A stretch of DNA of 63,365 bases, filler included, from Rhabdomonas costata (taxonomy: Eukaryota): assembly GCA_019059605.1 (NCBI GenBank). It is 42 parts of 42 records of this genome, joined end to end, with 100 filler letters (N's around TTAATTAATTAA, not from the genome) between each part and the next. Parts side by side here need not be neighbours in the genome. Positions count along the whole stretch, not along the records: positions 4,537 to 5,947 come from JAHMHO010016701.1; positions 6,048 to 7,459 come from JAHMHO010016702.1; 40 more parts are not named here. One strand, 5' to 3'. Below the pieces are notes generated by a model. That model searched no databases and had not been told where the DNA came from. It saw only the letters and a program-made list of their open reading frames with translations. Below are positions 1-63,365 of this stretch, piece after piece; the first letter of the stretch is position 1, and every line of letters begins with the position of its first letter. Position numbers and translations under genes: made by a program.

Positions 1-627
1 GTGGGGTTTTGGGTTGACCCCACGAAAAGTTTCAACGCCAAACCAGACTATCATGCTGTGCATATCGAGCTGCATGTTAATTGCGTTTAAGTTGCGTGCG
101 TAAAGCTGCAGAAATTGCCGTCGGGGTGCAGCTCTTTCAGATGTCAGGTGCAGCTCTTTTTCACCGGAAAAACGATAACTTTTTCAGAAGCAATGGTGGT
201 GGTTTCTGGTGGAGTCACGGCGTCAAAGAAGCTTAGTCTCTGACGCAAGAGTGCATCATTTTGGGCACACTCGGGCAGGCTGGCATATACACTGCAAATG
301 CGGAAGGATGCCCATCCATCCACGCAAATCAGTGTGTTCAGTTCACCATATACAAAGACGCATGACAGTCTTTTCAAATCGAATTCTTATGCTGCTCGTA
401 CGCAATGTGCTCAGAGAAACATCGGCGGGCGCTTTTAACAAGTGAGCGTGCTGCAGCAGTGGCCCCACACCTGCTCCTTTATCTTCTTGCCAAAAGGGGC
501 ACGGGATTCACATTTTAACACAGATATTTTCTTTCTCGATATCGACTTTTTTGAAAAGCCATAGAGTAGATTCTTGTTTCCTTCTCTCTCCTTGTCCCTC
601 TCGAGGGACGAGCACCTTCGTGCGGAG

Positions 628-831
628 ATGCCCACGCGGAACCACTCGCTGTTCTTCAAAGCGGAGAAGCCCATCCTGATTTCCATCCATCCCACCCTGC
701 CTTGGCTGGTGGTGTGCATGAAGCATGACTACATCCTGGTCCTGCTGAACTACGAGGACGAGGTCGAGATCGCCCGGTTCCCTCTTACCGAGAAGCTCGA
801 GGAGAAGAGGGCCGAGCTGGACTTGCTAAAG
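628..831 (+). CDS. First exon of a WD40/coat-like protein, possibly TSET/TPLATE TTRAY (TWD40)
   Basis: MPTRNHSLFFKAEKPILISIHPTLPWLVVCMKHDYILVLLNYEDEVEIARF...DLLK, followed by a GT donor at 832. A pyrimidine tract plus AG (604-605) lies upstream of the ATG. The N-terminal IHPTxPWLV motif resembles the plant TWD40 N-terminus. Confidence 0.45.
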
Positions 832-1412
832 GTTCCCCCTCCCCCCAAGTTCCTCAATGGAATTTTTCGGGACCTTGTGGATCGATGGGAACAACATTAT
901 TGGGGCGGAGGCGAGCACCGCGACGGAAGCCAGCACGCGGCGCGGGCCGGAGCGGACGGATGAGGCGGGGACGTGAGTCATGCAAAAAAAATTTTTGGTG
1001 GTAAAGTGGTAAAGTTTGAAGCCCCCCCCAAGAAAGTTCAACACCCCCACTGGGATTTGCCGAAGCCTTTCAGGATTCTCTCAGCCAAGTCGGCGGATCA
1101 TTGGCGCATCAGTTTCCTTTACGTGCACTTGCTCAGCCATTTGGGCAAACGCAGGGCTTTGCAACTGCTTTCCCTTCAGAGTCAGAGCGGGCTTGACCTC
1201 TACTGCAGTAGTTACCCAACGCTGCGTTTGTTCGCTCAATCTCTTTAATAGTGTACATAATGAATCCCATATTATTTTGTAAGGTACGTTACACCGTAAA
1301 CTCAGAACTACAGAATTCTTCGTTTTCTGCTGTTTTGTGCTTCCCAAGCAGAAAACCTGCCCGTGCTAAGGACCAAAATCCACACAACCCGCAGGCGTGA
1401 TGTGGAAGCATT

Positions 1413-1512
1413 NNNNNNNNNNNNNNNNNNNNNNNNNNNNNNNNNNNNNNNNNNNNTTAATTAATTAANNNNNNNNNNNNNNNNNNNNNNNNNNNNNNNN
1501 NNNNNNNNNNNN
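1413..1512. other. Artificial contig linker N44-TTAATTAATTAA-N44 (first of 41, recurring every ~1.51 kb)
   Basis: Identical 100-nt spacer that puts stops in all six frames. The flanking contigs are all ~1.41 kb and differ in composition. Confidence 0.99.
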
Positions 1513-4500
1513 GGTTGGTTGGCTTGCACATCACCACCTTTTCGTCACATACGAAGATATTTTGTTAAAATGGCACAGAGCGAATCCTCCAGACTCAGAC
1601 TGCACATCACAACCAAACAACCAAGATAGAGAGAGGATTCTCGAGTCCAGTCGGGCACAATCGTCTTGGGGTCAGTCTTGCGCCGCTCGTCGATGACCAG
1701 GTCTCTCTGAAAAATGCCAAAAACCCCGTTCAACCGAGGGAATTTTCCAACCCAAACGCAAGCTTATCTGCTCCACCTCGTCCTGCTTCATAGCTGACTT
1801 GTGCTTGAAGTGCACTCTTGCTTGTACTTGGCTTGGTGTTTAGGGATCTGGGTTTTGGTGGTGGTGGCGGCGGAATTAAATGATACGCTGCAAGGAAACA
1901 ACCGCGTTCTTTCCACTTGTGGGAAGCAGAGTGCATCAACTGAAGGAAGGGATGAGCAGAAATTTAGGATTTTATGCAGGATTTTATGCGAGTTTTCCTT
2001 CAACCCTGCGACCCGCGGGGCATTCATGTGGTGAGCAGGCACCGACAGTGCTCTAGGACCCCCCGTGTGAGAACCCAGCTGCGTGCGTCTGTGCTTGGAC
2101 AACTTTTCTTTTTTCTTCCCCTTTCTTCCCGTTTTTCACCTTCTCCTTCGCCCACAAACATGTACAAACATACACACTGTATCAGCCACCCAAACCATAA
2201 GCAAGAGGGACAAAAAAGCGAATCAATGAATTGTCCAGGAAAATGGTTGTGAACAAGGCCACAAGAAGAGGGGGCAGGAAAGGAGCCGATAAAGGGGTGA
2301 GGAAGGGGGGCAGGGAATGCAAGGCCAGAGCCCGTTGGGACGGTCGTAACAAAGCTAAAAGCACACATCACCATTCGGGAGGGTTGTATCTCGGTCAAGG
2401 GCTGACCTGCCTTCTTCTCCATCTCAGATTGAAGCTTCTCATAATACAAGAAGTGCCGTTCCATGATAGTTGCGTCCACCGTGAGGAACTCAGAGAAAAC
2501 CCTAGAACACCGTCAACTCCCCTTATTTCACAGCCCGACCAGCCAATAGTAGAACAAGGAAAGGACTTGACCCCAGCCTCAACGTCACCACACAAAAAGC
2601 CTGCATCACATCAACAGGGCAACGGTTTGAAATGCGGATGCCATCGGGATACATGTACCGCCCCTCACCCGACACCCTTATTCACCCTAACACAGGGGGG
2701 ATTCTGCTTGGCTTCTCCGGATTCATCCTGATTGGGCAATTTTCAATACGGTCTGCAAAGACAGCCTCAAACAGTTAATCTTAAAATTTACCTTTTTGGA
2801 CCAAGTGTCTTCGCATTTGCTCCAAACAGTCTCCAAATGACTTACCAAAAAAGCGCTCGAATGCCACCTAACTTTTTGAACCCCCCCCCCGTCCCCCACA
2901 AAAAACAGGGGACGAAAGTCTCTTNNNNNNNNNNNNNNNNNNNNNNNNNNNNNNNNNNNNNNNNNNNNTTAATTAATTAANNNNNNNNNNNNNNNNNNNN
3001 NNNNNNNNNNNNNNNNNNNNNNNNGGGTTGGGGTTGAGAAGTGAAGGCAGGCCTTTTTGGAAGCCTCCGTTCTTGAGGGAGAGCACTTCGTTTTTCCACT
3101 TCTCATTCATCATGTTCTTACCATCATTGGTCGCAAGCGATGGAAGAATTGTGTTCGGGACATCGAAATGACCCCCTCAACTTAACTCAACCTGCCCGCG
3201 GTGGCAAACCCGAAGTGATGGTTCTGGGCTCTAAGGAGCCTTGAGCGCGAAAAGCAAAAGAGATTCGTCAAGTCTGCAGAGAACGACACCAGCGGCAGTG
3301 TATGCAGTGGAAGGAAGCACACCACTCCGAGAAAGCAGCGCCCTCTCCTGAGGTCGGGGAGCACGGAACTTTCCTGGAGTTCTCCTTAGAAAAGAGAGAT
3401 ACAAGAAGCTAGAGCTTTAAGGGGAGCACTTTCTCGCCGCGGGTGAAGGAAAACCACAAAATCGTCACTGCAGCAAGAAGGTGATTCCATTCCAGATTCC
3501 TAAACGGCTACCATAATGCCCCCCCCCCAAAGAAATAGAAGTGTTCCACCAATCGCAATAAAGATACAACGCGATGGTGACCACCCCGGGTGGGCTGGTC
3601 TGTTGCTCGCCCATTGCAACGCTTACATCACCCTTTGCAAAAGTGTAGCCTTTGTGGGGAAATAAGAAAGAGAAATGATACAAAGGTAGGTAGGATGAGG
3701 TTTTTGGTGAGTATGGTTTGGGTGTGTCACGGAGCGAAGTGGAGGAGTGGCTACTCAACTGCAATGGAATGGAATGAGCTCAGGAGTGAAGCATAGATAG
3801 GCCTTCGATTTCATTTCAGTAGGTTCGAAAAGGGGACAAACTGGCAGGGGAAGGGAGAGAGAATAGGGAACGTCAGAGTTGCGGTGGGAATGGAGACGTG
3901 CGGGAACAGCTTTCATTTCCCTTTCCTTCCCCAATACCAACCGACACCCCTTCTTTCGATCTGCTTCCCTCTTCCAGTCCAAAGTCTGCTTGTGAGTGAG
4001 TCGGCGGTGAGGAGGGGGGAGAGGAGGAGAAACCGTCTCAAAGACCCCTGCGCGGTTGCCTGCCAGTACAATGCTGATCAGGGCGGACACGGCCAGGCTC
4101 TGGGGAAGGTGCTCCAAGGGAGAGGCCGAGTTGGCGATCTGCTGCAAAGTCTTGCTGTGGGGATCGGGCTGCTCCGGATGGCTGGCTTGCAAAAAGGGCG
4201 CCGTCCGCCGTCTTTTAAAGCCTTTGTTTTGGGGTTGCACTTGGCTGGTAATGTTCCTCCATTCAGTGGCAGCCCCCAAAAGGAAACTTCACGAAGGTGA
4301 ACTTCTTTCATTTCTGAGTGGATGTTACCGCTGCGAAAGTTCAATTTTCTGAAATAGAGTCGTGGTCACCAACGGTCAACTTTCTTAAAAGCATGGCCAT
4401 CATTTTTCGGCCGAAATTCTCAAGCAACAACAACAANNNNNNNNNNNNNNNNNNNNNNNNNNNNNNNNNNNNNNNNNNNNTTAATTAATTAANNNNNNNN

Positions 4501-4537
4501 NNNNNNNNNNNNNNNNNNNNNNNNNNNNNNNNNNNNT

Positions 4538-4795
4538 GTGGGTGGTTTAAATTCTGTAATAATGGCATATGATAGTTTAATGGATGCTGGAAATTCATGG
4601 GAAAAATTAGTAATATATTCGATGTTACATTGGGGAGATTCTGATACAGTAGGATGTATTGCGGCAGGATGGTATGGAGCAATATATGGATTTAAGAATG
4701 TACCTGATAATAATATTGAACATATAGAAAATAAAGAAGAATTAATAGAAATAGGAAAAAAATTATATAAAAAATATTACAAAAATAAACGTTAA
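4538..4795 (+). CDS. ADP-ribosylglycohydrolase (ARH1/DraG family), C-terminal part, probably giant-virus
   Basis: AYDSLMDAGNSWEKLVIYSMLHWGDSDTVGCIAAGWYGAIYG contains the metal-binding GDSDT motif. Intronless and AT-rich, 5'-truncated by the contig edge. Confidence 0.9.
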   Translation: MGGLNSVIMAYDSLMDAGNSWEKLVIYSMLHWGDSDTVGCIAAGWYGAIYGFKNVPDNNIEHIENKEELIEIGKKLYKKYYKNKR

Positions 4796-4825
4796 AATTA
4801 ATAAAATTTTTAATTTTATTAATTT
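4795..4825. terminator. Perfect AT-only hairpin between convergent genes (Mimivirus-type polyadenylation hairpin)
   Basis: AAATTAATAAAATT (4795-4808), TTT loop, AATTTTATTAATTT (4812-4825). It fills the gap between the two stop codons. Confidence 0.7.
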
Positions 4826-5258
4826 ATTTAAGATTATTTAATACAAACTTGTAAATATCATCACCAGACCTATTTCCTGTATATTCTTTTTCAGTATCAC
4901 CAATAACAAGACGAATAGTTGGGAATCCGCGGATATTTTTACCGCCACAACGTCTTTGTCCTTCTTCACCTTCACAAGAAATTTCACGAATAAGAACATT
5001 ATTTTTCATATAAGAATCATTATCATAACGATCTTTGAATTGTTTCCAACCATTTTCTAATAATTGACGAGAGAATCCGCACCACATAGCATAATATAAA
5101 TGAAGTTCAGCGATATGATTTTTTTTAGAATTTGACTTGTTACAAGATTTATGAATATTATATATTTTATAGTAATTATAACTGATTACAATTGCAACTA
5201 TAATTAAAATTGCAATTAATAAAACTTCAAACGTTTTATTTAAATCTAGTTTAGGCAT
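4824..5258 (-). CDS. Thioredoxin-domain protein with N-terminal TM anchor, CxxS active site, probably giant-virus
   Basis: Hydrophobic VLLIAILIIVAIVISY, active site LYYAMWCGFS, cis-Pro motif IRGFPTIRL, and EYTGNRS. Complete intronless ORF of 144 aa. Confidence 0.9.
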   Translation of the reverse strand: MPKLDLNKTFEVLLIAILIIVAIVISYNYYKIYNIHKSCNKSNSKKNHIAELHLYYAMWCGFSRQLLENGWKQFKDRYDNDSYMKNNVLIREISCEGEEGQRRCGGKNIRGFPTIRLVIGDTEKEYTGNRSGDDIYKFVLNNLK

Positions 5259-5344
5259 ATAATATGTATAATAAAATAATTTTATTATAATTTATATTGG
5301 ATTTTATTTTATATAAAAAATTTTTCAGTATATAATATATATTT

Positions 5345-5938
5345 ATGTCAAGTTCCACTCTAGATTTACCTACATACGATTTTTCTAATAAAACTTTCTA
5401 TGATCAAATTAAATATGCATTTTCAAATGGAACAGATGAGCGTCACGAAATGTTCTTACGTATTCTTACGAAACCATGTTTAACACGTAAAAATACACTT
5501 GCGAATCCAAGTTTAGCACAATTTCCGGATGCATTGGAATTATTAAAAGAAGGAAATTATACACAGAAGAACACTACCTTAAAAGTTGAAGACAATGACG
5601 TTGCACATGAAGTAGTAGATTTTGTGAAAATGATTGGATTATGGCACAGTGCATTAGATGCGTCAACATCCTTTGTATTTGAATCATCTGTATTTAATGA
5701 GATATTTACATCATTTGTTAGTACACAACGTACGATTCTGCCGTATCCGTATGGAACATTCCGTTTGACTCTTGCAGATCTTCAAAGTTTAACACGTATT
5801 GATTTATTTGATAAACGAATTGATATGTTTATAAAACGAACTGTTGCAGTAATAAATATGTATATACGATTTATATGGAATAATTATAGAACAATTTATA
5901 ATATTGGTGCTAGTATAAATGATGATTATTTAAACTAA
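5345..5938 (+). CDS. Hypothetical protein (197 aa), probably giant-virus ORFan
   Basis: Long ATG-initiated ORF in very AT-rich DNA, where chance ORFs are short. It is divergent from the thioredoxin gene across an 86-nt AT-rich spacer. Confidence 0.75.
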   Translation: MSSSTLDLPTYDFSNKTFYDQIKYAFSNGTDERHEMFLRILTKPCLTRKNTLANPSLAQFPDALELLKEGNYTQKNTTLKVEDNDVAHEVVDFVKMIGLWHSALDASTSFVFESSVFNEIFTSFVSTQRTILPYPYGTFRLTLADLQSLTRIDLFDKRIDMFIKRTVAVINMYIRFIWNNYRTIYNIGASINDDYLN

Positions 5939-6543
5939 CACCAACAANNNNNNNNNNNNNNNNNNNNNNNNNNNNNNNNNNNNNNNNNNNNTTAATTAAT
6001 TAANNNNNNNNNNNNNNNNNNNNNNNNNNNNNNNNNNNNNNNNNNNNGGTGGTTGTGGGCCAGTGACCTCAGCGCAGAGGTCACTGGCCCACAATCGTCC
6101 CCTTACACACGTCTCCTGCTTGGTCTCCACTCAAGCACAGGCCCCGAAACTGCAATAAGGAACTTCTTCAGTAAAAACAGAACTGCACAAGAAGCAACCC
6201 TCCCGTTCCCCACTTCTTCCGAAATCCCGAAATTCCATGGGTGGGACTCCACCATTCTGTTTTCCATTTTCCCTCACTCTCCCTCTCGCTTTTTGGTGCA
6301 CCCCTGCTCTTTTGCTGATGCTGAGGCTGCACAGAACTCTCTCATTATGTTTGTTCCCGGTCGATTACTTCTTTGCCAGCGGTTGAGTCCAATCCATAAT
6401 TTCGCACTTCTCTGAGCAGTGCTGTCACGCGTTACATATACTTATCTTCGGGAACGCCATGAAGCACTGCACTTGCTATGGTTGTGTGTGGGGGGGTATA
6501 TTCTCCCCTGGCTTTCGTTTACTGCTCCCCTCCCCTTCTCCAG

Positions 6544-6838
6544 ACCCAAGAGAGGCTGCGGATCCTCGACGAGCTGATCCAGGGCCGCGAGGCGGCCCTG
6601 ACCCAGGCCCAGGCCGCACAACAGGAACAGCAGCTGCAGCGGAGGCTGCGCGAGAGGGAGCTGCGGTTGCAGCTGCTTCAGGTGGAAAAGCAGATTGCGG
6701 TCCTGGAACGCGACCTCCTCGCCATGGGAGTCATCCCGGCCGCCCCCGCTGGTCCCAATGGCCGAGCCATCCCATCCCAGGCACCCTCTCCCGCCGTTGC
6801 TGTCGCCTCCACCCCCGCCAAAGCTGCTGCGCCCAACG
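6544..6838 (+). CDS. Internal exon of a coiled-coil protein
   Basis: Pyrimidine tract + CAG acceptor, TQERLRILDELIQGREAAL...LQVEKQIAVLERDLLAMG, GT donor at 6839. GC-rich codon usage. Confidence 0.55.
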
Positions 6839-9090
6839 GTTGCCAGGAGAGACGGGGTTGGGAACCACTGAAGGGAAGGGGTTCACCTGCTCACCGGTTA
6901 ACCCTCCGGGGTGCCCTTCGCAATATGCAAAGGGTGGATGCGTTTCTGCTCTCTTCTCTTTCACTGGTTTACTGGTCTTCTAAGTGATTCATTGCTGAGT
7001 TGGGTGGCGGGGGAGTGGGCACATGGCACCGGGTCCATGACCATCCAAACATTTGAAGTTTCATTGCAGAAGGGGCTTCTTATAAGTTCCGGCTCGCTTT
7101 GCGTTCATCAAGCAACATTCCTAAAAGATAGACAAAGTGTTTAAATTTGCTCCATAGGGGACATGCTCATGAATCACACCTTTCGGGGTTCTCAATGCCA
7201 CCACCACCTCCTTCTCTTAGCATCTCCGCACTTTCTCCCTTTGGTAACCTCCGCTTTTCTGCCACCGCACTCACAATCAATTATCCAAGAATACAGTCTC
7301 GTTGACTTCTCTCTGGTTGATGTTTCCTGTCTTTCTTTGGCAACTGCTTGGCGCCCCCCACCACAATCACCGCCATGGAGCCCGCGGCCAAGCGGCCGAG
7401 GCTTCTCCCCCGACCCCCCATGGGGGTCGTCACCACAACAAACCAAACATACCCAACACNNNNNNNNNNNNNNNNNNNNNNNNNNNNNNNNNNNNNNNNN
7501 NNNTTAATTAATTAANNNNNNNNNNNNNNNNNNNNNNNNNNNNNNNNNNNNNNNNNNNNGGGTTGTGGGTATTTAGGTCGCGATGCACGGGTTCCCTGGG
7601 GTTCTGTTGCAAGAGAACAGTTCAGACAACATCGCGGCTTCCGGCCTTCCTCAAGTCATCATATGCAAAGGGTATATACTCCCCTGTTACACGGCCCAGA
7701 AACCTCCCTTCTGCGGGATCGGGTCTTGTGAAACGGCGTGTGTATGTTTGCGGGCTCAATTCAAGTACGCCCGTATAACGCAAAACAACAAAACAAAGCG
7801 AAAGAAACCTGGGCACAATAGAACCGAGACATGTGACGAAGCCCAGCCAGGAACACTTGGGATCTTGCGTCAAGTGGCCTCCCGTACACTCGTCACAAAC
7901 ATGACCCTCTGAATGAAGATGCGTGCATAGCCACCTGACACCTGAAAATACTTCTGTTCCACTGAAGGGAGCCGTTCACCGCTCTTGAATTCCCTTCAAT
8001 AAACTGGAGAATGGCCGATGACGTTACCACGGCACATAATGGCTCATTTGGTGCCGAGCGACCCACCACCACCACCACCAAATCAATAAACCACTTCTTA
8101 ACCGGACTCGCGCAACGTCCTTTGCCCCTGTGTCGAAACACATCTGAAAACGTGTGGCACGTACCACCTCTCCAACACAGAAGTCACGGAAAGCGGAGGT
8201 TGTGCGTTGTGTGCCATGAGCACGTTATCCTCAGGAGTGCTTTGGTGACTGCCCATTGACAAAAGATTGCATTTCGAATGGAAGCGAGACCCTTCGTTGA
8301 CCTGAGGTCGATGTCGGGGTGGCCACCGCTCAGAATGGCCAGCGTCTTCCCGCGGTCCTGTGCCTCACAGGCCTCTGCCCTCATCATTGGCAGGGGAACC
8401 CCAGTTCCGTTACGAGGAGCCAAAGCACCTAGTAACTAATTGTGGCTCTTGCCTACACTCACGCAATCAAAGGCACGCCCACAGCCACATTTGCGCAGTC
8501 TGACACGCATACGCCATCCAAGGCACACGCATTGTCACAATGTTGTTCAGGCAGGCAGTGAGTACTTTGTGGGTCAACGGGGCCTTCGCGGCTAGCAGTC
8601 AGCACCGCCTAAGGGGTGTCCAGCCTCGTGTCACAGGGAAGGAACTCCGCCCAAAGCCCAGGCACAGCCAGCAGCTCCATCATCCCCTCCCACTGCCCGT
8701 CCACCGCACATTCTTGCGCCACCTCGCGATGCTCACAGCCCTCCAGCGGGTCATGTGCTCACTCTGAGATAAGGCTTCAAAACGACACATAAGGACACTG
8801 CCCACCACAGTGTGAGGACGCAGTCAGATCTACATAATTAAACGGCATACCTTCACTTGTACGGCACAGAGAAAAGGGTGAGGAAGTCACTGAAAACAAG
8901 CATCCTTGATGCACAACAGTAGCGAAATGAAAGGGTCAGAGTCCTTTTCTAAGTTCCTTGGCCAAACCCCCNNNNNNNNNNNNNNNNNNNNNNNNNNNNN
9001 NNNNNNNNNNNNNNNTTAATTAATTAANNNNNNNNNNNNNNNNNNNNNNNNNNNNNNNNNNNNNNNNNNNNGTGGTGGGTGTGTTTGGTG

Positions 9091-9180
9091 AGAGCAAGGT
9101 TGACGAAGACAGAGAGCATGGTTGAGAAGACAGAGAGCATTGTTAACAGTGAGCATGGTTAATAGAGAGCATGGTTGACG
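9091..9180 (+). repeat. Degenerate direct repeats, AGAGCATGGTTRA-like x5
   Basis: Visible imperfect copies spaced ~16-22 nt apart. Confidence 0.7.
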
Positions 9181-9279
9181 GACACATGGATGCGCAAAGC
9201 CGATAGGAAGGAACTATAGAAGGAAGGCACGCAAACCACTAGGCGAGGAAGACGGAGAACGATACAAACACTAGCCCAT

Positions 9280-10482
9280 TCAGAACCCAACCCTGCACTG
9301 ACATCTAACCCCATCGACCCAGAATAGATTCTGGGTCGATGGGGCCAGAACTGAATACCACTTCCGCCCAACGGCATCACGAACCACGAACCCAAAACCG
9401 AATGCCAAGACCGAATGCCGAATACGAAATTATTGACTACAGGCACCGCAAACTGAAGTCGAACCCCAACCCCAAATGCAGAAGGCAGAAAGCGAATGCA
9501 GAAGACATATCCTCAAAACATGTGTAAATCCCACTCCCAACATCGACTCCTAACCCCTGACCACCGGAATACCTTAACGTACACGCAACCTCAACCTGAA
9601 CACAGCACATCCAATCATCCCTGTCCCACTACGAACCCACCCACTCCATCTCACTCGAACCCATGAACCTCCGAAGACCGAACCTAGAGAAGCAAACTCG
9701 TAACCCCGAATGCCAACACCAACCCTCGAACCAGAACCACGAACCAAGAAGGCAAGAACCACGACCCCGAATACCGACACCAGTGTACACAGGCAACCTA
9801 AGCGGAAGGACAGAACCCCGACACGAACCCCAACCACAAAATCACCACCGAACCCACACGTACCCACGCAAGCACCACAGCACGCAAGCACTACCAACTC
9901 ACAAGACACAGAAACCCAACACCGAACCCACCACTCCGAACTCCGAACCCAGAACTCCGAATCAGAACCACCACACAAGAAGCGCATAACCAGCACATGA
10001 ACCCCTCACCCCAAGAAGCGACTGAAACTCCGAACCCCAAACCCAAACCCAAACCTCCAACCCTAAGACCGACACCCGAATACCACCTCCGCACTATGGC
10101 ATCCTGAACCCAACACCCAACACCGAAGACAGAAACGCAAAACCCTCACCCATCCACACGACAGCACCATCGAAACCAATGCAAACACCTCAAATCCACA
10201 CCTGCACCACCAACCGAGGAACCGAACCCAGAAAACGAATCTCTCACCCAATAATACCAGCAGAACACGGCTACGTGAGACCGAAACGCAAGACCTAATG
10301 CATAAGCACGAACCTCCAACATCGAAACCTTGAACCTCCACCGGAAATCCCGACACTGCAACCAAATACCCAACCAACCCAAGATTTCCTACAGAACAAA
10401 CTGAGCTACGAAGGACCGAAGACGCAAAGAAAGAATGCAAATAACCCACCTCAGAATTCACCCTCCAACCCCAAAATCCACC
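9280..10482. repeat. A/C-rich, strand-skewed degenerate low-complexity or satellite sequence
   Basis: Dense CCGAACCC / AGAACC / AAACCC motifs, with T strongly depleted on the + strand. Confidence 0.65.
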
Positions 10483-10710
10483 NNNNNNNNNNNNNNNNNN
10501 NNNNNNNNNNNNNNNNNNNNNNNNNNTTAATTAATTAANNNNNNNNNNNNNNNNNNNNNNNNNNNNNNNNNNNNNNNNNNNNTGTGTTTTTGTGGTGCCA
10601 TGGGTGGCTCTGTTCCATTTGGTGGATTTGGGCAGGGAGTGATTTCTCTTTTTCCCTCCCGTGCTTTTGGTCTGTGCTGTGTTCTGTGTGTGTTTGTGAG
10701 AGAAAAGACC

Positions 10711-11496
10711 ATGGCCGCTCCGCCGTCGTGGGTGTTTCTGGCCGGAGGGGCAGTCCTAGGGCTGTGCTCGGCGCTGAAGCTGCTGCTGACGGGGCGGATC
10801 CTGGGAGTCAGTGGCACCGTCTCCCGACTGCTCGCCGGAAAGGTATCCCCTTCACCCATCCCGTGGGCATTCCCATGCCTCATTCCATTGCGCACTCGAG
10901 GTAATAACAGAAGAGCAATTAGGGACGTCCACCTTGTGATTGTCCTTTTTGGCTCTGTCCCAACGCAAACAAGTACCGCAGTATTCATGATTTGGTCTGT
11001 CAGTCGCACACATGGTTCTCGGAAACTCGAAGTTCAGCATGACAGGTTGTCCAAAGGCAGTGTAACCACTGAGATACGCGAGATAAGAAAGAGAGGTTTT
11101 GCACAACAGAATGAGGTGCCTCGCGGCACGCAGTCAAGGGTCAGTGAGGGGGGAGACCCAGGGACAGCTGCAATTCCTTTTGAGTAAATTTTCTTTGTGT
11201 TTTCTTTCTTTTCTTTTTCTTTTTCTTTCTTTTTTCGGAAGTTTGGGCACGTGACTGTTCTGCCTCTGACGTGTGCACGGACCCCATCTCTGCATCCAAA
11301 ACCCCTCATTTGCCCTCCAACCTCTGCGCAAGTAATCCCCGCTGCTTTCCTGCTTCAGGGTGGCACGGGGTGGCGGAGCAGCTTCATTGCGGGGCTTCTG
11401 ATGGGTGGGCTGGCGCTGCGCGCCGCTCTGCCCTCCGCCTTCCACACCCTCCCCGCAGCCTACCCCGTGTGGAGGCTTGTGCTGGGAGGTCTTCTG
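10711..11496 (+). CDS. YeeE/YedE-family sulfur-compound transporter, first two exons (10711-10842, 11359-11496)
   Basis: GGAVLGLCSALKLLLTGRILGVSGTVSRLL | GWRSSFIAGLLMGG...WRLVLGGLL matches the YeeE/YedE GRIxGxSG and WRxxFxxGL motifs. Phase-0 GT-AG intron. Confidence 0.8.
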
Positions 11497-12987
11497 GTGT
11501 GTTGTGTAACAGACCCTCTCCCACTGCTCTTCCCACCTTTCATCCCCGCAGCTGCTTTCTGGCTCTGTCTGACAAGATGCTATTTGAGGCCTTGTTATTG
11601 TTATTCTCTCATTACCTTCCCTGTTTGTATTCGGGTGCATTTACGGCTTAGCCCAGGATTAATAGGCCTGGCTCACACGGCCGTTTTTTTGCCAGACTTG
11701 CGTTTAGAAAAATGCCCTGAAGCCACAGATCGGAATCAACGTTGCCCTCATCCTGTCAGAAGAGATCTCATCAGAAAGGCAGGGTGAGTGGGCTAGTCCC
11801 TATTCCACTCCCAGGTCATGCTTCATCGAGGCCTTTATTTTGTGAAAAGATCGCCCACTTCACAACAATTGCTTCTGCAATAGCTCGGCAATGTCATTTT
11901 AGTTTATTGCGGGGATTTGGTTGGTGGATCCGCTGGTGGATTTTGCGGATGTCATATTTCTTCGCGTTCGTCGAAGCGCGGTCCCCCACCCCCNNNNNNN
12001 NNNNNNNNNNNNNNNNNNNNNNNNNNNNNNNNNNNNNTTAATTAATTAANNNNNNNNNNNNNNNNNNNNNNNNNNNNNNNNNNNNNNNNNNNNTGTGGTG
12101 GTGCTACGGCATTTTGAAGCCGACAAAGAAGAAGTTCTGATTTATTGCGGGAACCAGATCCAAACCCGCCCAGCCCGGCAAAGAGCGCAACGCTGGTCCA
12201 CCTCGGCAACCGCCATTCGAAGCCCTCAGGACCCTCGTTTGCCTGCTGCAGGCATTGGAGAAAACCCTCAATGAAAAGGACAAGCTGTGCCAATGGGATG
12301 AGGGCATCAAAGTGTTTTGGGGGACGCCATGTGCACATCCTTTCTTTTCACAACCGATGATCAACAACGTCAAGGAATCCATTCGGGAAGCCTTTGAGCA
12401 CGAGCAGGCCGTGAACCGTCCCCTGGAAGTCGACGGTGAACCGCCTCAGCAGCTCCGGTTGAGAGGATAGCCGTCCAGCAAGACCCCGGAGTTACAGTTG
12501 CGAAACGACCCCACACCAACCCGGAAGCAGCGGCAAGCAGCTCCTCGCCCCGCGCTCCACCCAGCGATTGTCTATCAAAGTATTTCTTTTGTGGCACACT
12601 AGACCTATTGATACAAATCGTTTTATTACAAAAGATGCACTATATAATATTTTTTCTGTTGAATTTTGCATTTTCAACAAATTTCCGTTTCTTTCGGGAA
12701 TTTCTATAATAATTCAATATCTTCAATATCTGGCGTGTTTTCTTGGGGGTAACGTCTCTCATAAGTTCTTCGCATATGTTGCTAATTGGTATAAAATTTA
12801 ACCTCAGTATCTCATCCACGTTTTATATTACTAATAATATTATATTACTTATAATTAATAATATATTACTGACATTATTAATATCATAATATTAATTTTC
12901 AATTCACTTCAATATTATAATGTTATATTTCATTGTTTTTCATGAAAGGTGTACGTGTTAAAGCATCAGTAAGTGTCAAAAGGTTGA

Positions 12988-13096
12988 AACTTTTCAGACC
13001 TTTCAAACTTTTCAAACCTTTCAGAACTTTTAGCGGTTTCAATAGTTATGATGGTTTAATGGTTTCAATGGTTTTAATAGTTTCAATAGTTTTAAA
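12988..13096. repeat. Degenerate 9-nt-period tandem array (~12 units)
   Basis: Units acttttcag, acctttcaa, acttttcaa, acctttcag ... tggtttcaa, tggttttaa, tagtttcaa, tagttttaa. Confidence 0.75.
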
Positions 13097-13604
13097 ATTA
13101 TACAAACTATAATTATATGAAAGTTAAACGAGTAAGGATCAACTCGTAGAAAAGTTGTACAAACTAAACGAGGATGATGTAATGTTGTCTGAGCAGTTGA
13201 AGCAGTACAGGATAATAGTGGAAACTTCAGAGAGAAAGCTAAACGAGATGAATAACATTCAAAACAAGAAACATCAACAAATAACCGAAACCCTTTTGCA
13301 ATTTAAGTTCAAAAGGAAAAGCTCATAAATGGAGGCGCATGACATTCAAAAAAGAGCTCCAAACATTCAAAAACCAGGTCAAAGAAACCTCATTCATCCA
13401 AACAGTCAAAGCATTCAAAACATCGCACACCAAAAAACAGAAGGTACGACAGGGTATGTGAATATTTCAAATTAAGGAAGAGAACAATAATGGTGTTCGT
13501 AAATNNNNNNNNNNNNNNNNNNNNNNNNNNNNNNNNNNNNNNNNNNNNTTAATTAATTAANNNNNNNNNNNNNNNNNNNNNNNNNNNNNNNNNNNNNNNN
13601 NNNN

Positions 13605-14773
13605 GAGGTACTTCAACTTGACTACAGCGGAGCTTTTGGATCCGACGAAGTGGAACCATGGCAGACTTTGGGAGTCAGGGAAGATTGTGGTACCAATCCA
13701 GAGAGAACAAGAGGTGATTTCCAGGTACCACAACTCACCCGCAGCAGGTCATTGGGGAGTGGCCATGACGGACTCCCTGATCAAGCGGACGTACACGTTC
13801 AAGAACATCAAAATAAAGGTACGAGCTTACGTGCGTACTTGTGATGTGTGCCAGAGATGCAAAGCGGAGCACCATTTGCCAAGAGGTCTGGAGGTGCCAG
13901 TGAGGAAATGGGAATCTATATCGATGGATTTCGTTTCCGTGCAGCCAGGTCCGTGGAATTTTTGTGGTAAAGACTTGGAGGTGAACGAGGTGTTGACGGT
14001 CACGGATCGGGCAACCAAGATGGTGGTTCTGATACCATACCACAATGAGATGAATGCCCACGACATTGCGGAGCTGTTTTGGTGTGAGGTGATCAGACAT
14101 CATGGGTTGCCGAGGAGTATTGTGAGCGATCGAGATCCGATCTTCATGTCGTTGTTCTAGAGAGATTTGATGGCTTTATTGGACATCCATAGCAGAAGAT
14201 CCTCGCCATACCATCCACAGACCAACGGACAAGCAGAGCGAACCAATCAGACCATGAAGCAGGTGATGACCACGCTGATGTATTCGCATACGGGCACAGG
14301 TTGGATGGACCTTTCGTGTTGGTGGAGATTGCGATCAACAGTTCACCCATTGCAAACACGGAGTACAGTCCCTTCTTCCTCAACTATGGGTATCATCCAG
14401 TGTTTTGGTGGGATCTACCAGAGACTGCAGAGTCAGGTCCAGGAGCAGCGAGAGCTCCAGTGAGGTACCAGGTCAAGAGAATGAATGCGGTTTGGAAGAA
14501 GGTGGGGGATGCATTTGAGAGAGAAAAGCAGAATGCCGCAGCCTATGCCAATCGCAAGAGGGCAGATTACAAGTTCAGTGTGGGTCAGGATGTGTTGATC
14601 AGTAAGAGGAGGCACTACCAAGGGAGGTTTGGAGACCCACCAGGTAAGCTTATGCCAAAGGCCGTGGGACCGTTTACTATCATCAAGAAGATTACAGATA
14701 CGACCTTTGTGTTAGACATTCCTAAGGAAGTGCGTATCCGGTGTTCCATTCAAGTGATCTAATCCCGTACTAG
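13605..14773 (+). mobile_element. Degenerate Ty3/Gypsy LTR retrotransposon integrase
   Basis: HHCC motif (YHNSPAAGHWG...CDVCQRCK), core motifs ISMDFV, IVSDRDPIF and SPYHPQTNGQAERTN, then SPFFLNYGYHP, GPF and YPVFHSSDLIPY. Broken by an in-frame TAG at 14158-14160 (where Trp is expected) and frameshifts near 14310 and 14730. Confidence 0.95.
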
Positions 14774-15590
14774 ACAAGGGTGTTAGACCCAGTGGGAATG
14801 TTACCAGAGGATGAGGGTGATTGCGATGAAGATGCGGAAGAAGGACCAGAGGAGGATGGTGTCGACGATGGTTCAGCACCACCCGCAGAACGAAGTGTCA
14901 GGCCACAGAGAAGTTCAGCGAGCCCGACTGAAAATTCCAGAAGAATGAGTCGGAGGTTGTCGGAAAGTTCAGTAGAAGAGGAAGAGTCGAGCGGAGAGCA
15001 TACTCCGTTGAGAAGGCNNNNNNNNNNNNNNNNNNNNNNNNNNNNNNNNNNNNNNNNNNNNTTAATTAATTAANNNNNNNNNNNNNNNNNNNNNNNNNNN
15101 NNNNNNNNNNNNNNNNNTTGTTGGGTCCGATAAGTGCACCGTAATTGTTTGTGTGTGTGGAGGTGTCCCCAACATGCCCCAGCCGGCAAAAACGAGTGAG
15201 CAAAATCAATGGAATTTGCTCAGACCAATGCGCCGCCAAGGTAGTTCCTGGGATTGTGCACATCTTCGAAGTCGTCTGAACAGTTTAACTAAGGATTGAT
15301 CACCGAGGACGCATCTGTCTTGGTGAACTCGTCCGTTGGGGAAAGCTGTTCTTCTTCTGCAGTGTTAAAAAGGCCCCAAAGTGGTGCATTTTCAAGTGGA
15401 GCTTTGTCGGCTCTCGCCCCGTGGTAGGCAATGGACGGAAACATTTTGACGTGCACGTTTCTTCCTCAAAGTTTCGACTGTTGGCTGAATGCTTCGGAAA
15501 CTGTTTCTCTTGAGATGAAAATGTCGCGCGGGGGAAGGTCCGCTCACTCATACATTCGTACTGAATAGCGTGTTTTCTGTTTTTCCATAG

Positions 15591-15758
15591 CGGTGAGCTG
15601 CAGCACCCCCAGCACGCCCTCCAACGCGAACACCCCATCGTGCACGGGAACGGCGGTGGGGAGCACGTGCAGCTTCACGTGCAGCACGGGATACACCGGG
15701 AGTGGCACCCTGACCTGCGGATCCGACGGGACATGGAGCCAGAGCGGCAGCTGCACAG
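15591..15758 (+). CDS. Exon encoding one six-cysteine Sushi/CCP module
   Basis: VSCSTPSTPSNANTPSCTGTAVGSTCSFTCSTGYTGSGTLTCGSDGTWSQSGSCT. TAG acceptor after a pyrimidine tract, GT donor. 168 nt, phase 1 at both ends. Confidence 0.8.
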
Positions 15759-18278
15759 GTTTGGGGGGTGCCACTTTGGATGCTTTTTTTCTGCACCTGT
15801 GGTGATTTCTTCATCATTGGTCAGCTGAAAAGTGAGATTTTGACAATGCTCGAAGTTAAAAGTAGCCCTTCCTCTAAAAACCGGGCCATCATTAGAGCTT
15901 TTTGGCTAAGACCTTTCAAAGATGGGGATCGGTCCGCATTTTTTGAGTCGGAAAAAGCTTTGTGCAGGGCCCTAGTCGGTTCCTCACGGTCTTTGCCGTT
16001 CCCAACACTACAGCGCGGTAGTGCAATAGAATTGCGGATAAGGTGGGCAGTGCCGTTGCCGCCACTGCCTCCCCGAAGCCAATCCAAGGGTCTAAAACGG
16101 CTTTTTCGGGAGGTCATCTTGTTTTGTGTAGTTGGTAGGCCAACCTTTGAGTATTTGACCCAGGCTTGATATGCTGGTCCAGTGCGATGACACCTAGCAT
16201 ACCAACGTTCGACTTCATTTCATCTGCAGGCGGCTTGGCCAGGAGCGAAGCGACGCCGTAGGCAAATAATTGGAGCATTATGCTACAGATCTATTGATTT
16301 TTAGGCGGTTCGTCATATGCCTAAGCTCGATTCGAAGTAGCCCTATCACAACGTGAAAATGGCTCATCATTCGCTTTCACTTCGCTGCTTCACAGCCAAG
16401 ACTCTATTTGCCCATCCTGACGCGAGGCTTACCGTTAAGATATTTGTCTGGCATCCGCACCCCCACTCACGCGCGTAGTACTACAGCGCGGCTTCGGTTT
16501 TTCCTAATGTTTGGCCATTTTAGGCCAACNNNNNNNNNNNNNNNNNNNNNNNNNNNNNNNNNNNNNNNNNNNNTTAATTAATTAANNNNNNNNNNNNNNN
16601 NNNNNNNNNNNNNNNNNNNNNNNNNNNNNGGGTTTTGGTCGCTGAGCGGTCTGCCCAGTCTGCTTGTTGTTGCTTCCGCTGACTTCCAGGAAGTCGTACT
16701 AGAGCATCTTCATCGCTTCCAAGTCCTCCAGAGCACCGCTGAGCCATGGCATTCCCCGTCGTCGTCATCAAACGGTGTCCGATCACATCGAGCGGATGGG
16801 TCAGGGGAGCGTTCGGCGACATTGATAGCAAGGCCGAGGGGCCAAGCCACTGCTACTGCCCTCTTACAGGGGCCTTCCGTTGGGTGGAGGCCTTTCAGGG
16901 GGATGGCCTACATCCACATCCTAATAATGTCCTATAGTGGGACATTGCAGCCACAAATCTGGGGTGGGGTGTGGGGGCAGAGAGCCCGTCTATAGTTGCT
17001 CGTGTCCGCCATCACCCCGATTAAACTCAGCTTCGCATATCTATGACGCCCTGTAGGGGCCCTTTTACGAAGTCGAATTGCGCTACACCCCACCGAAGAC
17101 GCGATTCAGTCCTACCACTTAGAAAATACTATGGAGGCCTTTCCTACCCCAAGCATGCTTTCGAATTTCCGATCGCTGCCTGGCCGCTTATCGGGGTGTG
17201 CAGATCACCCTCTGCTAGGGAAACAGCGCGTCAAGAGAGCTTCCGCTCTGCTCCCCCCTCCGAAAAAACAAGCAAGAGTGTGAGCAGGGGAGGGCGGACT
17301 ACCGGTCGATCCAGCTGACCGCGGTCAAGGAGGCCAGCTCACGGAGGTCCGAGGCCTGCATAGAGACGCCGCACAGCAGGTCGGCCATCATGGAATCCAG
17401 GTCCGTGGTGCTGGCCCGGGAAAGGCTTCCCGAGGGCACTGCATAGGTCCACCCCCAGGTCCATCCCGTATGTGAGAGAGAACGACACACAGAAGGATCT
17501 CCGTGACTCACTAGCATGCCGGGTTTACAGGCAGACACAAACACATCACTCCAACCATAGACTCCAGTGGAAAGCCACCGGCAGTGAAGATAAGCGCAGC
17601 CGGGCATCGAATCTTGTTTGTTCAGCAAAGGGTGGGCTGGCTGATGCGGAGCGGTTGTTTCGGTGATCTGTCCCTTGCCTTCTGCGCAGTTGAGCTGTAT
17701 ATGGGCTTGACATCGGGCATCGTGCACAGGCGAGGCGCACACTTTTGAGCAGCAGCTGCAGCCAGTCCATTGTCATCATTGGGAACTTGCACTCCACGGC
17801 ACGAGGCAGCAGGTGCCTCAGAGCGCCGATGCAGTGCTCCACGATCTCTGAAGGAAGACAGCCACGAATAAAAGAATATCCCTGCAGAATGAGAAATACC
17901 ATCGGGCAACCCCATCGGGTTCCTTCGGAGAAGCCAGAAGTCCCTGCTATGTGCAAAAGGGTGCTGTGCTGAAAAGAGTGCACCTGCACTCGTCCCCACG
18001 CTTGTGCATACACACTCCTCACTCACCCCCCCCCCGCTTTNNNNNNNNNNNNNNNNNNNNNNNNNNNNNNNNNNNNNNNNNNNNTTAATTAATTAANNNN
18101 NNNNNNNNNNNNNNNNNNNNNNNNNNNNNNNNNNNNNNNNTTGTGCGCTTGCATGCCGGCTGGTTTTTCTGGAATCAATTAAGACGTGCGGGAACCCCGA
18201 GGTGACGTTTGGCCCTGCGTATTTGGAATTCGGCACTGCAATTTACAATTCGCAATTTTTTACTCTGTGGGACTATAG

Positions 18279-19467
18279 CGGGAACGGGAAAGACCCGGAT
18301 TATCAAGGAGAGGCTGGACAAGCTGGAGAGCAGTGAGATGATCTACCGCGTCATCAACTTCAACTCCCGCACGGACAGCAAGACCTTGCAGACGATCATG
18401 GAGCAGAGCCTTGACAAGAAGTCCGGCCGCCAGTACGGACCTCCGGGCCGAAAGAAGCTGATCTACTTCATTGATGACATCAACATGTATGCTTTTTTAA
18501 AGTGACCCCCCAACACGGGTTTTTTCTTGTCACCTGCCTGGATGTGTGTAAATTACTTTGTTATAGGCCCACCCCGGACCATTACGGGACCCAGCACTCG
18601 ATCGCGCTGCTCCGAATGCACTTCGACTACGGCTTCTGGTACGATCGCCAGAAGATGACCCTGAAGGAGGTCGTCAACGTGCAGTATCTCTCTGCAATGA
18701 ATCCTAAGGTTCAGAGTCACCACCTCCCCCACCCCCTGCTCCCATTCACATCCCCCTGCATTGACTCTTGAGGGCTTTTCTTTCTGCTCTCCATCACTCC
18801 TCTGGCTCTCACTGTTGGATTGGTCGTCTTAGGCTGGAGCTTTCATCATCCTGGACCGCCTTCAGCGGCACTACGCCACCTTCGCCTGCAGCATACCGGA
18901 GAAGTCTGACCTGCAGCTGATCTATGGGTATGCACTTTTCATGAATTTTCGTCGCTTTTAGTGGTGCAGCTCGGTTCCCGCCCGGACTTGTGCACACACA
19001 CACATGCGCACACATGGACATTGTATTTGTCCCACAGGCAAATCCTCGCGGGGCACTTCTCGGCGTTCAGTCGGGATGTCCAGCCCCTCGCTGCCCTGCT
19101 CACTTCTGCTTCGATTGACCTCCACCGCGCCGTGGCGAAGGCCTTCCTGCCCACGGCGATCAAGTTCCACTATCAGTGGAATCTTCGCGAGCTTTCCAAC
19201 ATCTGCCAGGGGTTGATGCTCAGTCAGCCCGCCACCCACGACACCCTGACCATTATCCGGATGTGGCTGCACGAGTGCGAGCGGACGTTCGCCGACCGTA
19301 TGGTGAACGAGGACGACATCAAGACCTACGACGAGCTCGCGCAGACCGTGTGCCGGCAGTACTTCGCCGAGAGCGCGCCAGTGGACGAGGTCTTTGGGAA
19401 GCCCAATCTCTTCGGGCCCTTCTTCCCCAACACGGCCGGCGGGGATGCGGAGTTCCTGTATAACCAG
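18279..19467 (+). CDS. Axonemal dynein heavy chain, AAA3 region (exons 18279-18486, 18567-18708, 18833-18927, 19038-19467)
   Basis: Walker A AGTGKT, then YGPPGRKKLIYFIDDINMP, DHYGTQ, WYDRQK, AMNPKAG, FLPTAIKFHYQWNLRELSNICQGL and WLHECERTFADR. Three GT-AG introns join in frame. Confidence 0.96.
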
Positions 19468-19778
19468 GTGTCCGATGTGACAGCTCTGTTTTTCTTGGTG
19501 GGCGGAGTGACAGGAATCTCTTCTGTTAGTATCATCAGTGTCTAACCCCCANNNNNNNNNNNNNNNNNNNNNNNNNNNNNNNNNNNNNNNNNNNNTTAAT
19601 TAATTAANNNNNNNNNNNNNNNNNNNNNNNNNNNNNNNNNNNNNNNNNNNNGTTGTTTTGGGTCTTGAATCAAACCGCGTGACACGCCTTCTCCATTTTG
19701 TGCGTTTGACATCTTTTTCGTGTGTCTTTTGATGCAGTCCGCTTTTCTCTTTGGGTCGGGGATGGTGTGCAAAAAAAG

Positions 19779-20516
19779 GTTCTACGAGACCACGCTGAGC
19801 ATCCTCGCAGAGACCAAGAACGAGCGTCTGTGGTTCAACACCACGGTGAAGCTGTGCCGGATCGCCTTTGAGACCCGTGACTTCGCAAAGATGCAGAGGA
19901 TTCTCAAGGTCAGCCGGCCACTTGCGCACGCGCGGAGAGAGCAGGAGCAAAAGCAGCGTTTGTTGTTGTTGTGTGTGTGTGTTTGTCTTGGTGTCCTGAG
20001 CTTCTGAGCGGCAGAAAAATGCCCAGTAGGAGAGGGGGAAGAGAGACCTTTCTGAGCCCCCTCTCAAGTTTTGTGACTTCTAGAGGCTTCGGTCAGGTAA
20101 CCTACCCCACCCATATTGGCACCTGCTGGCCCCTATGTTTCACAGAGGAAGTCCTTGTTGGGGTGGGCCAGAGTTGCCTTCAGCTTTAGAGTTGCCTTCA
20201 CCCATAATGCTTTAGAGTTGCCTTCACTCAAATGGTGAATCTGGTGAATATGGTGGATTCGGGCCGACTTTCGGTGCCCGACCTGTGTTTACCTTTCCCA
20301 CCCATTTCCCACCCAGCTCAGTTTGTGTTGTTGTGTGGAATGTGCGCCTAACCGAAGTGGCCCTCCGCTTTTGGGAGGGGGGGGGGGCTCCATAAGTCCT
20401 GTTTTCAGCCCCCTCATCCGGCGCAGGACTTGCACCGCTCTTGCGAGAGCAAGGACGGCCACGAGGACGCCAAGAAGGGGACCCAGCTGCAGGAAATCTA
20501 CGCCCTGGAGATCATG
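19779..20516 (+). CDS. COPS2: COP9 signalosome subunit 2, partial (exons 19779-19908, 20427-20516)
   Basis: [25 protein letters not shown]...MQRILK | [30 protein letters not shown] closely follows the conserved CSN2 sequence. Confidence 0.93.
20170..20226 (+). repeat. Intronic direct repeat AGAGTTGCCTTCA x3
   Basis: Three copies visible within the CSN2 intron. Confidence 0.75.
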
Positions 20517-21536
20517 GTGTGGCTCCGTTTGGGGGGTAGCCTGCCTCGTTCCTAGGTTTCGAACCCAAACTTAAACCCAAACCATAGTGTCAACCTGGAC
20601 CTCGGCCTTCACCCCGACCCATCTTCCTACCACCACTACCACCATTGTCAACCGCCTCCTGCCAACCGCGTTCCCCACCGCTTGAAAATCCCGAGGCAGC
20701 ATCAGCGGATCTCTAAATGAGAAAGGATTTCTCAGCTCTTCTTTCTTCTCACCATTTTCCAAAAAAAATGACCCCCCACCCCACCACCCACAGGCTCTAA
20801 TGGTTTAATGGCCCGGTTCAACTCGCCGGCATCAACAAAGTAAGACGTAGGGTAGAGATATACAGAACAGCCCGAACGAAGCAAAAACACCTCTAAGAAA
20901 GAATTATTTTCTCCACCTACTCTTTCGCTTCTTAGAGCTAAAAAAAACCCTGAGTTTTTGGGTTCTGATTTTTTGAAGTGAGGGGTTATGAGACATATAC
21001 AATGGGCCTTCTGAGACGCTGCTTGGCCGGTCGCCTCGTGCGCGCGCTTGAATGAGACAGTANNNNNNNNNNNNNNNNNNNNNNNNNNNNNNNNNNNNNN
21101 NNNNNNTTAATTAATTAANNNNNNNNNNNNNNNNNNNNNNNNNNNNNNNNNNNNNNNNNNNNGTTGGTGGGTAGCCATGTGGGGTCTGCATATGCCTCCT
21201 GATGGGGGATACAGTCACAGTCCGACCCATTCCAGAAGAGAGCACGCTGCAGAACGAGCAGCGAGCTGATTCCGGCCGGAATGTCTTTGTCAAGTTGGAA
21301 GACTTGCTTTCCTGTACCTGCCTGATTCACAGCCATTCATTCATGCTGTTGTGGGCCCTCTGTGCCCCCGAACCAAGCTTCCCGAGAACAAGTGCATTTT
21401 TCGCTCCTGGCGCTCGCAGCACGCAGTCGTTTTTTCGGTGTTTTAAAGGGTAGGCGCATGATGTTTTTTTTTGTGTGTGTGCACGCGCGCGAAAATGTCA
21501 CCGAACATGCGGCATGATTGATTGGGGTGCTCTCAG

Positions 21537-21705
21537 GTTCGACGCTAGCGAGCAGCAGGCGCCCGGCTCGCAGACGGCACAGGGTTTTGAGAACCAGCTC
21601 ACCGACCTGGGCTCCTTCGATACCGTTCGGGGGTTCTGGAGGTACTGGAACGCCTTGGACGTGCAACGGCTTCGCGACAACTGCAACTTGAGGCTTTTCA
21701 AGAAG
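21537..21705 (+). CDS. eIF4E-family cap-binding protein, internal exon
   Basis: FD...QGFENQLTDLGSFDTVRGFWRYWNALDVQRLRDNCNLRLFKK contains the FDTVxxFW and LFK motifs. CAG/GT borders. Confidence 0.85.
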
Positions 21706-23061
21706 GTTGGAGGAATAGCCCTTCTCTCTCTCTCTCTCATTCCCTCCCTCCCTCCGTTTTTCACATACTCGCCTCTACCACCTCCTGCGCGATCGAGGGA
21801 CAGTGAGTGGAGCAAAAATGCCTGTGTCTGGAACTTTGTGTCCTCCTCCCCATCACGAGTTCATGTCGGTGGGCGGGCATGTATTCCCCTCTCTTCCGTC
21901 TTGACAAGTTTCACCGCTTTCAACGGTTCTGTTCTTTGAAGGGGGGCGGGGAATTCAGGAATTCAGTTTTGGAAAGTATGCCCGCCCCCTCCGCGAACTT
22001 TACTTGCCAAGGTGGAAAGCCGTGTGCGGTGCAGCCCTGGGCTGGTGCTGCGGTACCCCCTCCCAGGAATGGAAGTCTTGGTAGCCTGGCAGCCCATCCC
22101 TGGTGAGGACCCCGCATCGCTGGGAGCGGTGTGCTTAGGGGCTCCTTGCCCTGCCGCGCAGGTGCGGGTTTATCGATGTCTTTTGTGCCAACCGGAAGAT
22201 GTGCCATCTCTCGCCTGCTTTGTAGAGTGTGGCAGCATGAGTCGTGTATGGTCACATTTCATAACTGAAAAAAACTGATGAGGAAATTTCGGTCATTTGA
22301 AAACGCATTGCTGCCCTACAACTCGAACGGAAGTAAATGACCTGCCCAAAAACAGCAGCTCTAATGAATGCTTATTCTGCCTAACCAGAGTTGCCAAGTT
22401 TTTTGTCTGGGTTTTGATTGTGATCTGGGACTCGACTTCATTGCCGGGTGGGGTCAAAAAGAGCCCTCCGGCAAGTTGTGCCAGAAAGGGAATTTTTTTT
22501 GAGAATTATTTTCCATTTTTTATTATGGAGAGGATCCTTTTTAAATTGACATTTGCCATAACCCCCCAACACCNNNNNNNNNNNNNNNNNNNNNNNNNNN
22601 NNNNNNNNNNNNNNNNNTTAATTAATTAANNNNNNNNNNNNNNNNNNNNNNNNNNNNNNNNNNNNNNNNNNNNGGTTTGTGTTCTATACTACCGTCCCTC
22701 AACTACCCCTCCCCGCCGTCTGGAACAAAAAACCGGTAAAGAAATGGCGGTATTCCTATGACTTCCTTCAACCATTGACAGACCAAGATATTGAACTGAA
22801 TTAATAAGATAGATATCGCATAATAGAGTCACACAGAGTCACATAGAACTGAACCATGAGCATGTGAGAGAGAGAAAATGTGAAATGGTGACAGCAGTAG
22901 ATGCATCGCAAGTGCACGTGTCTAAATCGTGATACGCTGGCAAAACTATAGAATAACGAGCCCTCGTCGACAGGGGCAGAGGGAGGGATGTGGGGTGGGA
23001 GAGAGGGAGAGAGGGTGCAATCTATCTCACCGCACCATTCACAGGCTTCACACAAAGAAAC

Positions 23062-23721
23062 CTCCACGGTGGCTTCCCGCTCTGCTTTCTCCGAGGGAAA
23101 GTCCATCGTCAGGCTGTGCTGCTGAACAAATTCGTGCCAATCCACAGCCTGAGGAAGAGGCAGCACAGAACCTGTGCACAGAACCTGTGCACAGAACCTG
23201 TTCTGGTTGCTGGTCCCTTTCTTCTTTTCATATCGGCCTGTCGATCAAAATCAACACCAACCTTTTTTCGTTCTTTGGGAGGCAGGCAGAATCGCCAGCA
23301 CAGGACAGTCCAAGAACAGGTCGTGAAAAGAGGGAGAAGATCCATATTTCGGTGAATGAAACATAAGCCGAGGAGAAAAAAGAAGCGGCACTACTCTATT
23401 GTAGTGGGCCGAAAGGCAAGGAGACCAGAGACAAGGAGGAAAGGAGGGAAGGTCGGGAAAAATGAAAGTTCAGTGGTCAGACAGCATCCCGTACAATAAT
23501 CCCATTCAATACTTCAAAAATACAAAAGTGCACATAGATATAATGACTCCGGAAGCTGTGACGGGGGGGGGGTATCAAATACCGAAAGAGCGAGGCCACG
23601 CTCAGCCTGCAGCCTGGCTTCCGCCAATCGCTGCGCTTCCGCGGGCATCAGCTGTGTCCTCAACGCCGTGTTGCGGCGAAGAGTAAGCACATCAGAGGCG
23701 CCGTAGTGAGTGCACTCCACG
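23062..23721 (-). CDS. Two exons of an unknown protein (23583-23721, 23062-23148)
   Basis: AG/GT-bounded, phase-compatible exons: VECTHYGASDVLTLRR...ERGLALS | AVDWHEFVQQHSLTMDFPSEKAEREATVE. No family recognised. Confidence 0.45.
23163..23201 (+). repeat. Tandem repeat GCACAGAACCTG(T) x3
   Basis: Directly visible. Confidence 0.8.
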
Positions 23722-26700
23722 CTGTGAACACCCCCAGCGAAAGCAAAACCAGCAGCCATAACACGGAAACCTTCAGAAACGTGGGTCTAGGTAGAAACTC
23801 AATCCATTTATTCCAGTGAAGCCTTTTGTTGCTCCTTCTCCTGCTTCTGTTGCTTCCGCGGAAAGCACGAAAACAGAATGCTGAATTCGGCGTGAGCCGT
23901 TTTCAACTCCTTTCAGCTTTGGCATTGCGGGCAGCGTCCAGCAAGGGAGTGGCACGCATGGGAGGCGAGGCAGATTCAGTTTCTTCTCCCTCCTTCCCAG
24001 AAGCACAGGTCTTTTTCCAATGGCGTTTTTGGGTTACCTTTGGGTCTGAACTCGCCTGTGCTCGGACTACCAATACACACAAAANNNNNNNNNNNNNNNN
24101 NNNNNNNNNNNNNNNNNNNNNNNNNNNNTTAATTAATTAANNNNNNNNNNNNNNNNNNNNNNNNNNNNNNNNNNNNNNNNNNNNGTTTTGATATTGCTGT
24201 GATCAAATTGGGCGGCCAAAGCGGCAGAAACGTTCAACGCATCAGGCGCTTTTACAAGGGTTTTTTTCTGTTAGGTTTGCCCGCCTACCTTTTTTGCAGA
24301 TGTTTTCCACCGAAGTTGCTTTTGGAGGAATATTTCCCAGGTAACACTCATGGGGGAAAAGTGTTGGTCAGCACAAATTTCTGAAACAGTTGTTGGGCCG
24401 GGGCCGGTACCCCCGTGAAGCCGCTGGATAACAAAAGCCGTAGGCCTTTTGAAGCCCCGCGACCGCGGAAGGGATAAAGCCCGCTAAGACGGCCAAGGGT
24501 CCTCACGTTGGGTAAAATGCAAATAATCGTTGACATTAACGGGGGCACCGTGAGGGTGCAGGCTGTTGGCGGGGCAGGCCCGGCAGAAAGAATAAACCGA
24601 CAACGTCGGCGGAGGGAAAGGGTGGGGACCGCATCTTGGTTGCGAAGGATAGGCGCGTGTACAACAGCCGAATCCGAGGTGCCAAGAACGCCGTGCCCTG
24701 AGGCTTGCAAATTTAGCGGCTTTGTGGGGGAGGACAGCGTCCAATATGACTGCTAATTAGGGCTGGGCTGCTTCCGGGGCCCTTGTGCTAATAGAATGGT
24801 GCACTGTTTCGCCTGGTGCTCAAACTGGTATGGACCATCACAATTCCGCGGGATGGCAGGGGCCTGACATGTTTCAAATGGAGCCATGGGTTTGAGCGGC
24901 TGGGTCACCCGCCCGACGCGGGGCAAGGCATTTTATTTTCAATGGTGATTGCATTTTTTTTAGCCTCGGATGGGGGAGGCTGAGATTCTTGTGTGAAGCA
25001 GATCAAGCAAACCAAAACAAACGTGTCACGGTCAAACATACTGCCTTCACGCCATGGCCGGAAGTTGTGGGGGACCCCCACATGTGGGGTCATAATCTGT
25101 GTGTCATAATCCCATTGCCCGGGCTGGAATCGAGGGCTAGACGTGGGGACCCCCCACCACCAATGGGGTCGGGGTGTACAATGGGTGTGGGGCTGCGCGC
25201 TAGGTTGGATAGGGCCACCTGAAGTCCTCCTTTTGCTGTCTATGGGGCCTTTGCGTGGGGGCACACAGGACGTAGGCCAGCTAGACCATAGTTTATCAGG
25301 GTACCTATACTTAGAACCTGTTCAGTGGACCCCCCAGAAGTGGGGGCGGGCTGTCCAGTGGTGAGTGCGGGGAGCTGTGCAAACCAGGCAGGATAGAGCC
25401 ATTTGATGGACCGCCACGCCCCCCCCGGCTGCCAACGGGTTGTATATGCCAATAGCGCATAGGCTCTCCATTGACATAGTAAAGCAGGTGGCACTTTAAA
25501 GAAAGAACATACGCTTTGACGGTAGAAACCGAACATTCACCGCCGAAAAAGGCCACCGTTTGAAAGTCACCGTGAAACAACTTCACATCGGAATTNNNNN
25601 NNNNNNNNNNNNNNNNNNNNNNNNNNNNNNNNNNNNNNNTTAATTAATTAANNNNNNNNNNNNNNNNNNNNNNNNNNNNNNNNNNNNNNNNNNNNGGGGG
25701 TTTTTTTTGCGGATGAGTTAAATTCTACAGGGCGTTTTGATGTTTGATGATTGCGCAAGAAAGAGGTTGCTTGCATGGAGATCAGACCCAAGGATATGAT
25801 ACTCCAATTTCTGAGCGAGGGCAAGGGTGCTGGCGCTGAGGTGTCGTGCGTGCTCGGATTTTACGCCAAACCGCCATCCTTTCTAGACTACCACATCCAA
25901 CACAGATACACCCACACCCACATACTCCCCTACCGGAGTGGTTTTGTCGAAGTATATGCCTCTGGGTTCGGAAACTCCAGAGCGAGCAGTCCATCTTAGG
26001 TCCGACACACAGTCTTCGCACTTGTGTTGATCTCCATCTGGTGGCAATGCTTCCTTTAATCGCCTGTTGTCAGCCATCCGACTCGTCCGACATGCAGATA
26101 CAGACACCGCGCAAGCCTGCTCAAGTCTTACGGGCAGCAGCAGCAGCAGCAGCCTACTCAGCTCCTCCGCACCCCTTTCTCAGTCAGATGCGTTCCTTTC
26201 CTTCGGCTCCACAGCGAAAAGGTTGCCCTTATAGCGGCTTGTTGGGAGCCCGCGCCAAGGGAGGGTGGCCGCATGCACGGTGCTGTTTCCGCAGTGCGAC
26301 AAGCTCTACATAAGCGGTGGAGAGGTGGCTTTCAATAGGCAACCCTTTCCTGCACTTTCACTTCACATCAGTCCCAGTCTGACCGACGCTGAGGTCGTCG
26401 TGTCCAAGGTCCCACGCGCAGGACACAGCTGCACAGCCGGGATCTCACAGGAAATGGGTTGAAGCCGAACACCAGTGATAGTCGCCCCCCTTTCCATCCT
26501 TGGAGGTCGCAAACGACGACCGCCTGCGTCAGCGACGGTAAATGAATGGACACTGCACAAATTTAGTGTTGTTGAATTGCATCATATCCCTTTTAAGAGG
26601 TGCGAATCAAATTAAGCGATGGAACACCCACAGCAACATTGACGTTTTAAATCAGATTATCATATTTCAGAAAATTCTAATTGCTGTCTAGCAAGTTCTT

Positions 26701-29700
26701 AGCGTGGTCAATTATTGCAGACTCGATTCTTAGACTCGAAGGTTTCAATACTTCCATTTTTTTTGCGGATGCATCACTCATAATTCGAGCTCCTTTTGTA
26801 TATGATAATGACATTAAGTTGAAGACGGCAAGCCAAAGAAATACGTTGTAAAGTACTGATAAGCATTGCGATGTAACCAATTGCTGTCCAACCGTATAAC
26901 GTGTGGTAGTGTGGTATAGAGACTTTTGGTGCCTCAACCACTTCTGGTGCCCGGGATCGGGGCCTTATGGACGACACTGGGTTTCCTTTGGTTTTTTGAT
27001 GCTCGTGCCGCGTTTTTTCTTGCTTGCCTTGAAAATGGGCTTTTTGAACACTCAAAGGCCCTTCCAAAGGGTCGAAAATGGGGTCGTTTGAGTGAAAAAC
27101 CAACACNNNNNNNNNNNNNNNNNNNNNNNNNNNNNNNNNNNNNNNNNNNNTTAATTAATTAANNNNNNNNNNNNNNNNNNNNNNNNNNNNNNNNNNNNNN
27201 NNNNNNGGTGTGGTTTTTGCTGTTTTCCTTTACCCGGCGAGTGGCTCTGCTTCACCAAGGGGACGAAGGGAGGGGTTCCCGCCGTTGGCCGCTTTTGTGA
27301 TTTTGTGGGTGGTCATGTATGCCGTTATTCAGTCACGCTGCATTTGGAACTCCCTTGCCGGTAGAGGTGGTATGATGTTCTTTCTTTCTTTCCTTCTTTC
27401 TTTCTGCTACTCCCTTGGCTGCCTGCTCTGGTGCTTGCTTGTTGTGCAGAGATCCAGTGCTCACTTCACTGGTGCTGAACGGTGCGCTGCCGTGCTTTTT
27501 CTTTTTTGTGGAGAGCACGGTCCGAATGACTGCAGGAGCAGACATAGTGTAACCAATCGCAAGGGTTTGCGTATACCTTAATGCTACTATGGTTAAATTG
27601 GGGTCGGAGGGTGTGATTGAACTTCCTGTTGCCACCAACCCCTTCCTGCCAACGGACTATACCCTTGAGGTGCGATCTCATCGGATTGTGAGCTGTAATA
27701 CCCTGCTTCACCTTATGTTTTTTATGCTTTATGTTCTCCCCGGTCTCAGTGGTTGTTCTCGGAAGTTTAATTCTTGTCCTTGCGGTATTCCTTCGGATAC
27801 TTCTGGGCGACTTTTGCCCCCCTTCGGCTCTCACCCCTACTTGTCCCTCTCTCGCTGCGAGCGGGATGCCCAGGGTTACCAGTGTCTCGCTTTCTCCGGC
27901 GCCCCTCGGGTCCAGCTCCCGTTCTCGGTATGTTCCCGCCTTCCTCACAGGGACTGTGCTGAGCCGCTGGTTGGGGGTTGATTTATCGATGGAAATTAGT
28001 TGCCTAATGATGCTGGCTGCCTTTCCCATCATCTCAAGTAAGGACGTCCGAATGAGCTTCCAGATGATTCCCAGGATCAAAAGAAGGGCTGCTGTGCCAG
28101 GAGTGGAGGGCTTCCTCCAAGCCACCTTGCACCCATCCCCGCCACATCACCGCAGGACAGCTCATGTACTCACACAGTGAGGACAGGAGTTTCGTTCATG
28201 CGCAAAACTTGAAAAAGATTTACACAAACGCACAACACGGCAAGGGAGGTTTTCCAAGAACGGAAAGCTCAATTGTCCCACTCTTGTTGGGACATCGGCT
28301 CGCGGGTCCTCGCCCCCTTCTTGGCCTTCTCTGCTCGCTCTGCGCCTCGCTGTGTGATGCCACACTGCCTTGCCGCACACCGCACGACTCTCCCACGTCA
28401 TGCGCACACCCAGATACTCGCACAAGGTATCGATAATGCCACCACGATATACGCGGCCAATCGTGCGCGCCGAAACAAATTAATTCAAAGTGATGCGGGT
28501 GAGGCCAGAGATGCACCAGCACCCTTGTCCCCTGACCACCGTGGTCCTGACAGTATCCGTTCCAGCCCCCGCCTTGTACCTCAGCTCAGTACGTTTGCGG
28601 GGTCAGGTGGGCAGATANNNNNNNNNNNNNNNNNNNNNNNNNNNNNNNNNNNNNNNNNNNNTTAATTAATTAANNNNNNNNNNNNNNNNNNNNNNNNNNN
28701 NNNNNNNNNNNNNNNNNGGTGTGTGGTAGAGCGCTAGGGAGGGCCCCACGATTGGTATGAGGAAGATGACCTGCAGACTGGGCGAGCGCAGAGGTTTTGG
28801 AGAGCGCGGATTAATGCGCCCATTGAGGTTTCCCAAGAAACTACGCCGAGCAGCAGCGAGAAGATTCCCACTCCCGAGAAGCGGCCTGGCAACGCGAGAG
28901 TGACAAAAAGCCCGCTGGAAGCAGGAAATTTCTCTGCCAAAAACATGCCATGTGCACGTAGTGTGTCACTATGTGTGTTGGTTTGTTAAGTTGTGTTGAA
29001 AGGGGTTCACATCTGACTCTGCACTTGTAGAGCCTAAGGTATGCCTTTTCCCCTTTTTTTTTTTTGAATTTCTCTGGTCAAATGCTGTCTTCCGCACAAA
29101 GGAAGTCCAGAGGAAGCCCGGGTGAGGAGGTGAAAACCAAGGGAAATATTGTCTGCGTCACCTCAAAAAGGGACAACCGAAAAATGCACTCGAAATCAGG
29201 CATTCTCGGGCATAGGAAGCAAGGTATAAAGGGGTTGTGAAAAAAACTGGTTTTGACCTGGATGTGTATTTGCCTCTTTTGGCCTGTTCGTTGTGTATCC
29301 ACCCCCACCTCTCACCTCGGGTCTGCAACTAAGCAGGATGGCGTGTCTGAAAGTGAGTTTCTTGCCCGTTCTGCAAACATCTTGAATGGGGAGGGAAGGT
29401 GTTTCACCGTAATCGTTGAAGACCTCGTTCGCTGGTACCGGGGGGAATGTGAATATCACGGGAAGTGTGTGTTGCACGGTCGTAATACTCGTGGATTTAT
29501 GTGGTGCTGCTTCGGGCGGGGGGGCTTTACGGTGGTGTATGCGGCTCAGTCAGAGGCTCGTCCTGCGAAGCGAGCCGGGGGTGGAGGCCTCGCCCGCGGC
29601 AAGCCCTGTGAACTCTCCGCTGGCACCATTGCGGGTGGGGCTCCAAAGGTCCGCACTGCGTTTGAATAATAACCATATCGGTGGATCACTTCTTTTCCTC

Positions 29701-30228
29701 ATGGCGCGGCACAATAGTGTCGCCCTTGAACCCCCAAACCAATTTTATCTCAGACCTTTTTTTTTAGCTAAAAACATATTCGAACCAGCTTTCAGTCTGA
29801 CAGCACGTTTCTCATTTTGGCCCGAAGCGATGCAAAATTAATTTTTATTGATGAGAATTTGAAATTTTAGTCCATTTGTGCGGGGGTTAGGGCTTGAAGC
29901 TTGATATTAAGTTTGCACCCCCCACACACTCCCGATCTCCCGATGATGCGCTGCGGGATTCGGTTGTTTCGTTATTTGTTTGGTTTGTTTGGTTTGTTTT
30001 ACCACTGACGAGTTGGGAATGCACTGGGGTTCGTGCTTACAGCAGTGATGAACGGGAGTAGTCCTTGTTCGATCCTTTTCCCACCGTCCCTCCTGCCTGC
30101 TGCACGTGCAAAAAAAAAACAACACACANNNNNNNNNNNNNNNNNNNNNNNNNNNNNNNNNNNNNNNNNNNNTTAATTAATTAANNNNNNNNNNNNNNNN
30201 NNNNNNNNNNNNNNNNNNNNNNNNNNNN

Positions 30229-30775
30229 GGTTGTTTCCATCAACTCTCAGCTTGTTCAATCTCCACAAAATGTTCTGCTCAAAAGTTTCGGAACAGAACC
30301 TGGTCTTCAAGTAAGCTACAAACGCGTCCCCCGTCTCAAACGTCTGAGCGTCCACCACTGTGCCTCTGGCGTGTGGTACCATCGCTACGACCGCAAATGT
30401 GATTGCAACATTGTCAGGAAGACGCCGGTTCATCTTTTTCTTATCCACCGTGATTATCCACGGCAGGAAATTCTCTGGGTTACGATCGTATGGCGGGAAC
30501 TCTGGGTCCCGTTCCTGCAATTTCCTCAGTGCTAGTGTCTCTCGATCTGCACCCTCTGGGTTCGTACTTTCTGTGAAGATGTCAAGATCTCTTGTCATCG
30601 CTTGAGTTGTCTCTACCTGATTCTGATTCATCCATCTCAACTGCACCAGCAATTCTCCCGCCCCAATGGCCTCTCTTGGCGCGGAACCTGCCGTTGGAAC
30701 CCGCAGGACCGTTGCCATCTCTTGGACTGGACCGGGGCCCAATCTGCGGGGCTGGCTAGGTCCCGACTCTGTCAT
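30229..30775 (-). mobile_element. LTR retrotransposon Gag (capsid-like), N-terminal part
   Basis: Intronless ORF PEFPPYDRNPENFLPWI...DNVAITFAVVAM...ARG...DAFVAYLKTRF...EQNILWRLNKLR fits the Ty3/Gypsy capsid pattern. Runs off the contig edge. Confidence 0.7.
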
Positions 30776-32466
30776 TCTTTTCTCAAACAAACAAAATCAA
30801 ACTTTTCATTTCGAAAACGTGCCACAACAAACCAAACTGTCCACAATTCCAAATCAAACATCTGTTACTGACACCTCTGTCAAGTGCAGCAGTCTTTCTG
30901 CCGCACAAGTTGTTTTTTCTGCTACCACGTGCCACGTGTGGCGCTCTGGAAATTTATTATCTTCCGCTTGGGGTAATATAAAATTACTTCGGCAGCGTAA
31001 TCCCATGAAATACGCAACTAGAAGACACATGCGTCCCTACCTAACCCTACCACGCTGAAAGCCGGGTACTCGCGCTCAAAGGCGGTGGTTCCTGGGAATC
31101 AACCCGGCGGGCCAAACGGCCAAATGCAATCTTTTTTTTTGGCGTTTACGCCGGTTTATGTGACGGTGCATGTCCTTTGGGTCGGGTACCTGAACGGCAA
31201 ATCTTCTGAGGTGGCGCGTCGATTACCCAAAATTCAGGATTTATTTCTTGTGTTTTGGGAAGCGGCGCAAATCCAACAAAAAACGGCAATTGATGTTAAT
31301 TAACGGCGAAAGTCGGGAAGCGGCTGGAGCTCTGAGCTTTCGTCCTATGTTTCGGCAACAATTCTATCAGAAAAAGCGGGGTCCTACGCCAAGGCACGGC
31401 CACGGATGGGTATCTGAGCGGGTAAGGGCCCATGTGGCCAGAGTAGTTCACCTTCATTGGCGGCCGGGGGTCAGGTACAGAAGGGTAGACACCCATGGCC
31501 TTCATCAAGGAAATCCTGCTTCAAATGACTTTTTTCAGGAGAGTTTGCCCAGGACGTTGGGAAACAAAATCATCAGGAAACAGTTTCATCGCAGGAGTTG
31601 CAAATGAAAATCAAGCGGTGTCCCCGCGACCCACAAAAANNNNNNNNNNNNNNNNNNNNNNNNNNNNNNNNNNNNNNNNNNNNTTAATTAATTAANNNNN
31701 NNNNNNNNNNNNNNNNNNNNNNNNNNNNNNNNNNNNNNNTTTTTTTGTGGCCTGCATGCTGGCCCAAGCTTTCGGCCGGGCCTGCTTAGCATACTTTAGG
31801 GCAAAGCCCACGAGTATTCAAGCTGACACCGAAGTGGGCCGAAATGCTTGTTTCCAGCCACCCTAGAGTCCTTTTTTATAGTGTTTGAGCCATTTTCGCA
31901 TTTACACAGACTTGGAAACGTCGTTTTTTTTTCGCGCCTGCCTTACCTCGGGCTTGGGTTTTGTTGTGAGCAAGAACTGTAGGCTGGCGCACCGTCCGCC
32001 CACCTGCACGCTGGTGCGCCAGGACTGATTTTCATCTTTTGTTGCCGCCAGTGCCAAGCTAAAGGGCGAGAGTGCCCTTGCCGAGCATCCCCAATAAATC
32101 AAGGCAAGAAGAGGGGTGATGAGGGCCGTAAGTAGCCTGCAGAGCGCGAGCCTCCAAGCAGTCTGCTTTGATAAGAGGGGTAACCCGTCTGAAGCTGAGT
32201 GTAACAAACGGAGAAACAAAATAATTTCGATATATTTTTGGTTGGCATCATTTTCGCGTTAACTCCAGATATCGACCTGAAAGCGACAACCCAAACCCTG
32301 ATTAGTGATCAGTGAGAATCAGGGAAGGGAGATCTTTGCACAGCCAATGAAGTGCAATTGGTAAAATGTTGAAAAGGCTTGGTATTGCCTTTTTTTTCAG
32401 CGCGGCGCGGTTTTTCCCCTTGTGTTCTCAGCTTTTTTTTTCGGGCCCTGAGGCTCAGAGCCTGTT

Positions 32467-32862
32467 ATGATTGAGTTTTCGAAGCCCAGAGTGGTGTTTG
32501 CAGTCTTTATGTGCATTTTATTGGTATCGCTGCGCCCCAGGGACCGTCCTCTGGTTTCGCCTGTGTTAAATGTTGTGACGCGCGGAACCTCGGCAGGGCG
32601 CTCGCGGCTATGGATCCAAGGCGAGGCCACTTCGCTGACCTCGCAGATGGTGGACTTTGACGTCTTGCGGTTTCCTGGAAGGGAGAAAATTCGGCCGTCT
32701 CTCGTTGACGAACGCATGACAGTGAAGTTTGTGGAGCCCAATGTGCCACGGGACCCCGAGCTGTTCTACGTTTTCGGGTGTCAAATGTTGAAGCCGTCCA
32801 ACGATAGTTTTTCCACTGAGCTGGTCGTCATGAACTCCACCGGTCATCTCATGGCTTCGAAG
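32467..32862 (+). CDS. First exon of a signal-anchored protein of unknown function
   Basis: ATG, hydrophobic VVFAVFMCILLVSL, 132 open codons, GTAAC donor at 32863. Confidence 0.45.
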
Positions 32863-33548
32863 GTAACTTAGGCCATGGCTTTATTGTTTTCTAGTGAACA
32901 ATAGTTGCCATTGAGAAATCAGTGCACACATTCCAACAAACGCATTGAGAAGGAGAGCAAAAAGAGAAGTGAGAGCGCAGTTTCGCGCATCCGGACACTT
33001 CCTACCTCTGTGCGGCACGAGGAAAACAAAACAGAAGAAGAAATCCGACGTTAGGTCACATAATTAATGCTGACGAGAAATTACAATCCGATCACATTTT
33101 TAGAGCGAGGGAAATACCATCACTACCACTTCCTTTGTGCCAACAAACACNNNNNNNNNNNNNNNNNNNNNNNNNNNNNNNNNNNNNNNNNNNNTTAATT
33201 AATTAANNNNNNNNNNNNNNNNNNNNNNNNNNNNNNNNNNNNNNNNNNNNGTTTTCAAAAGTTAAGTGCTTTCAGTGCGGTTTTGGGGAAAAGAACAAGA
33301 TATGCGGACAGGAGAGATGCGGATAATACCTACGAATCTGAACCGAGCATCACTTACGTTATTTGGCCACGTTCTATATTTTCAATTAAGCTGGGACTTT
33401 TGAGAGTAACTTCTATCCCATCCACAAGCTTGCGGTACTCAAATCAGATACGAGATAATGCGGCTAGCAAGCTCTTCAGACAGGAATCAGACGAGAATGT
33501 GAAGAGCAGGCATTCTCACATACACCACCCAAGCAATGCCTCACATAC

Positions 33549-34531
33549 CTCCTGCCGGTGCAGCTGCTGCCACACCGTCCCCCTATGAGGTATGCTCAGA
33601 AAGTGGTGAAGCCACGCTCTGCACTTCAAGAAGTCCCCCTTGTGGTGGGTGAACAGCCGGGACTGCAAAACGGCATAGGAAAGACAAATCCCAGCCTGAC
33701 GTCCTGCCTGGTCTGCGCACCAGACTCGGTACATCATTTACACGCAACACTCCATTTCATCCATCGCTTAAAAACCGAGACCCAAGCTCGAGAAGCATAA
33801 TGCCATGTGCACAAACGCACCACAAGCTCCTCTGCCAAGGCTTTCTGCTCGCATGCTGAGAAAGAAAGCGACCCTTGGGAGCCCAGGGTAGCCAGATCCT
33901 GCTCCACCCGGACTACCATGCTGGCCTTCTTCAGCCTCAGATCCTCGTGGGAAACCTCTCTGGTCCCCAAGGGCAGCGGCGTTGGGCCTAACCTTTCGGT
34001 TGCACCCCTGGACTGCCTGCTCAGAGGTTGTCGGAAACCCCTAACCGACGAGGGTTCAGAACACCGGCCACAACCCAACCCACCACCGCTGCGCACGGCT
34101 CGGCCTCCGGACGCACTGCCAAGCTGCACTGGGGGATAAGACATTGGTGGTGATGACGTCGATGATGAGGAGGCAACCGCAGAAGTGGCTGCCCCAGAAA
34201 GCAAAGGTTTGCATGCACTCGCCACGGGTGAAGGGGCAACACTATAACCATTTGAGGGAAGGCACCGTGAGGAGACGTTGAGGTGCGAGATGCCCGGATT
34301 CGACTTCGAATTGGGGTTGAGCAGTGGTCCGGAGCAGCCTGGCACGGCAGAAACAGCGGTTGTGGATTTCAAGGATGCAGGTGCAACGCTAGAATTGGCC
34401 GCCTCGGTGGACGCCAAAGGATCAGACCGAGGCTGCAATCCTGGGGGAGGCCGAATGGCACGCAAGTCGAGGCCCTCCCAGAGCGCCGCTCCTCCATAAA
34501 GTGCTTCCTGAACTTCGCTAGTGTTGCAGTC
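33549..34531 (-). CDS. Ser/Pro-rich protein with a helical C-terminal region, weakly TFIIS-central-domain-like (exons 33821-34531, 33549-33662)
   Basis: 711-nt and 114-nt phase-0 exons with pyrimidine-CAG acceptors and GT donors: KALAEELV|SRLFTHHKGDFLKCRAWL. The domain call is weak. Confidence 0.45.
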
Positions 34532-35212
34532 CTGCACACAAAAGGACAGATCAACACGAAGAAAAATCCGAATCCCGCTTTCCTCCACGGAAACAACCGC
34601 TGAAAGGCAGACATGAGGATACCCAGTTCAATGTGGATCAGTTATTGTCACCCCAAAAAACNNNNNNNNNNNNNNNNNNNNNNNNNNNNNNNNNNNNNNN
34701 NNNNNTTAATTAATTAANNNNNNNNNNNNNNNNNNNNNNNNNNNNNNNNNNNNNNNNNNNNTTGTTGGGTGTGTTGGGTGTACTCTGAGGGTTTATGGGA
34801 GTGGCCATGGCGGTATTCTGCCGTTTTCGGGACTCCGCAACCCCTTTTGCCCGCGGCGTTGCTGAGGAACCGTTTATTTCAGGATTGCAACCTCAAAGTT
34901 CAGGTGAGTTCAATCGACATGAGAATTCAAAATTAAAATGCGGGGCTGTTCAAAATCCAATGCAACCCTGCTGTGTAGACACATAGGAGGCACTGGAGGA
35001 TTGGGAGCCGGGACCAACGGGGGCACATGAAGCGGGAGTGCGTCCAGAGTAATGGATATAAGGGCAGAAGAAAGGAGCGTTCACACGACAGCGAACCTAT
35101 TCATACCAGGATATCCAAAAAAGAACGAAAACCCACCAAGAGCAGCAACCCTAACAACTGCAGCCAGGAAATGGCGATTCAGATTCTGGACTCGAGGACA
35201 GGAAAGGCAAAC

Positions 35213-35531
35213 CCTCCTTCAGTGCGATCGGTCGGATCACAGCGTCCACTTTGGGGTTGAAGAAGAAGGGCAGCGAGAACCGCTCCTCTGCGCTGAAGTT
35301 GTTCACGCGGTGGATCGTCGCGATGAAGTAGCGGTGCGTGCATAGCTCGAGCATCTCCCCGGTGTTGACGACCAGAGTGCCCGGGATGGGGCGGGCGTCC
35401 ACCCACTGGTTGGCGTTGTTGAGAACCTGAAGCCCACCCACGCCGTCCTGGAGGACAAGCGTGAGGAAGCCGTAGTCCTTGTGCGAGCCCACGCCCTGCT
35501 CGCCATTGGGGGAAGGGGGATATCGGATCAC
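35213..35531 (-). CDS. 2-oxoglutarate/Fe(II) oxygenase, IPNS-like family, internal exon
   Basis: IRYPP...GVGSHKDYGFLTLVLQDGVGGLQV...VVNTGEMLE...ATIHRV...RFSLPFFFNP contains the HxD...H triad and the RxS motif. Confidence 0.95.
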
Positions 35532-36927
35532 CTTTAGGGAAAAGCCAAAGAAAAGAACTCAGCTGAGGCATGCAATTGCAACGTGCTGAGCGAAAAACAG
35601 CAGAATTGGCCAGGGCGACGAAGAAAACTACTTGCCCTTTGGCCCTAAGTCACTCTAAACAAGAAGCAACAGCAATGTATTCACGGACTGAATGGGTTGG
35701 TCTCCGTGAGGGGGCAGAAACCGCTTGTCATTTAGAGTCCTTTTGTGCTCTGGAGGCATGGCTTATCTCAGCCCTTAACTCAGCCTGAGCAGTCGTGCCC
35801 GAGAAAGTTTCGACACCGCTGTCTCCCCGGGTTGAGCAGAGATTCCCGTCTGTTGTGTTGAACCCCCCCCCCCCGGCTCATAGTAGAATTGAGGGGATTT
35901 CCGTGCAAGCACCCAGGCACCCAGGCAGCACGCGTTTTATGCACGGAGCTCTTGCCAACATTCTGCTATTTTCCCATCTCTCCCTCTCCCTCTGGTGGAC
36001 CCCCTTGCAATTTACTGCTGCTTGCACCTTTCTCGTTTATATTGACTTATATTTTTTACTGTGGCATTGCCTTGCTTCCTTGGCAATGCTGTGAACGTTG
36101 CTGCTACTATTTGTGTAGTTGCATGTCGCTTATCAAATCAGGGGGAACAGCGGCAGAAGTACGACACACNNNNNNNNNNNNNNNNNNNNNNNNNNNNNNN
36201 NNNNNNNNNNNNNTTAATTAATTAANNNNNNNNNNNNNNNNNNNNNNNNNNNNNNNNNNNNNNNNNNNNTTTTGTGGGTCGTCGCGCTACAAAGTGGCGT
36301 CAGCACCTCCGGTGACGGACACGGATGAGTGAGTTCACCGTGTCAAACGGATGAGCCAGTCCATTTAGAGACTGTATACAGGATCTGGATTGGCCTTTGG
36401 CCTCGGCGATGCCTAAGAGGGTACTCTTGGTGTGGTGGTATAATAGCGGGACGCGATTGTAGGAATGACACATCTCTCACAAAAAGGGTTTTTTTTGTGT
36501 GTGTGTGTTGTGTGAATATCCTCCAAGGATCCTAGGATCTATTCACTCAGGAACCCCGTACAGAGCCCTTTCGCTTCGACCCTTTATACCTGTTCTCCTC
36601 TTCTTCTCAAAAGTGTATCTCCCCCGGCGGCACCTCCACCTAAGCAAACATTACCTAATATCCCAGTGGTACGTCCATTCAATGCAATTGCACGGAATAG
36701 CATGTTGTGTTTGTGCAAGATGTGGTTTCTCTTCTTGGTAATCTTGGGCTTGGTTTTTGTTTAACGGATGTGATTGTCTTGATGCGCGTGGGTCTTGAGC
36801 GATGGGTGGCGTTGATCCTTGCTGGTCCTGCAGGCGCAAGTGGTATGACGCCGAGGCCAAATGGTTTACGGATGGAACGCCTATGTCAGCGACGAGGTAG
36901 CCATGTTTAGTTAGCAGTGTTTTATGC

Positions 36928-36975
36928 TTCGGTTTCGGTTTCGGTTTCAGTTTCGGTTTCGGTTTCGGTTTCGGT
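36928..36975 (+). repeat. Microsatellite (TTCGGT)8
   Basis: Eight hexamers with one G>A variant. Confidence 0.9.
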
Positions 36976-39290
36976 CGCAGGCTTCGCGGGTCACGATTCT
37001 CTTTCAGTTTCGGTCAAGGTTACTGAGGGTATCCCGTCTGATTGGGAGTTGTCGCTACTGAGCGCGTACGAATCCTGTACTGCGTCGATGGCAAGGCGAA
37101 GGTGGTCGACGGAGTCTCTTTCTACTGGCACTGGCAAGCCCTTAATCTCATCTCATCAATTGAAAGTGTGGGAGGGTCAGCGAGTGTCAGCAGGAAAGCA
37201 AAAACCTCGGGGACCAACGGTGCACTAATGCACACCAGCCAAAAAAAGAAGTCATCGGTACGGACAGCACGAGATAAAAGCAGACCGCACTGTGTACGGG
37301 GGACAGGCGGCGGAAGGAAAACAGGAAAGAAGGCGAGAGAGAGATAAATGAATCCAGTCGAAGGAGTGCATGTGAGCGCTGGGGGGGGGACAATCTATGG
37401 CAACCCCAGGCAAGGATGCCCAGGGCTCCCACACTGAGTTGGAGATGTTCACCCACTGCCTCTCACAGACAAAACAGACAAAACTGCGAATGTGTAGCTC
37501 AAGTTGGGGAGAGTGTGTACGGTGTTTATTTTCCATCTGGACGGTGGGCGAAGTGTGCCTGTGCTCTTGTCGCGCCGGTCGCTTGTCTCACGTTCGAAAT
37601 GTATGTCAGCACCACCTGCCTCGTTCGGTGCTCAATGGAGTTCTGACCAATCCGGCTGCATCCACATAAACGAGTGCTGTNNNNNNNNNNNNNNNNNNNN
37701 NNNNNNNNNNNNNNNNNNNNNNNNTTAATTAATTAANNNNNNNNNNNNNNNNNNNNNNNNNNNNNNNNNNNNNNNNNNNNGGGTGGAGGTTGGGTATTCT
37801 TTATGTTTACCTGATATTTTAACACAACGGGCGAGAGTAAAGCAGAAGCAGATGCACAAGTGGTGGTGTAGTACTCTTCATTATTGATGACTCAAAAATC
37901 TGACTTGTGAACAAGAAGAGCGTATAAAAAGTGGCTTTTTGCATACCAGAGAGTTGAGGGTCCCACACATGCGAAGCACTCTTTTTGCATTAATGTCCCA
38001 TAACGTAAATGTCATGATGTGGTACCACATAAACTTGTGAAGACCCGGCGCGGGGTTTTAAGGGAAGATGACGCGGCCAAACCCCTGCGGAAGGAGACTT
38101 GTAAAGTTGTTTTTGGGGTAACCACAACCGGGATGTCGGCGCTCAAAAAGATGGCGGGGAACAAAAACCAGGATTTGGGATTGGACAGAAAGGCAAGCGA
38201 ATAGCGATGATGAACCTGATGATGGATGGGCCGGAAGGTGGGGCCCAACGCGATGCTGCCAAAGCGGCCAATCCAACCGCAAGCGCGCGGCATGGAAGTG
38301 ATGAGGGAAATGAAGGTGACGATGGTACTTTCCTGACCTTTCCTTTGTTGTGCCCTTTCTCTTGCTATGTTCTGCCGTTGTCGTCGTCCGGGAAGTTTTG
38401 CTGTACTTTTGAGTTTTTTTTGGGGGGGGGGCTGGTGACCAACGAAAGCTGCATGGGGAAAACAGAGAGTGCACCCTCCGCCCCGGTGGGTACGCGACAC
38501 GGCCCGAAGGCGGGACGCACAAGCGCGTGGGATGAGGCAATGCTGGCAAGGAGCCACAAAAGTCTGGGGAAGAAGGGGGAAGGGATACCCGGAAAGTATG
38601 ACCAAGTCACACCCGAAGCGGGACACACATAAAAAGGAAGAAAGTGGGAAAGGAATGGGCTTCTTCTCCACTAAACCACTAAACCCGGCGACCTGTGACA
38701 CCCGCCTTCGAAATCTTTACCGAAAATGGCGTCGAGTAAAATTCTTATCTGGGAATGCCCGTTCATTAGGTCGTACTGTACCGTGTGCCTCCAGGCGAAA
38801 TAGAGGAATGAAGGATGGGGCCAAGGAGGAGGTAGAGGCGCTGAAGCTGCAAAACACTTTCCGCGATACGTTACCATATCATTTATTCCACAAAGAGACG
38901 TGCTTCGCCCACTGAAATGGTTTCGAATTTCCTCCCCATAACTCAGGCAAATATAGTCTGCTTCCTCTCAAAAAGTCACAACCGAAAACTGCGAGCATTT
39001 CGGACTTCGGAAAACAAGGTGGAGAAGAAACGTTAATTTTATCTGGGGATGTTTCCTATGTCTTTTTGTTTCGTTTTTCATTTATAAACACCCATATAAA
39101 GCCATTTTCCGGCCATAGTCAAAATTCAGAGACCCCGAATTCTAATTCTAAATCTAAAGGCTATCTGGCGACCAACCATTTCTCAGAATCNNNNNNNNNN
39201 NNNNNNNNNNNNNNNNNNNNNNNNNNNNNNNNNNTTAATTAATTAANNNNNNNNNNNNNNNNNNNNNNNNNNNNNNNNNNNNNNNNNNNN

Positions 39291-40701
39291 GGTGATGGCC
39301 ACCCCTGTCTCGACTTCGTGTTCTTCTGCTTCTCCGCCGCCCACCCCGGGAGTGATTGTTCTGGGAGGCCAGGCTTCCCGAAGACCTCGAGCGGGTCTGG
39401 CGGTGCCGATGCGCGCCCCAATCTTTGCTCCGACTCCTTCTGCGATGGGAAGAGTGACGATGAACGGGTTGATGATGAAGGCGGTGCGCTGCAAGGAGGG
39501 GAGGGGAGGGGGCCTCTCGTCCGCCGCTAGCCCCTGAAGAGAGCGCCACAGAGCCCGGATGCGCCAGTGCATTCAGGTGTGCACTCTTTTGAACCGGGCC
39601 ACGGGAGGTTGGTGCGAGCGTCGTCCGGACAACACCATCAACTCGTTGAGCAGCAGACCTTCTTGAGGGGGAAAATTTGCCTCGGTTGGTCACAGACTCC
39701 TCAGTGTCAGAGCACGGAGGAGTGGGAAGGCAGAGCGAGGACATGGCGCCTGACAGATCAGTCTCTTCACTGGGACTACGGAGCACAGAACCCTCGACCA
39801 TGCGCTGGAGCTTTTCAGGCCTCCGCCCATCGGGCGGAAAGGAAGCAGTCCGTTTGTCCCGAACAGAACCTTCTGATGACTCCGACGGATGTCGGGTGGT
39901 CTTTGGCGGTCCAAGGGCAGGCTGAAATGGGTGTGCGGCTGGTTTTGCACTTCGTGGCTCCACGGCAGGAGATCGCGGGAGAATCTGCTTCCCAGAGAGG
40001 GCTGAGGAGGAAACGCATACACCTGAGAAAACAGCAGAACCAGTGGATGTACACCTCCATAAGTTGGTTCAATTCATAGCTCGCAAACACGAAGTGAGGA
40101 AGTGAGGTGAGTGGCCAAACACTTCTACGCAAGTTAATGAGGTTGCGCCTGATTTGCCAGTGCAATTATCCTTTGGTGGGTCGAGGTTTCTCAGCGAGTC
40201 AGTGACCACTTCTTTTCACCCCCTTGTAGTTCATCAAAACACGAACAAACCGGGAAAGAGGGACCTTATCCAATCGAAAAAGCGACGGTTACCTTTTTCT
40301 GGAACGTCCGCAGGGAGTTTGTTCTCCTTAACCGAGTCAATCGTTGCAAATCCTGAGTCTTTTCGAGACAGAGCAGCCTCAGCGCGAACCGCTTGCTCCT
40401 GCACCGCCGCCGCGGCTGGCTCCGGCACCACGGCTGAGCCACTTGTGTGCTGAAGCTCAGGCATTCCAAGTCCTTTCTTGCCGTCGGGCTTCACACTCGC
40501 ATCCCCGACCTGCCTGGAAGCAGGGACAGGTGTCCCGGCAGATGGCGCTGCTGGCTTGGACTTCGACCCGGTGGAACCCACGCAGGTCGCCAGGGCGTCC
40601 TTGGGGATGAGATGTCCCACTGCGGGCTTGGCAGGGCGCGCAACGTCACTTTCACCCGAGGCAGAACTGGAGCTGGCTTGACCTGCATCCTCGCATCGGG
40701 G
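39291..40701 (-). CDS. Low-complexity Ser/Arg/His-rich protein (exons 40293-40701, 39291-40001)
   Basis: Two long open frames are joined by a phase-1 intron (GTAAC...CTCAG). RS-like tract RRRSRSKD...RRRSRRTRSRDR. Confidence 0.5.
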
Positions 40702-40935
40702 NNNNNNNNNNNNNNNNNNNNNNNNNNNNNNNNNNNNNNNNNNNNTTAATTAATTAANNNNNNNNNNNNNNNNNNNNNNNNNNNNNNNNNNNNNNNNNNN
40801 NGTTGTTTTTTACAGTTTTTTTTTTGCAAAGGAGAGGATCCTTTTTAAATTGAGTTTGGTCATATACAGAGCGCACCTCCACACCTCTTAATGGTCCTCT
40901 GTGCTCGTGTGCGTTTGCTGGTTTTGCTGGGACAG

Positions 40936-42144
40936 CCTCGGCCGCCAAAGCGCAGGAAACTCCTCAGCCCCTTCCCCCAGGATGACCACAACCACCACTC
41001 TCTGTCGGGCGAGCTCCGTGGCACTTCCATTGGTACAGTTCTTTCAGATAACATACGCACATTTTCTTTGATAGCAGTTTCCGGTGACCAGAAGTGGACT
41101 GGGAGGTTTCTGTTGGAATTTGGGTGACCTCGGAATGTTCCTAACAAACTGCGCAGGCATGCACCCTAGTGGCGATTGAAGCGGGACAATAGCTCCTTGT
41201 AGCAATAATGGTAGTGGTGTCCACTTAGATTGGGTGTGTCACTTCACTGGCGGCTGAATAATTGTGGTAGCAGAAGGGATTGCATGTGGTTCGCATGGAC
41301 AAAAACCGAGGCTCCTCGGGAAGTGCTGCATCTCGCGGGCCAAAATTTGCAGCGGTCAGAATCCGAGGACCACCTTTTTGGGGGGGCTGTGCGCCGTGGC
41401 TTGACCCAACACTTAACTTGGATTCAAATCCCACTCAGTCTCTCGTGTTGTCCCTTCTTCCTGATGTACACCAACGGGTTCAGTTTGTCTGAATACATTT
41501 GGGCTCCCGCACAAAAGGGTGGAACGTCTGCAACGCGTGCGGGGCCCCAACGGCGGTGGAGCTGCCCCACAAGCTGGCCCAGCCTTCGGAAAAGTGGTTC
41601 TGCAGGTTGAAACCGTGGGAATGGGAATGGGAATGGGAGAAGGCGGCGGGGGGCAGTAGCAGGGTTGCTCTGCCGGCAAGCAAGCTCGGAACTTTGCACA
41701 GTCCCGGGGTCCGAGCTGCCGCCAGAGGCATCATAAAGCATTTGACAAAATGTATCGTTCAAAGCTCAAGGGTGGTAGTATCAACTGGGGCGTTAGGGAG
41801 AGGTTTATGTCCCAATCGTCTTTTGACTGCAGAAACCTTACGAGAGAGCGGCTGGGCCAACACAGCCAAACAAAACGAGGCTCAGTAATCCGGTGTGTGA
41901 TTGAGTGGTGCTTTGAGGTGAATGGTTTGTGCGGGCCAGTGACTAATGGAAAGAAGGGTGGGGTTGAACTTTGCCGCTATTTCGCCGCCGTCATTCCTTT
42001 TTTGTTCGTTATTTTGCTAGGATGAACACCTGGAACCCCGAGCTGGCTCGGTGCGTGCCAGAGAAGGAGTGGGAGCAGCAATACGAGCAGTGGATGCAGG
42101 AGCATAACCAAAGCCCCCGGGAGTGGATCTTGAATGGGGTCAAG
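40936..42144 (+). CDS. CW-type zinc finger nuclear protein (exons 40936-41032, 41518-41605, 42021-42144)
   Basis: NLS-like PPKRRK. The spliced WNVCNAC...EKWFCRMNTWNPELARC matches zf-CW (W-x2-C-x2-C...W-x-C-x2-N...C). Intron phases are compatible. Confidence 0.75.
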
Positions 42145-42319
42145 GTTGTTCCCTCCCCCCTCTCAATTTATCTGAGTGTGTTTTTTTTCATAGAAAGACC
42201 AACACTCCTGAGNNNNNNNNNNNNNNNNNNNNNNNNNNNNNNNNNNNNNNNNNNNNTTAATTAATTAANNNNNNNNNNNNNNNNNNNNNNNNNNNNNNNN
42301 NNNNNNNNNNNNGTGGGTG

Positions 42320-42476
42320 TTTATTTTCATCTATGTAGATGTAGATGTGATTCAATCAAAGTGGATGTTGAGAAAATCGGCTGGATCTGCTCACAACAGG
42401 TTGGACGCTTTCTAGCCTATTTTCTCAACATCCACTTTGATTGAATCACATCTACATCTACATAGATGAAAATAAA
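42320..42476. repeat. 58-bp perfect inverted repeat at contig start (probable fold-back chimera)
   Basis: 42320-42377 is the reverse complement of 42419-42476. Confidence 0.85.
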
Positions 42477-42745
42477 ATCCCATGGCGTTGTTCGTACACA
42501 GTACCAGCGACACTCTCTGCCACACGCTTTTGCGTTACCGTTCTTCTGTCGTAGGGTGGAAAAGGGGTCTGCTATCCTCATTATATTGTTCCAGGCACTT
42601 GTGTTTGGGGATCGTTTGTTCCGTATTTTTGGTGTTGCAGAGATTTACCAACATCGAACCCCCGTTCAAATTGAAGCCAGAGGGTTGAGAGCAACGGGTC
42701 ACCAGTAACAAAGACTTACTTTTTAATTCTTTTTGAATAACAAAG

Positions 42746-42920
42746 GGATGTGCATCCTTGCCAAGTCTCTGGAGTCGGTGCATCGCATTGTCGAGATTAT
42801 CGCCGCCAACAACTCCACAGGAAGGGTGCGCAAGCACTACGTTGCCCGAGTACTGGGCAAGTTTCCCGCCGGGGAGGTGGTTTGCGACCAGCGGCTCACG
42901 ATGGCCAAGAAAAACCGCCG
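42746..42920 (+). CDS. RluA-family (RPUSD2/PUS9-like) RNA pseudouridine synthase, internal exon
   Basis: GMCILAKS...VRKHYVARVLGKFPAGEVVCDQRL matches the SG-hhhhAK and KxYxAxVxGxFP motifs that follow HRLD. Confidence 0.8.
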
Positions 42921-43946
42921 GTCAATTTTTCTTACTTGACTCCAACACACACAACCTTTCCGTGCAGAGTTTTGAACATTTTTGTAAAGAGAGGTAAAAG
43001 GCATACCTCTGAGCGGGTGCTGTTTGTTCCAATCGGGCCGCATGTTTTAGCTTCTGGATTCTGGCTTCACCAGGGCTATGTTTATGATTGTGGGTCAAGA
43101 CTTTAGACAAAACCTGATGTAAATCACCTGTGGCCATCCGTCCACAATGTTGTTATCACGACCGAGGAATGCTTTGTGTGGAGGTCTTCTTGAACCCGGT
43201 AGTTTATGCTTTGCTGGCAGCAGATTGATATATCTATCTGCCGCCAGCACAGCCGCTCTATATCTTCTCTTCCTCGGCTGCCCACGTTTGCTGACAAGTG
43301 AGCAAGTGAGCAATGGAGACCGATGTTTTTTTTTGTGCACATCGTTGCGGGTGGTTTTTTGTTTTACGGCCGGTGTGACGCATTTGGCGTGCCCGTGGAG
43401 GCAGTCCATTCCCCCATTTTCCCTTGCGAGCGTTATCGTTCCTCATAAGTTCAAGCGTTGCCGATATAAAGCACAGAAGAACGTGGAAGGAAACAAACAC
43501 AAAACCGAAACAATATTCAAAGTAAAGGGGCTTCCCCTATCACCGCCCTGGAGGAGGAGGAGGACGAGCCCCGCGGCGCGGAATGGGTCAAGGATGCCCA
43601 CAGCACCTTTCGACTCCGGGGCTACCACCGCCAGACCAACACCAGCACTGTCGACGCCTGGATCGTTACCGGAAGGACCCACCAGATTAGGTTCGCCCCG
43701 CAACACCACACACACCCAACACNNNNNNNNNNNNNNNNNNNNNNNNNNNNNNNNNNNNNNNNNNNNTTAATTAATTAANNNNNNNNNNNNNNNNNNNNNN
43801 NNNNNNNNNNNNNNNNNNNNNNTTGTGGGGTTATAATGAATAAACAAACATCCGCTGTCTCTTTGTCTTTATGGAAGCCAACAGCAGTCTTGTTTCCAGC
43901 GGATGTTTGTTTATTCATTATAACCCCTCATCCTTTGCCTTTCACA

Positions 43947-45102
43947 ATGGCAGCCGCCACTCTGGGCATCATTGGGGGCTCAGGTACTCACGATTTGCCC
44001 ATGCATGCGCCTGTGCTTTTATGAAGTTATTTAGCAACATATTTGTTCCTCAGAGGAATCAGCGGCAACACCACATTAATGAGGATCTCGCTGGCGTTGG
44101 CTCGGCCAGAGAGGGTATCCACATCTGGAGTCGCCGCCGAGTTGCTTTCTGTTTTGCACCTCCCGGTGTAGGTGTGTACAAGTTTGGTGGCATGACCGCC
44201 ATTCGCCGGATCGAGCTGCGGACTCCCTTTGGGGCCACATCTGACCCCATTTACGTGGGGAGCTGCCATGGACTACAGTGTGCCTTTCTGGCAAGGTGTG
44301 GTGCCCTCCCGCCCTGCAAGGTGTGTGTGTGTGTGTGTGTGCGTGCGTGCGGACTGTTTGAGCATATCTCCAATTTGTTGTCTCCCACTTCTGCAGCGGT
44401 ACCCCGATGACGTACCACCTCCACTTTTTCAAATACTCTCTCCCCTCCCCTCTCCCCGCTCTCCTTCTCCTCTCCGTCGACTGTGCGCCTTCCGTTACTA
44501 CGAATTTATTTCTATGTTGCCGTATTTGTGAAGAATCATTTTTCTGAAGAATTTTCTTGAGGTACTTATTTTTTGTGGGTTTGGCCGACCTTTGGGAAAG
44601 ACAGAGGAAGCGGAGCGATAGAAGGCGTTTTAGTCATCTCGCCGCATGCACCCCTTCACCGTGTGAGTGTGTCTTGTCTGTTTCGGTTTCTGTCTTTCTC
44701 ACCCTCTCGTATACAAGCCCCCACCTCAAACACCCCTCAGTGCACCTCGCATATCCAGAACCCGACCAGTCCTCCGATTTCAGTGTGAGGCATTCCACGA
44801 AAAAGTCTTCCACCCCACAGTCGCGGAGAACCCGACGAACAGCGCCCCAGGCAGGTGGAAATGGTGCCTTGCTAATGATGACCCGACCACTTCCCTTCTA
44901 TTAAAGTATATCATTCAGCTCAGCTCAGAGTTCACACCTTTCACCCTCACTTACGCTTACACATGTTTTTTTCGGTTTCAGACACGGGGCGGGTCACCGG
45001 CTGCTTCCCTCAGAGATTCCCTACAAGGCCAACATCTGGGCCCTGAAGTCGCTGGGGTTGAAGTACCTCCTCAGCTTGTGCGCGTGTGGCTCCCTGCGTG
45101 AG
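43947..45102 (+). CDS. MTAP: S-methyl-5'-thioadenosine phosphorylase, 5' part (exons 43947-43983, 44172-44295, 44982-45102)
   Basis: [10 protein letters not shown]...TPFGATSD...[30 protein letters not shown]...ACGSLRE. All introns are GT-AG and in frame. Confidence 0.96.
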
Positions 45103-45654
45103 GTGAGGACAATGGGATGGGCTTTCTGGGGAGGGGCACTCCTTTTATCCAATCTAGAGAACAACCCCAGGCTGGGAAGAATTCTTCATCGCTGATGCCA
45201 TGTGGCGTGTGGAACGTCAGGGTACCTGACGTTNNNNNNNNNNNNNNNNNNNNNNNNNNNNNNNNNNNNNNNNNNNNTTAATTAATTAANNNNNNNNNNN
45301 NNNNNNNNNNNNNNNNNNNNNNNNNNNNNNNNNTGTCATTTTCCAGTACACTACGAATCTGCAGAAACCTTGCTTCTTTAGAAATTTCGCGGCCCATTTG
45401 ATGTCTGTCTGTCTGCCCATGCACAAGGCCCGACGGCTGTCTTCCTTTCAGCGGATGAGAAAAGGGAATGCCCAGCAGCCCAGCCACAGAAGCACTATCG
45501 GGATGGTCGAATCGATAGCCGGCCCGTGGAAAGCCGCCGCCTCTCAGCCGCCACTCCATATACCGTTCTGATCCCTGAGGGAGTTAATCTGACTGGCGGA
45601 TGGGCAGGTGGTTTTTCGAGTTACCTTCTCCTCCTCCTTCCGTTCCCTTGTCAG

Positions 45655-46162
45655 GCAACGCCGCGGCATGGGACTGGGTGCAGGGGAAGCAGGTGGAGAC
45701 GTTCGCTGTGGGGATCTTCCCTCTGCTTCAGATTCAGGTTTCCCTCCCCTTCTGTGCTGGGAGCGGTGCCTCTTTAACTTTTCTTGCTTCGAGCATTGGG
45801 ACGAAGAGAACCATTGTGGCACAATTCACCAAGCTGCTGCTGAACGGCAAAGACCTACATGGATACTAATCCATCCCAACGAGCTTGAAAGATAGCATCA
45901 CCAGTTGGCTGTTGTTGTTTTTTACCGCTCGTGTTCGCTGACCTTAGGTTTTTTTTATTGTTTCTTTTACTTAACAACCTTCCCCCCGAAATAAAACAGG
46001 TCGCATTGCTAGGTGGGCGCAAGGTGATGATCACCACGGGCGAAGACAAGACTGTTCGGGTGTGGGACTTGGCCAACCACGTCTGCGAGCATGTCCTAAC
46101 GGCACACCGCGGGGTCCCCTCGGCGTTAGTGGTGGTCCCAGAGCTGCAGGCCGTCCTCACCG
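45655..46162 (+). CDS. WD40-repeat protein (exons 45655-45737, 46000-46162)
   Basis: NAAAWDWVQGKQVETF... | MITTGEDKTVRVWDLANHVCEHVLTAH. Confidence 0.8.
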
Positions 46163-46959
46163 GTCTGGCTGCATTTCCTTCTTTCTCGCCCACATCTCCA
46201 GCCGCACGCACTTCAAGATTAGCAATAAGCAAAGAGGCGAGAAAGAAATCCCACTGGAAAATTCTTAGAAGAACAGATCCAGGACCCACGCGAAGAAGCC
46301 CTGCTTTTGAGATAAGGTGGGGCTTATTGTTGCCGGACTGACCTAGCGGAGAGAAGTCTTGCTACTCTGATCCATCACATGTGAAAATCCCAACCAACGA
46401 CAAACCATTAAAAGCTGAAGTCAATGCCGAATGCGGAGGGAGAGTGCTCTCTTAACTGGCAAAAAACGCCTCCCTTCCAACGCGCAAAACCACAAACCGC
46501 AACAGCTACCAAAGCTCGTTTCCGGCATGTTGTAGATTTCAGCCCTGCGCGTGCCCTATGGAGAGTTTTTCTGTTACTGCCTCTTCCTCTGTGAATCGTT
46601 GTTTTTCGGGGTTCTGCGTGCACGCCTCTGGTGCCCTTTTTTGCGTGCTGCGTAACCTTTTTCTTCTTCGCACTGTCGTAACAACCGTCGGTTAAGTCCA
46701 CCCGAAACTCACACTCACACACTTGCACAGCCTCCTTCGATCGCNNNNNNNNNNNNNNNNNNNNNNNNNNNNNNNNNNNNNNNNNNNNTTAATTAATTAA
46801 NNNNNNNNNNNNNNNNNNNNNNNNNNNNNNNNNNNNNNNNNNNNGGTGTGTTTTTTTTTCCGCTACCTTTGAAAATTTGAGGTGAATCGGGTCAACAGCG
46901 GGAAGATTGCATTTCGAGAGCGGGGGAAGCGGTGCGGACGGGAAGGACAGCACGCAGAC

Positions 46960-48090
46960 CGAGCTTCACGGCCAGAGGGAAGCCTGTCTTCTGGTAGTGA
47001 CGCAGGGCCGCTCCGGTCCCCCCGGTGCCCATCCAGTTGGAGCGACCCGAGAGGATCGTCCCGTCCTAATCCACAGCCACACACATGAGTACGTACGCAC
47101 ACCGCAGCCCCGTAAGTGGGTGCGGGAGTCAGAGCATTTCTCTTATAAATGGATAACCACCCGAGGGACACATATGGCGCCCAACGACGAGCGAGCACTA
47201 TATTAGTCTTACTAAATGGAATGAAACGCTTCTACGATCATATGGCCCGCGTCATCTCAAAAGAAGGAGGTAGGGGTAGACACACCACGAACAGGCCGAA
47301 AAGAGGCAAAAACACCTTCAAGTCAAAACCAGTTTTTGTTACCACCCAAAAATGTCTGATTTAGAGCGCACTTTTCTCGGCTGCGTCGTTTTGAGGTGAA
47401 GAGGACAATATTTCCTGACAACGGCACCGTGTATGCATAGAAAAACCGACGAGCTTTTTGCGCTCCTGAAAAAAAAAAGCCGCATCAGTCATCGCCCCAT
47501 TCCCTTCCTCGATACAATCCTCCAATTAGTGGTGAGCCGCCCAGAACTTTCACAGAGAAATGGGTGGGAGGCGAGGGGATGTAGCCGGCACCGAGAGATT
47601 CATCCAGAGGTTCTCCGTGGCCCCGGACTCCGCGCACTTCCAGCCCTTGGGCGGCACCTTCACGCCGTTGTTCAGCTGCACCAGGTCCTCCGCGTATTTG
47701 CTGATGATCTTGGGCTCTGCATCCTCCCAAACCTGTGCCAAGTGCACACGAAAGAGCAGTTCCAAAATATAAAGATCACCTCTGGGCAAAGGCAGACATA
47801 TTTGCCACAGATTAGGGGACTCACCCTCGACACCCCTTTGTGTGTGTGCAACCCCCAAGCCAACAGTTCTCCTGTGCATTTTTTTTTTGCAAAATACCTG
47901 TTGAAGTGGGTTTCTTTCGTCTCCACGCAAAAAGGAATTTGCACAACTGTGCTGTGTGTAAGCGCACCAGGAAAAAAAACAGAAAATGAAAGTAGAAAAT
48001 GAGAGGGATAAGGGACACCCGCCGAAGGCATCGCCTTTCCTGACGAGTGGTGAGGACGGGACGGGACCATGCACGACCATCACATACATA

Positions 48091-48124
<34 letters not shown>

Positions 48125-48186
48125 GCAACATCGTCGCTGGCTGCGGCAGACTGGCGCTTGATGATCTCCGACACGGAGGCCTCGAC
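46960..48186 (-). CDS. USP5: Ubiquitin carboxyl-terminal hydrolase USP5/USP13 (Ubp14), ZnF-UBP region (exons 48124-48186, 47592-47732, 46960-47065)
   Basis: SKYAEDLVQLNNGVKVPPKGWKCAESGATENLWMNLS|DGTILSGRSNWMGTGGTGAALRHYQKTGFPLAVKLG is colinear with USP5 (NLWLNLTDG...GR...HY...YPLAVKLG). Confidence 0.92.
48093..48123. repeat. (CA)n microsatellite forming the 5' end of a USP5 intron
   Basis: Directly visible. Similar (GT)n tracts occur at 44321-44340 and 61503-61531. Confidence 0.9.
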
Positions 48187-49006
48187 CTAACATTACACCA
48201 CACCACATTGAGTCATCCACGCAACCAGCAGGCGCGGCCCAAAAAAGTCAAAAAANNNNNNNNNNNNNNNNNNNNNNNNNNNNNNNNNNNNNNNNNNNNT
48301 TAATTAATTAANNNNNNNNNNNNNNNNNNNNNNNNNNNNNNNNNNNNNNNNNNNNGGGGTGTGAGCTTCTGGGACGACGACAAATAGCATCAGCATTGGA
48401 ATGGATGGTGGAAGTGTTGAGATGACACTCTGGCCCGATTAGTGCAGAGTGATATGTTTGCTTGTCTGCATGTCTGTGTCTCTTTGCTTCGTGTAATATC
48501 CCTGCTGTAGGATTCACGTTCGGGTGGGTGAATTGTGTGTATTACGTGTATTTCCCTGCTCCCTTTCAATTCAGAATAACATAATATTCAGGACAGCATT
48601 GAGATGAAATTCATGTGTGGAATGTGTGATCTGGCAGAGCTCTATTGTAGAAATGTCGAATTGCCGTGCTGCACCACTTCATCTGAAAAAGTGTCCTTAA
48701 AAAGGCATGTGTACGCCTGTCACATTGGCGAAAATTTCAAAAAAAACTATTTTGTTTCCTTCAACTCCTAGTTTTATTATGCGTGAGGGGATTGTAATCT
48801 CCAGTCTCGAGATTGCGGCCCACCTCTATCTAATGGAAAAGTTGACCCCCTAAACAGATGAAATGGTTGAGGCACCGATGCAGATTCACGAGCATCAGGT
48901 TTTAACTGAGTGCGAGATAATAGCGTGCGGCATTTTAGCGTGGTTATTTCGAGTTCCTCCGATTGCCACCTTTCCCGATTTCCAGAACTCCTTTTTTAGT
49001 CTCATC

Positions 49007-49180
49007 ATGAATGCCCTGCCTCTGGATGTCCTCTCTTGCCTCTTTGGGTTTGTTCGGCAGCGTCAGTTTTGCTTGGTGTGCTTCCGGTGGACTCCCTTGA
49101 CCCACCTCACCCATCTGCGAGAGACGCCTGACGATCCGGAGGGCATTCCTAAGTGCTTGCTCGCGCTCTCGCCCTTCTGA
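49007..49180 (+). pseudogene. F-box-like N-terminus, truncated or degenerate
   Basis: MNALPLDVLSCLFGFV...FCLVCFRW fits the F-box LP...VCxRW pattern. The frame closes after 57 codons. Confidence 0.4.
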
Positions 49181-49603
49181 CTATCATTTAAGTAGCGGTC
49201 CTAAGGCGGTGTCTGCACTGTTCACTCCCATCCTTGGGTCTTCATTGCGAAGGTCCAAGGACCAGCGCCCAGCCGTTTCCTGTTTTTCTGCTTAAGCCCC
49301 GGTGTATTTCTTTTCTTCATTTGAGCTTTGCGTAAGTCCTTTGGCTATGGGTATTGGGGCCCTCTCTTCACTCTCTTCAGGGGACAATGCTGAGCATAGA
49401 CTTGAAATTCGGAGCGTTCACCCGGCGAGCTCTCATCGTAGATATTTTGGAGGGTGCTTGCCTTGTTTCCAATGTGTTCGACCCTCTTTCCTCGCAAAAA
49501 AAAATGGGTACGTTTTCTCATCATTTCGTACCTCTCCGCTTCATATCACTTCTTTGGCGATTTGGCAGCGACTCTACCCCTATTGTCGTTGTATTGATCG
49601 TTT

Positions 49604-49762
49604 TTTTGGATTCCCTGGGCAATCTCACCAAATGTCGGGATGAGCTTCAGTGAGTGAAAAGCGGCATGCCAGAAGAAGTGGTTGCCATGCTGGTGCGAAA
49701 GCCGATCTTCCCTCCCTGAAGCTCATCCCGACATTTGGTGAGATTGCCCAGGGAATCCAAAA
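49604..49762. repeat. 47-bp perfect inverted repeat at contig end (probable fold-back chimera)
   Basis: 49604-49650 is the reverse complement of 49716-49762. Confidence 0.85.
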
Positions 49763-51119
49763 CCACNNNNNNNNNNNNNNNNNNNNNNNNNNNNNNNNNN
49801 NNNNNNNNNNTTAATTAATTAANNNNNNNNNNNNNNNNNNNNNNNNNNNNNNNNNNNNNNNNNNNNGTTTGTTGGGTGTGCCGCCGAAACCTTAGGCTCA
49901 GTATGAAGGCCGGAAAAGGGTCAAAAAGTGCTCCTCAGGCCTGGAAAATGTGGTGAAGATGGATGAGGCTGGGGGACCCCCCCTCAAACACCAAAAAGAG
50001 AAATACTTGTTAACGTTCAGCACATGTACAAACACAGACACAGCTAGACCTCCTGGCGCTGTTCCAAAACCCAGGCTTTGCGTCAGGGCGAGGCTCGGTG
50101 GTACGTGTCCCCGTAAAGCCCGAGGCGAAGCGCTTCCACATCCAATCCATGTATGACTTTGTCTGCGGAAGTGCAGCAGAACTCCAATCAACCAACACAT
50201 CTTTTATGCATCGAGGAATTTGTCCCCATCCCTGCGTTTCGGGTGATGTTCGGAAAATTCATCGTGCGTGGATTGCTGAGAAAGGAATTCATTTCGTTTA
50301 GCACCATAGTTCCTGAGAAAGCTGGCAAACACATAATCGGCCTCATCACTTCAAAAAGGCACACCTCAGAAAGTGTGCACGAAATCTGATGTTTTCGGCC
50401 TTAGGAGGACTTAAAAACACTGCAGTTCAACCCTTTATGAGTTTTGCTTGTTCTTCGGCTGTTCCATGTTATTCTACTACGTTCCACTTAATGACAACTA
50501 TTCTGAAGTGCAGATGTTGTATGTACACATTAAAGGGAAGCTCTCTCACTGACACAAGTGCGCCCCGAGCTTGAGGGACCTGATAGTGGTTGAGGTACAC
50601 GGAGGTCGACGCGTTGGGGACAAATGGCAGCGCACGGCAGGAGGGCAGCACCTCGATCCTGTGAGGGCTCTCCATCCGAGCAAGGCAGGAGGCTCGAAAG
50701 AGCACCTTTCCGTGCATCCGCCCGTACCAGCGCGGGGTTGAGCCATCATAGATCTTTTTGTATAGCAAAGTGTGGGCGGAGCAATAAGATATGCACTCCT
50801 GGATTCCGCTGGTGCGGGGTGATTCAGGCGCCCCGCTGACCGCACAACAAAATTAACGCGTTGCCATTAAGAAGCGATGTGCTACACCATAGCCTACCTG
50901 GGTTCAAAATGTCCTCGCTATTTCTTAGGCAATAATGATGTTACAGTTCGGTCGGTGCTCTGCAATAAAGGCAAGGAACAGGCAGTAATCTCGCATTTTT
51001 TATCGATCCCATGAAAGGCTATTTTTCGCCTAATCCAGCTGATTTGCGGAAGAACATGGAAGAGGCGACAATTATATATCTCATTCGCAAAGGAGAAGAC
51101 ATTCAGGAAAGTGTGTTGC

Positions 51120-51266
51120 CCAACAATGTGAACAAAAAGCTTCTCGAATTGAATACCGCGGTCTGTGTTTCACATGAAGGTTTCCCTTGCTTCCTCCATG
51201 GGAAACCTTCATGTGAAACACAGACCGCGGTATTCAATTCGAGAAGCTTTTTGTTCACATTGTTGG
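51120..51266. repeat. 67-bp perfect inverted repeat at contig end (probable fold-back chimera)
   Basis: 51120-51186 is the reverse complement of 51200-51266. Confidence 0.85.
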
Positions 51267-51600
51267 ACAACCCACANNNNNNNNNNNNNNNNNNNNNNNN
51301 NNNNNNNNNNNNNNNNNNNNTTAATTAATTAANNNNNNNNNNNNNNNNNNNNNNNNNNNNNNNNNNNNNNNNNNNNTGTTGTTGGTGCCCCCGGAGGCAG
51401 GTGAAAAGTTCATGATGGAGATGTAACGCAGGGCGAAAGAAAGAAATGGTTTGTAAGAAAAAGAAAAAGAAGTGGCAAAAAGGTAGGAAAGAAATGGTTT
51501 GTAAGAAAAAGAAGTCTGTGTTTACACCAACAAGATATATGCGGGAAACGTCAGATAAATGGTTTCGGGCAAATTTCCGGGCACTTTGACTTCCGTGCAG

Positions 51601-52389
51601 ATCTGCTGAATGAGTGCCTCATGGCGACGCGGAAGTTCGGGCGAGTCAGCATCATTGCGGACTACGTGGGGACGTGCAACCACTTCGCGATAGGCACGGT
51701 GATGATGAAACACCTTACGCTGCGAAGTGGGCAGTGTCCAGTGCAGCGGTACCTCGGGAAGGTTGTGGAGCACCTGCAGAATGGGGACATGGACCCCAGG
51801 TTTTCGACTTCATGGCTTTCTGGTGTTGTAACCTGCTAGTTCTTTTGTTATTTTCTTTGCATTTTTGTTTGAGTCTCTTCTTCTTTTTCGTCGTCGACCT
51901 TTTTTTTATGGCTTTTTAGCTTGTGATGATCCAAAACCATTGTTATGCATCGGAAGGGTACTCCACACAACCCGGGCTTTCCTAGTAAGGTCAGCCCAGG
52001 GCATTGCCTCCACCCCACAATGAGTTTTCGCTTGTAAAAGCTCTCTCTCCAACCACTTTACAGTTCAGCATGTGGAGTGAGGGAGTTGGTAACGGCCCAT
52101 TTCCGGCTTTCGGGTGTGGCAGGTTGGAGAGGTGAAGAGCAAACAGGGGCTATTGCATTTTTGAGGAGGGGGGGACGTTAAACGATTAACTGTTTCAAAT
52201 GTTTACGGCCCAACTGCACTTTTTACAGTGTCCAATTGGAAGAATGTTTTCTGGACGTTGTGTTTCTAAATGCTCAGCTTCATTCTGACTGACGGCATCA
52301 AGCTGAAGGAGGTACCTGAGTTCTATGAGCGGCTGTACAACAAGCGGGAGGGCTCCATTAAGGTGGCCATTAATGTCTGCGATCAGTAA
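51601..52389 (+). CDS. Zinc-dependent MDR alcohol/formaldehyde dehydrogenase-like protein, last two exons (51601-51799, 52278-52389)
   Basis: LNECLMATRKFGRVSIIADYVGTCNHFAIGTVMMKHLTLRSGQCPVQRY...GDMDP|SFILTDGIKL...FYERL...GSIKVAI, TAA stop. Confidence 0.88.
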
Positions 52390-52887
52390 GGGTACTATGC
52401 GCTTGCCATAAAGGCGCTGACATGTGGAGGTTAGTGGAGGTTTTTTTTTCTGGGCGAGGGCACATCATGAGGTATATAGTCATCCCTTTCATTGCTCACT
52501 GTGTACAATAGAACTTTTGGTTTCCATGAAAGCGGTGGAATACAGTTGGAGCTACCGCCCTGTATTTATTTCGTTTTTGCTGGTGCAAGGCGCTTCTCAG
52601 CATTGTCTTCAGGCCTTCCTTGAGGCTTGCCAAGTGAGGATATTTGTTTTTTTTGGTTTCTTTAAGTTCTCCTTCGTGTGCTTTCCCAGCCGCGTATTGT
52701 ACGTATTTGGTATTCGTCTGTGTTTCGATTGCAGCACTTTTATCCCGCTAACCCTTTCTGCTGCTGTCGCCATTTTCTCGTAGTTTCNNNNNNNNNNNNN
52801 NNNNNNNNNNNNNNNNNNNNNNNNNNNNNNNTTAATTAATTAANNNNNNNNNNNNNNNNNNNNNNNNNNNNNNNNNNNNNNNNNNNN

Positions 52888-54289
52888 CTGCCGGCAGCAT
52901 CCGGGGACGGGTACCGAAACGATTCGCCTCAACGCTTGGTCAATGTCATTCTGATCCCCGTAGATGGCCCCCCAGATGCTGCAGATGTTCGCGCGGGCCA
53001 AGATTGCCGTCGAGCTGGCCACGGCGTCCTCCCCAGCGGTGAAGTCGTCGCCCGTGCCACGACTCCAGAGGTTTCCCGCGCACCCCTGGATCACTCCAAT
53101 GAAGTCGGAGGGATGGATATAGGCTGCCAAGATTCCGGCCTTAGCAAGATTGGCTGCTAGCGCCTTGCCGTCCTTTTCGTGCAGGCAAACCTTGCACTTG
53201 AACTGGTAGCGATTTGTGAGCAGCAGAGACTCTGCTGCGTGGTAGCCAGGACCCGGGTTGAGATAGAACGTATCGAAGTCGTACTCTGAGGTAGAAACGA
53301 AGAGCAACCTCCCAAACACGCGACAATCGCTGCACGGAAACAGACCTAATCAACAATAGCCCACCGCAAAATGGAGAGCCGTGGTAACGAGCCTTGTATT
53401 ACACTGGTTCAGGCGATTGTACCATTCTTCACCGTTCTAAAAGCACGAGATGACCCCATCGGGATTCACAGTCCGCTAAGCAGGGCCCAAAGAACAACCC
53501 AAACCCAAACCATTAATGGAAGTGCAGCGATGGCAACACTACAACTACGGGTGCAAAAAAAACAAAAGGTTTCCATGTTTCATGATTGTTATGGTTCAAC
53601 GCAACAACAGGATTGTTGTGTTGTTGAACAACAAGATTGCTCCCCAGGCTCCTCAAAAGAAAAGCTTAGTCGCCACAAGCCCATGCCCACCTACCAATAT
53701 CGCACAGGAGCTCGAAGATGGCCTCGTGGTAAAGCTGCATGACCGTGAAGCGCTCAATGTCGCCCAGGCAAATCCCCAGCCCAATACCGATAGCCGTTGG
53801 ATGAGTCACGCGACATGTTTGACAGGCTGTGAAGAGCAGATGGTAGAAAAGCTTCACCCGAGCTTTCAGGTGGCCGTAATGCCCAGGGATGATGCGGCGG
53901 GTCCCAGAGTAGAAATATTTCTTGCGCTCCTCTGCGGCCGAGGAGCCCACCCCGAAGTTGACGCCCGACGCGGCGACAAAGAGCACAGGCTTCTGGTGCT
54001 TGGTGTTCGGCAGAATCTGGTTGGCATTGCCAATGAAGAAGTACCCCAAGGAGGTCACACAGGCCTCCGTCGAGAGCTCCACCAAATTTTGCTTTAGCAC
54101 CTGATCAAGGTGATCTTTACGCTCGAACCCGAACCTCTTCTGCGCCTCGACGTCAGTCTGAAGCCTGCGGATAAACTGGCCCAGCTGGCACGGCTTCGGT
54201 ACGGAGGCCATCTCCTGCAGAGGTATGTCTCGGAGTTCGTGGTAGTGTGAGACCAGGTCGTCCCGGGAGACGATGCCGATGACTTCCAA
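52888..54289 (-). CDS. Uncharacterised globular protein, possibly macrodomain-like (exons 53695-54289, 52888-53285)
   Basis: Two long ORFs are joined by a phase-1 intron (ATTG|GTAGG...CTCAG|AGTAC) giving ~330 aa. Motifs GIGLGICLG, HPSD and GNLW...GEDAVASST. Confidence 0.65.
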
Positions 54290-55963
54290 AAAAAACCCNN
54301 NNNNNNNNNNNNNNNNNNNNNNNNNNNNNNNNNNNNNNNNNNTTAATTAATTAANNNNNNNNNNNNNNNNNNNNNNNNNNNNNNNNNNNNNNNNNNNNGT
54401 GTTGGGGGTAGCTGTGCCACATTTGGGATAATTTTTACTTTGATAGGAGTTATTAGGGGCAAGCTATTGCATTTCATCTTATTGGTTCTCAGTCCTTTGA
54501 TGTTGGCCAGTGTTGGATCCATAATAAATTGAGAAGAATCAAGTTTCTTTGCAACGAATAAAGGAATATTTTTGTACAATACTGATCTTGAATATTATTG
54601 TTACCGAAATGAGAAAACGTGTCGGTAAAATGCCAAATCTATTGAGCAAATGGTTTTCCAGTTGTAGGCTTATTTTTCTAGATTTTTCAAAACGGGTCTA
54701 TGTTGTGTCATAAGATGACAGTAAATCAAAAGGAATCATCACAAGCATGGGCAGTCAAACCAACACAATCCAAAGACATGCAAAGACAAGAATGCACACG
54801 CGCACCTTTGAACCCTCAGAAGCAGCCGAGCTGCGAGCAGTCCTGTTTACAATATAATCCGCCCACTACAAATGTTGGGATGCAGACAATTGTCGAAAAA
54901 GCAGGACAATCGTGAGTTCTTAAACCAAACGAATCCACCACAACAATAACTGGGTGCATTGCAGTTTTGCTGCTATGATGTAGACCACAGAGAAATGAAG
55001 GGGGTTCACCCACCCAGGGGACTCGCGGAGACTGGGACTCTGCGCGGAGTCCGCTCCAGCCACCCCATGCAAGATCCGGGGAGAACCTGAATCAGAAGTG
55101 AGAGATCAAATATTTCCACCTGTAATGCTTGAGAGCAAGAAAAGCAGTGCGAACACGAAATAGTTCCCCAGAAGTGAAGTATGCCGGAGCTAGCACAATT
55201 CTCTCGCACAAAAAAAATGCCAGACCAAAGACCAAAGATCAAAGATCAAAGAATTGCCCGACACGGCAGCAGCAGCAAGCAGGCAATCACATAGAAGCGA
55301 TTCCCGTTTCTGCGCAGGCCCTTCCCCAATCACTTGTTTGTACAACTCTTTACATTCGCATAATTAGGATTCCGATTCTTCCCAAAAGCGTATATACTCT
55401 GAAATCACGCCTTTACCCAGGCTTTCGAAAGCAAGCCTTTCACATGGGTTCAGTTTTCAGTTCATTAATTCAGTATATTGCAATGTATTGCCGTAAGATT
55501 GGAGATGGGACTAAAGGCGGTGCCAGTGCAGTGATTGAGTCACAAGCCATGGGCAAAACGCCGAAGTTCCGTGGGCCGAGCGTGCAGGCGACAACAACGA
55601 TGAAAATGAATTCTGGAATTGCACAGGAAGCGGACAAAAACTACTGCATACCCTGGTAACTTTCCGAGCTACCCACCGAGGCCACAGTCACCCAAGAAAC
55701 GGGTGTCTGCAGAACAGCAAAAAAAAAAAAAGACATGAACAAGGAAAATTCATCGTCTCCCAATCCTAATCATTGACACGGTTGCGTGACAAACAAATGC
55801 AACAAAACANNNNNNNNNNNNNNNNNNNNNNNNNNNNNNNNNNNNNNNNNNNNTTAATTAATTAANNNNNNNNNNNNNNNNNNNNNNNNNNNNNNNNNNN
55901 NNNNNNNNNGTGGTGTGGTTAACCTCCCCGGCTCGCTGACCCCCGTTCCTCGTTGTCAAAAAG

Positions 55964-56862
55964 GGTGGAGAAGGGCCTCATCCTGGTCTTCGTGGACACG
56001 CAGCAGGAGTGCGACGACCTGTACTCGGACTTGGCCGCCGCGGGGTACACCCCAAACCTGGCTATGCTGCACGGCGGGATGGTGTGCCAGTGTGAGCCGG
56101 GAGGCGCGGTTTTCTCTTGAATTGTATCCGCTGCACGATGAATGTTAAACGAGTGCATTAAATTGTATGGTGAGTTCAGTGCCCGTAGTGGTAATTGTAT
56201 ATCACGGGACTCACACACGCACGCACACACCGCGCGCACACACGTGTGTCTACCTTTTTTTGTTTGGCCGAGCATACTTTTGCCTGATTGCTGCAATCCA
56301 CCCTGTGGGGATGTGCTGGTGGAATTCAGGACCAATTCGATCGCGAGTACACCCTATACGAGTTCCGAAAGGGTGAGGGCAAGCGCATCCTGGTGGCAAC
56401 CTCCATCGCGGCTCGGGGACTGGACATTGTCGCCTTGGCCCTGGTCGTGAACTACAAGTGTCCCAACCACTACGAGGTGACTTGGGGGGGGGGGCTATGC
56501 GTCCTAATTCGTCCATTCACCTCCCGCCCACTACCTTGCTCCCATTTGCCCTCGCCGGTGGTTTCCCCCGCTTTTCCTGTCTACTGAGGTTTTCCACCCG
56601 GAAGAAATTTGAATTCAAGCTTTCGTAGCGGAAGAGGGAAGAGTGAAGATCAATGCGGTAGTGTGTCACGCGCGTGTTGCCGTGTTGTTGTGATCACAGG
56701 ACTACGTGCACCGCATCGGGCGCACGGGTCGGGCTGGGAAGAAGGGCACGGCGTACACATTCATGGTGCGCGAGTCGGACGACAAGATGGCCCTGGAGCT
56801 GGTGACCGCCCTGAAGCGCTCTGGGAACGAAGTCCCTGACGAGCTGCAGAAGCGTGCTGACG
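55964..56862 (+). CDS. DDX46: DEAD-box helicase DDX46/Prp5, C-terminal RecA domain (exons 55964-56081, 56330-56476, 56700-56862)
   Basis: LVFVDTQQECD...LHGGM|DQFDRE...LVATSIAARGLD...VNYKCPNHYE|DYVHRIGRTGRAG. The CPNHYEDYVHR motif is typical of Prp5. Confidence 0.93.
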
Positions 56863-57551
56863 GTCCGTCTAACTGTGCTAGGCATTTTGTGGGGGAAAAA
56901 ACGACCAAGAATGTGACCCACGGTGCGTTGAGAACCCATCGCACGCATTGGAAGGAGGGGAGAGTTGGGAGTTGACGTTTGACGTGCTCCGAGCAAGAAT
57001 GTGTAGGATTGGCAACTAGGCGTTTTTTTACGGGCATTGAAACAAAGGTGATGACACACGCAGATACTGTGCAGAGTCTCAGAGACCTGAGCAGCAATGG
57101 AGCAGTGCAGGTAGCCGCTGGAAAAGAGCAGCTGCGCGACAAAGGCCCGGGACCCGTGGGTCAGTGGGGAGGTTATCATATGCGGAAATTATGGCGGTGA
57201 GCCGGTTCCGGTTCCCCACGGCACCGTTCGCTCCAATGGCACCTCTCGCGAGCACCCGTGGGCCATCAGGCGCGTGCGCCCGTCAGTCCATGGTCACCAA
57301 CAACCATTCAACCACACACANNNNNNNNNNNNNNNNNNNNNNNNNNNNNNNNNNNNNNNNNNNNTTAATTAATTAANNNNNNNNNNNNNNNNNNNNNNNN
57401 NNNNNNNNNNNNNNNNNNNNGGGGTTGGGTACAGTTCTTCACGGAAAGCCGCGGAAGTAGTATCATGTGATCATGCGGGTACCCTTTTTGCGGGAACCCA
57501 CCATTGCCAGCAAGGGGAATGAGAAGCAAGCAAGCAAAGAAGGACACGCAC

Positions 57552-58212
57552 AGGGAGAAGACGTCGTAGGCGGTGGTGCGCAGAAGGTCCCCAACGGCAA
57601 AGTTGGCCTCTCGGCTGAAAACGATGGCGGGAACATCGGGGAAGGCCTTTTTCACCTATGGAAAACGAAACGCGAAGTTGGGTTAGAGACATCTGTCATC
57701 CAGAGACCTTCGGGAAATGACGACATTCCTCATTACTCGGTCCCCACCTCACACCCTGCCTCCGAAACCTCACACAGACTGATCCGGCAGGCAGTATCTC
57801 GGGCAAGGCGCCAGCCAACAAAACAAACCTATCAAATTTCGCTCACCCCATCTTCCTAAAATACCGCTACAAAAAAAGACTGCAGAGTTTCATATCGAAT
57901 TCACGGTACTGTAGCAATGGGCAGTGTGGCAGCCGCACATCTGCTGAGGTTCCACAAAGAGTGCCATCAAAAACGTGAAATCAAAGTCGAGACACATTAT
58001 GTGGTAATGACCGTTGCGATTTGGGGCCACCCCCTTTTTCCGGAACCCCAATGACCACTGGAAACCTGTCTCACCCCTCACAGGGCTGTGGAACGTCACC
58101 ATAGCCCACTCAAAAACAAAAAGAGAACCTGCTCCGCGATGCGGCGGAGGTAGGGCAGGTTGAACTCCTCGTACAGCGCCCGGTGAAGCACCCCACCATG
58201 GGAGTCAAACAC
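57552..58212 (-). CDS. UROD: Uroporphyrinogen decarboxylase, partial (exons 58129-58212, 57552-57655)
   Basis: [52 protein letters not shown]...YDVFSL is colinear with HemE/UROD. Confidence 0.85.
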
Positions 58213-58931
58213 CTGAGTCAGCTGCGCACCGGCCTGCACCCGTGCGTGCGTGCGAGAACCAACCAATACACTTGACGTTTACATAAGATTCGGAGCTGAC
58301 GCTGGTGCGCTCAGCAGCAGCAACTGCTGCTGTGGTCACCTCAATGATCCGCGCCAATCCCCCCCCCCCTGCAGCCAAAAGCTGCAGTTGGGGGTTGGCA
58401 CTACTGTCGCCACCTGTTTCCGAATTTTCCTCCTTCAAATTTGCACCGTGAACCGCCGTAATTATCGAAGGTATTTCAAATAAGCGCTCAACAAACAAAA
58501 CCACAAGGTTTGGCAACCCCTTCCCCATAGTCAGTGTTGTATACAATTCCATGAGGCTCCTGTATCCAACTCCATTCTTCAACATGACATGTCCCAAATA
58601 TTATAGGGTATGGTGCAGTCTTCTCTGGATAGGCTCACAACACATTCCGCACGAATCCTCATCGGCTTGTATCTGTTGTTTTTTGTTTCGACTTGGTGCC
58701 ACTGATGTATGACCCAATCCCGGTGGTGCAAGGAACTCAACCCATCCCATCCCATCAAGATAAAAATGCGGCTGTGCCCACTCTACCCCTTCAGCATCAG
58801 AACCTCACCCCGCCAGATAGCCCCCAAAACNNNNNNNNNNNNNNNNNNNNNNNNNNNNNNNNNNNNNNNNNNNNTTAATTAATTAANNNNNNNNNNNNNN
58901 NNNNNNNNNNNNNNNNNNNNNNNNNNNNNNG

Positions 58932-59426
58932 GTGTGTGGGATGCCGCTGTGGCTTTATAGCGTGCCCGATGCTGGCCTTTGTGGTCGCGACCCTGTTTCT
59001 GTAACACGGTTTGACCTGCGGAAGCACCCTGTCGACAAGCCGCAAAAGGTTTTTTATCTCGGCTGGAGCTTTGAGTTTGTTGACCTGGGCGCTCACGGCG
59101 GCTCGACTTTGCCTGAGTTTAAGTCCGTGCCAATGCAGGACTCCGGCCTGGCACTGGCGCACTACCACTCCCGGTGTTACGAGGACGTGGTACGCTCCGA
59201 TCGCACGGTTATGCTTTCGCACCGGTATATCCAACCGAAGGCGGGTGTAAATGCAAGCATCGCTGCCCTTGAAAAAAGTCTGAAAGGGGGTGCGATGCCT
59301 GTAAGTTTTCACAAGGCCAAGCGGCATCTGGAGCACCTGAAGGACCCTGTGGGCTCTCGAGAAAAGTACTACCGTCACCACGGTGGTGAGACACTCTACA
59401 TTCCCGGAATCGCGGAGCTTTCCCAG
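58932..59426 (+). CDS. Putative GT-A fold glycosyltransferase, C-terminal region
   Basis: 165 open codons with KVFY...DLGAH and LALAHYHSRCYED (resembling the HYxxRS motif), then a GT donor at 59427. Confidence 0.5.
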
Positions 59427-60462
59427 GTGAACTTTCGGATATTGTTGGATGTCGTCTTTGGTTTTCCCGATTAGAGGACTGTGCAATTTCTCTCTCTCGT
59501 CCACTCTGCGTTTTTTGTGATTACACCGTCCAGATCATGGTTGATTTCTCTCCCTGCCCTCTGCCCTGCATGTGTTTCGCTCAAAGTCGATGTCAAGCTT
59601 GAACTTTTAGCCAGTTGCCTGAACCCTAAGGAGCGGCTTTCGTTTTATTTTTAACTTTCAAAGTCTCTATCATTTTTCAGCGTCTGCGTGGAACGACTGA
59701 GTTCTCGGAAATGGTTCAACGCTTCCAACCCGTTTGTATGTTAGCCCGTTGCGCGTTCTGTGCGGTGTGTTTTCTTCCTCCACGGAGTCCTGTATCGCAA
59801 CACCAGTTAGGGGTTGGGGACTAAGATCTCCTTACAAACTGTTTACATCGTGAGGTACATTCTTTAAAAGTTCGGGCGCTTCCATATTTCGCGCCCCCTA
59901 CCCTCAGAAATCCACCAGGTATGGACTAGTTAAGCACGTGCAGAAAGCTATCCATACGCCTTCAAGGATCCAGCAAACAACAAAGTTATTTGCGGGAGGT
60001 TCGTACCCCCCCCCCCTCGCGAGTTATTATTTCGAGGATATCTCTGCTGTGCTCTGCGACCCGATATCTTAGATGGGCGATTTTTCCTTTCTGTCTGCCA
60101 CACGTTCCTGGTTGTTATCGTCCACAATATCTGAGAAACCTAATAGCGACTATGCGCACGACATCTTATGCGCCGTAGTTTGTCTGGCTGTTTGCCTGTG
60201 TCTGTGTGTTTTGTAGCTATCCCGTGGTGGAGGCTGGATTTAAAACCACGGGAGTAGAGCTGCTGCGAACTACCCCTCACGGAATCGTCGACGGTATCAT
60301 CCACCCCCATTGACCCGCAAACCTGTGATCCCCACCCACCNNNNNNNNNNNNNNNNNNNNNNNNNNNNNNNNNNNNNNNNNNNNTTAATTAATTAANNNN
60401 NNNNNNNNNNNNNNNNNNNNNNNNNNNNNNNNNNNNNNNNTTTTGGTGTGACGGACACTTAC

Positions 60463-60845
60463 ACCGCTCGTCTGGGAACTAGTTAGCGGAAACCAAACCT
60501 TCACCGCGTTGACGAAGTTGTTCATCTGAAGACCAGCACTTCGAAAGTACATCGACTCCGCGTGGTTCATTACGTGCCCTATCTCGAACTTCGACACCAG
60601 AAGGTTCATTATCGTCTCTGCGGCCTCCTGCATGTCCACCTCTGCCAGCTCCCGCAGGCTCTGCTGGCTCTGCACGTAGGTCAGGTAGAACCCCAGGAAG
60701 CCCGTGATGAACATCAGAGCAATGAAGGAGACCGTCAGGAGGATTTTCAGGGAAAGAAACTGGGTGAGGAACTTTCGGTAGGCTGCAGCAGCATCAGGAC
60801 ACATCACGTTCAGCACACTCGGCGTGGAGTCCAAAAAGTGGTGAG
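60463..60845 (-). CDS. Membrane receptor-like protein exon (TM helix plus long extracellular helix)
   Basis: SLKILLTVSFIALMFITGFLGFYLTY then QSLRELAEVDMQEAAETI. TAG acceptor, GTAAG donor, GC-rich codon usage. Confidence 0.6.
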
Positions 60846-61500
60846 CTACATTCAAGACTAAGAAGAATGTAACGCCGTTATGGTCAACAGGTCAAGGAAA
60901 GTGGAAGGAGAAACCACGAAGAAAAACAAAAGCGTCCCCGTCTGGTAAAATAAAAATCGGTGTTGGCACAACCGGGACGCAGCCCTAAGGAGGCATGCGG
61001 CTTGAGGCATTCTCTCTCGAGTTCGAGGGGCAACAGGAGCAACAGGAGCAAAAACAGAGCCAAAACATCAACGTGCCGAGTGTGTTCCTTAGTTTTCGGA
61101 AAGGGGACTTCCCCCGCGCATGAGCCACGATCGTTCGCAGGAAACCTGGATAAGCATTTTTATGCCACGGTGGTGATACTGGTGGAGCTGAGGCGGATCT
61201 GCCGGAGGTGATGGGAGCCAGGGCGATCGGACCCATGACATAGCAATGCAAGATAGCTAGGGCGCTCGGGCACATGATGCAGAGGTGCAGCCGCTCAAAC
61301 CCATTCCACACGAGCAGCCCGGTGTGCTGCAGGGGACCCCTCCGCGAGTAAATCTCGAGTAATTCGGCAGAACGGGACAGTCCGCAGGATCTCTACCCCC
61401 AAAGAGTGCTCGTCTCAGGCCAGAGCTACGACTTTCAAAGCGACTCCGCAAGCACGATCTGCAGAAGTGGGACGAGATTTGGAGGCCGAAATGACGTTCG

Positions 61501-61533
<33 letters not shown>

Positions 61534-63365
61534 GACAATATTCAAGTATATCCAAGACACACGGGACAGTCACTATGTGATCTCGCCTCCCAAGGGTATG
61601 ATCACAGTTATGCTCGCCAGAGCGAACTCCCGCAGACACGATATGCAGGATGTGGGATGTATCAGGAAGGTTTAGGGGCCAAAAAGACAGTAGGCCACGT
61701 CCCTGTCCGTCCCCTGGGAGACCAGTGTCTTCTTGGAAGAACGCGCAACGAGGCAGGCCACCGCCCACGGCTGTCCTTCTTTCTCACCTCTCGCACCACC
61801 ACCATTCCCTTGTCTCCCTCCCCTCTCCCCTTTCCTCAAAGGCTCACCACCAACCNNNNNNNNNNNNNNNNNNNNNNNNNNNNNNNNNNNNNNNNNNNNT
61901 TAATTAATTAANNNNNNNNNNNNNNNNNNNNNNNNNNNNNNNNNNNNNNNNNNNNGCTGCACAGCAACAGCAGGCCACAGCCTACCCATGGCGCTTCCTG
62001 CCGCTTGCGGCAGGCCCGGAGCTGCTGCGAGGAAGGCTGGGGCTGCCCAGCACGCGGTACAGGGAGGGGCTCTCCAAGGAATCCGAGGAGGCTGAGCCCC
62101 ACGAGGGCTCCGTACTGAGGGAGGGCGCCCTGGGCAGCTGCACAGCAACAGCAGGCACAGTAAGCAGAATGGGCATCCACCTGGGGCACCCGTGCATAGC
62201 CACCTAACCCCCTGCAAGATCATATCATATATCTTGGAGACACGTGCTCCACGCTCACGAAGGGTAAAATGCACCGTTAATATGGGGAAGTCCCCGAAAT
62301 TCACCAGAGCCAAGCAAAAAATCGGGCGGAGTAGAGAGCGAACGAAACAAAGGAAACCGCAACTTCCCTTATCGCATCGAATTCTCAAGGCATTCAGATC
62401 AGCCAGTTAGATACCCACGCGAACATCCGCACCGTGCCCGTAGGGGCCGATCCTGTTTTGGAGGGAGATTCTAAGTATTTTTTATCGGGGGCTACTATTT
62501 TTTCGCTTCTGAAAAGCTTGGTTTATGTTTTTTTTCACCTGCGGCCCTTAATCACTGCGGTTTGGGCAAATCCAACGAAGATAGGAAAAATAAACGAACC
62601 CAGAATCCATCTGGTTTTCCTACAGTAGTCTTTTTCATCGCTTTTCGACAACGCGTTCATGGACATGAATAAAAGGGCGAAGGAACAGCAGGAAAACCGC
62701 CACTACCCAAATGGGCTGCGTCCCGAAGCTGGAACCGGCGACCAGAAATGTGAATGGGGGCGATCCGTTCTGCAATACTGTGATAGATTTACGGATTTTT
62801 TTTGCGGTGGATACGCTCAGGTGGACAACTGAAAAACTTGAGAAAGTTGTGCCAGCCGGGAATTTTGACCGTAGGTAGGTATTCCTAGAGGGGGGGGGGT
62901 AAAAGTTTCCCTGAAATTTCGTCTTTTAGTCATTTCAGGTATCCGTACCAAATAAAGTACGTTACACCGTAATATCAGAACTGCACCGTACCACATGTAT
63001 GTGTTTAAACCCTATCTTTACCTAACTTCTCAACAAACAGCCGGGTACAGAATTCACAATTCGCTTCAAAAGATAAACACAATCACGGAATCACCCGAAA
63101 AAAGATCGCGCCTTCGGCGCAGCAGTCTCTTCGGAGCATCCCATATCTATCTGCCTTTTAGGTTCACCGTCAAGAAAACTTTCTATAACATGTCCCAGAC
63201 AGGCAGGAGGAAAACGTCCTTGCCAACCAGATCGCAAACTTAAAATCAAGCCACAAATGCACAATCCGAATCGTAGCTATTGATATTCCCACTATTCTTT
63301 GCACTCAACCCAGTGAGAAGAGCAAAAAAAATATACCTTCTCTGTGCTCCCAAACAACCAACACA

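Follow-up and report, generated by a model that had tools for sequence, protein, structure and literature searches.

Which organism supplied the AT-rich contig that lies among eukaryotic contigs in the genome assembly filed under Rhabdomonas costata? The contig (positions 4537–5947, 1411 bp) belongs to a window of 63,365 nucleotides, the whole stretch of DNA analysed here, which joins 42 contigs of 1408–1415 bp each through N/TTAATTAATTAA/N spacers, in an order set by length and not by origin. The original prediction took it for a fragment of a possibly undescribed giant virus, Nucleocytoviricota and Mimiviridae-like, and we compared its composition, ORFs, intergenic regions and gene order with those of related sequences.

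Composition and ends of the contig

Composition sets the focal contig apart from its neighbours: its GC content is 0.268, whereas the other 41 contigs range from 0.391 to 0.588, in agreement with the AT-rich outlier that had been predicted. It is also the strongest trinucleotide outlier of the 42 contigs, with a distance from the median profile of 0.1255, approximately 5-fold the median distance (0.024, MAD 0.0048), the second-highest value being 0.061. By composition it is the one viral contig among the 42, and at least one contig of the window is eukaryotic, a neighbour carrying a dynein heavy-chain fragment. The contig is tightly packed and intronless, as foreseen, with gaps that measure exactly 28 nt (4796–4823) and 86 nt (5259–5344). 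The predicted three genes are present as three ORFs, of which just the middle one is complete, the outer two being partial. Reading the sequence by eye, we found no Shine-Dalgarno-like purine-rich stretch upstream of either start, which agrees with the predicted absence of such motifs. None of the NCLDV hallmark genes (MCP, PolB, A32 ATPase, VLTF3, and RNA polymerase) lies within this 1.4-kb contig.

Both ends of the contig carry short tags of restricted base composition. A G/T-only tag (4537–4546) at the 5' end probably derives from a degenerate amplification primer rather than from the virus, and a C/A-only tag (5938–5947), the complement of a G/T primer, overlaps the last base of the third ORF's TAA at the 3' end; the uninterrupted runs extend to 12 nt of G/T at the start and 11 nt of C/A at the end. 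G/T runs of at least 8 nt open 33 of the 42 contigs and C/A runs of at least 8 nt close 23 of the 42, with a mode of 10 nt. Hence, the focal contig has its primer remnant in common with the contigs around it, and the terminal-run counts confirm the suggestion that it shares a G/T remnant with the host contigs. For curation, the first and last ~10 nt of contigs here should be regarded as primer-derived, and the focal contig flags non-host DNA within a eukaryotic assembly.

Three genes and their intergenic regions

The first ORF (4538–4795, plus strand) is open at its 5' end, and positions 4547–4795 within it encode the C-terminal 82 aa and the stop of an ARH1-type ADP-ribosylglycohydrolase (ARH) that resembles mimivirus L444. 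The fragment matches positions 234–286 of the 287-position PF03747 profile (E 4.4e-13), the gene being truncated by the 5' end of the contig such that its N-terminal three quarters, with the N-terminal catalytic part of the domain, lie beyond. Its best solved relative is human ARH1 (PDB 3hfw, residues 276–346, E 2.4e-16). The two proteins have the C-terminal GDSD(T/S) stretch in common, GDSDT of the window ARH, which is viral, aligning with GDSDS of the human enzyme, and the C-terminal acidic stretch is retained. This acidic stretch of ARH1 has a role in metal binding.

A protein search with the ARH fragment returned 31 matches at 42–73% identity, the closest relatives lying at 60–73% and the best (P0007) at 73%; as with the other genes, most protein matches are metagenome proteins classed as viral through their neighbour genes. 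The identity of the fragment is 62% with the ARH of L001, an IMG/VR contig that bears two NCLDV major capsid genes, and 68%, over 93% of the fragment, with the ARH of an Edafosvirus MAG (P0014), the sole taxon-bearing source name among the ARH matches. Edafosvirus is placed in Klosneuvirinae. In a quick tree of the ARH C-terminus (112 columns), the window sequence falls in an open polytomy, in no supported group, Klosneuvirinae or other, and without a supported sister, its own branch measuring 0.59, and midpoint rooting puts the locus that we infer to match that of P0014 (L006) on the opposite side of the tree. PMC6582330 lists Edafosvirus among mimivirus genomes with no finer placement, and MIMI_L444 is described as an ADP-ribosylglycohydrolase (PMC2263039).

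The middle ORF (4824–5258, minus strand) encodes a complete thioredoxin-fold protein (Trx) of 144 aa with a PDI/TXNDC5-like domain (PF00085, E 3.1e-7), which resembles mimivirus R443. Residues 9–27 form an N-terminal transmembrane anchor (Kyte-Doolittle 19-residue maximum of 2.69). The best solved relative is TXNDC5 (8eky, E 1.6e-20), and the extra cysteine pair found in the domains of TXNDC5/ERp46 is retained in the window Trx, which differs from that protein in being viral, single-domain and membrane-anchored and in lacking the second active-site cysteine. Its active-site motif is WCGFS, i.e. CXXS rather than CXXC, and the same CXXS pattern is found in 23 of 29 syntenic Trx homologues, the other 6 having CXXC. 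The window Trx is 36% identical to the syntenic Trx of L001 and 37% identical to its closest relative; word-index protein searches, with Trx as with the third ORF, found no relatives.

R443 is described as a membrane protein of the virion that has a thioredoxin domain together with a transmembrane domain seen in Imitervirales only (PMC13186993). The window Trx likewise combines a thioredoxin fold with an N-terminal transmembrane domain, whereas R443 is described in the same source with CXXC where the window protein has CXXS. A natural loss of the resolving cysteine in this R443-like protein and in most of its relatives would agree with recent experiments claimed to show a structural role for the protein, not that of a redox enzyme.

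The ARH and Trx genes converge on a 28-nt gap with a GC content of 0.0, which is filled exactly by a perfect palindrome running from stop to stop (4795–4825; 14-bp arms at 4795–4808 and 4812–4825, 3-nt loop). Dinucleotide shuffling of the contig, repeated 500 times, never produced a perfect stem of 14 bp (shuffle maximum, 12), and the perfect hairpin that had been predicted between the convergent stops is borne out. Consisting as it does entirely of A/U, the hairpin stands out no more than modestly in folding energy (-7.7 kcal/mol, z -2.6, with 3 of 200 shuffles folding equally well). Hairpin-forming palindromes are described as the polyadenylation signal in Mimiviridae, the 'hairpin rule' (PMC4402537), and the contig has this feature, its sole 3' intergenic region being a perfect palindrome. 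Among 28 related loci, a long perfect palindrome occupies the equivalent ARH/Trx gap in 8 and is missing from 20, in 8 of the latter because the genes abut or overlap. The palindrome is a putative 3'-end (hairpin) signal shared by both genes, and the convergent ARH and Trx transcripts would end there in the way known from Mimiviridae, by cleavage and polyadenylation of RNA that forms a hairpin.

The third ORF (5345–5938, plus strand) encodes the N-terminal 197 aa of a large, L442-like protein of the capsid block. Its TAA (5936–5938) overlaps the last 10 nt of the contig, i.e. the primer tag, so that the stop is not trustworthy and the gene is probably cut short by the contig end, beyond which the conserved C-terminal half of an L442-like protein would lie. 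A Pfam search with this ORF recognised no family. An HMMER scan against 1.84 billion representatives yielded two true matches, both at the N-termini of large proteins (P0001, 1312 aa, E 6e-20; P0002, 729 aa, E 1.5e-11); a further match (P0003), a Rib-domain, LPXTG surface protein, was rejected as repeat-driven. An HMM of the N-terminal domain matched the N-termini of the large ORF beside Trx in 8, then 20 ORFs, the closest relative being 44% identical. IMG/VR scans with the ORF, its domain alignment, P0001 or P0002 gave no confirmed relative, and a metagenome scan with the domain alignment found none. Clusters proposed by the ESM Atlas were rejected, recognition being below the useful range and the clusters unrelated. 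An AlphaFold model built from a 17-row alignment is all-helical and of poor quality (mean pLDDT 59.5, pTM 0.42).

Mimivirus L442 is described as a 139-kDa DNA-associated protein (PMC8299487), a size close to that of P0001 with its 1312 aa. Position, size and gene numbering, compared by description, indicate that the third ORF is probably L442-like. Between it and the divergent Trx gene lies an 86-nt intergenic region (5259–5344) with 5.8% GC, a putative bidirectional viral promoter region; from this 94% A+T spacer the viral polymerase may transcribe Trx in one direction and the L442-like gene in the other. The contig contains no copy of AAAATTGA, the early promoter motif of mimivirus, and the spacer has none even with one mismatch allowed, an absence that weighs little because the motif is described as marking early genes only (PMC4402537).

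Synteny with capsid-bearing giant-virus contigs

Relatives of ARH, Trx and the large protein lie together in one capsid-bearing viral block. The gene order in L001 is MCP, MCP, 662-aa protein (minus), Trx (plus), ARH (minus), DnaJ (plus), patatin (minus), and in a second IMG/VR contig (L003) it is patatin, DnaJ, ARH (plus), Trx (minus), 482-aa protein (plus), MCP, MCP; the large proteins of these two contigs, 482 and 662 aa long, are homologues (E 7e-55). The arrangement of the focal contig, with ARH and Trx convergent and the large protein divergent from Trx, recurs beside MCP genes in many metagenome loci. Across the IMG/VR contigs (L001/L002 and L003) and the metagenome loci (L004–L077), the common block reads patatin-DnaJ-ARH-Trx-large protein-MCP at 23–32% GC, whereas the focal contig is only 60–73% (ARH), 24–37% (Trx) and 32–44% (N-terminal domain of the large protein) identical to them.

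We counted gene order over 76 related loci, dropping L002 as a duplicate; these loci were gathered via ARH, so all counts are conditional on that gene. Trx lies downstream of ARH on the opposite strand in 28 of the 64 loci with at least 600 bp downstream (25 within 400 bp), a share below one half partly because the tblastn query is only 36% identical and its sensitivity limited. Of the 36 loci with at least 3 kb downstream, 26 encode the large protein on the same strand as ARH, and 20 of the 26 with at least 6 kb contain MCP. Upstream of ARH, we found DnaJ in 42 of 47 loci and patatin in 31 of 33.

In mimivirus, R439–R441 are paralogous capsid genes, whereas R445 resembles DnaJ and L446 resembles patatin. 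By published descriptions, L442-R443-L444 of Acanthamoeba polyphaga mimivirus are the same three kinds of gene in the same order and on alternating strands, their strand letters L, R, L matching the focal contig when its minus strand is read. The contig covers part of a conserved block beside the major capsid genes, which in mimivirus terms would be the C-terminus of L444, the whole of R443 and the N-terminal domain of L442. If mimivirus experiments carry over, the R443-like membrane protein and the L442-like DNA-associated protein may have roles in the virion.

The Mimiviridae-like identity proposed for the contig is supported by its protein relatives, its synteny with the capsid block and its palindrome. 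Its base composition, the identity of its genes, the gene order that it shares with capsid-bearing viral contigs and the palindrome lead us to conclude, with a probability of roughly 0.92, that the contig is one product of whole-genome amplification from the DNA genome of an undescribed member of the Imitervirales (Mimiviridae in the broad sense), co-amplified with the DNA of a eukaryotic cell. That the virus is undescribed, as had been suspected, follows from the low identity of its closest relatives (60–73% for ARH, just 37% for Trx and 44% for the third gene).

Source of the viral DNA

Giant-virus DNA amplified along with eukaryotic DNA is a known kind of find, and several routes could have brought the fragment into this assembly. 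The DNA may have come, at odds that we place slightly short of even, from a virion that the cell had ingested or that adhered to its surface, from a free particle sorted along with the cell, or through carry-over between samples, rather than from an infection of this cell. Such a source is in keeping with reports of DNA from consumed viruses in protist single-cell genomes (PMC7541821) and with the presence of just 1 contig in 42 that is viral by composition, although this last ratio says little because the contigs were sorted by length and not by origin.

An endogenous fragment, in which a giant-virus element resides in the host chromosome and the DNA is not that of a free or replicating virus, appears improbable. 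Integrated giant-virus DNA is a known phenomenon in protist genomes, and here primer tags occupy both contig ends, leaving the flanks beyond the contig. However, the composition has not drifted to that of the host (26.8% versus ~50% GC), the complete ORF is intact, the two partial ORFs are open throughout the contig with family-conserved residues, the intergenic palindrome is still perfect, and no host-like sequence lies within the contig.

Nuclear DNA of an AT-rich eukaryote, whether prey or contaminant, that carries ARH1-like and PDI-like genes is very unlikely to be the source. Both domains are eukaryote-like and an amoebal origin has been inferred for MIMI_L444 (PMC2263039), but the spacing of the genes (28 and 86 nt) and the absence of introns argue against such a genome, as do the third gene, whose only relatives lie in the capsid-adjacent block, and the order and orientation of all three genes, which match those of viral contigs. 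Origin from a low-GC bacterium, a phage or a protist organelle is largely refuted, for even though dense, intronless, AT-rich genes would suit it and ARH and thioredoxin domains occur in bacteria too, no Shine-Dalgarno-like sequences were seen, blastn of the contig against 50,697 phage records gave no match, a pattern scan (a method of limited sensitivity) across the genomes of 185,579 prokaryote species found no relative, the solved structures that come closest are of eukaryote type (ARH1 and TXNDC5/PDI), and the gene order is common to capsid-bearing NCLDV contigs.

For an Imitervirales genome co-amplified with the cell's DNA, the DNA would come from a virus inside the cell or on its surface and not from the host chromosome. 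It is possible, but doubtful, that the contig records a natural infection in which the host was this uncultured protist and the virus a new Imitervirales lineage that branches deeply. Such a lineage would have no relative in the protein collections searched that exceeds ~70% identity, and its R443-like protein would have lost the resolving cysteine naturally.

Three features of this locus may aid the annotation of giant-virus MAGs: the widely conserved capsid-adjacent block, an N-terminal domain by which the L442-like protein can be recognised, and the fact that most R443-like proteins have CXXS. Metagenomes contain thousands of giant-virus lineages, of which very few have a known host. A natural infection, if true, would provide a direct virus-host pairing, and a viral fragment from a single protist's DNA points the way to one, provided that the rest of the assembly and the reads bear it out.

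Composition and termini of the contigs

The window (63,365 bases) comprises 42 separate contigs joined by N/TTAATTAATTAA/N spacers, and because every contig measures 1408–1415 bp, it amounts to part of a fragmented, amplified assembly that has been sorted by length. G/T-only runs of at least 8 nt open 33 of the 42 contigs, and C/A-only runs of at least 8 nt close 23 of them (mode 10 nt), as exemplified by the starts at 1–16, 3025–3036, and 6048–6059 and the end at 4426–4436. These tags are probably the remnant expected from the degenerate G/T primer of whole-genome amplification, with the terminal ~10 nt being primer. Read as such, these nucleotides are not trustworthy template, and ORF starts or stops within them are unreliable. 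Tags of the same kind occur on the contig at 4537–5947 (12 nt at the 5′ end and 11 nt at the 3′ end), which consequently has no flank to show integration.

The composition of this contig is distinct from that of its neighbors, with a GC content of 0.268 versus 0.391–0.588 in the other 41 contigs and a trinucleotide distance from the median profile of 0.1255 (median, 0.024; runner-up, 0.061). It carries three ORFs, with precisely 28 nt between the first two and 86 nt between the second and third (GC 0% and 5.8%, respectively), and neither start is preceded by a Shine-Dalgarno-like sequence. The original prediction had described an AT-rich outlier with three tightly packed genes, these same two gap lengths, no Shine-Dalgarno motifs, a perfect hairpin between convergent stops, and the terminal remnant common to the other contigs; each of these features is borne out, the hairpin as a palindrome at 4795–4825 with a 14-bp stem and a 3-nt loop.

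No relative was confirmed when 185,579 prokaryote species genomes were pattern-scanned, and a phage collection yielded no match to the contig. Among the ten longest open frames on the other contigs, one had a Pfam match, to dynein heavy-chain AAA-lid domains (PF17857, E = 6.8e-25; 18910–19542, + strand), so at least part of the remaining contigs is eukaryotic. The second compositional outlier, at 12094–13504 (GC 0.391, trinucleotide distance 0.061), has an AT-rich second half and a longest stop-free frame of at most 113 aa, and it has the look of non-coding or eukaryotic DNA rather than viral DNA.

Three genes and an intergenic palindrome

The first gene (4547–4795, + strand) encodes the C-terminal 82 residues of an ADP-ribosylglycohydrolase (ARH) and matches PF03747 to the end of the profile (E = 4.4e-13). 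Among solved structures, human ARH1 is its closest relative (E = 2.4e-16), the GDSDT of the fragment lining up with GDSDS, and human ARH1 matches a full-length viral ARH homologue from end to end (E = 3e-58). A search of 5.8 billion clusters returned 31 matches at 42–73% identity, among which an Edafosvirus MAG was the only taxon-bearing source name. In a quick tree of 112 columns, built for subfamily placement, this ARH fragment sits on a long branch (0.59) within an unsupported polytomy.

The second gene (4824–5258, − strand) is complete and encodes a 144-aa thioredoxin-fold protein, Trx (PF00085, E = 3.1e-7), that is strongly hydrophobic at residues 9–27 and whose domain is closest to those of TXNDC5/PDI. 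Its motif, WCGFS (5076–5090), is of the CXXS type. A second, TXNDC5-like cysteine pair is present in this protein and in its homologue on the IMG/VR giant-virus contig L001.

The third gene, ORF3 (5345–5938, + strand, 197 aa), belongs to no Pfam family and found no match in a word-index protein search. When all 1.84 billion representatives were scanned with HMMER, two genuine relatives emerged: P0001 (1312 aa, E = 6e-20) and P0002 (729 aa, E = 1.5e-11). Each aligns with ORF3 starting at its first residues; a third match, P0003, proved to be a Rib-repeat artefact. Because the TAA of ORF3 (5936–5938) overlaps the 10-nt end tag and its relatives span 480–1312 aa, ORF3 is most likely the N-terminal portion of a far longer gene.

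The palindrome fills the 28-nt gap together with the two stops. None of 500 dinucleotide shuffles of the contig reached a 14-bp perfect stem (maximum 12); the stem, made up of A/U pairs only, is energetically weak (−7.7 kcal/mol, z = −2.6), and 3 of 200 shuffles did as well. Perfect stems of 8–18 bp occupy the ARH/Trx gap in 8 of 28 related loci, and in seven of these eight no more than 5 of 200 control windows match the stem; in another 8 of the 28, the two genes abut or overlap. Polyadenylation sites in Mimiviridae are described as hairpin-forming palindromes whose sequence is not conserved (PMC4402537), and the palindrome here would act as a common 3′-end signal for the convergent ARH and Trx transcripts. 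Similarly, the 86-nt spacer (94% A+T) would serve as a viral promoter region for divergent transcription. The early promoter motif AAAATTGA was not found in the contig; its absence would fit late, virion-protein genes and proves nothing.

A conserved gene block beside the major capsid protein

L001 (GC 23–32%; L002 is a duplicate), reached in IMG/VR through the Trx gene, carries Trx and ARH genes with 36% and 62% identity to those of the window, in the order major capsid protein (MCP), MCP, 662-aa protein (−), Trx (+), ARH (−), DnaJ (+), patatin (−). On another IMG/VR contig, L003, this arrangement is mirrored: patatin, DnaJ, ARH (+), Trx (−), 482-aa protein (+), MCP, MCP. An ARH alignment used to scan metagenomes added 74 further loci, giving 76 with L002 left out as a duplicate. 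As these loci were picked via ARH, the synteny counts (tblastn E ≤ 1e-4) are conditional frequencies: Trx lies downstream of ARH on the opposite strand in 28 of 64 loci with at least 600 bp downstream, 25 of them within 400 bp. The large protein, encoded in the same direction as ARH, follows in 26 of 36 with at least 3 kb, and MCP in 20 of 26 with at least 6 kb; DnaJ and patatin lie upstream in 42/47 and 31/33, respectively. The misses are partly due to search sensitivity.

An HMM of the ORF3 N-terminal domain matched eight ORFs, always at the N-terminus of a large ORF adjoining Trx, and after one iteration 20 ORFs (19 without the duplicate). The large protein (482–1312 aa) conserves this domain, with the core NY...NDVH.E..DF....A.WH..ID, and its C-terminal half, and varies in the middle. 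The C-terminal half of the 662-aa L001 protein aligns with P0001 and P0002; the L003 protein, in which no N-terminal domain was detectable, is homologous to that of L001 (E = 7e-55).

The patatin-DnaJ-ARH-Trx-large protein-MCP block is a conserved feature of dozens of metagenome contigs from giant viruses, among others L001, L003, L005, L007, L011–L013, L016, L020, L022, L033, and L039. Since ORF3-domain matches begin the large ORF beside Trx, the window genes reproduce the block's order and orientation. The original prediction of a Mimiviridae-like giant-virus contig is upheld by this gene order, common to MCP-bearing contigs; the observation is real and was correctly interpreted. In loci L004 and L010, Trx and a large-protein fragment lie upstream of ARH, with DnaJ downstream on the same strand, so the block has been rearranged in at least one lineage.

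Proposed mimivirus counterparts and predicted virion roles

The numbering and strand letters of mimivirus L442, R443, and L444 match the window read on the minus strand. Position, architecture, and size, rather than sequence comparison, suggest that the window genes are orthologous to these three. The mimivirus genes neighboring L442-R443-L444 presumably encode capsid paralogues and proteins resembling DnaJ and patatin. Viruses, including consumed ones, have already been reported in protist single-cell genomes (PMC7541821; a 2026 bioRxiv preprint).

MIMI_L444 is annotated as an ADP-ribosylglycohydrolase (PMC2263039), and by analogy with mimivirus and solved relatives the window ARH would strip ADP-ribose from protein arginine. 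Mimivirus R443 is described as a thioredoxin-domain virion-membrane protein, with a transmembrane domain reported in Imitervirales homologues only; its knockout lowers fitness, and both cysteine mutants complement like wild type (PMC13186993). CXXS, with serine in place of the resolving cysteine, occurs in 23 of 29 syntenic homologues and CXXC in 6 (L001–L076, near-duplicates included), a prevalence that fits the dispensable R443 cysteines reported in that study. By the same analogy, Trx would be a structural part of the virion membrane, and the large protein, whose proposed counterpart L442 is reported as an uncharacterised 139-kDa protein found with viral DNA (PMC8299487), would be DNA-associated inside the virion.
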